Origin: Candidatus Latescibacterota bacterium
GTDB lineage: Bacteria; Latescibacterota; UBA2968; UBA8231
Direction of reading: 5' to 3'
DNA: 64,000 nucleotides
Assembly (NCBI GenBank): GCA_965223905.1
Contig: CBDCXV010000010.1
Location: forward strand, 2,048,001-2,112,000
The stretch's first letter is position 1, and every line of letters starts with the position of its first letter. This document shows, in pieces, positions 1-64,000 of this stretch. The notes under the pieces are model-generated. The model saw only the letters and a program-made list of their open reading frames with translations, was not told the origin of the DNA and ran no database searches. Made by a program: the position numbers and the translations under genes.

Positions 1-64
1 TAACCATATAAATAATGATACATTATCATCAATCAGAACTCAAGATTAAATTTTGTGATTTTGA

Positions 65-919
65 GATAGGTTCTACCCACTCCTGTCGTGCCTGGAGATG
101 GGCGTCCGCCACGTCCGCGTTCCCCTGGAAGAGGCGCTGGACCCGGTCCGAGGGATTGACATTCTCAGGTCGAAGGGCATCTCCATCACGGCCTACCACC
201 TTTTCCCCACGGCGGGCGACGTCGCAGGTGCCGTGTCGGCCCTCGACGGCCGATGTGACGCCCTCGAAGTCCAGTTCGCGGCCCGGGATGCAGCCACATT
301 CGAACCGATGGACGAGATGGACCTGCCGCTGATCCTCTGTCCCGTCGCACCTGGCGTCGTTGTCGCAGGCAAGCAGCATCCTCGCACGCGCGTCGGCTGG
401 AGCCTCGATGGGGAAACTGAAAATTGGTCCCGGGGTCGCAACCTCTGCCGCGTGGCGCCGGGCGATTCGCTCCTTGACTGGCGGAACTCCGCGGCGGCCA
501 CCTCGGGGCGCGTCGACTTCGCCATTGACCTGCCCGGCGTCAGCGACGACGACAACGCCCGACGCGCGGCCCAGGCCCTCCTCGCCCTCTCGACCGTCCC
601 CGGCGCGCGATTGTTCATCGACCCGCTGACGGATTTCGACCGCACGATCGACGTCACGCACGGCCTGATCGATACCCGGTGTAACCCACGTCTGGCGATG
701 ACGGTGGTCCGCGCTCTCGGGACCATCCTGTTCTCCCACGGGGAGCGCTGGTCGCTGGCGTCGCACGACCCCTGGACGATCGTGTCGGGAAGACGACGAC
801 TGGTTCTAGCGGATGATGTGCCGGGCGCCGAATCGTACTACGGACTGACGTCGGGAACTGTGGGCAAGCGCGGATCGGAGTTGGATAATGGGTTGGTTCT
901 GGGAGAGGTCCCGACGTGA
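65..919 (+). CDS. Hypothetical protein, probably 5'-truncated
   Basis: ORF 98..919. The frame is open back to 65 (DRFYPLLSCLEM...), where GC-rich coding-like DNA abruptly meets an AT-rich stretch (1-64). Confidence 0.55.
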   Translation, partial: DRFYPLLSCLEMGVRHVRVPLEEALDPVRGIDILRSKGISITAYHLFPTAGDVAGAVSALDGRCDALEVQFAARDAATFEPMDEMDLPLILCPVAPGVVVAGKQHPRTRVGWSLDGETENWSRGRNLCRVAPGDSLLDWRNSAAATSGRVDFAIDLPGVSDDDNARRAAQALLALSTVPGARLFIDPLTDFDRTIDVTHGLIDTRCNPRLAMTVVRALGTILFSHGERWSLASHDPWTIVSGRRRLVLADDVPGAESYYGLTSGTVGKRGSELDNGLVLGEVPT

Positions 920-1013
920 AGCAATCGCTGGGCTGGTGCCACGGACGCGCGCGGCGAAGCTCCGGCAGCTATGTAGGAAAGGGGAGGAGAGTGCGGTGCT
1001 CGGTGTGCGGTCG

Positions 1014-4000
1014 TCATCGGGCTTCAACCCGTTTTGTCGACGTCTCGTCTGGCAGCGAAGCGATCACCTGCAGGGCGCCGCGCATCGGCGAGCATATGCT
1101 CTTACCCACGCCCCGGTGAGGCCGCATTCGGGTGCCACCGATCGCCGTCTCGACGCCAGCGAGCAGTATGCGCTTGAAGCGCTCTTCACCGGTAAACTGG
1201 TACGCCGCAGCGACCCCTTTGAGAATCCGCATATCGGCGGCACCGTCCACGATCGACTTCGGGCAGCAGGTGTAACGAAAGGAGCAGCTTTCCGGCACCC
1301 ACATGGTTTCGATGCAGTAGTCGGCTGCCCTGATGATCGCACCGGTCACTCTGGCATCTCCGGTGGCCTCGTGAAAGCGCTTGAGCCCGACCATCAGGAC
1401 GCCAACCATGAAGCCCGCGTTGCCGGTGTGCCGGGGCGGATCGCAGAAGCAGTGACCGGGGACCATAAGCCGGTCCCAGCCACCCGACGAACGCTGCCTC
1501 TCAAGCACGCGGTCGACGATAATGCGCCCCGCGTTCAGGAACACGCGCCGTCCGGTGGCGCGGTAGGCGGCGGACAGGTGAATCAGGTGCCAGCCGCACT
1601 CGCGACAGTTGGTGAAGTCGTAATCGTTTACCATGTCGCCGATCAGGGTTTCAGAGACGGCGATAGCGCTGTCGCGGATTCTGCGGTCGCCGGTCAGCAG
1701 GGAGTGGAGGAACGGGCCTTCGACCCAGGTGTGCGAAGGCATCGTAAGCCCCGAGAACATGGCCGATTCCCTGTAACCGTCGGGGTAATACCCGCCGACG
1801 TGACCGACGCAATGCAGGTACTGTGCATCCTTCGGTATCGGACCGCCATCGGCGTGGCACGTGTCGACGTCGACGAGGTGGCTCGCCGCTTCGTCTGCCC
1901 AGCGAAAGAACGACACGTCACCTCCGCGAATGAACTCCTGCAGGAAACACCACGGGGTATCGTACTCCATGTTGCCCCAGTTGTATTTTCGCTCTCCGAA
2001 CCAGTCTCCGAAGTTGAGCATGCCGTACGCGCGCGTAGTCTGCCTGTCCTCTTCGTAGGCGTCGCGGGCCGCTGCCACCCACTCCTCGTATTCCGGATAG
2101 GGAGACGGGTTCTTGGGCGGGAAACGGGTCCAGGCGTCGCTGTCGTTGAAGTGCGACAGGGGGGCGCGGTAGATGGGAGGAGAGGCCACGGCGTCGGCGA
2201 GGTCTGCAGCCTCGTCCTGTCCGTAGGAGATCCAAAACTCGGAGGTGCGAGAGATCCCCTTGCGAAGCTTGTAATGGCCGTCGAGCAGGTAGTAGTAAAG
2301 CCGGTCTTCCAGCTCACCGCCTCGCGGGTAGCGCGATGAATCCAAGGACGGAAGTACCTCGACGACGATCGAATTGGCCGCGAGAGTCAGCGCCTTGGGG
2401 TAATTCTGCCAGAAATCGCGGATGGCTACTGACACGCTCCCTCGATCACCGGTGACGGATGCAGCCCCGTTGCTCCTGCGGCCGCCAGCTACCCTCTGCG
2501 CGCGCCTGCGCGCGCCGCTCGCCTCGTACGAATCGAAGCGGTTGTCGTCGAGCTGTTCGATTCGTGCACAGGCAGCGCGCGAGTGCCTTCCCTTGCTCTG
2601 TAATACCGGCGCGTTGCCGACCTCGACGGGGATGCAGAGCGACAGCGACTGGACCCGCTCGAAGTCGAGATCGGACACGTCGTTCACGACAGTGTGCTCA
2701 ACACGAACGCGGCGGCTGCCGGAGAAGAAATGCAGCCGGAAGACCGACCGGAGGCAAACGCGACTCCCGCGACTCCGGTGAGTCACTTCCAGGCGGATGG
2801 TAGCCCTCTGCGGGCCACTGGTTTCAACCGTCAGCGAATCGGGAGCGCCGCTGCGATAGGCGCGTCCAACGGCGTCGACGGCAGTGACCGCTGTCGCATC
2901 CCCCATCGAGCGGCTCGAGCCGTCCTGCCGTACTTCGACCAGCCCGGGGATCACGGTCCGATCGCGCGGAATGCGAACCCGGAGCGGTCCCGTCACGACC
3001 TCGACATGTCTCCTCGACGAGCGCACTCGCACTTTCCCATCGGTCTCGTTGCGCACGGACTTCCCGAATTCGACCGCGCAGTCTGAAACCCCGTCGCCCT
3101 CGTAGTCGAGCAGCGCCCACTGGATCGACCCATCGTCCCAACGGCTCTGCGCCGCCACTTGGGTCGGCACCGGGCGATTCGATGAGTCGACGACGCGAAT
3201 CGAGCCGATGTTCGAGACCGCCCCTTTTTTGAAGGGCACTCCCACGGTCACCGGCCAGGCGCGCTCACAGCTCTGGGCCACTTCGAGGGCGAAGCGGCCC
3301 TTCTCAATCTCCGAGTGTTTTCTGGATGGACGCACGCGAAAGGCACCTGAATACTGAGCCTCGAGCCGCCGCGAGCGGTCCGCGAGATCGACGTCGTACA
3401 CATAGTCGCCAGCCGCCAGATTCTCGAGCACGACCTCGTGGTTCGACAACGCGGTCCGGAGGAGCACCGTCTTCTTCTTCCCCCCCTTCAGCCCCCAGCG
3501 CAAGCGGCCCGATGCCGGGCGATTCGAGCGCCACGTGACGTAGGCGATTGGCCTCTCTCCATCGATGCGGACATCCACAGAGGGAGACGCGATTTTCAGC
3601 CTGTCGGCGGCACCACGGGGCTTCCTGTCGAGCAAAACCACGTTCTCGATTCTGCACGGACCCGAAGTTGCATTCGTCACCAACCGGATCGGCTCGCCAC
3701 CCTTGAAGGCAAACTTCTCGGGCGCGAGCAACAGGTGTAACCGGTTGTCGGGGTCCGACAGCGCAGTGCGGGCCACACACCGGTGCCCGATCCAGATGTC
3801 AACGGCTTCATCGGCGCCGGCGGCAGCGTACATCGTGAACCCGAGATAGTACCTGCCCCGCCGGTGGATGACGTCGCCAAGCTCACTCACGAGACCGGCC
3901 CGGCACACCGACGGCGGCCTGATCACGGACGCATTCGCGTATTCAGTGACCGTGTCGTTCATGAAGCCGTCCAGCCGGCAGGCGAAGGCCGGGATGACCA

Positions 4001-4073
4001 CGGCGTTTTCGAGTATTTTCTCGATCCGCCCATCACCGGACAGAGACAGCGCTTTGGGGACTTCATCCTTCAC
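1014..4073 (-). CDS. PcRGLX/YetA-like (exo-rhamnogalacturonan lyase, PL26-like) protein with extra N-terminal domains
   Basis: 1019 aa. WPVTVGVPF...PVPTQ...RWDDGSIQWALLD segment, then GMLNFGDW...WGNMEYD preceding a helical C-terminal region. Confidence 0.65.
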   Translation of the reverse strand: MKDEVPKALSLSGDGRIEKILENAVVIPAFACRLDGFMNDTVTEYANASVIRPPSVCRAGLVSELGDVIHRRGRYYLGFTMYAAAGADEAVDIWIGHRCVARTALSDPDNRLHLLLAPEKFAFKGGEPIRLVTNATSGPCRIENVVLLDRKPRGAADRLKIASPSVDVRIDGERPIAYVTWRSNRPASGRLRWGLKGGKKKTVLLRTALSNHEVVLENLAAGDYVYDVDLADRSRRLEAQYSGAFRVRPSRKHSEIEKGRFALEVAQSCERAWPVTVGVPFKKGAVSNIGSIRVVDSSNRPVPTQVAAQSRWDDGSIQWALLDYEGDGVSDCAVEFGKSVRNETDGKVRVRSSRRHVEVVTGPLRVRIPRDRTVIPGLVEVRQDGSSRSMGDATAVTAVDAVGRAYRSGAPDSLTVETSGPQRATIRLEVTHRSRGSRVCLRSVFRLHFFSGSRRVRVEHTVVNDVSDLDFERVQSLSLCIPVEVGNAPVLQSKGRHSRAACARIEQLDDNRFDSYEASGARRRAQRVAGGRRSNGAASVTGDRGSVSVAIRDFWQNYPKALTLAANSIVVEVLPSLDSSRYPRGGELEDRLYYYLLDGHYKLRKGISRTSEFWISYGQDEAADLADAVASPPIYRAPLSHFNDSDAWTRFPPKNPSPYPEYEEWVAAARDAYEEDRQTTRAYGMLNFGDWFGERKYNWGNMEYDTPWCFLQEFIRGGDVSFFRWADEAASHLVDVDTCHADGGPIPKDAQYLHCVGHVGGYYPDGYRESAMFSGLTMPSHTWVEGPFLHSLLTGDRRIRDSAIAVSETLIGDMVNDYDFTNCRECGWHLIHLSAAYRATGRRVFLNAGRIIVDRVLERQRSSGGWDRLMVPGHCFCDPPRHTGNAGFMVGVLMVGLKRFHEATGDARVTGAIIRAADYCIETMWVPESCSFRYTCCPKSIVDGAADMRILKGVAAAYQFTGEERFKRILLAGVETAIGGTRMRPHRGVGKSICSPMRGALQVIASLPDETSTKRVEAR

Positions 4074-4357
4074 TGACGGTAGTGTCCTTGCTCATGGCAC
4101 AATGCGATCGACAAGATGCGGGCGATAACATAGGGAAACGAGCGGGCATTTCGCGACACCAATCCAGTCCCCATCACAAGCGGAGACTCGATCACCTGAC
4201 GGGTCCTGTCCTGGTTGGAAGGCGACCGTCTGATTCGCCCAGGAGTGAATCCCTTGCTGCGGCGCTGAACTCCGTGTCTCATGGGCTCCAGGTTTCCAAC
4301 TCCTGCCACGTCGAGTTTGAGAAGTTGGTCGAAGCACCACCCCGAAACGAGGTCTCG

Positions 4358-4386
4358 TTGACGAGGTCGCCGGCGACAGCTACATT
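4358..4386 (+). promoter_or_regulatory. Sigma70-type promoter for the Gln leader and tRNA-Gln genes
   Basis: TTGACG (4358-4363), 17-nt spacer, TACATT (4381-4386). The expected TSS (~4393-4394) coincides with the leader ATG. Confidence 0.75.
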
Positions 4387-4393
4387 GCATGGC

Positions 4394-4486
4394 ATGAGAA
4401 CGATGTATTCCTCGACCAGCACGCAGCCTCAGCGACAGCAACAGCGAATCCAGATTTCGCCGGGGCAGAGGGTGTTCTCTATCTGA
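4394..4486 (+). CDS. Gln-rich leader peptide (30 aa), probably leaderless
   Basis: MRTMYSSTSTQPQRQQQRIQISPGQRVFSI*. 7 Gln codons (6 CAG, 1 CAA), five within codons 11-17. Double stop TGA TAA. Confidence 0.7.
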   Translation: MRTMYSSTSTQPQRQQQRIQISPGQRVFSI

Positions 4487-4521
4487 TAAACAGACCGAAG
4501 ACCTGATAGTAAGGCCCCGGC
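4459..4521 (+). promoter_or_regulatory. Putative antiterminator pairing
   Basis: GCCGGGGC (4459-4466, inside the leader ORF) is the exact reverse complement of GCCCCGGC (4514-4521, 5' arm of the terminator). Confidence 0.6.
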
Positions 4522-4547
4522 AGCTGATACCTGCTGGGGCTTTTTCT
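4511..4547 (+). terminator. Intrinsic terminator (attenuator) between the leader and the tRNA genes
   Basis: AAGGCCCCGGCAG-ctgatac-CTGCTGGGGCTTT, a 13-bp stem with two G-U pairs running into a TTTTTCT tract. Ends 10 nt before the first tRNA. Confidence 0.8.
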
Positions 4548-4557
4548 ATGTACAGTT

Positions 4558-4632
4558 TGCGGCGTCGTCTAATTGGCAGGACAGCAGGCCCTGACCCTGC
4601 AGATCGAGGTTCGAATCCTCGCGCCGCAGCCA
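4558..4632 (+). tRNA. trnQ: tRNA-Gln(CUG)
   Basis: Acceptor TGCGGCG/CGCCGCA, G73, encoded CCA. Anticodon arm GCAGG-CC CTG AC-CCTGC. T-arm CGAGG-TTCGAAT-CCTCG. Position 33 is C. Confidence 0.92.
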
Positions 4633-4636
4633 GTTT

Positions 4637-4711
4637 TGGAGTGTCGTCTAATCGGCAGGACGCCGGGTTTTGGACCCGGAAATCGGGGTTCGAATCCCTG
4701 CACTCCAGCCA
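4637..4711 (+). tRNA. trnQ: tRNA-Gln(UUG)
   Basis: Acceptor TGGAGTG/CACTCCA, G73, CCA. Anticodon arm CCGGG-TT TTG GA-CCCGG. T-loop TTCGAAT. Confidence 0.95.
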
Positions 4712-4757
4712 CTCCACCTCGATGGGCGCAGGCCACAAGTAACCATGTCCTCAGCGG

Positions 4758-4895
4758 GCCGGCAACCTGCTCGATTTCGACGGCAAGGAGCTCGGCCTGG
4801 GCGTGGTCAACCCGTGCACTGAACGCGTCGAAAAGGCAAGGGATATCCGCGAGCGGGTCGAGCGTGCGCTCGAGCGCTACCCCGGAGAAAGGCTA
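4758..4895 (+). pseudogene. Fragment of a cobalamin-independent methionine synthase (MetE C-terminal-like) gene
   Basis: Translates AGNLLDFDGKELGLGVVNPCTERVEKARDIRERVERALERYPGERL. No start codon and no following PDCG motif. Confidence 0.5.
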
Positions 4896-5002
4896 CGACA
4901 ACTCACCCGCTCGACATTCTCCCCCCGGTACTTGCCTGGACCATTCCAATGCCCTTTATCTCACCAACCGTAGACACCTCAAACGCCGGGTTAGGTAAGC
5001 GA

Positions 5003-6427
5003 ATGAGCGAGATCGATCACCTGTTCGACGACGAGGGCATGAGGCGGTTTCTGGTCGACGGCTACGTCGTCGTCAAGGCCGCTATGCCGGCCGACTTCCA
5101 CGCCGGCGTTCACCGCCGTGTGGAGGAGATGTTCGAGATCCACGGCAACCTCGGCAACAACATCCTGCCACTGATCCCCGAGATTCAGCAGGTCTTCGAC
5201 CATCCCGCGGTGCACGGCGCCATGACCAGCATCCTGGGGCCGGGCTACGTCATGCACCCGCACCGCTATTGCCACCGCAACCAGCCGGGTAGCGAGGCCC
5301 AGAGCTTCCACAAGGACACCTACGAGGGAGACGAGCAGGTGAAGCACCACCGCTGTCGCTGGGCGGTGGCCTTCTACTACCCCCAGGATACCACCTTCGA
5401 CATGGGCCCCTCGGCGATTCTTCCCGGCAGCCAGTATTACGACAGCTCGGAGGCCGCCCACAAGCAGCCGGACCTGCCGTTGTGCGGCGAAGCCGGTACG
5501 GTGACGATCATCCACTTCGATCTCTGGCACCGCGCCTCGCCGAACAGCAGCGAACGGCAGCGCTACATGCTCAAGTTTCTGTTCGAGCGCCTAGGGGAGC
5601 CGACGCGGCCCTCGTGGCGCAATGCCAACCCGGATTGGGTTGCCCCCGCGGGGGATCCCGGCCAGCACCAGGGTATGTATGAGAAGTTGTGGCGGTGGAA
5701 CCGCGGCGCCTCAACGCAGAACGGCTCGCCCCGCGACGGAAATGCCATCGATGCGCTGGCGGAGGAGCTCTGCCGCGGCAAGGGGGAGCGGGAGAAACTG
5801 GATGCCGCCTATGAGCTCGGGGCCCGGGGCGCCGCCGCTCTGCCGCCGCTCGTTGAGGCGCTACAAGCCGAATCCGAGGAGGTCAGCCGCCATGCCGCTT
5901 ATGGGCTGAGCGCCGCCGGCGTGACCGCGGTACCGCAACTGATCGAAGCTCTCGGCGAGGGTGGCGACTTGGCGCGCGTCCACGCCGCCTATGCCCTGGC
6001 CGACAGCGGTCCGGCAACCTGGCAGGATCTCCTCCACGCCGACCCTTCCGCTTGCCGCGCCGCCGCCGAGGCCTTGACCGCCGCCCTCGGGGACGAATCG
6101 AGCTGGGTCAGGCGCAACGCAGCCGAGGCGCTGGGAACGATCGGCGAACCGCTGCCGGAGGCGGTGACGGCATTGGGCGACCTGCTCGGCGACGGCGAAT
6201 TCTGGATTCGCGACAATGCCGCCCGCGCCCTGGCCAAGATGGGAGCGCGTGCCGAAGGGGCTGTCGACGCCCTGGCGGCGAGATTGAACGACGACAACCG
6301 TTATGTCCGCTTCCACGCCGCGATGGCCTTGCGTCGGATCGGCACCCCGGCCGCGGAGCGGGCGCTGTTCGACAACCTGCTGACGGCGCGCTGGTGCCCG
6401 CTGACCACGGCCGAAACCCCGTACTAA
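5003..6427 (+). CDS. Phytanoyl-CoA dioxygenase (PhyH) family domain fused to HEAT/PBS-lyase repeats
   Basis: FHKD and DLWHR iron-ligand motifs, plus C-terminal repeats such as VRRNAAEALGTIG and IRDNAARALAKMG. Confidence 0.85.
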   Translation: MSEIDHLFDDEGMRRFLVDGYVVVKAAMPADFHAGVHRRVEEMFEIHGNLGNNILPLIPEIQQVFDHPAVHGAMTSILGPGYVMHPHRYCHRNQPGSEAQSFHKDTYEGDEQVKHHRCRWAVAFYYPQDTTFDMGPSAILPGSQYYDSSEAAHKQPDLPLCGEAGTVTIIHFDLWHRASPNSSERQRYMLKFLFERLGEPTRPSWRNANPDWVAPAGDPGQHQGMYEKLWRWNRGASTQNGSPRDGNAIDALAEELCRGKGEREKLDAAYELGARGAAALPPLVEALQAESEEVSRHAAYGLSAAGVTAVPQLIEALGEGGDLARVHAAYALADSGPATWQDLLHADPSACRAAAEALTAALGDESSWVRRNAAEALGTIGEPLPEAVTALGDLLGDGEFWIRDNAARALAKMGARAEGAVDALAARLNDDNRYVRFHAAMALRRIGTPAAERALFDNLLTARWCPLTTAETPY

Positions 6428-6441
6428 GAGGCGAATACCCC

Positions 6442-7167
6442 ATGCCGTTCCTGCAGCACGAGAGAGTGCTCGTTTTCAGCGCCCACGCCGCTGATTTCTG
6501 TTCCCGTGCCGGTGGCACCATCGCCCGTCTCGTCGACGAAGGGGCGGCCGTTCACATCCACGACCTGACCTACGGCGAACGCTGCGAGGCGCCGGCCCTG
6601 TACGCTCGCGACCCGGTCCCCTCGCTCGACGAGATCAAGGCGATCCGCAAGGAGGAGATCGAAGCGGCCGCCGCCACTCTAGGCGCCACTATCGACTGCT
6701 TCGACTTCGGCGACAGCCCGCTGCTCGTCGGTCCGCAGCGGCGGCTCGAGATCCTCGACGCCATCCGCGCCTTCGAGCCGGAAGTCGTGCTCTGCCACTG
6801 GATCGACGACATCCTGCACCCCGACCACGTCGAGACCGCCCAGGCGGTGCTGTGGGCGAAGAGCTACTGCGGAATTCCGGGAATCGAAACCCGGCACGCC
6901 CCCTGCGCAACCCCCCAATACATCTGCTACGAGGCGCAGCTGGCGACGTCGTCGGTCACCAAATTCCTGCCCGATTTCTACGTCAATATCGATTCGACGA
7001 TGGAGCGCAAAATCGAGGCAATGGCGAAGCTCGCCGCCCAGCCATCACTCGTGGAGCAGTACACGAAGCTCGCCCTCTACAGGGGACTCGAAGCCCAGAT
7101 CATCGCCGCTATGCAAGAGTGCACCCACGCCGAAGGGTTCGTGCGCATGGGCAAAGAAGCTATGTAA
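6442..7167 (+). CDS. PIG-L family protein, similar to 4-oxalomesaconate hydratase GalB
   Basis: SAHAADFCSRAGG, TYGERCE and HPDH motifs. Confidence 0.8.
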   Translation: MPFLQHERVLVFSAHAADFCSRAGGTIARLVDEGAAVHIHDLTYGERCEAPALYARDPVPSLDEIKAIRKEEIEAAAATLGATIDCFDFGDSPLLVGPQRRLEILDAIRAFEPEVVLCHWIDDILHPDHVETAQAVLWAKSYCGIPGIETRHAPCATPQYICYEAQLATSSVTKFLPDFYVNIDSTMERKIEAMAKLAAQPSLVEQYTKLALYRGLEAQIIAAMQECTHAEGFVRMGKEAM

Positions 7168-7326
7168 TCGTCCGGACCCCGGGCGTGTTCGTTTGCCGCA
7201 GCGCCTTGCCGGCTCGTCATAAGCTGTCCTCCACCGCTGGGATCATCGCCTTGTGTATCCGGGCCGGAGCTTTGGGTTTGGACAGCGCTCAACAGAAGCC
7301 AAAGGCTTCTGCGAAGGATGGCTTCG

Positions 7327-8314
7327 TTAGAAGCCGTCCTCCACTGCCTGGATCATCGCCTTGATGTAACCGAATTCGTAGGCGAACGCTTGGCGGTGGG
7401 CGCCCGGTTCGCGATGCCCCGGGGCGTGATCCGGCACGCACATGTGCGGGTACTCCACCTCTTTCAGGGCGTGCATGTTGCGGTGCATGTTCATCACCCC
7501 CTCGTCGGGCCACACCTCCTGAAACTTGTTGCGCCCGCCGACGATATTGCGGAAGTGGCAGAGGAAGATTTTGTTGCGGCTGCCGAAGTAGCGGATGATC
7601 TCGGGCACTTCGTTGCACGGATCGGTCGAGGGCCTCGGCCATACACCCCAAGCACAGATTCACCCCGCAGTAGTCGCTCGGCGCGATTCCGATGAAGCGC
7701 TTGAACCCCTCGGGCCCGCCCAGCACCCGGTCGACTCCCCGGTACCCGGGTGGCAGCCAGGGATCGCACGGGTGACAGGCCATGCGCACCTGACACTCCT
7801 CGGCAACCGGAATCACCCGCTCGAGGAAGTAGGTGATCCGCTCCCAGTTCACCTCCGCCGTAACCGGCTCGTCGAAGCGCTGCTCGCGGTCCTCGGCCCG
7901 TTCGAGATCCCAGGTGCTGTACACCGAATTGCCGCGCCCGGGCGGGGTGCTCTCGGTGCGCTGATTCTCCATGGCGCACAGGTAGTACTTGACCGCCGGG
8001 ATGCCAGCCTCGGCTGCCTGGCGGAGAATGTTGCAGACCAGGGCGATCTCCCGGTCCCCCTCTTCCCGGTTGCCGAGCATGTAGTTGGGGATCTCGCCGC
8101 CGTTGGCGTTGAGCTGGCTGATCGGGATCGCCACCATCTCCATGTCGATGCCGAAGCGGGCGCACTTTTGCTTCTTCTCCTTCAATTCGGCGACATCCCA
8201 ACCGTATTCGCGGTGGAAGGTGATGAAGTTCTCGTTCTTGTTGAACACCCCGTGGCGCGCGAGGTATTCGAGATCTTCATCAGAGGTGTTGAACTGTTGT
8301 GTGCCGACATGCAT
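7327..8314 (-). pseudogene. uxuA: Mannonate dehydratase (UxuA family) with a frameshift near 7624 (error or pseudogene)
   Basis: NWERITYFLERVIPVAEECQVRMACHPCDP in one frame, KIFLCHFRNI...PDHAP in another. Removing one C gives ALDDPCNEVPEII. GGAGG RBS. Confidence 0.75.
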
Positions 8315-8465
8315 CGGTGCATCCTCCTATGGTAGTAGTCCGCGGTGAGAGTCGCCTTGGTGGCGAGGCCGTAAAGGACGGGTGCAACCCAGTGCCCCTC
8401 GGCACAATGCTTGCCAGTAAGTCCGCCGAGAAGCACTACATTTTTGCCACGGGCTCCAACTCCGA

Positions 8466-8920
8466 TCACTCGCCGAGTTTCCGGCCGACGAGCTCCCGGT
8501 GCCGCTGCACGGCTCGCTCTATCAGCTCTCTCACCGGGGTCTGGTATTCGCGGCCCATGAGCCTTCTGCTCGCCAGCCAGCCCGCCAGGAACAACAACTG
8601 AACCCCCGCCAGGTACCAGTGCGTCGCTTCGACGATACTCGAACCGAGCTCCAGCGTCGATAGCCAGTCGAACAGCACGCCTCCCACCAAACCGCCGAGC
8701 CCGGCTGCCCAGGCGAGAACGAAGGTAGGTACGGCAAACCCCTCTCCCTGGTACTGCTGCGGCACCGCATCTATCATCGCCCGTGTCTGGCCGAAGGTTT
8801 AGCCGGCGTGCAACATGCCCCTTACCAGGAAAAAAGCGACCGCCCACACGGTCAGCGCCGCCGTTTCAGACGGCAGCATCAGCCATGCCGGCCCCAGCAG
8901 GGCGCAACCGTCCCGCCCAC
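8466..8920 (-). pseudogene. C-terminal fragment of an MFS-like transporter with an in-frame TAA at 8799-8801
   Basis: Hydrophobic helices in ORFs 8799..9143 and 8466..8777, which share a frame across the stop. Confidence 0.5.
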
Positions 8921-8929
8921 CACACTGAG

Positions 8930-18961: not shown

Positions 18962-20059
18962 ATGAGGATCAAGAAAGTCGAGACCTTCCAGATCGAAACC
19001 CCGCGCTATTACCAGGAACACCCGGTCAAAACGGGGGAATCGACAGGCCACGTCGTTGTCAAGCTTCAGGTCGATGACGGGCTCGTGGGACTGGGGGAGG
19101 CGCCGGACAGCCGGGCGGATGACCTGGGCGCCATCGCAGGGCGCTACAACGAACTGCTGGTCGGACGCGACGCCACCCGGATTACGGAGATCAACGAATT
19201 CCTGCGGACGCAGGACTTCGCAAGCACGGTCAGCAATTCACACCTGACCGCGGCCATCGACCTGGCTCTCTACGACCTCAACGGCAAACTGCAGGGAGTG
19301 CCGGCCTATCATTTACTGGGCGGAAAAATGCGGGAAAATGTGTACTTCTGTTATCCGATCATCGGGGAACACCTGCAGGGAGGGTTCGAGCGGAACGCCA
19401 GCTACCTGCAGCGGCTGGTCGACCTGGGGCATCACCTTTTTCGCTACTACATCTCGGGCGACAGCGACCTGGACGACCGTTTTTTAAGCGAGATGAAAGC
19501 ACGCTTCGGTGAGAAAATCCGGCTCAAAGCCATCGATTTCAGCGGGAGTTTCCCCGATTGGGAGACCGCCCTGCGCTACGCCGACGCGTTGCGTCACCAC
19601 GATCCCTACAACTTCGAGCAGCCGTCGAACGACCTGCGGGTGTGCGCCGATTTCGTCAAGCGGGTGGACGTGCCGGTGAGTCAGCATATCCGCAGCCTGG
19701 AGGAAGGCTACGAGGCGATCGAGCGGGGCGCCTGCACCGTCCTCAACCTGGCGTGGATCTGGTGGGGGCCGACCTACGTTCGCCGCATGTTCGCGCTGGC
19801 GGAAGCCGCTGGTTTCAAGACGTTCCTTTCCACCGATCAGGATTCCACCGTCGGGACGGCCGGGGCCGTTCACCTCGGGGTTTCGGTTCCCAACCTCGAC
19901 CTCCCTTCCGATCCGGCCGGCCCCCTGCTGTATACGGTTTCGCCGGCCAGGGAGCGCATCCGCACCGAGAACAGCCACCTGTATCCGCCGCAAGGCCCCG
20001 GGCTTGGAGTCGAGCTGGACGAGGACAGGATGAGAGAGCTGACGGTGGCCTCTGCGTGA
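18962..20059 (+). CDS. Enolase-superfamily dehydratase of the galactarate dehydratase GalrD-II type (RxY subgroup)
   Basis: CYPI, FRYY (RxY replacing KxK), D/E/H metal ligands (IDFS, FEQP, SQH) and SDPAGPLLY. Confidence 0.75.
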   Translation: MRIKKVETFQIETPRYYQEHPVKTGESTGHVVVKLQVDDGLVGLGEAPDSRADDLGAIAGRYNELLVGRDATRITEINEFLRTQDFASTVSNSHLTAAIDLALYDLNGKLQGVPAYHLLGGKMRENVYFCYPIIGEHLQGGFERNASYLQRLVDLGHHLFRYYISGDSDLDDRFLSEMKARFGEKIRLKAIDFSGSFPDWETALRYADALRHHDPYNFEQPSNDLRVCADFVKRVDVPVSQHIRSLEEGYEAIERGACTVLNLAWIWWGPTYVRRMFALAEAAGFKTFLSTDQDSTVGTAGAVHLGVSVPNLDLPSDPAGPLLYTVSPARERIRTENSHLYPPQGPGLGVELDEDRMRELTVASA

Positions 20060-20727
20060 CTTCTCGATGGACGGTTTTCCGGCGCTTCGGCGGATCTGAA
20101 GGTACGACTCTTCCAGCCTGAAGCGAAAGCGTTTTAACGGGGGAATCGATCCGCCCTCTTCCCGGCGGAGGGGGCAGTGCCCGCCATGCGCATGGTCACC
20201 GGCCTGTGGTATGCTGCGGCGGTTTCCGGCGGCGTAACGGACCGGCATCCCCCCCCTGCGGAGAGAAAATGAAGCCGAGTACACCCCTCAAACGGGCCGC
20301 TGGGGTTACGGCAGTCCTGGTCGGCCTTCCCGTGGCCGGTGCAGAGATCCCGCTCCTCGGCAGTCCCCCGAGGCGGTGGGACCGCCGGTCGAGGCGGATC
20401 TCTGCGGTACGGAGCAGCAGGTTGCCGGGCAGTTGGTGGACTCTTAGGGGCGGACCGGGAAACCCCCGGGGACGCGCGGGCGCGGGCGGCGCGGGCGGCG
20501 GGCTACGAAGCATACGGCGTGGTGCGTTCGGCGCGTCTCAGCTACGCCCAGGCGGCGCCCGCCTCTATTGGTGGAACCGAACTCCATCCTCCCGGCCAGC
20601 TTGCAAAGCAACCCGGAGGGAAAGAGTGCGAGGAGGTAGCGGGGAAGAGCGAGCTGTCGACCTCGAAGACCTTGTCTTCAAGGCCCGCCCTCAGCGAGGC
20701 GATCCCCAATGGCGCCCGTTTCGAGGA

Positions 20728-21565
20728 TCAAAGTTCGATTCCGGCCAAAATCTCCAGGGCCTCGTCCACGGGCACCTCGTCCCGCCCGGCGGTGAGCTCG
20801 AGATATCTCCGCGTTCTGCCATTGAGAACGCCATAGAATCCACGCACTTCTTCGTCAGGATGGTCCCGCCACAATCGAGTGGGTATGTACGAATCCTCGC
20901 TGAGGTAGTCGCGGTGCCGGTGGCCGTAGTAGATCTGCACGGTTTTGCGTTCGGACTTCGTCGGGCGCACGGTAACCGTGTGTAATCGAGTGACATCGAA
21001 CAGTATCGCCGTGCCAGCACAACCGTGGAGTTCGCGGACTCCGCCGCGTTCGAGTTGGGCCTCGGTATCCAGCATTTCCTGGTCGATCGATTGGGGCGAA
21101 ACGGCGAAGCTGTGGGTGGTGTCGCTCACGTCGGACAGGTAGACCATCATCTGGACGTAGCCGAGGTTCAGCGGGTGTTCCCGCCCACATGAGACGTGTC
21201 CCTCCGTCGCGATGCCAGCGGCGCCCTACGGGCCCTTCCCACGACCTCATCGCCGCAATCGGCTCCCCCTCGTAGGGGCCCATGTGCCTGAGGCAGACTT
21301 CCGAGAAGCACACCTCGCCTCCCATCAGGACCCGGAGGGACTCCATCGCCTCTGGATGGCGGATGATTTCGTCGAACTGGGGCGCCGTCAGGAGCGCGTT
21401 GCAATTCTGGGTCTGCCAGATGCCGTTTTCATTCCAGTAACGGCCGTAGTCCCGTCGGTCCCGGTCGAAAGCTTCCACAAAGCGGGCGACCTCGTCGTCT
21501 CTCAAGATCCTGCCAAGCGGCAGGTAGCCGTTCTCCTTGAAGAAATCGTAATCTTCCTGTCTCAT
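20728..21565 (-). pseudogene. PhyH family dioxygenase with a frameshift near 21182
   Basis: FFKENGYL and WHRDG in one frame, GTAILFDVTRLH in another. Removing one G gives WAEHPLNLGYVQMMVYL. Confidence 0.7.
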
Positions 21566-21933
21566 TGGGGATTCCCTCCCAGCGAAGACCTGGGTTTCCA
21601 TTGACGCCTGAAGCAGTCCAGACTGGAGACGCCGAATCAGACATTCTTTTTTCATTTCCAATGCGGATCTCTACCTGGACGGGCTGCTGCTGCCTGCCAC
21701 CCCGACAGGTCCTCAAGAAGACACCGCAACAGGGTCAGTCACCCTGGGAGCCGCATCAAAGCGGCGTTGGACGTGGAGTAGCGGGAGGGCACGCCAGTTT
21801 GCGCGGGGAATCTTGGCATCTCACCCCCCCCCCCCCCTCCCGGTCGGAAAACGCGGCCACCGGGGATGTCTAAGCGGGAGGGGCGCTCCTCGGTTTGAGA
21901 ACAGGATCGCCCTTAAGTGTTCCGGGTCCTGCG

Positions 21934-23043
21934 CTATTCGATGGTGAATTCGTGAAACGTCGCCGATTTCATCTGATCCCAGTCGACCTCCAGGCCGAGT
22001 CCAGGTTTCTGCGGGGCGTGGACGTACCCGTCCTGGTCCGAGCGAATGACGTCGACCATCCCGTACTCGTACGGCTTCTGAGGAACGGAGTGCTCGTAGA
22101 AGGAGCAGTTGTCGTGGGCGAGCATAAGGTGAAGGTTGGCCGCGGAGTTCAGGCTGTATCCCCAGGACATGATCTCGCAGTTGATGCCTGCCGCTTCGGT
22201 CAGGGCGATCGCCTTCTGCGTCTGCGTGATGCCGCCCATCATGTGAACGTCGGTGCGGGCCGATCGCCAGGCCTTGGTCTCGATCGCCTCCCTGAAGCTC
22301 ATCAGGTCCATGAACCAGTTGCCCGACGGCAGTACCGGGATGGAGGTCCTGCGGGTCAGCTCCCGGTAGCCGTCGAGATCCCAGTCCGGCAAGGGTGCCT
22401 CGAACCAAGTGAAGCCGAGCTCCTCGATCTCCCTGGCGACCTTCAGGGAGCTGCCTCGGTCGTAGTTGTTCTCGGCGTCGAGCATGAAGTCGGTCTTCGA
22501 GGTGTCGAACTCCCGCGCCACCTCCCGGGACAGCTCGAGGTCCCTGTCCGGTATGCACCAGGTGTGGAACTTGACCGCGGTGTACCCCTCGCCGAGCAGA
22601 TCCTCGACGAACTTCAGGTAGGCCGGGATATCCTCGAGCAGCGGTGTGCTCGCGTAGGACCGGATCCGCTCTCGCGCAGCCCCCAGCATTCGGTAGATCG
22701 GCATCCCTGCAGCTTTTCCGGCCAGGTCCCAGAGCGCGATGTCGATGGATGCGAGCACCTGCGGCGGCAGCGGAAATACGCGGGGCCGGATGTCGTGCCA
22801 GAGAGCTTCCCGCTGCAGGGGGTCGCGTCCGATGAGGATGGGGACAATGTGACGGATCGCCTCCGCGGTGTATTTTTCGAACCCGTACGAGGTCGCGTTC
22901 CAGACACCGGAGACCGCCTCGATTCCCTCCGCGAACAGGCGCAGCACCGTGTTGGTCGCAAACTGCGCCGGGAGATCGTCGGACCAGGTGAACTGCTCCG
23001 TCGGGGGAGCGACCGATCTTACTTCAATCCGTTCTATCTTCAT
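21934..23043 (-). CDS. Mandelate racemase/muconate lactonizing enzyme family protein
   Basis: IDIALWDLAGK, YAS, KFH, MLDA, WFEAP and PGLGLEVD motifs. Confidence 0.88.
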   Translation of the reverse strand: MKIERIEVRSVAPPTEQFTWSDDLPAQFATNTVLRLFAEGIEAVSGVWNATSYGFEKYTAEAIRHIVPILIGRDPLQREALWHDIRPRVFPLPPQVLASIDIALWDLAGKAAGMPIYRMLGAARERIRSYASTPLLEDIPAYLKFVEDLLGEGYTAVKFHTWCIPDRDLELSREVAREFDTSKTDFMLDAENNYDRGSSLKVAREIEELGFTWFEAPLPDWDLDGYRELTRRTSIPVLPSGNWFMDLMSFREAIETKAWRSARTDVHMMGGITQTQKAIALTEAAGINCEIMSWGYSLNSAANLHLMLAHDNCSFYEHSVPQKPYEYGMVDVIRSDQDGYVHAPQKPGLGLEVDWDQMKSATFHEFTIE

Positions 23044-23461
23044 GGGCCAGCCCTACCGTCTCACTGTATTCGCGGAGAGAACTGCGAATCGACGCGGAAG
23101 CGCGTGAAATGGGTTGGAGGTTTCAGGTGTCACAAGTAAAGAAATCCCGATACTACTGCAAAAACGAGCCGGTGGGACGCTGGATGCATGCCGGCTCCAG
23201 GCTGCGTCACACGGCAGACTTCTGCTCCGGGAGGGCGCCCGATCAGCATGTCGTGGAGGGCAGCTGTGTCCATCAAACCATTTCCGGCGGTAGCAACGGC
23301 GTAAAGGCATGTCATGGAAGGACGAGAAGAAAGGCGCCAAGTTGGGCGTCGATGGGCACAGGCGTGCGGAAATCGGGCTGGCGAGGCGACCCCCTTTCGT
23401 TTGGGCCATGTCACGACCATGCCGCCGGTACGGTAGTTATCTACCAGGAAGGTTCGGGGTG

Positions 23462-24358
23462 ATGGAAAAGCTGGCTCGAGGTATCTGGCCGGCCCTCTGC
23501 ACGGCGTTCGACGACAGTGGAATGGGCGTCGACGCCGATCGTCAAAGGGCCCTGGTCAGGGCGCTGATCGACACCGGGATCCAGGGATTCTTCGTCTGCG
23601 GTGGAACCGGCGAGGGCAGGGCGATGTCCTTGCCGGAGCGCAAGGAAGTGGCCGAGGTCGTCGCCCGTGAAGTGGCCGGCGAGGTGAGAATCATCCTGCA
23701 GGCAGGCGGCACGTCCACGGATAACGCCGTCGATCTGGCGCGGCACGCCGCGCGCCTGAAGGGAGTCGATGCGGTCGCCTCGGTGGCGCCGGTGGATGCG
23801 CCCAACGACCTCGGCGCCGCGGTCTCCCACTACGCCGCCGTCGGAGCAGCGACCGACCTGCCATTCTACGTGTATTGGCTGAGGCGCGAGGCGGACCCCA
23901 ACGCCACGGCCGACAGCTTTCTCGATGCGATGCAGGCGGTCCCGAACTTTGCGGGCCTGAAGTTCACCGACCACAACCTGTACCTCTTCGGCCAGCTCAT
24001 CGACCGCTCCAGCGCTGAGGTCAACGCCATTTCGGGACCGGACGAACTGGCGTTGCCGGCGATGGTGATGGGCGCGGACGCCGCCATCGGAACGACCTAC
24101 AACGTCATGCCGGAGATCTTTCTGCAAATGCGCCGCGCCTTCGATTCAGGGGACCTCGCCGCCGCCAGGTGCCGCCAGGTGGAGGCGAATCGCGTGATCC
24201 GCCTGCTGATCGAGGTCGGTGTGCTGCCCGGGATAAAGCAGATGCTCGCAGACCGCGGCACCCCGGTGGGACCGACGCGGATCGTTCCGCCGCTGGACCG
24301 CGCCGCGAAGATCGCGCTGCGTGCCTGTCTCGAGCAGCTGGACATCGATATTCGCTGA
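23462..24358 (+). CDS. Dihydrodipicolinate synthase/N-acetylneuraminate lyase family aldolase
   Basis: CGGTGE, FYVY, GLKFT (Schiff-base Lys) and GTTYN motifs. Confidence 0.85.
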   Translation: MEKLARGIWPALCTAFDDSGMGVDADRQRALVRALIDTGIQGFFVCGGTGEGRAMSLPERKEVAEVVAREVAGEVRIILQAGGTSTDNAVDLARHAARLKGVDAVASVAPVDAPNDLGAAVSHYAAVGAATDLPFYVYWLRREADPNATADSFLDAMQAVPNFAGLKFTDHNLYLFGQLIDRSSAEVNAISGPDELALPAMVMGADAAIGTTYNVMPEIFLQMRRAFDSGDLAAARCRQVEANRVIRLLIEVGVLPGIKQMLADRGTPVGPTRIVPPLDRAAKIALRACLEQLDIDIR

Positions 24359-24515
24359 ACCACGCAGGGGCCGCTGACGGCGCGGCAACTCGAGGTTCTG
24401 CCTGTCGACGGGCTAACACCCCGGATACGGTCCGGTCTTCAGCAGTACTCGAACTGTCGGACGCCGAGATCGACGGAGAAACGAGAGCAGTGGAACTTAG
24501 AACTGGAGGGACAAA

Positions 24516-26456
24516 ATGGCGGATGCAGGCTCTTCAAAGCAGGTGACTGTTCCCGGGTTGGTCGAGGTCGTAGCGACGCAGGTTTCCCCTCCTCCGGGAT
24601 GGGCGCTCCTGGAACGCCGGTTGATGGCAATCATGGAGAAAGCCGTTCGGCCCATGGTCGACAAGTATGCGGAAAAGGGCGGCGCCTTCTACTTCGCCGA
24701 CGATGTGGACGACCTCTACGAACGGGTATACAACTGGGGCCTGTTCTACGCCATGGGGGCGGACAGACAGGTGCTCGACCTGGCGCTCCAGCAGTGGAAT
24801 GCAACCACCCGTTTCTTCGCCGACGATATCGTCAGCAGGGTGCACTCCCGCTTCAGTCCCCAGATTCACAACGAGTACTACAACCAGGGTTCTCCCGGTG
24901 CGAACGAGTGGCACCACCAGGGCGAGGGCAACATGGCGTTCTACCATTTCGGCCTGGCCGATCCCACCATTTCGGAGAACGTGCGCCGCTCCAGACGATT
25001 TGCGGCGATGTTCCTCAACGAAGATCCCGAGGCCCCCAACTACGATCCCCGGCACAAGATCTTCCGCAGCCCCATGCAGACCAGCGTCGGCCCCATGCGC
25101 CACGCCAGTGTCGACAATGCCATCATGTGGCTTCAGGGGGGAATAGCGAGCATCGGGGAGGTATCCCGCTATTACGGCGTGCGGGCCACCCTGTATCCGG
25201 TGGTCGAAAACCTGGAGCCGGACTGGTTCGAAAACCCCGAGCGCAGGGACGGGATTCTCAAGCTGTTCGACGACATCGTCCTCAACGGCGACGTGGCCAA
25301 CAGCCTGGGTGCCACCGCCCTCGTCACCAACGCCTACCTCTACACCGGCGAGGACAAGTACAGGCAGTGGGTGCTGGAGTACACGGAAGCCTGGATGGAA
25401 CGGATGCGGCGCAACGGCGGCATCATGCCCGACAACGTCGGACCGACGGGAAAGATCGGCGAAAACCGCCGGGGCCAGTGGTGGGGCGGGCTCTACGGCT
25501 GGAACAGCTTCGTCGGCTACAACATCATGTTCAACTCGCTGACCATCGCCGCCGAATGCGCCGTCCTGCTCACCGGCGACTTCGGCTACCTGGAGTTGCT
25601 GCGCTCGCAGATCAGGGTCCTCATGGAGAATGCCATCACGCGGGAGGACGGCCAGCTCCTGCTTCCGGCCCGCTACGGCCCCGGCGGCTGGGAGTACGCC
25701 ATGGGAGATCCCGGCAAGCGAAGGCCGGGTCCGTTCCGCATGCAGGAACTCGCCCACCTCTACCACGTCTCCATGGCCGCCGAGGACTACGACCTCATCG
25801 CCAGAATACGGGAGACCGACAAAGAGCGCGATTGGAACCACGTGCCTGTCGTCGGAGAAAAGAACTACGGCGACACCGAGCTGGCCCGCTTCCAGTACTA
25901 CGACGGCAAGAACCCCGACTGGCCCACCAGGATCCTGCGGGCCGAGTACGAGAACGCCCAGTCCGCTTTCGAGTCGATCCGGAACGAAACCCGCGGTGCC
26001 CGGGCCCTGATCGCCGACAACTACTGCCCTCCCAATCCGGTTTTCACCAAGGGGTTGACGCAGGTGACCATGGGGGCGCCGCACTCCGTGTACACCGGCG
26101 GCCTCTTGCGCGCGACCCTGCGCTACTTCGATTCGGACCGCGCCCGTCCAGGACTGCCGCCGGACGTCGCCGCCCTGGTCGACAAGCTGGGGGCTGGGAA
26201 TGCAGGGGTTCATCTGGTCAACCTGAATACCAGCGAGACGCGAAACCTGATCGTGCAGGCCGGGGCCTTCGCCGAGCACCGGTTCGTCGAGCTGACCTGC
26301 GGGGATCGGACCATCCCCGTGGAGTCGAAATACTTCGCGGTCCGGCTCCCTCCCGCTGCATCCATCCGGCTGGACATGGTCATGCGGCGTTTTGCGCATC
26401 GTCCCACTTATGCCTTTCCCTGGCACGGGGAGGAGATCCCGGTGCCCTACCACTGA
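24516..26456 (+). CDS. Hypothetical protein (646 aa), possibly a helical-barrel enzyme
   Basis: Long ORF with strong codon bias and a GGAGG RBS. Motifs DDLYE, WHHQGEG and PDNVG...WWGGLYGW. Confidence 0.75.
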   Translation: MADAGSSKQVTVPGLVEVVATQVSPPPGWALLERRLMAIMEKAVRPMVDKYAEKGGAFYFADDVDDLYERVYNWGLFYAMGADRQVLDLALQQWNATTRFFADDIVSRVHSRFSPQIHNEYYNQGSPGANEWHHQGEGNMAFYHFGLADPTISENVRRSRRFAAMFLNEDPEAPNYDPRHKIFRSPMQTSVGPMRHASVDNAIMWLQGGIASIGEVSRYYGVRATLYPVVENLEPDWFENPERRDGILKLFDDIVLNGDVANSLGATALVTNAYLYTGEDKYRQWVLEYTEAWMERMRRNGGIMPDNVGPTGKIGENRRGQWWGGLYGWNSFVGYNIMFNSLTIAAECAVLLTGDFGYLELLRSQIRVLMENAITREDGQLLLPARYGPGGWEYAMGDPGKRRPGPFRMQELAHLYHVSMAAEDYDLIARIRETDKERDWNHVPVVGEKNYGDTELARFQYYDGKNPDWPTRILRAEYENAQSAFESIRNETRGARALIADNYCPPNPVFTKGLTQVTMGAPHSVYTGGLLRATLRYFDSDRARPGLPPDVAALVDKLGAGNAGVHLVNLNTSETRNLIVQAGAFAEHRFVELTCGDRTIPVESKYFAVRLPPAASIRLDMVMRRFAHRPTYAFPWHGEEIPVPYH

Positions 26457-26664
26457 CCGCAAGGCAATGATGACGCCGGCACGAAAGCCTGGCCGCCCGC
26501 CATCCAGTCAACGTGTTGAGTGTTCGCCTGCATGAACCGAAACGAAACCAGCTTTTCGCTGTGGATCCCTGAAACGTGGCGAGGTTGAACCGGGTTTGGC
26601 CAGGCGAGTCCATTTCCGAACAGAGTGATCCGAGGCTATATGCAGCACATCCAGGAAGGCCATC

Positions 26665-28312
26665 ATGTTACGGCGAGGCCGGGAAATCCCGGGGCGCGGC
26701 CTGACGGTGAAAACCCGTGAGCCCCTCAGGAGAGCTCGAGCACTATACCTCCTCCGTCGACGGCGAGTCGATTCCGTATGCCGTCTGCGCTACCAGCGCA
26801 TCCGACGAACCCAAACCACTCATCCTCGAAGTCAGCCCCGGCGCCATCCGGGATCTCGACGGCAGCCTCCGCCTGACCGAGGAGATCGCCGGCATTGCCG
26901 CGAGGAATGGGCGCGACTGCGTCGTCCTGCGTCCCACCGGACGCGGACCGGGTTCGGTCTACCAGAACTACGGCGAAGTCGACGTGCTCGAAGCGATCGA
27001 AGCAGTGGCGAGGCGCTACGCCATCGATCGCGATCGCATCACCATCACCGGCGCGTCGATGGGTGGCGCCGCCACGTGGTACCTGATCTCCCACTACCCC
27101 GAACTCTTCGCCGCCGCCGCCCCTTTCTGTGGCTACTGCGACTACCGGCTCTGGGAGAAACCGGGAGGGCTCACCTTTCACTCGCACGACTGGGAGGAGC
27201 CTTCATGGCGGGCCCGGTCGGCGGCCTTTCTGGTCGAGAACCTGCGCCATACGCCGGTCTGGATCGTGCACGGCGAGTGGGACCGCGGCGTGGGTGGCGG
27301 GGTACCGGTAGCGCATTCCCGGCAGATGGCGGAACGACTCGACGCGCTGGGCTTCGAGTTCGAATACACCGAAGTGCCCGCGACCGGCCACGGCTGCCGT
27401 CTCGACGATATCTGGGAGCAGGTGATCCTGTGGCTGCTCGCCCGGCGCAAAAAGCGCCATCCCGACATCGTTTCCCTCGTCACCTGCGATCTGCGGCACA
27501 ACCGCTCGCACTGGGTGGCCATCGAGCAGCTGGATCAATACGGGCGGTGCGGCTCCGTCGACGCCAGACTGGGCGAAGGGGAGATCTCGGTGACGGCAGA
27601 AGGTGTGCGCACCTTGACGCTGGGTCCCTTGCCGCGGGGCGGCTCCGTGCTGTTAACGGGCAAGCCTGCGGGAAACCTGCCGGCGGGGGAAACGCGGACC
27701 TTTCGACGGGACACGAACGGCAACTGGAACCCGACCCTTCCCGATGATCTCGCGGGGGAAAAACGGCACGGCTGTTCCGGGCCGGTTGGCGACCTGTTCC
27801 ACGATCCGCTGCTTCTCGTGACCGGCACCGGCGGCACCCAGGAGGAAACCTTCTTCAACAGCTGGGTCGCCTCGGATGCTCGCGGCTACTATCGAAGCCG
27901 CAACGGCGGCGTCCATCGCGGCGGTATTATGGGGGAAAACAGCGTCGACCTGCGCCTGGCCAACGATGTCGATGTCGACGAGGAATCGGTGCGAGCGAAC
28001 AATCTCCTGCTGTACGGAACGCCCTCTACCAACGGCCTGCTCGCGCGCTATTGCGACCGCGTCCCCGTGGCTTTTGACCGCAATGAGATTCGACTGGCCG
28101 GCGAATCGTTCAGCGCCGACGGAGTGGCCGTGTTCGCAATCTTTCCGCACCCGGAGAACTCGAACAGGTGCATTGCCGTTCATGGAGGCTCGACGCCCGA
28201 TGCCATCTGCTGGGGCAGCCATCTCGACATGCATCTCCTGCCGGATTACCTGGTCTACGCCAGAGGAGAGGTGTTGGAGTGGGGATTCTGGAATAATGAG
28301 TGGAAGCGCTGA
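26665..28312 (+). CDS. Alpha/beta-hydrolase (prolyl oligopeptidase/esterase-like)
   Basis: GASMGG nucleophile elbow, VHGEWD and GHG. The start is either ATG 26665 with a frameshift in a C-run near 26724, or GTG 26717. Confidence 0.75.
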
Positions 28313-28377
28313 CTCGCCATCGGAACATCGACTAGCTCGCAAGGGATAGGGCAGTTACTGAGGAGCCAGAAAAAGGA

Positions 28378-28490
28378 TTGCCGCTACGCTGCCCGGTTTT
28401 TGATCAACTCCTCGATGTATTCCACATCCATGGCTTTGTGGTCCTGGAGGATCTCATACCCCTGGACAGGATTGAGCAGATCTACACGCA
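28378..28490 (+). pseudogene. Remnant of a PhyH-family N-terminus
   Basis: DQLLDVFHIHGFVVLEDLIPLDRIEQIY, then runs antisense into the next gene. Confidence 0.35.
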
Positions 28491-28505
28491 GCCGCTTCTC
28501 GTGTG

Positions 28506-29603
28506 CTATCCCTCGTACTTGGGGAACAGCGGGTCCTCCAGGGCTTCCATGCCGGTTTGGGGTCGTCCCGACTGATCGCCGCCGAGCCATCGATAGGCAC
28601 TGGGGTAGAGGGTCAGCGAGCGGTCCTCCAGCGGAAGCTTCAGGGGAACGCTGCCCCACAGGGCCGAGTACTTGGCGGCGATCGCCACTTCGAGCGACTG
28701 CCGCAGGTCGTGTCCGGATACGAAGAGTTCGCCTCCGTTCGCCACGACGTCGAGGAAGGACAGGATCGAGGTCCCCAGATAGGAGAACCTGGGATACTGT
28801 ATCGGTTTGTACGGCCGGTCCACCTTGAGGCGGGCGCCGCCGCGGTCGAAGCCCCGGTAGATTTCGGGAGTCGCCCAGTTCCAGCGGACCAGCGCGTCGC
28901 CGGTCCATACTTCGACGCCGCGAAAAGGGGTTTCCCATCCGAAGACCGGGCAGACGAGGCCGTTGCTCAAACGGAACTGTCCGTTGATGATCAGGCCCTC
29001 GTCGCTGTCGCTTCGCAGAGCTTCTTCCGGAGTGCCCCAGGCGATGACCTCGGTCACCTCGGCCTCGGCGAGGAGCCGCAGCACGGCGATATGCTGGCAG
29101 CCCCCACCGGAGATCTCGCCGCCCCCCCATCGGTGGACACTGGCGCCGCGCAACTCCCCGTAGTCGCCGGCGCGCAGCCAACCGGCGACCTCCTGGATGT
29201 CGGAAAGCGCCCTCTTGAGGTTGCCGCCGGCAAAGACGACGCCGCGCTCGGCGCACACGTCGACCATCTCGTCGGCATCGGCTAGGCAAGCCTCTATCGG
29301 CTTGTCGGTGGAGACTCCCCTGACCCCAGCCTGCGCGCTGGCGATCACCGCCTCCTTTATGTATTTGCCGGGCAGCACGACAGCGGCGATGTCTGGCACG
29401 ATTTCCCGGTACATGGCCGCGGCATCCGGGTAGAGCGCCTCGATGCCGAAGCGTTCCCCCACCGCCCGCCGCCGCTCCGGGTTGTATTCCGCGATAGCGA
29501 CCAACTCGGTCTCGGGAAGTGTCCGGTACACCTCGGCGTAGTGCTGGCCGAGGCGTCCGCAGCCGATGATCGCGACGGTATACCTGGACTCATTCTCGCT
29601 CAT
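28506..29603 (-). CDS. Gfo/Idh/MocA family oxidoreductase
   Basis: IIGCGRLG Rossmann motif, TDKP motif and GGAGGAG RBS. Confidence 0.88.
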   Translation of the reverse strand: MSENESRYTVAIIGCGRLGQHYAEVYRTLPETELVAIAEYNPERRRAVGERFGIEALYPDAAAMYREIVPDIAAVVLPGKYIKEAVIASAQAGVRGVSTDKPIEACLADADEMVDVCAERGVVFAGGNLKRALSDIQEVAGWLRAGDYGELRGASVHRWGGGEISGGGCQHIAVLRLLAEAEVTEVIAWGTPEEALRSDSDEGLIINGQFRLSNGLVCPVFGWETPFRGVEVWTGDALVRWNWATPEIYRGFDRGGARLKVDRPYKPIQYPRFSYLGTSILSFLDVVANGGELFVSGHDLRQSLEVAIAAKYSALWGSVPLKLPLEDRSLTLYPSAYRWLGGDQSGRPQTGMEALEDPLFPKYEG

Positions 29604-29984
29604 GAGTGACTCCTCCTCCGTTGGCAAAGAACCGCCTGCTGTACACCGGCTCTGTCCACAGACCCCTGCTTCGCTGTGTGCCCGAACCCGCAAATCCACC
29701 GTATTGCTCCTCGTCCTCGACATCCCCGACGTCGTTCATCGCTCCCTCGGTACGGCGCCGGACCGTCCCGGACGGTATCAGCACCGCGAAGTGGTCGCTG
29801 GTCTCCTTGCATCATTCCCGAAGACGGGAACGCATGCTCGCCAGGACCGGCGCGAAGCGCGAGCCGATTCGTCACCAATCGATGATCGACAGCATGTGCT
29901 CGGGGCCTGTGCGTGCCGATGGTCGCCACCCACCATTCGATTCAGCCGTAAACGTAAAATGGTTTTGAGGACGATCTTGGTGTG

Positions 29985-32909
29985 TTACTGCTCAGATCTG
30001 ATTCTCTTGGCTCGTGCTGCCAACTTTTCCGCTTCTTTTGTATCTCCCATCTCTTTGTAACACCTTGCCATATTTTCCAGCAAAGCCGCCACATAGGGAT
30101 GATCCGGTCCAAATGCTTTTTGCCGCAATTCAAGTGATCGCCTGAAAAGGGGCTCAGCATCCGCATACTTGCCCTGGGCCTGGCAAACCATAGCCAGGTT
30201 GCTCAAGGTTTCCGCCACACCGTCGTGCTCTGGCCCGAAGGCCCTCTCCAGCATTTCCAGTACTTGCCTGTAAAGGGGCACCGCCTCGGCATACCTGCCC
30301 TGGCCGCGGAGACGCAGCGCCTGCTGGTTCAGGCTCCTCACGGTACAAAAAGTCTCGTGATCCGGCAGCTTGCCATCCGGGAATCCCCGGGACAGGAAAT
30401 ATCGCACATTGCCGTTTCCGGGCATCAGGCAATACGCCCTGAACAGGTCCTGCTGCGTCCGGTAGAATCCGTACCTGGCCAGCAGTTGCGCCACCATCTG
30501 TTCCGTCCGGATGGCGTCGCGCAGCGTGTCCTCTGCTCGCATGAAGTAGGGAAGAGCAGAAACCTGGAATCGCGGCAAGCGCAACTGCGGCGGTGCCGGC
30601 TCCAGGGCGGACTGCTTGTCGAAGTAGTGGAGATCATCGGTATTGACCCGTGTCTCATCGCCGATCATCCTCACCATGGCCTCGCCGTCCAACCAGAAAA
30701 AGCCGGCGATACGTTCGACCGTGTCGATCTGGTACTCCCCCGCGCGAAACCATTCGGGCAAGCGGTCCAGCTGTTCCTGCAGGTATTCGACATCGAGCGT
30801 GAAGGGTTCGGGGGTTGCCAGGAGAAACGCCTGGTCGGAACCGTAGACATACCAGAAAGTGGAGTTGGGAAACACGCTACGGAACGTGTTCAGGTGTATC
30901 CTGAACAGATCACCCTGCATATTTCCGAGAACCGGCACCCACTGCGCAAAGATGCCGCCGGGAAGCAGACGCGCGGCGACGGCCCTGTAGAACTCTTCCG
31001 TGTACAGGACCCAACTGTCGTAGGCGCGCGGATGAGTCGAATCGCTGATGATCACGTCGTAGCGCTTGCTGCCGGTAACCAAGTAGTTGCGGCCGTCGTC
31101 ATGGTGAAAATGGAATCCCGGCCTGTGAAACACATCCCCGTTCACATCCGCAAACAGGTCGTTGATGCCTTCCACATCGGGATTCAGGTCGACGACATCG
31201 AGGTAGGAGACCCGGTCCGAAGCCAGTACCGAGCCCGCCGTGATACCGGCCCCGAATGCGATCACCAACACCTTTTTGGGTTCCTCCCCCTCATGGATCA
31301 GCACCGGAAAACTTCCCAGCAGCTTGAACAACTGGGTGTGCCAGTAGCGGGTTGACGCTTCCTCGACCCCGTTGAGGTACATGTCGCGGTACGTGCCTCT
31401 TTTGGGATCCACCTGGTCGAGGACGGTAACGGTGGCGACTCGTCCCTCCTGAATGAGTCGAACTTCGGTCGACCGCGCCTCGGTAAACTCCCCGATCTTC
31501 CCGGCGTACAGGTCCATCATCCTCGGGAGCGCCGCGGCAAGCGCAACGGCCAGCGCCGCGACGCCTAGTACAGTGGCTGGCCAACGCCGGAAGCCCCGGT
31601 CCGGAGGAAGCAGATTGAAGACGCCCACAGCCGCGCATGCCGATGCCAGGCCGATGAGAACGCCCTGCACCCCGATCAGGGGGACTAGATAGTGGTTCGC
31701 CAGGCCGGCGCCCAGCAGACCTCCACCCGTATTGAGCGCATACAGGGTGGCGGCATCCCGGGTCGCCGCGCCGCGCTCCTCCGGCTGGAGCATCCTGATC
31801 GCCAGCGGCAACAGCGCCCCGATCAGAATCGTCGGAGCGATGATGATCGCGATGACAGGTATTAAAATCCCGAAACTGGCCGGGCCGAACTGCGCCGACT
31901 GGTCCGTTCCGAGCACCCAATCGGTCAGCAGGAGATACGGAGTCAGCAGCACGAAGGCCCCCGCGGCAAGCGCGGTGAAACCGAAGAGGTGATCGCTTCG
32001 GCGCGTGTTGCGGCGCACCACCCCATACAGCCATGTCCCCGAAACCGCGCTGATTCCGGTTCCCAGGAGAAAGCCTGTGAGCACGACCGGGAATACCGGT
32101 GCGCTGTTGCCCAGGTAGAGAATACCCAGCCTGGTCAACAGCACCTGGTAGGCCAGGGCGACGAAACCCACCGCGAACGTTGCCAGGTTCAGAAAACGCC
32201 GGGTGCCATCGTCGACGGGCAGGGCGGCAGGGTCGGCAGCCGGGGCTGCGGCGGTCGGAGGAAGGCCGTGCCGTGAAGCCTTCCTCGCCGCGAATGCACA
32301 CAGGACGGCAACGATGTACAGACCCAGGGCACACGTCAGAGTGCTCTGAACCCCGAACTCGCCCAGCAGGTAATACCCCGCCACGAAGCAGCCCACGGCA
32401 GCACCCAGGGTGTTGGTGCTGTACAGGTAGCCTGTCCGGGCTGTTCGCTGTGATGACGAATCGGGGGCGACACCGGAGATCATCGCCGGAAAGGTCGCAC
32501 CCATCAGGAACGCGGGCAGGAAAAGCGCCGCAAGGCTGACCATGCTGCGGGCGACGGTCAGGCTGGCCCGGTCGTCGAAGCTCCCGGCCAAGGAGGTGAA
32601 GAGCTGTGCCAGGAAATCGAACAGCGCCGGCGACAGGAATACATAAGCGCCGATACCGATCTCCAGCAGGATGTAGGGAACGAGAGAAGGGCGGCGCTTG
32701 CTGAAGTATTCCCCCCCGACATAGCTGCCCAGTCCAAGTCCGCCCATGAACGCGGCGAGGATCATGGCGGTAGCGCCCATCGAGTTGCCGACGACCGTGA
32801 TCAGCATCCGATTCCAGGTGACCTCGGCGATCAGGCTGCCGGCGCCGGACGCGAAGAAAGCGCCGTAGACGGTGAGAAGGAAAACGACGGATCGGAGGTC
32901 AAAGGTCAT
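29985..32909 (-). CDS. Fused membrane (MFS-like)/spermidine synthase protein with C-terminal TPR repeats
   Basis: Many TM helices (LMGATFP, LYSTNTLGA), VLVIAFGAGIT, DGRNYL...YDVIISD, and kinesin-light-chain-type TPRs. Confidence 0.85.
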   Translation of the reverse strand: MTFDLRSVVFLLTVYGAFFASGAGSLIAEVTWNRMLITVVGNSMGATAMILAAFMGGLGLGSYVGGEYFSKRRPSLVPYILLEIGIGAYVFLSPALFDFLAQLFTSLAGSFDDRASLTVARSMVSLAALFLPAFLMGATFPAMISGVAPDSSSQRTARTGYLYSTNTLGAAVGCFVAGYYLLGEFGVQSTLTCALGLYIVAVLCAFAARKASRHGLPPTAAAPAADPAALPVDDGTRRFLNLATFAVGFVALAYQVLLTRLGILYLGNSAPVFPVVLTGFLLGTGISAVSGTWLYGVVRRNTRRSDHLFGFTALAAGAFVLLTPYLLLTDWVLGTDQSAQFGPASFGILIPVIAIIIAPTILIGALLPLAIRMLQPEERGAATRDAATLYALNTGGGLLGAGLANHYLVPLIGVQGVLIGLASACAAVGVFNLLPPDRGFRRWPATVLGVAALAVALAAALPRMMDLYAGKIGEFTEARSTEVRLIQEGRVATVTVLDQVDPKRGTYRDMYLNGVEEASTRYWHTQLFKLLGSFPVLIHEGEEPKKVLVIAFGAGITAGSVLASDRVSYLDVVDLNPDVEGINDLFADVNGDVFHRPGFHFHHDDGRNYLVTGSKRYDVIISDSTHPRAYDSWVLYTEEFYRAVAARLLPGGIFAQWVPVLGNMQGDLFRIHLNTFRSVFPNSTFWYVYGSDQAFLLATPEPFTLDVEYLQEQLDRLPEWFRAGEYQIDTVERIAGFFWLDGEAMVRMIGDETRVNTDDLHYFDKQSALEPAPPQLRLPRFQVSALPYFMRAEDTLRDAIRTEQMVAQLLARYGFYRTQQDLFRAYCLMPGNGNVRYFLSRGFPDGKLPDHETFCTVRSLNQQALRLRGQGRYAEAVPLYRQVLEMLERAFGPEHDGVAETLSNLAMVCQAQGKYADAEPLFRRSLELRQKAFGPDHPYVAALLENMARCYKEMGDTKEAEKLAARAKRIRSEQ

Positions 32910-33484
32910 GTATCAGCCTTCCCTGCCGATCGACCACATGCGATGGTGTCGGATAGAAGCGGAGAGCACCTCTGCCTGATCATCCACTGGGCGCCGATCT
33001 CTTTGTGAACAAGGACCGCAGGAACGGGTGGCCCTCGATGGTCCTGTACCGTCTGTGGAGATTCCTGGCCACGCTCAAACCGGTGGACCTGGCTATGACG
33101 TAACCGCAGGCCGGGTCGGTCGGGGGATCGGCTCGGAAGAAAAGCGTCTTCGAGGAGGCGCCTACAATTGAAACGAAGTCCGTAGAGAGAAGGGGACGGT
33201 TCTACCCAAAAAAAGCAACTATAGAAATGACGCAAGCCTCTGAGGCAATGCGATGGGGTCTCGGAAGCGCCTATGCCCGCTTAGGCACGGGTTGCATGAA
33301 TAACAAGGGATCATGAATGCGTTAAAATTCTCCCTGTAGTCCTCCCCGAGAATCCTGTATTTCCTCTTTCGCCCTCTCAGGTGAAAACCATCACGAACAA
33401 TCAGAGAGATTCGCCGATCGAGCACAACGCTGAGATCGGTCGAAAGGGCCGAACTCGGGCAAAATGGGGTTTACTAACGGGCTC

Positions 33485-33733
33485 CTAGTGTCTCGTCGCA
33501 GAGATTCCTGAATTAAGTCGTTTGATCTTTACCCGGATTCTGCGGTGGGCCTCCAGACAAAGGAGCGAGCGTTTTGGTCCCAGTGGTCTGCAAATCGCTC
33601 AATTCGACGGACCAATTTCTTCATTTTGGCGAAGGAACCGCATCGAATCGCCGCTGAGACTATGGCCAATTGCTTTCGAGTCTGATCACCAGAACTTCGA
33701 ATTATGATAGCTATATCTGAGACTATACACTAG
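33485..33733. mobile_element. Possible MITE or IS remnant
   Basis: 241 bp between two CTAG sites. Imperfect inverted ends TGTCTCGTCGCAGAGAT vs TGTATAGTCTCAGATAT (13/17). No transposase. Confidence 0.4.
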
Positions 33734-35406
33734 TTTCGCTGGAGGACGTGAGCCCGATCGATCTCGAGGGGTCCGAATTCACTCGTTGAGCCGTCTTCCC
33801 AGTACACCGTGACTTTGTCCACAGTGGTCGCGGATCCCAACCCGCAGTGGACGCGAGGGTCGTTGCTCCCGCAGTAGCTGTACGCCCGCTGCACGCGCCG
33901 CCACTGCGACACCCCCCCGGCGTCGATGCGCACGCGCGCGTGCAGAGCATATTGCCCACGGTCGCGGATGGCGAGTTGCACCCAGTGTCCCCGGGATCCG
34001 ATCGTGTTGTGGAGAACAGTGGCCTTCGCATCGCGGTTGCTGACGACGACGTCGACGGCGCCGTCGTTGTCGAGATCCCCGAAGGCGGCGGCGCGGCTCG
34101 TCTCGATGACGGGGCTCGCGGTACCCCCCCGGGGCGCGACTTCGTCGAATTTCAGCACGCCGACTCCGCGGAAGAGCTGATTCGACTCCGCGTAGATGTC
34201 ATTGGGATCGTTGATCGGATCCCAGTAGTTGACACGGCCGTTCGCCACGTAGATGTCGAGGAGGCCGTCGTGGTCGAAGTCGATGATGCCGAGCCCGAAA
34301 CCGGTGAACTCATAGCTCGTTGAGCCGAGCCCGGTGCGATTCGTGATATCCTCGAAAAAGTGGTCCGTATCCCGGAGATAGAACGTGTTCGTTTCTTCCC
34401 TCAGGTGCGAGACGAACAGGTCGAGATCCCCATCGTGGTCGACATCCGTGGCGGCGATACCCATACCGGCCTCCGCCTCGCCGACGGCGTTGAAAGCCGT
34501 CCCCGAGGAGAGTCCCTCGTCGACGAACTTCAAACCGCCCTGGTTGATCCATAGCTGGTTTGCCATGCCGTCGTTGGCGACGTAGAGATCGATGCGATCG
34601 TCGCCACCGAAATCGCCGGCGACGACGCCGAGTCCGTTGCCGCGCGCCTGGTGGATGCCAGCCTCGGCGCTGATGTCGGTGAAGCGCCCGTCGCCGTCGT
34701 TGCGGTAGAGTACATCCGGCAGCGACGCTTGGAAGTTGTTCGGGTTGCAGTAGACGCGCCGCCCGGATCCGGAGAAACACTCGACGTCGGTAGCGATCGA
34801 CCAGCGCAGATAGTCCACTACGTAGAGATCCAGATCTCCGTCACGGTCGGCGTCGAAGAAGACGCTGCTCGTGCTCCAGTTCGCATCGCCGACGCCGGCG
34901 TCGGTGGTGACGTCCGTGAACTGGCCCTTGCCTTCGTTGCGGTAGAGGACGTTCGCCCCCAGGTTCGTGACGTAGATGTCGGTGTCTCCGTCGCCGTCGT
35001 AGTCCGCAACGGTGCCGCCCATGCCATAGCCCCTGTCGCCGACGCCGGCGCTCTCCGTCACATCCTGGAAGCGAAAGTCCCCGAGGTTCCGGTACAGACG
35101 ATTCCCCGGTGAATCTCCTCCCTCCGCGGCGATCTCACCGCCCTGAACCAGATAGACGTCGAGGAGCCCGTCCCCGTCGTAATCGAGGAGGAGAACGCCG
35201 CTGGCGAGGATCTCCGGATACCAGAATCGCTTCTGCTTGCCTGACGTGTGCAGGAAGTCGATGCCCGAACCCGCGGTTCGATCCTCGAACCACGAGGATC
35301 CCCCGGGCTCGGCGGTCCCGTTCGTGTTCGTGGTGGTCGGCGTTCGCTCGCAGCCGAGGCTCGCGACGAACAGAACGCCGGCGACGGACAATCTCCGCGC
35401 GCGCAT
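33730..35406 (-). CDS. CRTAC1-family (FG-GAP/VCBS repeats + ASPIC/UnbV) lipoprotein
   Basis: Multiple DYDGDG.D repeats, lipobox SLGC and an ASPIC-UnbV-like C-terminus. Confidence 0.85.
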   Translation of the reverse strand: MRARRLSVAGVLFVASLGCERTPTTTNTNGTAEPGGSSWFEDRTAGSGIDFLHTSGKQKRFWYPEILASGVLLLDYDGDGLLDVYLVQGGEIAAEGGDSPGNRLYRNLGDFRFQDVTESAGVGDRGYGMGGTVADYDGDGDTDIYVTNLGANVLYRNEGKGQFTDVTTDAGVGDANWSTSSVFFDADRDGDLDLYVVDYLRWSIATDVECFSGSGRRVYCNPNNFQASLPDVLYRNDGDGRFTDISAEAGIHQARGNGLGVVAGDFGGDDRIDLYVANDGMANQLWINQGGLKFVDEGLSSGTAFNAVGEAEAGMGIAATDVDHDGDLDLFVSHLREETNTFYLRDTDHFFEDITNRTGLGSTSYEFTGFGLGIIDFDHDGLLDIYVANGRVNYWDPINDPNDIYAESNQLFRGVGVLKFDEVAPRGGTASPVIETSRAAAFGDLDNDGAVDVVVSNRDAKATVLHNTIGSRGHWVQLAIRDRGQYALHARVRIDAGGVSQWRRVQRAYSYCGSNDPRVHCGLGSATTVDKVTVYWEDGSTSEFGPLEIDRAHVLQRN

Positions 35407-36818
35407 CACGATTTCCGCTGCTCGTAGTATTGCTCGAGTTGCTTCACGGCTCCGTGGTTCGGCTTGAGTTTGCGTGCGGCCTCGAGGGCACGCTTCGCGC
35501 CGGGCCAGTCTCGAGATCCACGCAGACGAAGCCGAGGTTGACGAGGTGGAGGAGGCTTTGTGGAGTGAGCCGGAGAAGCTCTTCCAGCGCCGCTCGCGCC
35601 CCGGTTCGGTCCTCGAGCCGGAGGCACACCTGCGCAAGAGCCTGATGGAAAGCAGGCCGCCGGTTGTCGAGACCGATGGCGGTCTCCAGAGACACACGCG
35701 CCGGGGCGAACTCTCCCATGAATAGAAGCGCCTTGCCACGCTCGAAGTGAGCTTGCGCGATCTGGGGACCCCTGTCGATGGCGGCGTCCGCTGCCGCGAG
35801 TGCCTGCGGATACAGCTCGAGCGAGGCGAGGCAATCCGCCTTGTTGATGTATGTCCCGAACGCGCCCGGGTAAAGCTCAATGCTCGCATCGAGGATGGCG
35901 AGGGCCTCTCGAGGGCGGTTCACCCGGCGATACGCCACCGCGAGGTTGTTCATGACCATCAAGTCCCGCGGCCGCTCCTGATACATCCTCTCAAGGACGA
36001 CGATGGCGTCTGCGGGTTTGCCGGCGCGGAGGAGTCCCACCGCGTGATCGAGCCGCGAACTGTACCCGCGGGAGTAGCGCGCCAGGTCCCTGCTCGTGCG
36101 GTCGGGTATGTAAGACTTCTCGGCATCCTCGCCCTGGGCCTGGGCGCGATCCGCGTCTTCGGTGCGACCGAGGCGCCGGTAGGCGCGCCCCGCGAGAAAC
36201 GCCGCCATTTTGTGGCCCGGTTGGAGCGAGAGGGCCTGCTCCAGAGCAGTGATGGCAGCGGCATAATCGCGACGCTCGAGAGCGACACGGCCGAGGCCGA
36301 CGTGCCCCTCCGGGGACTTCCGTGCAACGCTACGGCACGCCGGAACGCTGCATCCGCCCCCTCGACGTCGCCTGACTCGAGCAGCAGGTCCCGAGATGGT
36401 GTTGGGCGGGAGCAAAGCTTGGAAAACTCTTCACCACCGCCTGCATGGCCGCTACGGCGCCGTCGAAATCGCCCAGGTTCTGCGTGGCGCGGGCTGCATG
36501 GTAAGCCCAGACGGGTTCCCGCGGGGCCAGTAACGCCGCCGCATCGAAACACTGGCGGGCCTGTTGCCAGAGCACGTTTGCCTCGAAAACCAGGCCGAGC
36601 TGCCCCAATTTCTCCGCATTCGATGGGTCTTCGCGTACCCTCTCGAGGTGATCATCCACCAGGGAACGGATCTCGGCATCGAGACTCCGGGGAATCGTGA
36701 GCTCCGGAGGCGTTGGCTGAGGCCCGCAGCTACAGCACGCCAGGAGCCAGCAGAGTCCCCCCCAACGCAGTACCACCAAAAATCGCGACCGGCTCCTTCG
36801 GGACATCAATCTGGTCAT
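35406..36818 (-). pseudogene. TPR-repeat protein interrupted by about 3 frameshifts (~36390, ~36318, ~35505)
   Basis: TPR helices continue across ORFs 36330..36860, 35959..36552, 35444..36415 and 35406..35834. Confidence 0.65.
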
Positions 36819-37087
36819 GAGAGCACCATCATCACGATCTTCGAAACCGAAGACTTCCAACGCAAGAACAGGAAGCGGTCGGCGAGAGAGCGCGAGCGGA
36901 TCGCGCTCGCTCGCGTAATTACCCCGTGGATCAGAAAGAGCGGATAGTGTACGTGTTAACGGTCGAGGCGCGGTAGCTGGTGTGTCGCGGGGTGCAGTCA
37001 GCCGATTCGGACAGTTCCCGAAACGCCGGCCTTGGTCAGTCCATCAGCAAGGATCTGGGGGAGCCCGTTGCCGCCCGAACCAGCTTC

Positions 37088-39259
37088 TCAACGCGGCAGT
37101 CGCTCTATCGTGTCCTGGCCCTCCGTGATGAGGATCGACTGGTCTACCGCCACGTCGCGGAAGGTCTGCAACCGATCGCTCGTGGGCCAGTACACCTCCA
37201 GCACCTCCACCTGCGTCGCCTTTCCGAGCCCGATCATCTGCATGAACGGGTTGCCCCCGAAGCTCCCACCGCTGTTCACGTGCCTGTACACCGAGCGACG
37301 CTCCCCGCCCTCCCGGATCTCGCAGCGGATGCGCGCTCCGATCCCCGGCCGGTTTGACTCTACGCCCGAGAGCCGCACCCTGATCCAGTGGTTATCGAAG
37401 CCCGGATTTTCGAACAGCGCGTTGCCGAACGCGTCGCCGGGGTAGGCGCCCCCCACTTGCATGTAGATGTCCTGGTCCCCGTCGTAGTCGAGGTCTGCGA
37501 AGGCCACTGCATGGCCCTTCTGCAGGTGGGCGAACCCCCCGGCCATCGTCACGTCCGCAAAGCCCGTCCCGCCGCGGTTGCGGTACATCACGTTCGGCAT
37601 CAGGGCCTCGTACCCCGGGTAGCCCGTGCCCTGGTAGAAGTCCAGGTAGCCGTCGTTGTCCAAGTCGCCGAAGTTGCAGCCCATCGTCAGCACCAGCAAG
37701 GTCAGGCCCTGCTCCGCGGCGACGTTGCGGAAGCCCCCCTTGCCGTCTCCGCGGTAGAGGCACGCCAGCTCTCCCCCGTGCTCCAGCCCGAGGTAGCTGG
37801 CGGCGAGGAAATCCAGTGACTCGACGTAGGTCGCGACCCAAAGATCCAATGCGCCGTTGTTGTCGAAGTCCCAGAACCAGGGAGGAAAGCTGGTGTGGGG
37901 TGCGGTGACGCCGAGCTCGCTGGCGAGGTCGGTAAAGGTCCCGTCGCCGTTGTTGTGATAGAGCCGGTTCTCTCCGAACATGTTGGAGACGAAAAGATCG
38001 GGGAAACGGTCCCCGTCGTAATCGCCCCAGATGACGCCCTTGGTGAAGCGCTCGTTCAGCACCCCCGCCTCCCCGGCGACGTCGACGAACGTTCCATCCC
38101 CCTCGTTGCGGAAGAGCTGGCACGGAGCGTCGTACTCCGGGTCGGACTCGTTGCCCACGTACAGATCCAGGTCGCCATCGTTGTCGTAGTCGGCCCACGA
38201 CGCCGTCTGGGTGGGGTAGCTGGCCGCGGCCAGACCGGCGTCGAAGGTCACATCGATGAAAGTGCCGTCCCCGTTATTCCTCAACAGGGAGTTGGGGGTG
38301 GTGCCCGCCCTGCCCAGCCAAGCCCCGCGCATGACCAGGATGTCCGGGAATCCGTCATTGTTGTAATCGGTGTGGATCAGGTTGAGGCCGCCCAGCAGGC
38401 CCACCAGACCGGCCTCGCGGGTGCGGTCCGTAAACCTCTTCTCCGGGCCGCCTTCGTAGTAGAGCATCTGCCCCGACGGGTCCGAGGTCGAAGTCACGAT
38501 GTCGAGCCAGCCATCGCCGTTGAAGTCGTCGACGATGGTGCCCCCGGAGAGGTTGAAGGCGTTCAGTCCGAGCCCGGGAGCGATGTCTCTGAAGCGCGGA
38601 AAGGGCTCATCCGAGGTAAAGATGCCCGCGGGAATGAGAAACTGTTCGGGGACCTGGTCGGGGTACCCCCCGACCGTCATGTAGGAAATGTTGAGCAGCC
38701 AGCGCGCCCCGTGCGCCCCCGGAAACCTCCCGAGATACTCCTCGAGGAGCTCTATGGCCTTGCGCGAGCCCTCCTGGTCGACGTACACCCCCCTCCCGCG
38801 GATCGGAAGGATGCAGCTGTCGCTGGTATGCATGGCGACGCAGTTCCGGGTCTCGGCCCAGCGCATGTAGACAACCGCGAGTTCCAGGATGTTCAGGTAG
38901 AGCGCCCTGTTCTTGCTGCCATGGGTGCGGATCAGTTCGAGAGCCTCGGCATAGAGCCCAATCGCCGCATCGATGTTCCCCAGCCGTGACTCCTCGCTGG
39001 CCAGGTCCCGCAGCACCGGCCAGCGCGTGCGCGGTTCGGCGTGGGCCAGACCGGCGAGTTGCCGGCGCAACGTCGGCGCCATGAACTGTCCCACCCTGTT
39101 GTCGAACCTGGATGTCTTGGCCGCCACCTGGGAAAGGAGCTCCACCATCTTCTGGTGCCCGGCCTCTCCGGATTTCTCGCACGACACCAACAGAGTGGCG
39201 AAGGGGAGAATCAGCAGAGCACCGGCAAGATTCCGGAGCTGTTGAAGAAGAGCGGCCAT
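37088..39259 (-). CDS. TPR + FG-GAP + ASPIC/UnbV (CRTAC1-family) lipoprotein
   Basis: LVSC lipobox, NC...SCILPI, DYDNDGDLD repeats and SGGSFG...IGLG. Confidence 0.85.
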   Translation of the reverse strand: MAALLQQLRNLAGALLILPFATLLVSCEKSGEAGHQKMVELLSQVAAKTSRFDNRVGQFMAPTLRRQLAGLAHAEPRTRWPVLRDLASEESRLGNIDAAIGLYAEALELIRTHGSKNRALYLNILELAVVYMRWAETRNCVAMHTSDSCILPIRGRGVYVDQEGSRKAIELLEEYLGRFPGAHGARWLLNISYMTVGGYPDQVPEQFLIPAGIFTSDEPFPRFRDIAPGLGLNAFNLSGGTIVDDFNGDGWLDIVTSTSDPSGQMLYYEGGPEKRFTDRTREAGLVGLLGGLNLIHTDYNNDGFPDILVMRGAWLGRAGTTPNSLLRNNGDGTFIDVTFDAGLAAASYPTQTASWADYDNDGDLDLYVGNESDPEYDAPCQLFRNEGDGTFVDVAGEAGVLNERFTKGVIWGDYDGDRFPDLFVSNMFGENRLYHNNGDGTFTDLASELGVTAPHTSFPPWFWDFDNNGALDLWVATYVESLDFLAASYLGLEHGGELACLYRGDGKGGFRNVAAEQGLTLLVLTMGCNFGDLDNDGYLDFYQGTGYPGYEALMPNVMYRNRGGTGFADVTMAGGFAHLQKGHAVAFADLDYDGDQDIYMQVGGAYPGDAFGNALFENPGFDNHWIRVRLSGVESNRPGIGARIRCEIREGGERRSVYRHVNSGGSFGGNPFMQMIGLGKATQVEVLEVYWPTSDRLQTFRDVAVDQSILITEGQDTIERLPR

Positions 39260-39269
39260 GTCAGGGACA

Positions 39270-40928
39270 TCATTGCTGATTGCCACTTATCGTCACGCTT
39301 CCCGTGAACCCGCTTGCCACCAATCTGTCTGCGAAAGCCTGAGCTGCGGAATCGGTCAGGGCTCCGCTGCGGCGGATAGACAAGTCCCCGCCTATGTTGG
39401 CGAGATTCTGCAGGCCTTCCAGGCTGGCCAGGGCGGGGTTGCCGGTAACCCGGTCGCCGATGGATAGATTCCCGCCGATGTCGGTGAGGTTGTCGAGCCC
39501 TGCCAAGCTGATCAATGCATCATTGCCGCCGATGGACAAGTCTCCGGCGATGGTGGCGAGGTTTTTAAGCCCGGACAAGCTGGTCAGGGCGGTGTACCAG
39601 ATGGACAGATCCCCGCCGATGCTGGCGACGCTCCCGAACCCTGCCAGTTTGGCCAGTACGTCATTGCCGTTAAAAATCAAGTCGCCGTCGACCCGGACGA
39701 CATTCGCGAGCGGCGCCAGGCTGGTCAGTGCATCATTGCGCCGTATCTGTAGTTCCCCGCCGATGCGGGTGATGTTGTCGAGCCCTGCCAGGCTGGCCAA
39801 TGCGGAGTTGTTAACGATCGAAAGGAATCCGCCGACGCTGGTTACAGTCTCGAGCCCTGCCAGGCTGGTCAGTGCGGGGTTGCCGGTAAACCAACCTCCG
39901 CCGATGCTGGTGATCCTCTCGAGCCCTGCCAGGTGGGTCAGCGCGGCGCTGCTGAATACAGCCAGGTATCCGCCGATGCGGGCGAGATTCTCGAGCCCTG
40001 CCAGGCTGGCCAATGCGGGGTTGTGGGAGATGATCAGACGCCCGCCGATGTCGGTGAGACGCTCGAGCCCTGCCAGGCTGGTCAGCGCGGCGTTGCCGTC
40101 ATGCACCTTGCCGATGGACAAGTCCCCGCCGATGCGGGTGAGGTTGTCGAGCCCCGCCAGGCTGGTCAGGGCATCATTGCCCAGGATCGACACGCTTGGA
40201 CCGGTCTCGGATTCCTGGTTGAACACGTCCCCGTCGATGCTCGTGATCTTTTCGAGCCCTGACAGGCTGGTCAGCGCGGGGTTGTCGTGGACGATCAAAT
40301 CCCCCCCGAGACGGGCGAGGTTCTTCAGCCCTGCCAGGGTGGCCAGGGCATCATTGTGGACTATGGACAGAAACCCGCCGATGCTGGTGACGTTTTCGAG
40401 CCCCCCCAGGCTGGTCAGGGCATCGTTGTTGACGACAGTCACTCTCCCGCCCACGCTGGTGACGTTTTCAAGCCCTTCCAGGCTGGTCAGGGCGGTGTTC
40501 CTGACGAACAAACCCCCACCTATGCTGGCGACACCCTCAAGCCCCCCCAGGCTGGTGAGAGCGGGATTGCCGAATATGGAGAGGTATCCGCCGACGCTAG
40601 TGAGATGCTCGAGGCCGGCGAGACTGGTCAGCGCCGCGTTGTCGGCACCGAGACTGCCGATGGACAAGTTGCCGCTGACGCTGGTGAGATGCTCGAGGCC
40701 CATCAGAGTGATAAGAGGAGAATCCTCCACCGATAGATCGCCAGCGATACCGAACGGACCGCCTCCAACAGGCACGAGAGCGTCCAAGTCCTCTTGGGAA
40801 CGGATGGAAAAATCTCCCTCCAGAACCGCAGGGTCGGAGCTGGATTGCGTGGGGCTCTTGCTGTCACAGCCCGCCAGGGCCAACGCCCACACTGTTATAC
40901 CGGCCAGGAGCCGTTTCGGCCATTTCAT
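39270..40928 (-). CDS. Leucine-rich repeat (receptor L-domain-like) lipoprotein
   Basis: LAGC lipobox and about 18 repeats of ~25 aa (N.ALTSLAGLE.LT.IGG.LSI). Confidence 0.85.
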   Translation of the reverse strand: MKWPKRLLAGITVWALALAGCDSKSPTQSSSDPAVLEGDFSIRSQEDLDALVPVGGGPFGIAGDLSVEDSPLITLMGLEHLTSVSGNLSIGSLGADNAALTSLAGLEHLTSVGGYLSIFGNPALTSLGGLEGVASIGGGLFVRNTALTSLEGLENVTSVGGRVTVVNNDALTSLGGLENVTSIGGFLSIVHNDALATLAGLKNLARLGGDLIVHDNPALTSLSGLEKITSIDGDVFNQESETGPSVSILGNDALTSLAGLDNLTRIGGDLSIGKVHDGNAALTSLAGLERLTDIGGRLIISHNPALASLAGLENLARIGGYLAVFSSAALTHLAGLERITSIGGGWFTGNPALTSLAGLETVTSVGGFLSIVNNSALASLAGLDNITRIGGELQIRRNDALTSLAPLANVVRVDGDLIFNGNDVLAKLAGFGSVASIGGDLSIWYTALTSLSGLKNLATIAGDLSIGGNDALISLAGLDNLTDIGGNLSIGDRVTGNPALASLEGLQNLANIGGDLSIRRSGALTDSAAQAFADRLVASGFTGSVTISGNQQ

Positions 40929-41240
40929 GGCTCGGCCCTCGTCACATGAGCAGTCCTGCATCTTCTTATTGATTCGCAACGTTATCCCGGGCGACTGGCT
41001 GCGTCCGCTCCGATAAATTCCGTGGCAACCGGTGTTGTACGGTGGGAGGGTGCGCGGTGCGACAACAGGTATCATCGGCAGGGGTGCCGGGACCATCACC
41101 TGTACCCTCGACGCACTCAGGCCAAACCCCGCGACACGCTGTCAAATACCGAAGCCAGTTTGGGTGCGCGGTTTTTTGTATACGAGTCAAGTTTCCAGCG
41201 GTGACCACGCCATGTCTCGGGCGGTCTGAGGGAAGCCTCG

Positions 41241-41930
41241 CTAGGGGTACGTGAAAACCTCTGAATCCGGAAAGTCCGCCTTCCACCGGTTCCAGCGGGT
41301 GTAGAGGGAGCTGAGTTCCGGCAGCATCCGGTCGGCGTAGGTGCCGCCAATACAGGTCATGCCGTCGCCGGGCAGGTGGTACCACAGGCTTTCTGTCTCG
41401 TAGTCGTAAAGCACGAACTGGAGCCGATAAGTCCACCCGCTGGCGCTCAGGGTCAGGATCTTTCCGTCGATTTCTCGGCTGTACACGGCAGCCAAGTTGA
41501 CGTTCGGTCAGTAGGCCACGGCCACGTGCGCGTCCCCGAACTGCTCGTTTGCGACTTCGTGCCTGGCCAGAAGCTCGATGGGGTAGGCGCGCGTGAAACC
41601 GTTCAGGTTCGTCCCGATCACGAGAAAATCCTGGGTGTCGCGCGGGTAACTCAGATCGCCGGGGGACAGCATCCTGGCGTTGATTATGGGTTGGATGGCA
41701 AAAGGCCCCAGACCGTACTCGAACCTCAACGAGTCCATGCCGTATTTCCGCACCGCGTGGGTCACGTCCCAGGACTTGCCGGTCACGTCCTGTATGAAAA
41801 TCTCTCTTTCCTCCCCCTGCCCCTGATCGACCGAAGAAGCCGGCACGGACGTGTGGACCACATCGCTGCCGCAACCACTCGAAAGCACGGCGCAGAGCGC
41901 GAACAGAATGGCTGTGATCGCAAATTTCAT
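41241..41930 (-). CDS. DUF3179-family selenoprotein (lipoprotein), Sec at TGA 41508-41510
   Basis: The frame continues through TAC TGA CCG AAC (YUPNVN), at the family's YCPLC position. ETESLW motif downstream. LSSGC lipobox. Confidence 0.8.
41475..41495 (-). promoter_or_regulatory. Putative bacterial SECIS hairpin
   Basis: TTGGCTG-CCGTGTA-CAGCCGA, starting 12 nt after the TGA. Confidence 0.65.
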
Positions 41931-42044
41931 GGCACTATCTCCAGTTTTGCCCGAATCGGTGGTGAGACAGACGGCAGTGGGCAAGGGCTTTTGCCAGCCA
42001 ATACGTGGACTCCGCCATCCACTTCGCAACTGCCCCGGGACCGA

Positions 42045-42746
42045 CTAGGGAAACGCGAGGATTTTTGAATCCGGAAAGTCCCCCTTCCAGCGGTTCCAGG
42101 GGGTAAGGGTGGAGTTGAGTTCAGGCAAGAACCGGTCCGCGTAGGTGCCGCTGATGCAGGTCAGCCCGTCGGTGCCCTCCAGGTGGTACCACATGCTTTT
42201 GGTCTCGAAGTCGTAGAGCACGAAGGTGTTGCGATAGGTCCACCCGCTTGCGCCCAGGGTCAAGGTCTCTCCGTCGATTTCTCGGCTGTACACGGCAGCC
42301 AGGTTGGCCAGCGGTCAGTAGGCCACAGCCACGTGCGCTTCCCCGAATTGCTCGTTGGCCACTTCCTTCCAGCGCATGATAAAGATGGGGTAGGCGCGGG
42401 TGAAACCGTTGAGGTTGACCCCCACCACGAGAAAGTCGTCGTCGTCGGACGGGTAGTCCTGATCGCCGGGGGAAAGCATCCGGGGGTTCAGGATGGGCCT
42501 GATGGCATGTATCCCCATACCGTGTTCAAAGCGCTCGGGAACCATGCCGTATTTCTGCGCGTGGGTCACGTCCCAGGTCTTGGCCTCGAAGTCGATGATC
42601 GAGGCTTTCGGAAACTCGGTCTGGTCCCCCCCCTGATCGTTCGAAGGAGCCGGCTGGGGGGCAGGGTTGTAAACGGCATCGCGACCACAACCGCTTGAAA
42701 GCACGGCCCAAACTCCAAAAAGAACGACTGTACCAGCAAATCTCAT
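42045..42746 (-). CDS. DUF3179-family selenoprotein paralogue, Sec at TGA 42315-42317
   Basis: TAC TGA CCG CTG GCC AAC (YUPLAN) is in frame with the downstream domain (ETKSMW). LSSGC lipobox. Confidence 0.8.
42282..42302 (-). promoter_or_regulatory. Putative bacterial SECIS hairpin
   Basis: Same GGCTG-CCGTGTA-CAGCC hairpin at the same distance from the TGA. Confidence 0.65.
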
Positions 42747-42907
42747 GGGGTTGCCTTCAGGAAGAATTCACCCTGATCAGTGGGGGACGCGAAAGAGACC
42801 AGGCGCATGACGTGTTCAATATAGGGAAAGCTGGGTAAAATCCAGTCCCTGGGGTGAAGAATCCACCTTGCCCCCTCGCCACAACATTCGAGGTGGAATT
42901 GGGGACC

Positions 42908-44572
42908 TCAAGGCGGGTCCTCCGTGACGGTCAAAACCTGGTCGGCCTCGATCTCTTCGATCACCGTGACCATGCCGCTCGGCCACCGCACCTGCAGCTC
43001 GTCGATCCTGCCTTCATCCCCCAGTCCGAAGGCCACGCGACGGTCGTTCGAGGACAGGTAGCCGTAGCTGCCCTTGGCTTCCTTCATCTGCACCAGATCG
43101 CCGGACACTACCCGAATTCGCGCTCCGATCCCGTCCCGGTTGCTCCGTGTTCCCGCGGTGCTGACCGCCACCCAATGGTTCCTGTTGCCTCCCTCGTTGC
43201 GCAGCAGGGAGCACGGACCGTTCGAATTAGAGACGAACAGGTCGACATCTCCATCGTTGTCGTAGTCTCCGACGGCCGCACCGTGACTCACGCCCTCGAG
43301 GCGAAAGCCCGGTCCGGACACATCGGTCATCTCCCTGAATGTTCCATCCCGGTTGTTTCTGAAGAGCTGATTCCTCTGGGCATAGTCGGCTCGTGGGTCG
43401 TATTCCTTGACGTTCCTGTCCAGATGGCCGTTGGCGATGAACAAGTCCTGGTAGCCATCGTTGTCATAGTCGAGGAACAGGGCGGTCATCCCCAAGTAGG
43501 GCAGGCTCTCCCGGGCGATGCGAGCCTGAAGAGACACGTCGGTGAAGAAGCCGTCGCCATCGTTGTGGTAAAGCGTGTTGCCGTGCCATTGAAAGGTGGC
43601 GATGACTATGTCCAGATGGCCGTCGTTGTCGTAATCGGCGGCATCCGCCCCCATCCTCGGCTGGTCGGCCCCTTCTTCGGTATACGCCACGCCGGACGCC
43701 AGCGCTATGTCGGAGAACGTGCCGTCATTGTTGTTCTGAAACAGGAAATTCGGCGTTTTGTCGTTGGCGACGAAGAGGTCCGGATCCCCGTCATCGTCAT
43801 AGTCGCCGACAGCTACGCCGAATTGCCTCCCATCCGTCGTGAGAAGGCCCGCCTGTCCGGTCACATCGGTGAAGGAGTCTTTTCCCTTGTTCCTGTACAG
43901 GCGGCCCGACTGGCCCGGATAGGAGAGGGGGCCGCAGTAGATCCTTACCCTGCCGAGAATCCTCCCCGCTCTCCCCTGCAGACACAGCTTGTTGTGCTGG
44001 AGGTCGAACTCCAGGTAGTTGGCCACGTACAGATCGAGACCTCCGTTCCCGTCGTAGTCGACGAAAACCGCGTTCGTCCCCCAGCCCTCATCTCCCACCC
44101 CTGCGATATCGGTTACATCGAAAAAGGTCCCGTCGCCATCGTTTCGATACAGCAGATTCGCCCCGAAATTGGTCACGTAGAGATCCTGATCTCCGTCGTT
44201 GTCATAGTCGCCCGCCGCCGCGCCCATACCGTAACCGGTATCTCCGACTCCGGCCTCCCCGGTGACTTCGGCAAAGGTGCGGTCCCCCTCGTTCCGGTAG
44301 AGACTGTTCCTGGGTTCCGGATCGCCGCGGAAGCCCGGCATGGGAGCCCCGTTGACGATGTAGAGATCGAGAAACCCGTCGTTGTCATAGTCGAAGAAAG
44401 CCGCCCCTGAACCCATTGGTTCGGGCATGTACTTCCCGCCGCTGGCACCGTCGACATAGCGGAACTCGATGCCGGATTCCGAGGTCACGTCAACGAACTT
44501 CACCGGCTGAGCGATGGCCCTGCCGATGAGAATCGCGAACACTGGCACGACCACCAGGACATTAGCGGACAA
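42908..44572 (-). CDS. CRTAC1-family (FG-GAP + ASPIC/UnbV) secreted protein
   Basis: DYDNDG repeats and an NRDGIGARI...FGLG C-terminus. Likely TTG start after GGAGG. Confidence 0.85.
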   Translation of the reverse strand: MSANVLVVVPVFAILIGRAIAQPVKFVDVTSESGIEFRYVDGASGGKYMPEPMGSGAAFFDYDNDGFLDLYIVNGAPMPGFRGDPEPRNSLYRNEGDRTFAEVTGEAGVGDTGYGMGAAAGDYDNDGDQDLYVTNFGANLLYRNDGDGTFFDVTDIAGVGDEGWGTNAVFVDYDGNGGLDLYVANYLEFDLQHNKLCLQGRAGRILGRVRIYCGPLSYPGQSGRLYRNKGKDSFTDVTGQAGLLTTDGRQFGVAVGDYDDDGDPDLFVANDKTPNFLFQNNNDGTFSDIALASGVAYTEEGADQPRMGADAADYDNDGHLDIVIATFQWHGNTLYHNDGDGFFTDVSLQARIARESLPYLGMTALFLDYDNDGYQDLFIANGHLDRNVKEYDPRADYAQRNQLFRNNRDGTFREMTDVSGPGFRLEGVSHGAAVGDYDNDGDVDLFVSNSNGPCSLLRNEGGNRNHWVAVSTAGTRSNRDGIGARIRVVSGDLVQMKEAKGSYGYLSSNDRRVAFGLGDEGRIDELQVRWPSGMVTVIEEIEADQVLTVTEDPP

Positions 44573-44663
44573 GATCGACCCTCCGGCAACCGCCGGCTCC
44601 ACATACCATTTATTACTCCGTAGAAGTGGGAAATTCCATTCCCGTATCGAGGACCCGCACTGT

Positions 44664-46631
44664 TCAGTAGGCCATGCTCAATCCATTACCTCTCATCCCG
44701 GTGAAATAGTCGACGATGAGCCATAATCCCCCGGCGACGAACTGGCCGAGGATCAACCCGTAGAAAAGGGGCCAGAGGGAGCGATAGGCCTTGAGGCCGC
44801 CGTACTTCAACAGGATCGACTTGATCGACCAGGCCAGGAAGGTCGGAAACCAGGCCGTGTCCATCACACGGTCCATGCTGACCACGAATCCCAGAGGATG
44901 TAGCGGCCACCACAGGAATCGGCGCTGCAGGAACAGCAGGCCCGTCATCACCCCGGCCCCAATCAGCCGGATGAGCCAACCCAATCCGTTCGGCCCGGCA
45001 TTCTCCTCGACCCTGCTCGACACATACGCCCAGGTGAAGTCGGGCAGGTAGCCCACGGAACGAGCTACGTTGATGCCCCCATCCCGGTAGGTTACCCACA
45101 ACGACGTCCAGAACGTGCTGACCGCAGAAATCGCGATGGCGATGGCGATCGCCAGCAACAGCCAGCGCTTTCGATGGGCGATCTCGCCGCTCAGCTTCAG
45201 CCCCGTGGCGGTGTGCGCCATCATCGTGCTCGCCAGCGATTCCGTCCATATCACCGTGGGGCCCAGCGCCGCCATCCCCGCAGGCCCGATGTAGCGCACC
45301 CCGCCCCCGGAGACCACGAAGTCCAAGGGGATGTTGCGCGGAAACACCATCGGCAGCCCCGCCTCGGCGATGATGCGCGTCAGGCTGACGAAGGTCACCA
45401 GGGCCCCGAACAGAAACAGCGGCCCAGCCCACAGGGGAAGTCCGGTGCGCCACAGCCACAGAACCATCACGACCAGTCCGATGATCACCCCCCATACCGC
45501 GGTGCGGTAGGACATGATCTCACTGGAATCGTCCACGGAGGCATCCCCGCGGAACGCCTTGCGGAACACCGCCCGCAGATGCCCCCGGGCTATCCACAGC
45601 CCGAACAGCACCAGCGCTATCATCGCCCCGATGCTCTGATGCGCCAGGATTCCCCTGACGCCGCCGCCGCCCCCGTAGTTGGACAGAGCTTCCCCGATAC
45701 CGGCTCCCGCAAGGTGAAGCACACCCTCCTCGAGGCGGCGCAAAACGTAGAACACCCACATCCCGAGCATGACGTCCGCCTTGAGGAAGTACGCGAACCC
45801 CAGGATCATCAGGTTTAGCGAGAAGCCCAGATCCGCAACCCGTCGCAGCAGAGAGATCCGTCCCAGATGTCTCGGAATCACCGGAACGAAGGGGAAGTAG
45901 TGGTGCAGGGCATTGAGGGTCTCCCGGACGAACGTCAGCAGCAAACCCACCCACATCAGCCCGCTCTTGAAAAAAGGGGCCACCAGCGAGCCGCCGGGCG
46001 GCGGTTCGACCATCGCCAGCGGAACTTTGGTTATGGGATAGATCAGGTGTTCGTGTTCCACCCACTGGCGGCGAAGAATAACCATCGAACAGATGCTGAC
46101 CATCCACAACGCCACCATGAACAGCAACCACCAGAACAGGGGCGGCAACCACATGCCCCAGGGGATGGATTCCCCTTCCGGCAGGCCTTCGAAGAACCAC
46201 CGGATCCCCAGCTCGTCCTGGGGGACCATCCATTTCGCTACGTAGGGATGAACCCGCTCGGCCCATTCGTTCTCCGGCGTCGCCAGGTAGGACACCCCGG
46301 CGGTGGACCCCAACAGCATCAGGCAGAATCCGTTGCGCTCTCCACCCGAGAAAGCCGTGGCGACGACCATCATGATGTAGATCGTCAACAGCTCCCCCCC
46401 GCCCAGGGCAAGCCTCCGGTGAATCGCTCCCAACAGCACCTGGACGACACCGACCCACAGGAAGAACAGGAAGAAGGCGGCCGGAGCGTTCAACGAGCTC
46501 ATATGGCTGCCCATGATGACGTAGGCACCGTAGGGCACACCCACGCCGATCACCAGGCTGAGGCCGGCCCCGATGACCAGCGAGCGCAACGTAACCCCGG
46601 AGGGCGAGGTCGTCTCTATTCCCCCTGACAA
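44664..46631 (-). CDS. DUF6785/DUF6784-like polytopic membrane protein (putative transporter)
   Basis: ELLTIYIMM, RRQWVEHEHLIYPI, WWPLHPLGF and KYGG...PLFYGLILG motifs. Many TM helices. Confidence 0.75.
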   Translation of the reverse strand: MSGGIETTSPSGVTLRSLVIGAGLSLVIGVGVPYGAYVIMGSHMSSLNAPAAFFLFFLWVGVVQVLLGAIHRRLALGGGELLTIYIMMVVATAFSGGERNGFCLMLLGSTAGVSYLATPENEWAERVHPYVAKWMVPQDELGIRWFFEGLPEGESIPWGMWLPPLFWWLLFMVALWMVSICSMVILRRQWVEHEHLIYPITKVPLAMVEPPPGGSLVAPFFKSGLMWVGLLLTFVRETLNALHHYFPFVPVIPRHLGRISLLRRVADLGFSLNLMILGFAYFLKADVMLGMWVFYVLRRLEEGVLHLAGAGIGEALSNYGGGGGVRGILAHQSIGAMIALVLFGLWIARGHLRAVFRKAFRGDASVDDSSEIMSYRTAVWGVIIGLVVMVLWLWRTGLPLWAGPLFLFGALVTFVSLTRIIAEAGLPMVFPRNIPLDFVVSGGGVRYIGPAGMAALGPTVIWTESLASTMMAHTATGLKLSGEIAHRKRWLLLAIAIAIAISAVSTFWTSLWVTYRDGGINVARSVGYLPDFTWAYVSSRVEENAGPNGLGWLIRLIGAGVMTGLLFLQRRFLWWPLHPLGFVVSMDRVMDTAWFPTFLAWSIKSILLKYGGLKAYRSLWPLFYGLILGQFVAGGLWLIVDYFTGMRGNGLSMAY

Positions 46632-46762
46632 ACCCGGTAGTTTCCCTCTCGAGTGTCGCGAGGAAACCTCGACGACCTACTCAATTCGAATTGTGACAGG
46701 ATGCAACTGGAATGAGATGGAGACGGGCTCTGAGAGAGGCCCGAGGAGGAGGAGGAGGACTA

Positions 46763-48001
46763 CTACTCGATCTCCTCAAACGAAAACGGATACACCACTG
46801 TTACATCGGTCACCGGAGGACGTCTCTGAACTCTCGTGGTTTCGTCCCGACGCGATTCAGCCGCCTGCCCGGGCTCGCCACCCCGGGAGGTGGCCTGTTG
46901 AGTCGGCCTCGCCCGCTGTGCAAACTGTCCGGCGGGTTGGAACTGCCAGCGCCGCACTTCGGCCATGATACAGGCGCCCACCCCCGCATTCATGACCGTG
47001 GACCTGGTCACACTCACAGCCTCGACCACGCCGTTCACACGAATCGTGAACTGAACCTCGACGGCGCCCTCGACTGCCTCTCCCCGGTCGAAGGCCTCGG
47101 CAAAACATCGCCGCAGGTCAGTGAGGTTGCGGTCGACTATTGAGTTGATCGCGCCCGTGTCCCGGGCGAGATCTCCCTGCTGGTTGCCGCGGATCTGGCG
47201 GGGTCCCCGGATGACCACCCGCGTCGTCTGCGTGGTCCCCTTGCCTGCATCCGCGTCCTCTTCCCCTACCACCTGCCGGCTGACCAGACGGCTGAAATCG
47301 AACGGAATGTCGATTGTCTCGGCGGGATTCCCCGAGGCGTCGAACTTGTGCGCGAAATCCTTGAGAATCAGACGCGCGTTGCGAACCTTGGAATGAAGGG
47401 GATCGAAAACGATGAACCCGGTGTAGTTCTCCCCCTTGAAGATCACCTCGTCTTCTCCGTACGCGGTTCCCCGCACGATCCCTATCCGTTTGGAAAAGCG
47501 ATAATGCTCATTGCCGCTGATGCCTCGCAACGCCCGGTAGTACCCCTCCAGACTTTTGCGATCAGCCACGGGGGCGACTGTATAGGATTGCAGATAGTCT
47601 CCCCGATCCGTCAACAGGATCACCTTGAGGGGATCCAACTGCATCCTGGAGTAGGTGTAGTTGTACACGGAAACGTTGAACACGGTGAAACGATTGGGAA
47701 CGTACCCCACGTTCCGGTCCATCCAATCCCCGTAGGTGTAGGGATTGGTCGATAGTTTCCCTCCCCTGGAATCGTCGGGGAACATCCCGTTCAACGCCTG
47801 ATCGGTCATATGCTGCACATCGATCCGGGAGCCCTCCAGGTGGTAGGAGACTACTCCGTCATCCCCTATGGAATACTCCTCGCGCTCCGCTTCCTTCGGC
47901 TCGAGGACCGAACGGTACTCGACTTTCTGCAACGTCAGGCACGCGGTGAGGAAAGTCAGGGCCGTCAGCATACCGGAACGCAGGACACGGCAAGGTATCA
48001 T
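46763..48001 (-). CDS. Lipoprotein with a C-terminal TonB-C/AgmX-PglI-like domain
   Basis: LTAC lipobox, CF...EGAVEVQFTIRVNGVV...CIMAEVRRWQF...VVYPFSF. Confidence 0.7.
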   Translation of the reverse strand: MIPCRVLRSGMLTALTFLTACLTLQKVEYRSVLEPKEAEREEYSIGDDGVVSYHLEGSRIDVQHMTDQALNGMFPDDSRGGKLSTNPYTYGDWMDRNVGYVPNRFTVFNVSVYNYTYSRMQLDPLKVILLTDRGDYLQSYTVAPVADRKSLEGYYRALRGISGNEHYRFSKRIGIVRGTAYGEDEVIFKGENYTGFIVFDPLHSKVRNARLILKDFAHKFDASGNPAETIDIPFDFSRLVSRQVVGEEDADAGKGTTQTTRVVIRGPRQIRGNQQGDLARDTGAINSIVDRNLTDLRRCFAEAFDRGEAVEGAVEVQFTIRVNGVVEAVSVTRSTVMNAGVGACIMAEVRRWQFQPAGQFAQRARPTQQATSRGGEPGQAAESRRDETTRVQRRPPVTDVTVVYPFSFEEIE

Positions 48002-48056
48002 GAGTCTCAACTCCTGCAGCAATCGTATCGGCGCCAACCCACTGCTCCGAAGGGCC

Positions 48057-49832
48057 TCATCCGTTGGGAGTGAGCCGCAGCAGGCGGCGCACCGCGCTCC
48101 AGCCTTCGGTAAAGGGACCGACCGGGACGTAATCCCCGGGATACGGACGGCCGAAGTAGTCGCAACTCAACAGCTCGTCGCGCGGCACCGTCGGGACCGC
48201 ATCGGTCGCCGAGGACCAAGCCAGAAGCTGGTCCCGGGGATCGATCGCAACGTCGAGCCGGGCGGTCCGGCTGTGGGTGTCGAGACCGGACTCCTGCCAG
48301 TCGCCGAGACTGAACCCCTCGCCCATGCCGGAGAGGATGTTGTTGTCCGAGACGTTCTCCATGACGACGTATTCGAATGGGATCGGACACCGGGCGATGA
48401 TGTTGTTGATGATGCGGTTGTCCTTGCAGACGCCCACGCGGTCCCTGGTGGGATTCTTGCGCATGTGAACCCCGGCGTGATCGCAATTCAGTACCAGGTT
48501 GTGGGCGATCAGAAGCTGGTCACAGTCCTGCTGGTAAATGCCGCTACCCGCCTCGACGTTGTAGACGACGTTGTGGTCGATCAGGTTGGGGAACTTCGAC
48601 GCCTCGAAGAAGATCGCCCCGGAGGTCGACGCGATGTCGTGCACCAGATTCCGGCATACTCGGGAATTCCGGTTGGCGAAATCGATCCAGATTCCCGGGG
48701 CGGCGCAACAATGGTGGATGTGATTACACTGCACCACCGAGTCGACGACGATGAGGATCTTTATACCGGCCGTCTCCCAGTAGCGCTCCACCTCCTGCCA
48801 GCCGCAGTCGTGGATGTGATTGCCGGCCACCAGGTTGCGCGGGACGACGGTTCCCTGAATGCCGCCCGTGCCGCAATCGTACACCTGATTGCGCTGGACC
48901 AGATGACCGCCCGTCGTCTCCTCCAGCTCATTGCGGTTTTCATCCTCAAAGCTCTCGTCGGTGAAGCCGCCGATCTCGATCCCCACCGAATTGATGTGGC
49001 GGACGGTGTTGTCCTCGATGATCCAGTGGTGGCCGCCCCAGGTCGTCACCGCGCCGTTGCCGGAGCGGATGAAACCGTTGCCGGCGTGCTCGAAGGTCAA
49101 CCCCCTGATGAGGATATACCCCAGCCCCCTGAGCTGCGGATTGAACAGAAACTGCCGGGCGGTGGCCTCGATCTGGCAGCTGTTGGGATCGCGGCGATCG
49201 AAGGGGTGCATGAGCAGCGTGCGGTTCTCCGCATCGATCCAGAACGCCCCGGGGACCCGGGGCAGGTCGTCGCGCGTCCCGAGCTGGGTCAGACGCCGGC
49301 CGTCCTGGAAAACCATTGCCCGGGGCAAGGTGTGCGGGGCCCGTCCACGCTCCGCGTGGGCCCAGTGCATGAGCTCGAAGTCCGCCTCGGTGGTATTGAC
49401 CACGGCAAAGGGATGATCCCCTTCGAAGAAGGCCTCGGGCAGCTCTGCCGTCCACACGCTCAACGACCGCGCCGCACCGGTATGTGTCCACGTCCCGCTG
49501 ATCGCCTGGGAGCCGCGGATGATCGCTTCGGCCCCCGGGGCGGCCTCGAAGCCGATCATCCCGTCCGCGCCGGTGCCGCCGCGTCGAGGCCGCACCCACT
49601 CGCGGTAGACGCCCGACTTTATCAGCACCTTCCCGGCCGGCTCGACGACCTCGGCGGCGCGCTGAATCGTGAGAAAGGGAGCCTCTTCGGTGCCTGGATT
49701 GTCGTCGGCCGCCCCCGGATGCTGTTGATCGACATAGTACACCTTCCGGTAGTCGGTCTCATCCTCCCAAGCCAGGAACCGGGTCCCGTCCGGAAGAGCC
49801 GGTAGATCCCAAGGGCTCGATCGCGTGGTCAT
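48057..49832 (-). CDS. Right-handed parallel beta-helix protein (DUF1565; pectin-lyase-like fold)
   Basis: GTEEAPFLTIQRAA...GVYRE, HHWIIEDN and repeated N.I..C....GI units. Confidence 0.8.
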   Translation of the reverse strand: MTTRSSPWDLPALPDGTRFLAWEDETDYRKVYYVDQQHPGAADDNPGTEEAPFLTIQRAAEVVEPAGKVLIKSGVYREWVRPRRGGTGADGMIGFEAAPGAEAIIRGSQAISGTWTHTGAARSLSVWTAELPEAFFEGDHPFAVVNTTEADFELMHWAHAERGRAPHTLPRAMVFQDGRRLTQLGTRDDLPRVPGAFWIDAENRTLLMHPFDRRDPNSCQIEATARQFLFNPQLRGLGYILIRGLTFEHAGNGFIRSGNGAVTTWGGHHWIIEDNTVRHINSVGIEIGGFTDESFEDENRNELEETTGGHLVQRNQVYDCGTGGIQGTVVPRNLVAGNHIHDCGWQEVERYWETAGIKILIVVDSVVQCNHIHHCCAAPGIWIDFANRNSRVCRNLVHDIASTSGAIFFEASKFPNLIDHNVVYNVEAGSGIYQQDCDQLLIAHNLVLNCDHAGVHMRKNPTRDRVGVCKDNRIINNIIARCPIPFEYVVMENVSDNNILSGMGEGFSLGDWQESGLDTHSRTARLDVAIDPRDQLLAWSSATDAVPTVPRDELLSCDYFGRPYPGDYVPVGPFTEGWSAVRRLLRLTPNG

Positions 49833-49861
49833 TTCTTCGATATCCCGTACATGCAGGTTCG

Positions 49862-51061
49862 TCAGCGTTGACTGTAGAAATCGATCTGCTGCTGTGCGAT
49901 CGAGCCCTGTTGCGTCAGGGCGAATACCACCAGATTCAGCCCCATCTTCAGCTGCGGCTCGTTCTCGTACTCTCTCTGCCAGATCCTCCCATACGCCTTG
50001 TCCGAATAGACCGCCACCAGCCGTCCTTCCAGAAAAATCCCCTCCAGGTGCGGCGCCGGAATCCCATCTCCACTGCCGCCCCGGGAGCCTTCGACCTCTC
50101 CACCGGGCGGGGGTCCATCGTCGAAGTCGAAAAAGCTGTGATGGATGGGGTGATCGTTCGAGAGGATCTGGAATCGCGCATCCTTCCCGAGCACGTCCCG
50201 GAACATCTTCCGGAGCGAGGCTTCAGCCGGGCCGTATTCCAGACCCGGCACACCGTTCTCCGCGAATATGAACCCTCCCATCCTCATGTACTCCCCTACG
50301 TTGCGGGCCTCGTGTGCGGTGAGATTGAATCCCTTGTTCGCGGTGATGTACACGAACGGCGCCTTGAACAGATCGCGCGAATCCAGAGGCAGGCGTTCCT
50401 CCACCTTGGCGTTGATCAAGGTGTACTTGTTGACAGCCCTCGCCAGTTGTGGGATCGCCCGGGGCGTCGGGGGATCCAGCTCCTCCCCCACTGCCAACGC
50501 GAGGTACACGAACCCCTGAATGTCCTGCTTGTCCGTCGGATTCTGGATTACGAGCCCCTTGTATTTCCCCGTGTCCAACGCATCGAGATCGAGAAACTCC
50601 TCCTGCATGCTGAGGCGCTTCTCAGGCTCCTTGGTGCTGGCCAATCGCGCGAAAGCCGCGGTCTCCGGCACGACCGCATCTCCACCCACGGTCGCCCCGC
50701 TTTCGATCGCATAGTTGAACGTCGCCACCGTTCCGAACACATCCGGGCGGTTGATGCGCTCGGCGATTGCGATGTCGGGGACGGCCTCCGCTTCGACTCT
50801 CCTTCGCGTCATCTTCCGCTGAACCCGCTTTTTCTTCAACTCGAACGGCTTTGTCAACCTGGGAGTCCGCATCACGAACTCGACCGTGGGCGGCTGCGCT
50901 TCCCGGATCGCCGTCCTGGAAATCAGCAGATAGGCCAACAACCCTGCGTGCGCCAACAGGGCAATGACCAGACCGGCGATCACCAACCGGCGGTTCTCGG
51001 CGCTCAGCCGGTCCAACCTCAACGCATCGGCTGGTCCCTCGAATCGTCCGCGCTGCGCCAT
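49862..51061 (-). CDS. DUF4159 domain protein with a TonB-like N-terminal anchor
   Basis: One TM helix with ALLAH, a basic/Pro linker, then PFVYIT, GGFIFAEN, DHPIHHSFF and MGLNLVVFALT. Confidence 0.75.
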   Translation of the reverse strand: MAQRGRFEGPADALRLDRLSAENRRLVIAGLVIALLAHAGLLAYLLISRTAIREAQPPTVEFVMRTPRLTKPFELKKKRVQRKMTRRRVEAEAVPDIAIAERINRPDVFGTVATFNYAIESGATVGGDAVVPETAAFARLASTKEPEKRLSMQEEFLDLDALDTGKYKGLVIQNPTDKQDIQGFVYLALAVGEELDPPTPRAIPQLARAVNKYTLINAKVEERLPLDSRDLFKAPFVYITANKGFNLTAHEARNVGEYMRMGGFIFAENGVPGLEYGPAEASLRKMFRDVLGKDARFQILSNDHPIHHSFFDFDDGPPPGGEVEGSRGGSGDGIPAPHLEGIFLEGRLVAVYSDKAYGRIWQREYENEPQLKMGLNLVVFALTQQGSIAQQQIDFYSQR

Positions 51062-51081
51062 CGATTCTCCCAACGAATTGT

Positions 51082-51519
51082 TTAGTACACCAACACCGAA
51101 TCGACAGCCGAGGCGGGTCCTCTGAACAACCGTTCGTCCACCGCGCTGACCTGGAAGTAGAACCAGGTCGAGTCGACGAACCCCTCGGCCGTCAAGCTGG
51201 ACTCTTCGATGGTGTGGGTCGTCTCCTTCACAAGGGTCTCCCTCAGAAGTCCCGTGCTGTCGGAGATCGAGACCGCATACCCCTTTACATTCGCTTCGTC
51301 CGCAATCGTCCAGGTCAGCACGATCCGCTCCTCGTCGACGAACTCCCCCTGAAGATCCCTGGGCGTGTCGAGCAACGTCCTGTGAAACGCTACGGGAGCT
51401 TCGTGCTCCTTGCTGCAGAAAAGGGAGCCCGCCCCCAGCATACCCCCCAAAAGGACATGCCATACCTTCAGGCGGCCGAACCCCTGTCGCGCCGTCGATT
51501 CCTGTCTCTTCCGTACCAC
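51082..51519 (-). CDS. Small fibronectin type III-like exported protein
   Basis: TPRDL...IVLTW...GYAV...YFQVSAVD...GPAS. Confidence 0.65.
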   Translation of the reverse strand: MVRKRQESTARQGFGRLKVWHVLLGGMLGAGSLFCSKEHEAPVAFHRTLLDTPRDLQGEFVDEERIVLTWTIADEANVKGYAVSISDSTGLLRETLVKETTHTIEESSLTAEGFVDSTWFYFQVSAVDERLFRGPASAVDSVLVY

Positions 51520-51542
51520 GATCCCAATCCTCCGCCAGTCGG

Positions 51543-52088
51543 TCAGAACTGCTTCGATACCACGATCCCCGCCGTCCCACCTACGAAACCGACCGACAAC
51601 CCGGGCCGGTGGTGGACCTTCTTCGCAGCGGCCGCATCTCCAGATCGCAGGATATCCACCACATTCAACACATAGATCCCGGCCATCGCATATGCGAAGA
51701 TCCGGCGGCGGCCATGCAGCCTGTCGAGGTCGTCGTTGAGATCGACCAGGCGCTCCCACTTGGCCTCGGCTTCCCGGTGGCTGCCCCCGTTGCGCAGGGC
51801 GTCATACTCCTTCCAGGATGTTTCATACACCTCCAGGAGGGTATTGTATTCCTCGTGCCTGTCCACCGCGGCGACCAGGGCTGCCAACCCGGTCAGAAAG
51901 AACGCCCCACCCTTCTGCTGTTGACCCGTAGCCATCTGTCCCAGACCGGGAAACAGCACGGACAGCATGACCGCCGTGTTCCGCGACACCCGGACCTCCT
52001 CGGCGAACATCTCCTCCTCGGCCCTGACCATCCAAGGCGTGCCGCAAACAAACGCCGCGCACACGACAACGCAAATCAGATTTTTCAC
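51543..52088 (-). CDS. DUF5683-like membrane protein
   Basis: AVMLSVLFPGLGQ and IYVLNVVDI motifs. GAGGAG RBS before the GTG. Confidence 0.65.
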   Translation of the reverse strand: MKNLICVVVCAAFVCGTPWMVRAEEEMFAEEVRVSRNTAVMLSVLFPGLGQMATGQQQKGGAFFLTGLAALVAAVDRHEEYNTLLEVYETSWKEYDALRNGGSHREAEAKWERLVDLNDDLDRLHGRRRIFAYAMAGIYVLNVVDILRSGDAAAAKKVHHRPGLSVGFVGGTAGIVVSKQF

Positions 52089-52260
52089 GGTTCTCCTCTC
52101 GGGGCCTTCCCGGTGCCAGCGTGCTCGAGTCCGCGTACGGAAGCTCCCGGACGCCTGACTCGCGAGGTGGGACGGCGTGGGCGGGATACCCACCGGGGAC
52201 CCAACGCAGCGATTCGGGATGCATCGGCGGCCGAATTCATGCTCTACGCGTACCCAGGTA

Positions 52261-55200
52261 TCACAGGCGATTGGCGACGATCCAATCCCTGTGCTGCCTG
52301 GCGAAATTATACACATCGGGAGTACCGACTCCCGCTTCATGACGGGCTATCACCCGGTCGTACACACTTACGGCCTGCTTCCACTCGTTCAGGGACTCGT
52401 AGGAAATGCCCATGTTGTTCAGAACCCCGAGCTCGGTCTCCGTGCCCGGGTACTCCTCGACGAGTCCCTTCATTCGGGAGAGAATGCGCCGCAACGACCG
52501 TTCGTCCTCGTTTGCCATGGCCTGGCGGAAGTCGACGGCGATCTCCTGGTACCGGGTGAAGGCCACCGCCTCCCTCAAATCCTCGATCAACTTCGGCACC
52601 TCCTCGACGAGCTCATCCTCCGGATAGGCTTTCAACAGCCCCTCATAGGCCTCCAGGGCTTTTTCGTACTCCCCTTCGTTGTAGTAGTGATCCCCGATGG
52701 TGAATTGAGCGCTGGGAGCCAGCTCGCTGTCGGGAAACTCCGCCACCAGCCGGCCCAGGCTCGCCGCCGCTTCCTCTCCGCGCCCGAGCTCCACCAACAC
52801 CCACGCACCGTTGTACAACGCCTCGTCCTGATCCGACCCGGGCCAGTCGTCCACCACCGTCGAATACGCATTCAGGGCTCGCTCATACTGCGCCAAGTTG
52901 AAATAGCTCTCCCCGATCCGCAACCAGACGTCACCCGCCGCCTCGTGTTCGGGGAAATCGGCAAGCAGCCGTTCAAACGCATCTGCGGCCAGCCCGAACT
53001 CCCTCTGACCGAAGCGGATATGTCCGAGGTAGTAGAGCGCGTGCCCCCTGTTGGCATGGTCGCCATGGCGCTTCAGGAAGCGCTCGAACTGATACACCGC
53101 TTTTTGCGGCTGCTCCATCTGCATGAGGCTCAGCCCCAACACGAAGGTCATATCCGGCGCGTACATGGAGTCCGGGTAGCGCCGCAGAGCTTCTCCGTAT
53201 ACATCTGCGGCCGAGGCGTGGTCCTCGAGGCGATTGTGGGCGTCCCCGAGCAGGAAGAGCGCCTTCTCTTCGATGGAACCGCCTTCCTCCAGCCCCTTGT
53301 CGGCAGCGACGATCTCGCCGCAGATCCGCAGGACTCGATAGTAGGCCTTCAACCCGTGATACAGCTCGGCCAGAAGAAGGAGGTATTCTGCTTTCTCCTG
53401 CAGCTCGGTGGCATTGGCGGCCAGGGACTCGTAGTTCCTGCTAGCTTCCAGCTCCCGTCCCTGTTGAATAAGGGACATCCCCAGCATGCGGCGGGCGGCC
53501 CGTTGCAGCACCGGGTCGCCCGCCTCGTCGATCACGCGCTCGAAGTCGCGGTCGGCTTCACCATGCCGGCCCAGGCTCAGCAGGGCGGTTCCCCTGGCAT
53601 ACAGGGAGCTCTCCACCAAGCGGGGATGATCCGTCGCACCGCCGATTACCTCCGTGAACGCCTCCGCGGCCTGTCCGAACTCCTTCTGTCCCGTAAATGC
53701 CTTGGCCTTGATATACATGTAGCGCGTCCGCGCCTCGGGAGTGACGGCAAAGGCCAGCGCTTCGTCGACGACCTCCAGCGCCCGTTCGAAGACCCCTTTG
53801 CGGATCAGGATCTCCCCTGCCGCCACCCGCGCATCGGCAAACAGCGGCGACTCGGATCGCACCATCAGGAATGCCTCGACGGCCTCCTCCCCCTGCTCCT
53901 GGTCGCGATGGCAGACACCCCGTTCGAAATGCGCCATCGACGCCTGTGGCGAATCGGGGAAGCGGCGGAGCAGTTCTTCATAGGTCGTCAGGGCTTCGGC
54001 ATACCCCTGCCGGTCGTAGAATATGCGGGCGACCTGAAACAGCGAGCTCTCGACGAGGGGATCATCGGGAAAGTCCGCGATGATGCCCCGGAACCCCGCC
54101 AGGGCCCTGGCCGTGGAGGACGCGTCCCCTATGAACTGCCGGCAGAGTGCGATATTGAACTCCAGGGCAACCTGCAGCCGCGTTTCGGGATAGGCCTCGA
54201 GCGTGCTCTCATACCGGGAAATCGCCTCCCGGAAAAGAGGTATGGCGATCTCCGGTTGGCCCGCCTCCAGCGCCCGCTGTCCCTTGTCGTAGTATGCCCG
54301 GCCGATATTGTACTCCGCCTCGTCCACCGGAAAGCCCGTGCGAGCCGCCACCTCATCATATCCCTTGATGTAGACCTCATACTCCTCGATGGCTTCGTCA
54401 AAACGTCCGCTTTCAGAATAGCGCCGGGCCAATTGGGATTGCATCCGGGCCTGGAAGAAGCGATCGCGCACCCGGTCGATGGCGTTCCTGTAGGTGCGGA
54501 CGGACTGCTCGAGATTCCCTATTTCATAGTACATATCCGCCAGACGCCGATATCCCTCTTCGACGAAGCCCCTTTCCGCCGAGAACAGCTCGATCACCCG
54601 CTCGAACGCCTCGGTCGCCTTGTCGAGCTCCCCCAGCTTCGCATACCCGTCGCCGATCTTTAGCTGCGCCTTGGCGGCGAGTTCCAGCGCCGTCTCGTCC
54701 ACCAGTCCCGCCAGCTTCTCCCGCCGCATCTTCATCAGATCTCGCTCGGTCAAGCCGTACACGTTGGCCCGCGCCACCAGCTGCTCGTAGTGCCTGATCG
54801 CCTTCTCGTAGTCGTTCTGGAGATAATAGCATTCGGCGATCTGAAACTGCGCCCGATCCGCCCTGAAGCCGGTGGGAGAATGCCGGATCAGCGCCTCGAA
54901 CGCCCGTATGCTCGATTCGTAGTCCCCCTGGTCATAGTGCGACCAGGCGATATCGTACAGCGCGTTCCGCACGAACTTGCTGTCGGGGTACTTCGCTATG
55001 AGAGTTTGCGCCTCGGCTATGGTCCTTTCGTAATCCTTCGCCTCGTACCAGGTCGTCACCAGACGGTTGAGCGCCAGCACCCGCAATGCTTCTACTGTTG
55101 CCTCGGATTCCACCCGCTCGAAGAATTCGACCGCCCGCTTTAGGAATGTCCGGGCTTGGCGTTCGGCCTCCTCGCGATCCTTCCGGCTCTGCGTTCTGCG

Positions 55201-55500
55201 CACCTTTTGCAACGCCTCCTGAGCCATCTTGAAACAGGCGTTGCCCGACTGGTAGAGCGCCGCTTCGGTGATCGGCGCCGTAATTTCGCCTACCGTTACG
55301 GTGACCTTCTCGACATCGAGCAGCAGGCTACGCACCTTGCCGACCTTTTCATACTGCTCGACCGCCTGGTCGTATGCCTCCGCCCCGTAGAAGCGTTGCG
55401 CTTCCTGGAAAGTGGCCTGCAGGTCCTCCTCGGTCGGCACATGTCGGGTCCAGGCCGTAACCCCCAGACCCAACGTCATCATGATCCACGCAAGAGGCAT
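52261..55500 (-). CDS. Large secreted TPR-repeat protein (BamD/YbgF-like repeats)
   Basis: Signal peptide and many repeats ending in YPDS/FPDS. Confidence 0.85.
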   Translation of the reverse strand: MPLAWIMMTLGLGVTAWTRHVPTEEDLQATFQEAQRFYGAEAYDQAVEQYEKVGKVRSLLLDVEKVTVTVGEITAPITEAALYQSGNACFKMAQEALQKVRRTQSRKDREEAERQARTFLKRAVEFFERVESEATVEALRVLALNRLVTTWYEAKDYERTIAEAQTLIAKYPDSKFVRNALYDIAWSHYDQGDYESSIRAFEALIRHSPTGFRADRAQFQIAECYYLQNDYEKAIRHYEQLVARANVYGLTERDLMKMRREKLAGLVDETALELAAKAQLKIGDGYAKLGELDKATEAFERVIELFSAERGFVEEGYRRLADMYYEIGNLEQSVRTYRNAIDRVRDRFFQARMQSQLARRYSESGRFDEAIEEYEVYIKGYDEVAARTGFPVDEAEYNIGRAYYDKGQRALEAGQPEIAIPLFREAISRYESTLEAYPETRLQVALEFNIALCRQFIGDASSTARALAGFRGIIADFPDDPLVESSLFQVARIFYDRQGYAEALTTYEELLRRFPDSPQASMAHFERGVCHRDQEQGEEAVEAFLMVRSESPLFADARVAAGEILIRKGVFERALEVVDEALAFAVTPEARTRYMYIKAKAFTGQKEFGQAAEAFTEVIGGATDHPRLVESSLYARGTALLSLGRHGEADRDFERVIDEAGDPVLQRAARRMLGMSLIQQGRELEASRNYESLAANATELQEKAEYLLLLAELYHGLKAYYRVLRICGEIVAADKGLEEGGSIEEKALFLLGDAHNRLEDHASAADVYGEALRRYPDSMYAPDMTFVLGLSLMQMEQPQKAVYQFERFLKRHGDHANRGHALYYLGHIRFGQREFGLAADAFERLLADFPEHEAAGDVWLRIGESYFNLAQYERALNAYSTVVDDWPGSDQDEALYNGAWVLVELGRGEEAAASLGRLVAEFPDSELAPSAQFTIGDHYYNEGEYEKALEAYEGLLKAYPEDELVEEVPKLIEDLREAVAFTRYQEIAVDFRQAMANEDERSLRRILSRMKGLVEEYPGTETELGVLNNMGISYESLNEWKQAVSVYDRVIARHEAGVGTPDVYNFARQHRDWIVANRL

Positions 55501-55517
55501 CAACAGACTCCTGTCGG

Positions 55518-56792
55518 CTACGTTATCCACCTTGGCCAGACAGCCTCGGCCAGGTAGAGTTGGGATCGCTCCTTCTCTCCGGCGCAGTATGCAATCCAAT
55601 TGTCATCCGGAGAGAAAACAGGGTGCGGATGAGCACCTCCCATCCAGTTGGTTCTGTGCCTGACCAGTGGACGAACCTCAAGATATGAGGAGTGATGCTT
55701 GCGAAACACCCCTATCCACTCGTGAGCGGGAAAACTCGGAGCACCGCTTTCAGGCCAGTAGTGCAACCAGTAATCATCCTCCTCTCCCCCACCGCCGTAG
55801 GCGCTGCCGTCTTCACCGCGGCCGGCGAGCCAGAGGAACCCCGGGTCGGCGCGATCGCCCGCCCACATGTCGTCGGCGTTGTTGCACTTGAAATGGGTGG
55901 GCGCCAGTCCCGGAAACACCCACCGGCTGGTCGTGCGCCGGATGAGGTCGACGTCGAGAAGCATCGCCAGCTTGTCCTGCGAAATGGGAATCCCGTCCCG
56001 GTCGTAGGCTGTGTGGCGATAATGGAACGACTCGACGTGGGCGTCGGGTGCCGGGTAGTAATGGTTGATGTAGTCATACGGCTGCTGATCGAACAGCGGC
56101 ATCGGGTCGTGGATCGGCCGCAGCCGCTCGAGATCGATCTTCATGAACCAGGCGGTCTTGATGCCCGTGGGCTGCAGCCTCGAATAGCTGCCGAACCACA
56201 CGTAGGACGGGTCGCCGCGACTGATGAAGACGTGGCTGTCGGGCGCCGCCTGGTTGTCCGCGCTCGGACCGTGGTAGACCACCTCCTGTCGCTTTTCCTC
56301 GACGTCGCACAGGACCAGCAAGCCCTCCCTGCCGAACCGATAGGTGTAGCTCTCTCGCCTGGAAGCCGCGCCGCAGCCCAGGACAAGGTAGCGCCCGCAC
56401 GACGACAGGTCAGGTGAGCCGATCGGCCCGCAGCCTTCCGGTGACTCGGCTACGACTTCCTCGCGCAACGACTCCACATCCAGGGCGAGGAATTGCCGGC
56501 CGCGTCCGAAGTAGACGATGCCGCGCCGAGCGTCGACGGTGAAGCCGCCCGACGGCTCGTCGTCCGTCAGTTGCACGATCTTGCCGGAAGCCACCTCCAC
56601 GGTGTAGAGCTGTTGCGTGCCGGTGCGGTTGGAGGTGAAAACGAAACGCTCCGAGCCACCGATGAACTGCTCCTGATTGTAATAGGCGTTCGTGTTCGCA
56701 CATGGCTGGTCCGTCAGTTGGACGACGCGGACATCCGTCGCCGGATCCGAGAACTCCTGCTTCTCGGAAGGATACACATCCCCTTTTGCCAC
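55518..56792 (-). CDS. Oligogalacturonate lyase (PL22/Ogl)-like beta-propeller
   Basis: DPATDVRVVQLT...AYY, FVFTSNRTG...GKIVQLTD and HPHPVFSPD motifs. Confidence 0.75.
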   Translation of the reverse strand: MAKGDVYPSEKQEFSDPATDVRVVQLTDQPCANTNAYYNQEQFIGGSERFVFTSNRTGTQQLYTVEVASGKIVQLTDDEPSGGFTVDARRGIVYFGRGRQFLALDVESLREEVVAESPEGCGPIGSPDLSSCGRYLVLGCGAASRRESYTYRFGREGLLVLCDVEEKRQEVVYHGPSADNQAAPDSHVFISRGDPSYVWFGSYSRLQPTGIKTAWFMKIDLERLRPIHDPMPLFDQQPYDYINHYYPAPDAHVESFHYRHTAYDRDGIPISQDKLAMLLDVDLIRRTTSRWVFPGLAPTHFKCNNADDMWAGDRADPGFLWLAGRGEDGSAYGGGGEEDDYWLHYWPESGAPSFPAHEWIGVFRKHHSSYLEVRPLVRHRTNWMGGAHPHPVFSPDDNWIAYCAGEKERSQLYLAEAVWPRWIT

Positions 56793-56862
56793 TCTTGACC
56801 CTCCCCTTGAATCAACCGCCCGCTATTTTCGCGATCTGCACCATGACCGTTCCAATACCATA

Positions 56863-59800
56863 TTAGAACAGCACGCTCTGCGCATACCCCAGGAACACGC
56901 GCACGAAGATCGACGTGGTATTGTAGCTCTCCAGGAAACGGAATTCGTCCTTGAACGTCAGCTTGTCCTGCTTGACCCCGAGATTGGTGGAAATCCGGTA
57001 CCCCGAGTAATCCGACATGTTGGAGAGGACCACCGTCGCCGTCTGCCGCTCAAAGCTGTTGCGCGGCTCGGCCAGGTCGGTTTCCTCGAACCACCAGCCC
57101 GGGACCCCCTGATAGCCCGCCTTCAGCTCCGTCGCCGGAGACAGCTCATAGCGGGCCATGAAGATGGGGACGACCGTGTTAGTGTGGTCCAACACCCGGT
57201 CTTCCGCCTCCCGCCGGGTCCGCTTCAACAAGAGCCCTTTCAGGGCCGGCTGCAGCGTCAAATTCCCCCAGCGCCACGTGTAGTCGGCCTGCTGCACCCA
57301 CGCCAGGGAACGGATCAGGTCCTCGGCTTGCTCCGAACCGTCGTCGAGCCGACCCCCATACTGACGGTTGTGTTCCAGTTTCAGCCGGGTGGTGATGCGC
57401 CAGCCGGGAAGCCACCGCAGGGTGCCCGATACGTGCAACCGGTTCGCCAGGCTGTTGCGATAGTTCAACGGATCGGGGACGAACTGCCGCGAATAGGAAA
57501 ATCGCCCCGACTCGTTCGTCAAACCGTATTTGAGCTTGACCGTCACGACGGACGCCGCCCAGCTGAAGACGTCATCCGGCACATCGTCCCACACCCGCTT
57601 CAGCTCATTCTCGATCAACCATTCACCCACCCCGGGACGCTCCCCGCTGTACCGCAGCCGGAGGTAGCGCTGGTCGTTGCGGCCTCCGCCGGCGATCTGA
57701 TGCGACTGCAGCCAGCCCACCGTCGCCCCCGCGCTCGTGAATGGCTGCCAGCGGGCATAGCCATGGGCCCCCCGCAGATCCCGGTCATAGGGAAGGTCCT
57801 CCTTCAGATCGTCCTCCCGCTTATCCACGACATCGTTGTTGTTGAAATCCAGACCGTACACGTATTCATCCGGATCCACTTGGTAGAGCAGGAAAGGCTC
57901 GAGATAGTCCGGCAGGTTATTCAGGTTGCGGTTCGTATCCGGGATGCCGTCGTTGTCGGCATCCTGCCCGGGGAACACCGATAAATCAGGGGGAGCTAGG
58001 CCCAGGATCTTGCCCTCCGGAGAGCTGTCCCCATCATCATTGTCGTCGAAAAAAGAGAAGAAGGTCGTCTTGTTCTTCAGGGAAAAATCGATTCCCTTGA
58101 GGGCGAGGTCTCCGGGCTTAACCATCAATCGCTGGCTGAACATGGGCCCGATTGAAAACAGCTCTCCCCCGAAACTGTAGCCCGCCGTCTCCCGCTCGAG
58201 CTGAACATACCCGGCCCGGTCCCGATGCTGGTGGCGCTCCCCATTTCCCTCGTAGAGCACCGGGTCGCTGCCGACCATGACCAGCTGTTCCCCGGGCACC
58301 CCGTCCCGGTAGCGGCTGTACGCGATGCTCTCCGCAAACTCCCCGCGCACCCGCAGACCCACGAGGTCCAGCGCCATGTTCACACCCCAGACCGATTGCC
58401 CGGTATCGGCCCCGATCGGAATCCGGATGCGCTCGACATTCGACAAATCCTGCACATTCCCTTCGGCGCGACGCACCGTCTTGTAGAACGGCGCGGTGTA
58501 GCGAGCATCGTGCTTGTCAGCCTTCGGATTCGTCAGACTGATGTCGGCGACTTCGATCCGGTAATCATTGCCCACCGACGCCTCCACTTCCACCGAGCGC
58601 ACGTGGGTCAGCCCCTCCAGATCGAAGTAATACACTAGGCCCTCGGTCCCATCCGCCCGCTGAACCTGGCCCGGATCCTCCCAGCCGACGAACTCGACCA
58701 GGCGATCCACGTCCGTGCTCTCGGCCACATCCTCATCGGTCGGGTCCAGCGCATAATCCCGCCGGTACAGGTAGTCGGCGAACAACGGGGTTTCCATCCC
58801 CAGATAGGGGCCCGGGGTGTGCCCTATGCTGGGATCGTAGTAGATGCTGGGCTGGAATTTCCCCGTGACCCGGCTCGTCTTCCCGACCACCGTGAACTGA
58901 TTCGTGAGATCCCGGCGCACCAGGTCCGGAGCCAGATCCGGGCGCGTTTGACCATTGACCACCAACTGCACCCCATACACCACCGGTCCGCCCCGTCCAT
59001 CACCCGGCGAATCATCTGAAATCCGCACCGCCAACAGCGCAGGGATCGTCTGACTGGCGTGCAGATCCCCCCTCAAATCGGTCGTCGGATAGCGCACATC
59101 GAACAGGTGCTGGTTGGCGAACGTGGCGCCCAACCGCAACGGCCCCGCCTCGCGCTCATAGTGCCCGGCCAGGATGATCCCCGAATCGTCGTCGGTACCG
59201 CCTTGCTGCCCCCCTCCCTGATAGTCCATATACGAGTAGGCCGCCACCAGGGTCAGGGCATCGCCGAACGGGCTCAGCACGTCCCCCCGGGCGCCATGCA
59301 GCGACACCCGGTTCAACGTCAACGGCGTGAACCGCGTGATGATCCCCTTCGTAAAGAACCCCTGCCAACCGGCTCTCCCCGAGTAGATCAGATTGCCTGC
59401 CCATCCTGAATAGTTCTGCCCTCCCATGGACAAAACCCCGTGGAAATTTCTGAGCCCGGGAGAATTGAGCATGCTGCTTCCACTCCGGATTCCCCCCGCC
59501 CTCGACTGCGCCCCGGTCCACGTGCCCAATTCCCGACCGCTGATCAGGAAGTTGCCGAGCGGATCGTAGATGTTCGACCACGGCGGTCGATCCGTCAGCG
59601 AGTCGTAGTTCCGATACCCGGTGAACGCATAGTTCTCATACACCTCCCCCGGGTCCCCCAGAAACATCCGGTCCGGGACGACCGCGGGCACCGTCGGCGT
59701 TTCCTTCCACCGGCGCTCCGCCGTCCACCTTTCCTCCTCCTGGTCCTGCGCCTCGACCCATCCCACCTCGCCCATCACCACCGTCATCGCGAACAGACAG

Positions 59801-59886
59801 AGGACGGCAGACACATGGCCCCTTCCGAAGCCGGACCGGCCCCCTGTCCTTTCCGGCCTTTTTCCTTTACGCACGATGCAGGGCAT
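56863..59886 (-). CDS. Large secreted or outer-membrane protein with DxDxDG Ca-binding loops (paralogue 1)
   Basis: Signal peptide, DDNDDGD...PGQDADNDGIPDTNRN...PDYLEPFL, amphipathic strands and a terminal Phe. Confidence 0.75.
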   Translation of the reverse strand: MPCIVRKGKRPERTGGRSGFGRGHVSAVLCLFAMTVVMGEVGWVEAQDQEEERWTAERRWKETPTVPAVVPDRMFLGDPGEVYENYAFTGYRNYDSLTDRPPWSNIYDPLGNFLISGRELGTWTGAQSRAGGIRSGSSMLNSPGLRNFHGVLSMGGQNYSGWAGNLIYSGRAGWQGFFTKGIITRFTPLTLNRVSLHGARGDVLSPFGDALTLVAAYSYMDYQGGGQQGGTDDDSGIILAGHYEREAGPLRLGATFANQHLFDVRYPTTDLRGDLHASQTIPALLAVRISDDSPGDGRGGPVVYGVQLVVNGQTRPDLAPDLVRRDLTNQFTVVGKTSRVTGKFQPSIYYDPSIGHTPGPYLGMETPLFADYLYRRDYALDPTDEDVAESTDVDRLVEFVGWEDPGQVQRADGTEGLVYYFDLEGLTHVRSVEVEASVGNDYRIEVADISLTNPKADKHDARYTAPFYKTVRRAEGNVQDLSNVERIRIPIGADTGQSVWGVNMALDLVGLRVRGEFAESIAYSRYRDGVPGEQLVMVGSDPVLYEGNGERHQHRDRAGYVQLERETAGYSFGGELFSIGPMFSQRLMVKPGDLALKGIDFSLKNKTTFFSFFDDNDDGDSSPEGKILGLAPPDLSVFPGQDADNDGIPDTNRNLNNLPDYLEPFLLYQVDPDEYVYGLDFNNNDVVDKREDDLKEDLPYDRDLRGAHGYARWQPFTSAGATVGWLQSHQIAGGGRNDQRYLRLRYSGERPGVGEWLIENELKRVWDDVPDDVFSWAASVVTVKLKYGLTNESGRFSYSRQFVPDPLNYRNSLANRLHVSGTLRWLPGWRITTRLKLEHNRQYGGRLDDGSEQAEDLIRSLAWVQQADYTWRWGNLTLQPALKGLLLKRTRREAEDRVLDHTNTVVPIFMARYELSPATELKAGYQGVPGWWFEETDLAEPRNSFERQTATVVLSNMSDYSGYRISTNLGVKQDKLTFKDEFRFLESYNTTSIFVRVFLGYAQSVLF

Positions 59887-59892
59887 CCTGGC

Positions 59893-62775
59893 CTACCAGG
59901 CCCGCCTCACCTCGGTCTGCCGCGCCTCCGAGGCCCTCAGGCCGACGATCATCCGGATGAAGAAAAGCGAGTAGTCTATGTCCTCGATCGCGCGGCTGCG
60001 ATCCTCCATCCGGCGGCGCTTGAGCTGATAGCCGGCATTGAAGCTCAGTTCGTATCCGCCGTACGAGGAGTTGTTGGTCACCATCGCCAGATAGTCTTCC
60101 GACCTGTAGTCAGCCGAATCGTTTAATATATCGCGATAGCGACCCGGCGCCTGCACACCGAGTTTCAGCGCGGTGTTGGGACTCAGCTCATAGTCCATCC
60201 GCAGGATGGGAAAGAAGTGCGCCTCGTGGGCCGGAAGCACTACCTCTTTCCGATCCGTCTTCCTCCGGGCCATGTACTTCAGTTGTGGCCTGACCGTCCA
60301 GCTTCCCCGCTTCCACACGTAGTCCGCCGCGATCACCGAGGTCCAGTCCTGGATTCGGTTGGCCTCCTGGAACGCCGTTTCCCGCTGGAAGTTCAGATCC
60401 AGTTTCGCATTCGCGCGCACGGTGAATTCCGGGAACCACTTCAACCGGCCCTCGACGAACGCGGTATTCACCACGCTGTTCCGCATGCGCAGGGGCCGAT
60501 CCTCGAACCTCGCCAGACCGATGCCCACGAGATCGGCAGAGTTCACGCCGGTGGTGCCCACCGGCGTGAACGGGCCCAACGGCCCGAAGGTATGGTCATG
60601 GGCGTATCGATTCAGTTCGTCGGGGATGGTGTCCTCGACCCTCTTCAGGAAGTTGACCGCCTGGATCCTGCCCAACGACGGCTCGTCGTTGTTGTACTCC
60701 GCCTTCGCATACCTCATCCAGTTGCGCCCCCCACCGAGGATCTGGCGCATGTCGAACAATCCCAGCGTCAGCTGCAGCCCGTTGTCCCAACTTGCCCCGG
60801 TGAACATGTGGACCCCCTTCGAATCTCTGTCGTAGGGGTAGTCGGGCTTGTCGTCATCCTCGCGGTGGTCGATGACGCCGTTGTTGTTCATGTCGTCCCC
60901 GTACGCGTAATCGTCGGGATCGACATAGTAGAGCAGGAAGGGCTCGAGGTAGTCGGGCAGGCTGTTGTTGTTCTGGTTGATGTCCGGGCGACCGTCGAGG
61001 TCGGCATCCAGTCCGGGAAACACGCCGTCGCGGTCGGACCATGCCGGCAGGAAGTGGTTCTCCGGGAAGACGTCGCGGTCGTCGTTGTCGTCGACGAGGT
61101 CCAGCTCGATGGTGTTGTTGCGCCGCTCGTCGGTCGTCCCGCCCATGGCGATGTAATAGGGGACGGTGTCGTAGAGCTGGAGACTCCCATCCTGAATGGA
61201 GAGCGTCGTAGTGTAGTGTGGGGATATGCTGAACAGCTCTCCCCCCAGGAAACCGGGCCCCAGATCCTTTTTCAGGTTGACGTAGTACGCCGGCGCCCGC
61301 CGCTGGTGATATTGCCCCCCCAGGTCGGGGTACTGTCTGAAGGCCCAGTTCATGTTGTACTCGCCGATCAACTGAAAGCCCGATACCTCCGTCGACAGGC
61401 TGACCCCTCCCAGAGTGACCCCCGTCTGCCGCCCGTAGTCGAACCCCACCCACCCAAGATTGCTCATATCCGTCACGCGCCCCTTCGATCCGGCAACCCG
61501 GTAGAAATAGGTTGCCCGGTTGCGGCGATCAGCCTGCTCCGGAGTAGCGAGGGGATTCGCGATGTACACCTCGGACACGCTGATCTCGTAGTCGTTGGCC
61601 ACCAGCGCCTCGAAGTGCACCTCGCGAGTCCCGGAGGCGGGCATGGCGAACCAGTACAGCAGGTACTCCGTGCCGCTGGCCTCCAGCCCCTGTGCTCCGG
61701 CGGTCTCCGTGGGCAGAAAAGGCTCCGCCGCCACGGAACTCTTGATGAACTCGACATACGGCGGGATGGTGCGGTTGCGCGGGAAGTGCTGATCCAGGTT
61801 CGCGTTGGGCCCGAACCGGCTTTGCTCGAGGACCTCCGTATCGTGGCGCGTGATCACGGGCCGGATGTCGTCCCTCGGCTTTCCGTTGATAGAGATGCGC
61901 ACATCGTACACGCGCGCCCCTTGGCCATCCCGCTCGGTCTCATCGGCTATCTTAACCACCAGGTAGTCGATGAACGCGGGCCGCCTGGCCACCCCGATCC
62001 CTCCCGGATCATGGACTGGCAGCGTTCCCTTCATGCTGTTCTGCGCCAGTCCCACCTGGGTGTCCACGCGGAACTGATTCAGATACGTCAACCCGAGATC
62101 GAACATCCCTATCCGGGTCTGTGTGTATCCACCCAGCAGAAACGCCGCCAACAGGCTCCGGGACAGGCCTGCAACTTCCTGCACCCTGACATCGTAACCG
62201 ACGGTGTCTTCGAAAGGCCAGACAGCCTCCAGTTCGTAGATGGGCTTGTCCAACCGGGAGCTCACCAGGGAGAAGGTGTGCCGCCCGAAATCCCCATCCC
62301 AGCGGATCCCGTTCAACGCCGCCTGATCCATCGTCAACGAGGTGAAACGGGTGCGGATCCGGTCCCCGATGATGAGCATCTGGTTGGAGCCGACGTACGA
62401 ATCCCTGGCGAGCACCAGTCTGGCTAGGTAATCGTGGTAGTACAGACCCTTTCGAAGCAGGCTTCCCGGCTCCCGGGCTTCCGTTGCCGGATCGTCGAAC
62501 ACCGGATGGGACTGGGAAAGCCGGTAGATCTCCACCCCGTCCATGAGCAGGTTGCCGAAATCATCGAAGACCAGCGCGGTGACGCGATCAAATTCCTGTC
62601 GCCCCATTCTCCGATACCCCTCGACCGCGTAGTTCTCATACTCCGGGTACGGCCGGGACAGAAGGTTGCGGCGGGACAGACGCTGTGCCTCACCCTCGCT
62701 GGCACACAGGAGGATCCCGCTCAGCAGAGAAACACTGCAGAGCAACCCGCCTCGGATGGACACCTTCCTATGCAT
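59893..62775 (-). CDS. Large secreted or outer-membrane protein (paralogue 2)
   Basis: Same motifs: YENYA..GYR, TRFTSLT, VDDNDDRD...PGLDADLDGRPD...PDYLEPFL. Confidence 0.75.
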   Translation of the reverse strand: MHRKVSIRGGLLCSVSLLSGILLCASEGEAQRLSRRNLLSRPYPEYENYAVEGYRRMGRQEFDRVTALVFDDFGNLLMDGVEIYRLSQSHPVFDDPATEAREPGSLLRKGLYYHDYLARLVLARDSYVGSNQMLIIGDRIRTRFTSLTMDQAALNGIRWDGDFGRHTFSLVSSRLDKPIYELEAVWPFEDTVGYDVRVQEVAGLSRSLLAAFLLGGYTQTRIGMFDLGLTYLNQFRVDTQVGLAQNSMKGTLPVHDPGGIGVARRPAFIDYLVVKIADETERDGQGARVYDVRISINGKPRDDIRPVITRHDTEVLEQSRFGPNANLDQHFPRNRTIPPYVEFIKSSVAAEPFLPTETAGAQGLEASGTEYLLYWFAMPASGTREVHFEALVANDYEISVSEVYIANPLATPEQADRRNRATYFYRVAGSKGRVTDMSNLGWVGFDYGRQTGVTLGGVSLSTEVSGFQLIGEYNMNWAFRQYPDLGGQYHQRRAPAYYVNLKKDLGPGFLGGELFSISPHYTTTLSIQDGSLQLYDTVPYYIAMGGTTDERRNNTIELDLVDDNDDRDVFPENHFLPAWSDRDGVFPGLDADLDGRPDINQNNNSLPDYLEPFLLYYVDPDDYAYGDDMNNNGVIDHREDDDKPDYPYDRDSKGVHMFTGASWDNGLQLTLGLFDMRQILGGGRNWMRYAKAEYNNDEPSLGRIQAVNFLKRVEDTIPDELNRYAHDHTFGPLGPFTPVGTTGVNSADLVGIGLARFEDRPLRMRNSVVNTAFVEGRLKWFPEFTVRANAKLDLNFQRETAFQEANRIQDWTSVIAADYVWKRGSWTVRPQLKYMARRKTDRKEVVLPAHEAHFFPILRMDYELSPNTALKLGVQAPGRYRDILNDSADYRSEDYLAMVTNNSSYGGYELSFNAGYQLKRRRMEDRSRAIEDIDYSLFFIRMIVGLRASEARQTEVRRAW

Positions 62776-62954
62776 GATCCTGATCGTATGAAGTCCTCGT
62801 CAACGATTTCGCCCCTTGTCGCACAGGACCGTCAATCTCGCCACCGTATCCCGTTCACGGGTGGGACCGCGCCCGCCTGTTGCGATATCGTCGTGCATCA
62901 CTGCCCGGAGACTCCTTCTGGTTCCGGCCGCGCCCGGGCCTCGGCGCGCAGCCG

Positions 62955-64000
62955 CTATTCGAAGTACAGCTGCAGGAACACCTCTCTCGAGGACCTGGAT
63001 TGACGGGTGAGTGCGCTCCTGTAATCCCCGCTTATGCGACGGAACCCGAGGTTGAGGTTCACGTCGTACCCGGAGTAGTTCCCCCGATTCTGTAATAAAA
63101 ACACCTGGCTCGTCGCATCGTACGCGGTGAACGGCCAAGCGACGTTCCGGTATCGCTCCTTCAGCATCGGAAAGCCCTGGATCCCCGCTCGCAATACGTT
63201 GCCCGGGGTAAGCCGGTAATCCATCCGGAGGATGGGGATCAGATGGCGCGTATGCAGGAACGGATGTCGTCCGGAAGACGGTACCTTCTTGTGCTCGGTC
63301 AGGAACTTGAACATCGGCATGACCGTGAGATCCCCCAGCTTCCACTGGCAGTCGGCTCGGGTCACCAGCGCCCGCGATCGATCCCGGCTCTTCTCCTGAA
63401 CCGTGCCGTCCTCGAAGTGAGTGCGCCTGCGGGCATTGACTTCGTAGCGGAACCTGGACGACACATTCAGATGGGGTATGCCCTCGAACTTCGTCTCCAG
63501 GAACAACAGGTTGACCAGACTGTTGCGCATGGACAGCTGATCCGGCTGGATCGTACCCTCCGGCACGAAGCCCGTGAACTGCAGGTCCCCTCCCCGGATG
63601 TCCGCCGGTATCGTGTCCCTGACCCGCTTGACCCGGTAATGCACAGTGAGGCTTCCCAATCCCTCGCGTCCGATCCCGTACCGAAGCTTGGAATACAGCA
63701 CCCGGTTGCGCCCCCCGCCTGCGATGCTTTTGACACGATACCAGCCTACCGTATTCCGTACCGCGGGGGTCAGGTCGAGCCGGGTGAACGCATGACTCCC
63801 GCGACGATCCAGATCGTATGGATAATCGGGGCGGTTGTCGTCCTGCCGGACATCCACCGTCCCGTTGTTGTCGAAGTCGTCGCCGTACGTGTATCCATCC
63901 GGATCCACGAAATACATCAGGAACGGCTCCTGGTAGTCCGGCACCCCGTTGTCGTTCACGTTCGTGTCGATAATCCCATCGCCATCCTCGTCCAGCCCGG
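62955..64000 (-). CDS. Paralogue 3, 5' end beyond the window
   Basis: GLDEDGDGIIDTNVNDNGVPDYQEPFL...PDYPYD, IPILRMDYRL, ends LQLYFE. Confidence 0.75.
   Translation of the reverse strand, partial: GLDEDGDGIIDTNVNDNGVPDYQEPFLMYFVDPDGYTYGDDFDNNGTVDVRQDDNRPDYPYDLDRRGSHAFTRLDLTPAVRNTVGWYRVKSIAGGGRNRVLYSKLRYGIGREGLGSLTVHYRVKRVRDTIPADIRGGDLQFTGFVPEGTIQPDQLSMRNSLVNLLFLETKFEGIPHLNVSSRFRYEVNARRRTHFEDGTVQEKSRDRSRALVTRADCQWKLGDLTVMPMFKFLTEHKKVPSSGRHPFLHTRHLIPILRMDYRLTPGNVLRAGIQGFPMLKERYRNVAWPFTAYDATSQVFLLQNRGNYSGYDVNLNLGFRRISGDYRSALTRQSRSSREVFLQLYFE

What the first reader, a model, noticed from the sequence alone, without database searches (positions are those of the whole stretch)
4358..4711. Gln-codon leader-peptide attenuator placed directly upstream of tRNA-Gln genes (candidate tRNA self-regulation)
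Seen in the sequence, in order: a sigma70 promoter (TTGACG-17-TACATT); an ATG at the predicted TSS; a 30-codon ORF with 7 Gln codons (QPQRQQQRIQ..Q); an 8-nt segment (4459-4466) exactly complementary to the terminator 5' arm; a 13-bp U-tailed terminator (4511-4547); then tRNA-Gln(CUG) and tRNA-Gln(UUG). Established: this is the layout of trp/his-type ribosome-mediated attenuators, which normally control biosynthetic or synthetase genes. Inference: stalling on Gln codons when Gln-tRNA is scarce lets the antiterminator form and yields more tRNA-Gln, a feedback loop on tRNA supply or nitrogen status. The codon mix (CAG and CAA) matches the two anticodons. I know of no described leader-peptide attenuator of tRNA genes.
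Basis: partly seen in the sequence, partly recalled or inferred. Interest (0 to 1): 0.92.

Follow-up and report, generated by a model that had tools for sequence, protein, structure and literature searches.

The report
Glutamine-codon attenuator ahead of tRNA-Gln genes
A short glutamine-rich leader reading frame with a switchable terminator sits directly in front of a spare pair of glutamine tRNA genes, and a related leader guards the glutamine tRNA synthetase gene in sister genera, so this bacterium probably makes more tRNA-Gln when ribosomes stall on glutamine codons.

Summary

It is not chance. Of 32,753 short ATG ORFs in the genome, 5 (at 3 loci) have 7 or more Gln. Only this locus is followed by a terminator, and it lies before tRNA-Gln.

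Homologous leaders precede the same tRNA type in two other genomes, G016 and G001. Promoter spacing, the Gln run, the antiterminator and the terminator are all kept despite strong sequence divergence.

A covariance model then found related Gln-run leaders with terminators directly upstream of glnS (GlnRS) in nine further genomes of the family.

Best reading (confidence 0.65): a trp-type ribosome-mediated attenuator, related to the glnS leader, controls an extra, divergent tRNA-Gln set.

Weak points:
- Only three tRNA-linked cases exist.
- There are no expression data.
- In G000 and G016, equilibrium folding does not explain the "off" state.
- The codon-mix argument fails.

No published precedent was found in eight full-text searches. 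I rate it a new variant of a known kind, interest 0.8.

The parts
4358..4386 (+). Sigma-70-like promoter: TTGACG, 17-nt spacer, TACATT. The -10 hexamer ends 7 nt before the leader ATG, which predicts a leaderless transcript.
   Evidence: the only promoter-like site in 3500-5500. The same geometry appears in G016 (TTGACA-17-GATATT, 7 nt to the ATG) and in G001 (TTGACG-16-TACATT, 8 nt to the ATG).
4394..4486 (+). Leader ORF of 30 codons plus stop: MRTMYSSTSTQPQRQQQRIQISPGQRVFSI*.
   Evidence: Homologous ORFs are MRNSRLQRQQQQQQRIQSSLGQRPSMY* in G016 and MRTREAHSGQRQQRQRVVSPPGWVCPRSLC* in G001.
4424..4453 (+). Regulatory Gln codons. CAG at 4424, 4430, 4436, 4442 and 4451; CAA at 4439. A seventh Gln codon, CAG, lies at 4466.
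   Evidence: Gln codon starts at leader nt 31, 37, 43, 46, 49, 58 and 73. The core CAGCGACAGCAACAGCG is shared with the glnS leader of G053.
4442..4462 (+). 1:2 hairpin (GCGAA / UUCGC, 7-nt loop). Its 5' strand overlaps Gln codon 17 and its 3' strand overlaps the antiterminator strand.
   Evidence: It is part of the RNAalifold consensus of the three tRNA-linked leaders, with 2 compensatory pairs, and of the single-sequence folds. It is weak in G000.
4459..4466 (+). Segment 2, the antiterminator strand GCCGGGGC, which pairs with 4514-4521.
   Evidence: -21.2 kcal/mol, reached by 2 of 1000 shuffles; the helix is kept in 3 of 3 tRNA-linked leaders (28 of 30 cells paired, 2 compensatory pairs).
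4511..4547 (+). Intrinsic terminator (segments 3 and 4): 13-pair stem 4511-4543, 7-nt loop, T-run 4541-4545. It ends 10 nt before the tRNA.
   Evidence: 13 pairs, 8 of them G-C; about -25 kcal/mol.
4558..4632 (+). tRNA-Gln(CUG), an extra copy with an unusual C at position 33.
   Evidence: (57 bits, anticodon loop CCCUGAC). By eye it differs widely from the housekeeping tRNA-Gln(CUG) at C1:356273 (sequences; no second match in the own genome).
4637..4711 (+). tRNA-Gln(UUG), an extra copy.
   Evidence: (62.9 bits). The housekeeping copy follows ispE at C1:307740.

Best explanation
This is a ribosome-mediated (leader-peptide) transcription attenuator specific for glutamine codons. It is related to the Gln leader that precedes glnS in sister genera, and here it gates transcription of a second, sequence-divergent pair of tRNA-Gln genes.

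Proposed steps, all inferred from the sequence:
1. Transcription starts at or next to the A of ATG 4394, giving a leaderless mRNA, and a ribosome translates the 30-codon ORF.
2. If charged Gln-tRNA is short, the ribosome stalls in the Gln run (4424-4444). It then covers segment 1 and leaves segment 2 (4459-4466) free to pair with the terminator's 5' arm (4514-4521).
3. The terminator cannot form, and RNA polymerase reads into tRNA-Gln(CUG) and tRNA-Gln(UUG). RNase P would then release them.
4. If decoding is fast, the ribosome runs on to the stop codon (4484-4486), which lies between segments 2 and 3. Segment 2 is then recaptured by segment 1 or held apart from segment 3 by the ribosome. The 3:4 terminator forms and transcription ends at about 4546.

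The result is feedback from the decoding rate of CAG/CAA codons to the supply of tRNA-Gln. It is an alternative to raising GlnRS.

Shown here: the anatomy, its rarity, its conservation with covariation, and its sequence relationship to the glnS leaders. Inferred: the transcription start, translation of the ORF, stalling, and the switch itself.
For: Anatomy: every element is present and in the right order.

Rarity:
- 5 of 32,753 short ATG ORFs (3 loci) have 7 or more Gln, and only this locus has a terminator behind it.
- Only 1 tRNA locus among the genome's 57 tRNA genes has a terminator plus a cognate-rich ORF upstream.

Conservation:
- Among 28 tRNA-Gln loci from relatives, the leader occurs in G000, G016 and G001.
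- The G000 and G001 leaders are not alignable by BLAST. Even so, both keep the promoter, ATGAGAA, the Gln run, an ORF of 27-30 codons, and the 1:2, 2:3 and 3:4 pairings.

Antiterminator:
- Its energy is -20 to -23.5 kcal/mol, reached by 2, 0 and 2 of 1000 shuffles in G000, G016 and G001.
- 28 of 30 cells pair and 2 pairs are compensatory, against 25-57% paired in the slid controls.

No room for another promoter:
- The T-run ends 0-12 nt before tRNA base 1 in all three genomes.
- The leader promoter is the only sigma-70-like site in each.

Link to Gln charging:
- Covariance models R1 and R2 found Gln-run leaders with terminators directly upstream of glnS in G053, G015, G049, G059, G046, G045, G044, G017 and G047.
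- glnS identity was confirmed for the G053 gene: NF011291 at 747 bits and TIGR00440 at 617 bits. The other eight were assigned by eye from the shared N-terminal sequence.
- G000 and G053 share the core QRQQQRI / CAGCGACAGCAACAGCG.
- Genomes with the tRNA-linked leader have no leader at glnS, and the reverse also holds.

Attenuation is common in this family: Asn-run leaders precede aspS and Thr/Lys-type leaders precede asd.

Switch behaviour: masked folding reproduces the textbook switch for G001 and G053.

Leaderless leader peptides upstream of aaRS genes have a precedent in Streptomyces (PMC8079986, passages read).
Against: - Only three tRNA-linked instances are known, in two genera, and they are related. 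The 2:3 covariation rests on 3 sequences, and 54 of 500 column shuffles reach the observed score.
- There are no expression data. The one RNA run covers only 4781-4949, and as contigs.
- In G000 and G016, the equilibrium fold of the transcript up to the terminator loop forms 2:3 with no ribosome at all and with a ribosome at the stop codon. The 1:2 hairpin is weak in G000. Basal termination is therefore not explained by thermodynamics and must be kinetic or steric.
- Stalling at the two distal Gln codons (4451 and 4466) would cover segment 2 and favour termination.
- The 2:3 pairing is not significant in the five g16 glnS leaders: 61-293 of 1000 shuffles reach it.
- The physiological sense is debatable, because extra tRNA does not cure a lack of glutamine itself.
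- Whether this organism translates leaderless mRNAs is unknown.
- tRNA-Gln(CUG) carries C33, so it may not be an ordinary decoder.
Confidence: 0.65

Rival explanations
1. Relic or orphan attenuator. A copy of the glnS-type Gln leader landed next to duplicated tRNA-Gln genes and no longer regulates anything. Either it reads through constitutively or the tRNAs are made from a weak promoter that overlaps the hairpin.
For: - The distribution is patchy: 3 of 76 family genomes, and not found in G002 of the same genus.
- In G000 and G016, equilibrium folds favour the antiterminator in most states, which would mean mostly read-through.
- Weak -35/-10-like hexamers can be read by eye in the hairpin loop and T-run of G000 and G016. 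They match about 7 of 12 positions and fall below the scan threshold.
Against: - The G000 and G001 leaders have diverged beyond BLAST detection. They still keep the promoter spacing, the ATG, the Gln run and three pairings, which a relic would not.
- In G001 the T-run abuts tRNA base 1 and no -10-like element is present.
- No second promoter-like site was found in any of the three genomes.
Confidence: 0.15
2. An independent small gene. The promoter, ORF and terminator would make a stand-alone Gln-rich micropeptide or a roughly 150-nt sRNA, comparable to attenuator-derived rnTrpL/peTrpL. The tRNA genes would merely be neighbours, or the RNA would act in trans in addition.
For: - The unit is complete, with its own promoter and terminator.
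- The 3' part scores 31.2 bits against NsiR1, a nitrogen-stress sRNA.
- Attenuator RNAs and leader peptides with trans functions are reported in Sinorhizobium (PMC6614838 and PMC7298713, abstracts only).
Against: - The NsiR1 hit is below the gathering score of 39 and rests mostly on the terminator. Among the 9 homologous loci searched, it recurs only weakly in G016 at 25.5 bits.
- The peptide is conserved mainly in its Gln run.
- Every one of the 12 homologous leaders sits immediately upstream of a Gln-charging gene, either tRNA-Gln or glnS. This points to action in cis.
Confidence: 0.1
3. The switch is real but is not read through Gln-codon stalling. A protein, a small molecule such as glutamine, or nascent-peptide arrest would decide between the terminator and the antiterminator.
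For: Equilibrium folds do not need a stalled ribosome for 2:3 to form in G000 and G016. Some other factor that stabilises the terminator state would therefore fit.
Against: - No Rfam riboswitch or T-box match at E up to 10.
- The in-frame Gln run with an ATG start is the best-conserved feature across all 12 leaders, while the rest of the peptide varies.
Confidence: 0.07
4. Chance co-occurrence of a Gln-rich ORF, a hairpin and tRNA genes.
For: The DNA is GC-rich, CAG is a common triplet, and an open frame of 30 codons is not rare at 64% GC.
Against: Searches show the rarity. Searches show conservation. Searches show homologous leaders at glnS.
Confidence: 0.02

Closest known systems
trp / his / phe / leu / thr leader-peptide attenuators of enterobacteria (textbook knowledge, recalled; mechanism passage read in PMC3082878)
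   Same: A promoter is followed by a short ORF with a run of regulatory codons. Segments 1:2, 2:3 and 3:4 pair alternatively, and a U-tailed terminator lies before the regulated gene. The regulatory codons lie in or next to segment 1.
   Different: - The regulated genes are tRNA genes, not protein-coding genes.
- The amino acid is glutamine. My searches found no Gln leader in print.
- The ORF appears to be leaderless.
- The stop codon lies 17-25 nt beyond segment 2, between segments 2 and 3, so a terminating ribosome does not cover segment 2 as it does in trpL.
- No significant Rfam match: His_leader scores 20 bits against a gathering score of 49.
Leader-peptide attenuators of aminoacyl-tRNA synthetase genes: leaderless leuS, trpS, alaS and thrS leaders in Streptomyces lividans (PMC8079986, passages read); pheST/pheM in E. 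coli (recalled)
   Same: They sense the charged cognate tRNA through ribosome stalling and control a component of the charging system. In Streptomyces the leader ORFs are leaderless, as predicted here.
   Different: The target here is the tRNA substrate itself, not the enzyme.
Gln-run leader upstream of glnS in genera g14 and g16 of the same family
   Same: Homologous by covariance model (52-105 bits with R2). The Gln run, including the core QRQQQRI, is shared. A segment-2 mimic of the terminator's 3' arm is present, followed by a U-tailed terminator.
   Different: - It sits between a TIM-barrel gene and glnS.
- It has a 5' UTR of roughly 11-36 nt rather than a leaderless start.
- The stop codon is close to segment 2.
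- The terminator sequence differs (CCCGCUGCG type).
- No genome has both kinds of leader.
T-box riboswitches
   Same: They read tRNA charging and choose between a terminator and an antiterminator upstream of aaRS and amino-acid genes.
   Different: They bind the tRNA directly and have no ORF. No T-box match was found here at E up to 10.
Growth-rate and stringent control of tRNA promoters (recalled); E. coli pheU and pheV checked as a possible precedent
   Same: Both control tRNA gene transcription.
   Different: That control is global, promoter-level and not codon-specific. The pheV and pheU upstream regions of E. coli K-12 show a plain TTGACG...TTTAAT promoter about 10 nt before the tRNA, with no leader ORF and no terminator. 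My recollection of an attenuator there was not borne out.

Membership tests
Ribosome-mediated (leader-peptide) transcription attenuator, trp/his type | A short translatable ORF at the start of the transcript, downstream of a promoter | tested here: met
   The promoter at 4358-4386 is the only site found. The ATG lies 7 nt after the -10, and the ORF has 30 codons. The same holds in G016 and G001. Translation itself was not shown.
Ribosome-mediated (leader-peptide) transcription attenuator, trp/his type | The ORF is enriched in codons of the amino acid to which the regulated gene relates, and the enrichment is conserved in homologues | tested here: met
   7 of 30 codons are Gln, with P about 1.6e-4. 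Only 5 of 32,753 short ORFs reach this. The 12 homologous leaders have 4-9 Gln in 19-30 codons.
Ribosome-mediated (leader-peptide) transcription attenuator, trp/his type | An intrinsic terminator lies between the leader ORF and the regulated gene | tested here: met
   A 13-pair stem plus T-run at 4511-4547. Terminator energies are -19 to -26.5 kcal/mol in all 12 leaders.
Ribosome-mediated (leader-peptide) transcription attenuator, trp/his type | An antiterminator (2:3) is mutually exclusive with the terminator | tested here: met
   Energies are -21.2, -23.5 and -20.3 kcal/mol, reached by 2, 0 and 2 of 1000 shuffles. 28 of 30 cells pair and 2 pairs are compensatory. The pairing is not significant in the five g16 glnS leaders (61-293 of 1000).
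Ribosome-mediated (leader-peptide) transcription attenuator, trp/his type | An anti-antiterminator (1:2) is overlapped by the regulatory codons, so that only a stalled ribosome frees segment 2 | tested here: inconclusive
   A conserved 1:2 hairpin with 2 compensatory pairs appears in the RNAalifold consensus. Masked folds behave as in the textbook for G001 and G053. In G000 and G016, however, 2:3 also forms without any stall.
Ribosome-mediated (leader-peptide) transcription attenuator, trp/his type | Read-through rises when the charged cognate tRNA is limiting | not testable with these tools
   No usable RNA data. The only RNA run consists of contigs that cover 4781-4949.
Rfam RF00514 His_leader | Score at or above the gathering threshold of 49 bits | tested here: not met
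   20 bits, E 0.22-1.7.
Rfam RF02399 NsiR1 sRNA | Score at or above the gathering threshold of 39 bits, and recurrence in homologues | tested here: not met
   31.2 bits, with the alignment resting mainly on the terminator. Of the 9 homologous loci searched, only G016 matches, at 25.5 bits.
T-box leader | Any covariance-model match | tested here: not met
   No T-box family appears among the 11 matches at E up to 10 in 3800-5200.

The most novel reading that the evidence does not exclude
The leader is a codon-speed sensor that switches on a spare, sequence-divergent tRNA-Gln set. One member of that set has the rare C33. The set would come on exactly when the housekeeping tRNA-Gln pool fails, for instance after cleavage or inactivation by an anticodon nuclease or another tRNA-targeting toxin, or under nitrogen stress. 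It would then be an inducible back-up tRNA system, built by capturing the glnS attenuator.
Probability: 0.12. Interest if true: 0.92.

Novelty: new variant of a known kind. Interest (0 to 1): 0.8.

Why it matters
Bacterial tRNA genes are thought to be controlled globally, through growth rate and the stringent response, and not one species at a time. A leader-peptide attenuator in front of tRNA genes would be a direct, codon-specific feedback from decoding speed to the supply of that very tRNA.

It would also add glutamine to the amino acids known to be read by leader peptides. Sister genera use a related leader on glnS, so evolution appears to have solved the same shortage in two ways: more enzyme or more tRNA.

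The element is small and self-contained, which makes it easy to test in a reporter.

Tried and rejected
Comparisons that found no further tRNA-linked cases
- BLAST of the leader against 41 relatives matched only G000 itself and short pieces in G016. BLAST is too insensitive for these leaders, so I moved to covariance models.
- A BLAST of the G053 glnS leader across the family found 5 of 76 genomes, again too insensitive.
- The genome contigs pattern (T-run plus the tRNA-Gln D-arm) gave 28 loci in other phyla, none with a Gln-rich leader. The one ORF with 6 Gln, in L135, overlaps an upstream tRNA gene and is spurious.
- The first metagenome pattern gave 0 hits. The second gave 8 hits, all ordinary gene ends with terminators and no tRNA.
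- R2 hits outside family f1 score 32-38 bits. All 8 that I inspected are plain terminators.
- Phage and plasmid searches matched only the tRNA parts, at 79-86% identity to tRNA-Gln genes of actinobacteriophages and one Streptomyces plasmid. None covers the leader.

Expression
- The look-up of sequencing runs listed 14 runs that hold the stretch or part of it, only one of them on record as RNA.
- Read laying showed only contigs. The RNA run X14 covers 4781-4949 at depth about 2 and nothing on the leader. X13, of unknown kind, has a 201-nt contig across 4483-4683. Neither result counts as evidence for or against.

Precedents
- Eight searches found no leader-peptide attenuator of tRNA genes and no Gln leader.
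- PMC2659441 lists a predicted motif in the Shewanella glnS 5' UTR without giving a leader peptide (passages read).
- PMC2965389 has no mention of tRNA genes or glutamine.
- I recalled an attenuator-like leader at E. coli pheU and pheV. The two old papers are not held, and the K-12 sequence shows only a plain promoter, so I rejected this precedent.
- Supplementary files were not consulted.

Origin by deletion of glnS
- In genus g19, tRNA-Gln(UUG) lies directly downstream of glnS.
- In 4 of the 9 f1 genomes with a glnS leader, no tRNA lies downstream of glnS. This route therefore has no support within f1.

Other points
- Full-length equilibrium folds, with or without a ribosome mask, always keep the terminator. 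This is uninformative because attenuation is kinetic, so truncated folds were used instead.
- The 134-aa ORF at 4082-4486 in the same frame was treated as spurious and was not searched.
- The taxon was not determined.
Full report
**1. Observation**

Reading 3900-5300 confirms every element:
- TTGACG (4358-4363), a 17-nt spacer, and TACATT (4381-4386).
- ATG at 4394.
- The ORF 4394-4486, MRTMYSSTSTQPQRQQQRIQISPGQRVFSI*, with 7 Gln (6 CAG and 1 CAA).
- GCCGGGGC at 4459-4466, the exact complement of GCCCCGGC at 4514-4521.
- A 13-pair hairpin at 4511-4543 with a T-run.
- tRNA-Gln(CUG) at 4558-4632 and tRNA-Gln(UUG) at 4637-4711 (ARAGORN; Rfam tRNA 57 and 62.9 bits).

The promoter is the only sigma-70-like site in 3500-5500, where shuffles give 0.4 +/- 0.6. 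The gene upstream (1014-4073) lies on the minus strand, so the hairpin does not end a plus-strand protein gene.

**2. Chance**

- Gln makes up about 4.1% of codons in long open frames, so P(7 or more of 30) is about 1.6e-4. CAA is about 22% of Gln codons.
- Of 32,753 ATG-to-stop ORFs of 20-40 codons on both strands of the 7.9-Mb genome, 5 (3 loci) have 7 or more Gln. Only the leader is followed by a terminator-like hairpin within 110 nt.
- Of the 57 tRNA genes, three have a terminator-like hairpin within 45 nt upstream. Only the Gln pair also has a cognate-rich ORF.
- The whole leader folds only modestly better than shuffles: z = -1.9, with 11 of 200 shuffles as good.

**3. The tRNAs are a second set**

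G000 has four tRNA-Gln genes:
- A UUG copy behind ispE (TIGR00154, 204 bits).
- A CUG copy at the end of a Ser-Ser-Gln operon with a TTGACG...TATATT promoter.
- The leader-linked pair.

By eye, the pair differs widely in sequence from the housekeeping copies. A BLAST of the own genome finds no second match. The ispE-tRNA-Gln and Ser-Ser-Gln arrangements recur across the family, so the leader-linked pair is the extra one.

**4. Homologous leaders at the same tRNA type**

Among 30 loci fetched with the tRNA pair, 28 carry a tRNA-Gln. Three of these have the leader: G000 itself, G016 (another genus) and G001 (same genus). G002, of the same genus and in one contig, shows neither the leader nor this tRNA type.

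- G016: TTGACA-17-GATATT, 7 nt, ATG, MRNSRLQRQQQQQQRIQSSLGQRPSMY*, hairpin with U8, then tRNA-Gln(CUG) and tRNA-Gln(UUG).
- G001: TTGACG-16-TACATT, 8 nt, ATG, MRTREAHSGQRQQRQRVVSPPGWVCPRSLC*, hairpin with U9 whose last U is base 1 of a single tRNA-Gln(UUG).

In each genome the leader promoter is the only promoter-like site.

The leaders have diverged strongly. Mean column identity is 68%, and G000 against G001 is undetectable by BLAST. They still keep the following:
- The 5' ATGAGAA.
- The in-frame Gln run.
- A 1:2 hairpin and the terminator. RNAalifold predicts 21 pairs, 3 of them with compensatory changes.
- The 2:3 antiterminator. 28 of 30 cells pair, 2 pairs are compensatory (C-G to U-A), and slid controls give 25-57% paired. 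With only three rows, 54 of 500 column shuffles reach the observed score.

In G016, segment 2 (AGUUCGUUGGGGC) is a direct repeat of the terminator's 3' arm. The 2:3 duplex energies are -21.2, -23.5 and -20.3 kcal/mol, reached by 2, 0 and 2 of 1000 dinucleotide shuffles of the ORF.

**5. The same kind of leader guards glnS in sister genera**

A covariance model of the three leaders (R1) was searched over the 132 genomes of the class. It gave 27 new loci, which I inspected.
- Four are Gln-run ORFs with terminators (G053, G015, G046, G049).
- The other 23 look like ordinary terminators.

In the three of these where I listed ORFs (G053, G049, G046), the next gene is glnS. The G053 gene was confirmed by NCBIfam, with NF011291 at 747 bits and TIGR00440 at 617 bits; the others were assigned by eye from the shared N-terminal sequence.

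BLAST with the G053 glnS leader added G059 and G045. A second model built from nine leaders (R2) and run on the 76 family genomes scored 12 genomes at 52 bits or more: the three tRNA-linked genomes and nine glnS-linked ones. The glnS-linked genomes are G053, G015, G049 and G059 (4 of the 31 genomes of g14) and G046, G045, G044, G017 and G047 (5 of the 8 genomes of g16).

Their peptides include MNALYQQQRQQQRIYDNARRRFLHW* and MPIRQQQRQQKRLPIPVGG*. They contain 4-8 Gln in 19-25 codons. G000 and G053 share the core CAGCGACAGCAACAGCG, which encodes QRQQQR.

The two placements exclude each other:
- glnS in G000, G001 and G002 follows a TIM-barrel gene with about 25 nt between them and no leader. G016 has none either.
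- Genomes with the glnS leader have no second strong R2 hit.
- Three other g14 genomes, one g18 genome and one g9 genome have glnS without a Gln leader. The element is therefore patchy.

Outside the family, a phylum sample of 151 genomes gave only hits of 32-38 bits, and all 8 that I inspected are plain terminators.

**6. Attenuation is a habit of this family**

Lower R2 hits revealed two further leader types:
- Asn-run leaders upstream of aspS, for example MITRQNDRTHHNSANPGNNNPPAQLHVF* (NF001750, 653 bits).
- Thr/Lys/Asn-type leaders upstream of asd (NF006416, 456 bits).

**7. Mechanism**

The segments in G000, counting the ATG as nt 1:
- Gln codons at nt 31-51, plus two more at nt 58 and 73.
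- Segment 1 at about nt 49-55.
- Segment 2 at nt 65-74.
- Stop codon at nt 91-93.
- Segment 3 at nt 118-130.
- Segment 4 at nt 138-150.

I folded each transcript up to the terminator loop and masked a ribosome from -15 to +12 nt around the first base of the A-site codon.
- G001 and G053 give the textbook result. The 2:3 pairing forms only when the ribosome sits on a Gln codon, and not with a free RNA or a ribosome at the stop codon.
- G046 and G047 form 2:3 when the ribosome is stalled, and not when it is at the stop codon.
- G000 and G016 form 2:3 in every state except when the ribosome sits on the two distal Gln codons, which cover segment 2.

For the window itself, then, basal termination cannot be read from thermodynamics. 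I propose, as inference, that it comes from the local 1:2 hairpin forming first and from the terminating ribosome standing between segments 2 and 3. This is the weakest link in the argument.

Full-length equilibrium folds always keep the terminator, as expected for a kinetic switch.

**8. Known families**

- Rfam gives no family above its gathering score other than tRNA. NsiR1 reaches 31.2 of 39 bits, largely through the terminator, and recurs only weakly in G016. His_leader reaches 20 of 49 bits. No T-box match was found.
- Leaderless leader peptides upstream of aaRS genes are described in Streptomyces (PMC8079986, passages read).
- Eight full-text searches returned no leader-peptide attenuator of tRNA genes and no Gln leader.
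- A remembered candidate at E. coli pheU and pheV was checked on the K-12 sequence and rejected.
- Subscription-journal papers and supplementary files were not searchable, so earlier work may exist that I could not see.

**9. Verdict**

It is not supported by any expression data.

I file it as a trp-type ribosome-mediated attenuator, with five sequence-level features met, one inconclusive and one untestable. Its target, tRNA genes, and its specificity, Gln, are both new. Confidence in the mechanism is 0.65. Novelty: new variant of a known kind. Interest: 0.8.

Noticed in passing
L041 1487-1626; L042 1487-1620; L053 1501-1620 (-); L074 1498-1638 (-); L049 1490-1617; L075 698-825; L082 1490-1613; L083 1490-1617; L084 1501-1656 (-): Gln-run leader ORFs with terminators lie directly upstream of glnS in nine genomes of genera g14 and g16. 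I found no published Gln-specific aaRS attenuator.
   Followed up: yes
L085 about 1494-1625; L089 (-) and L094 (-), around the R2 hits: Asn-codon leaders with terminators lie upstream of aspS in G072, G004 and G020, for example MLTRQKDRTCNNQANSGNNNPLAPLRVF*. This suggests that AspRS is regulated by the Asn-tRNA supply, as expected if Asn-tRNA is made by transamidation. I did not test for asnS or gatCAB.
   Followed up: partly
L086 about 1449-1603; L095 (-), around the R2 hit: A Thr/Lys/Asn-rich leader (MISTGLYPNPTTKRDNNKRTARGGLRRPAEF*) with a terminator lies upstream of asd in G080 and G081.
   Followed up: partly
window 4589-4595; L007 about 1532-1538: The leader-linked tRNA-Gln(CUG) has C instead of the near-universal U at position 33. 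The anticodon loop is CCCUGAC in G000 and UCCUGAC in G016. The housekeeping tRNA-Gln(CUG) and both UUG tRNAs have U33.
   Followed up: partly
L008 1501-1575 (-): By eye, the single tRNA-Gln(UUG) of G001 looks like a chimera. It has the acceptor and T arms of the G000 CUG tRNA and the anticodon arm of the G000 UUG tRNA.
   Followed up: no
L117, L124, L126, L128 (Bacteroidota MAGs), about 140 nt upstream of tRNA-Gln: A conserved small ORF (MKHSISMPTVSFFQTNYV*) and a U-tailed hairpin lie directly before a tRNA-Gln(UUG)-tRNA-Leu(UAG) pair. It is not Gln-rich and its meaning is unknown.
   Followed up: no
L113, L116, L120 (Acidobacteriota MAGs), 200 nt upstream of tRNA-Gln: A conserved non-coding stretch ends in a U-tailed hairpin 8 nt before tRNA-Gln(UUG). 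It has no Gln-rich ORF.
   Followed up: no
L010, L012-L020 (genus g19); L011 about 1300-1490: In genus g19, tRNA-Gln(UUG) lies directly downstream of glnS (TIGR00440, 581 bits for the L010 ORF). In L011 a long (GCTGACT)n tandem repeat fills the spacer.
   Followed up: partly
window 4781-4949: A 169-nt contig from a metatranscriptome run (X14) matches this spacer between the tRNAs and the PhyH/HEAT-like ORF (4949-6427) exactly. The depth is about 2, which is too little to interpret.
   Followed up: no
window 4082-4486: A 134-aa GTG ORF shares the frame of the leader ORF and runs through the intergenic region. I treated it as spurious and did not search it.
   Followed up: no
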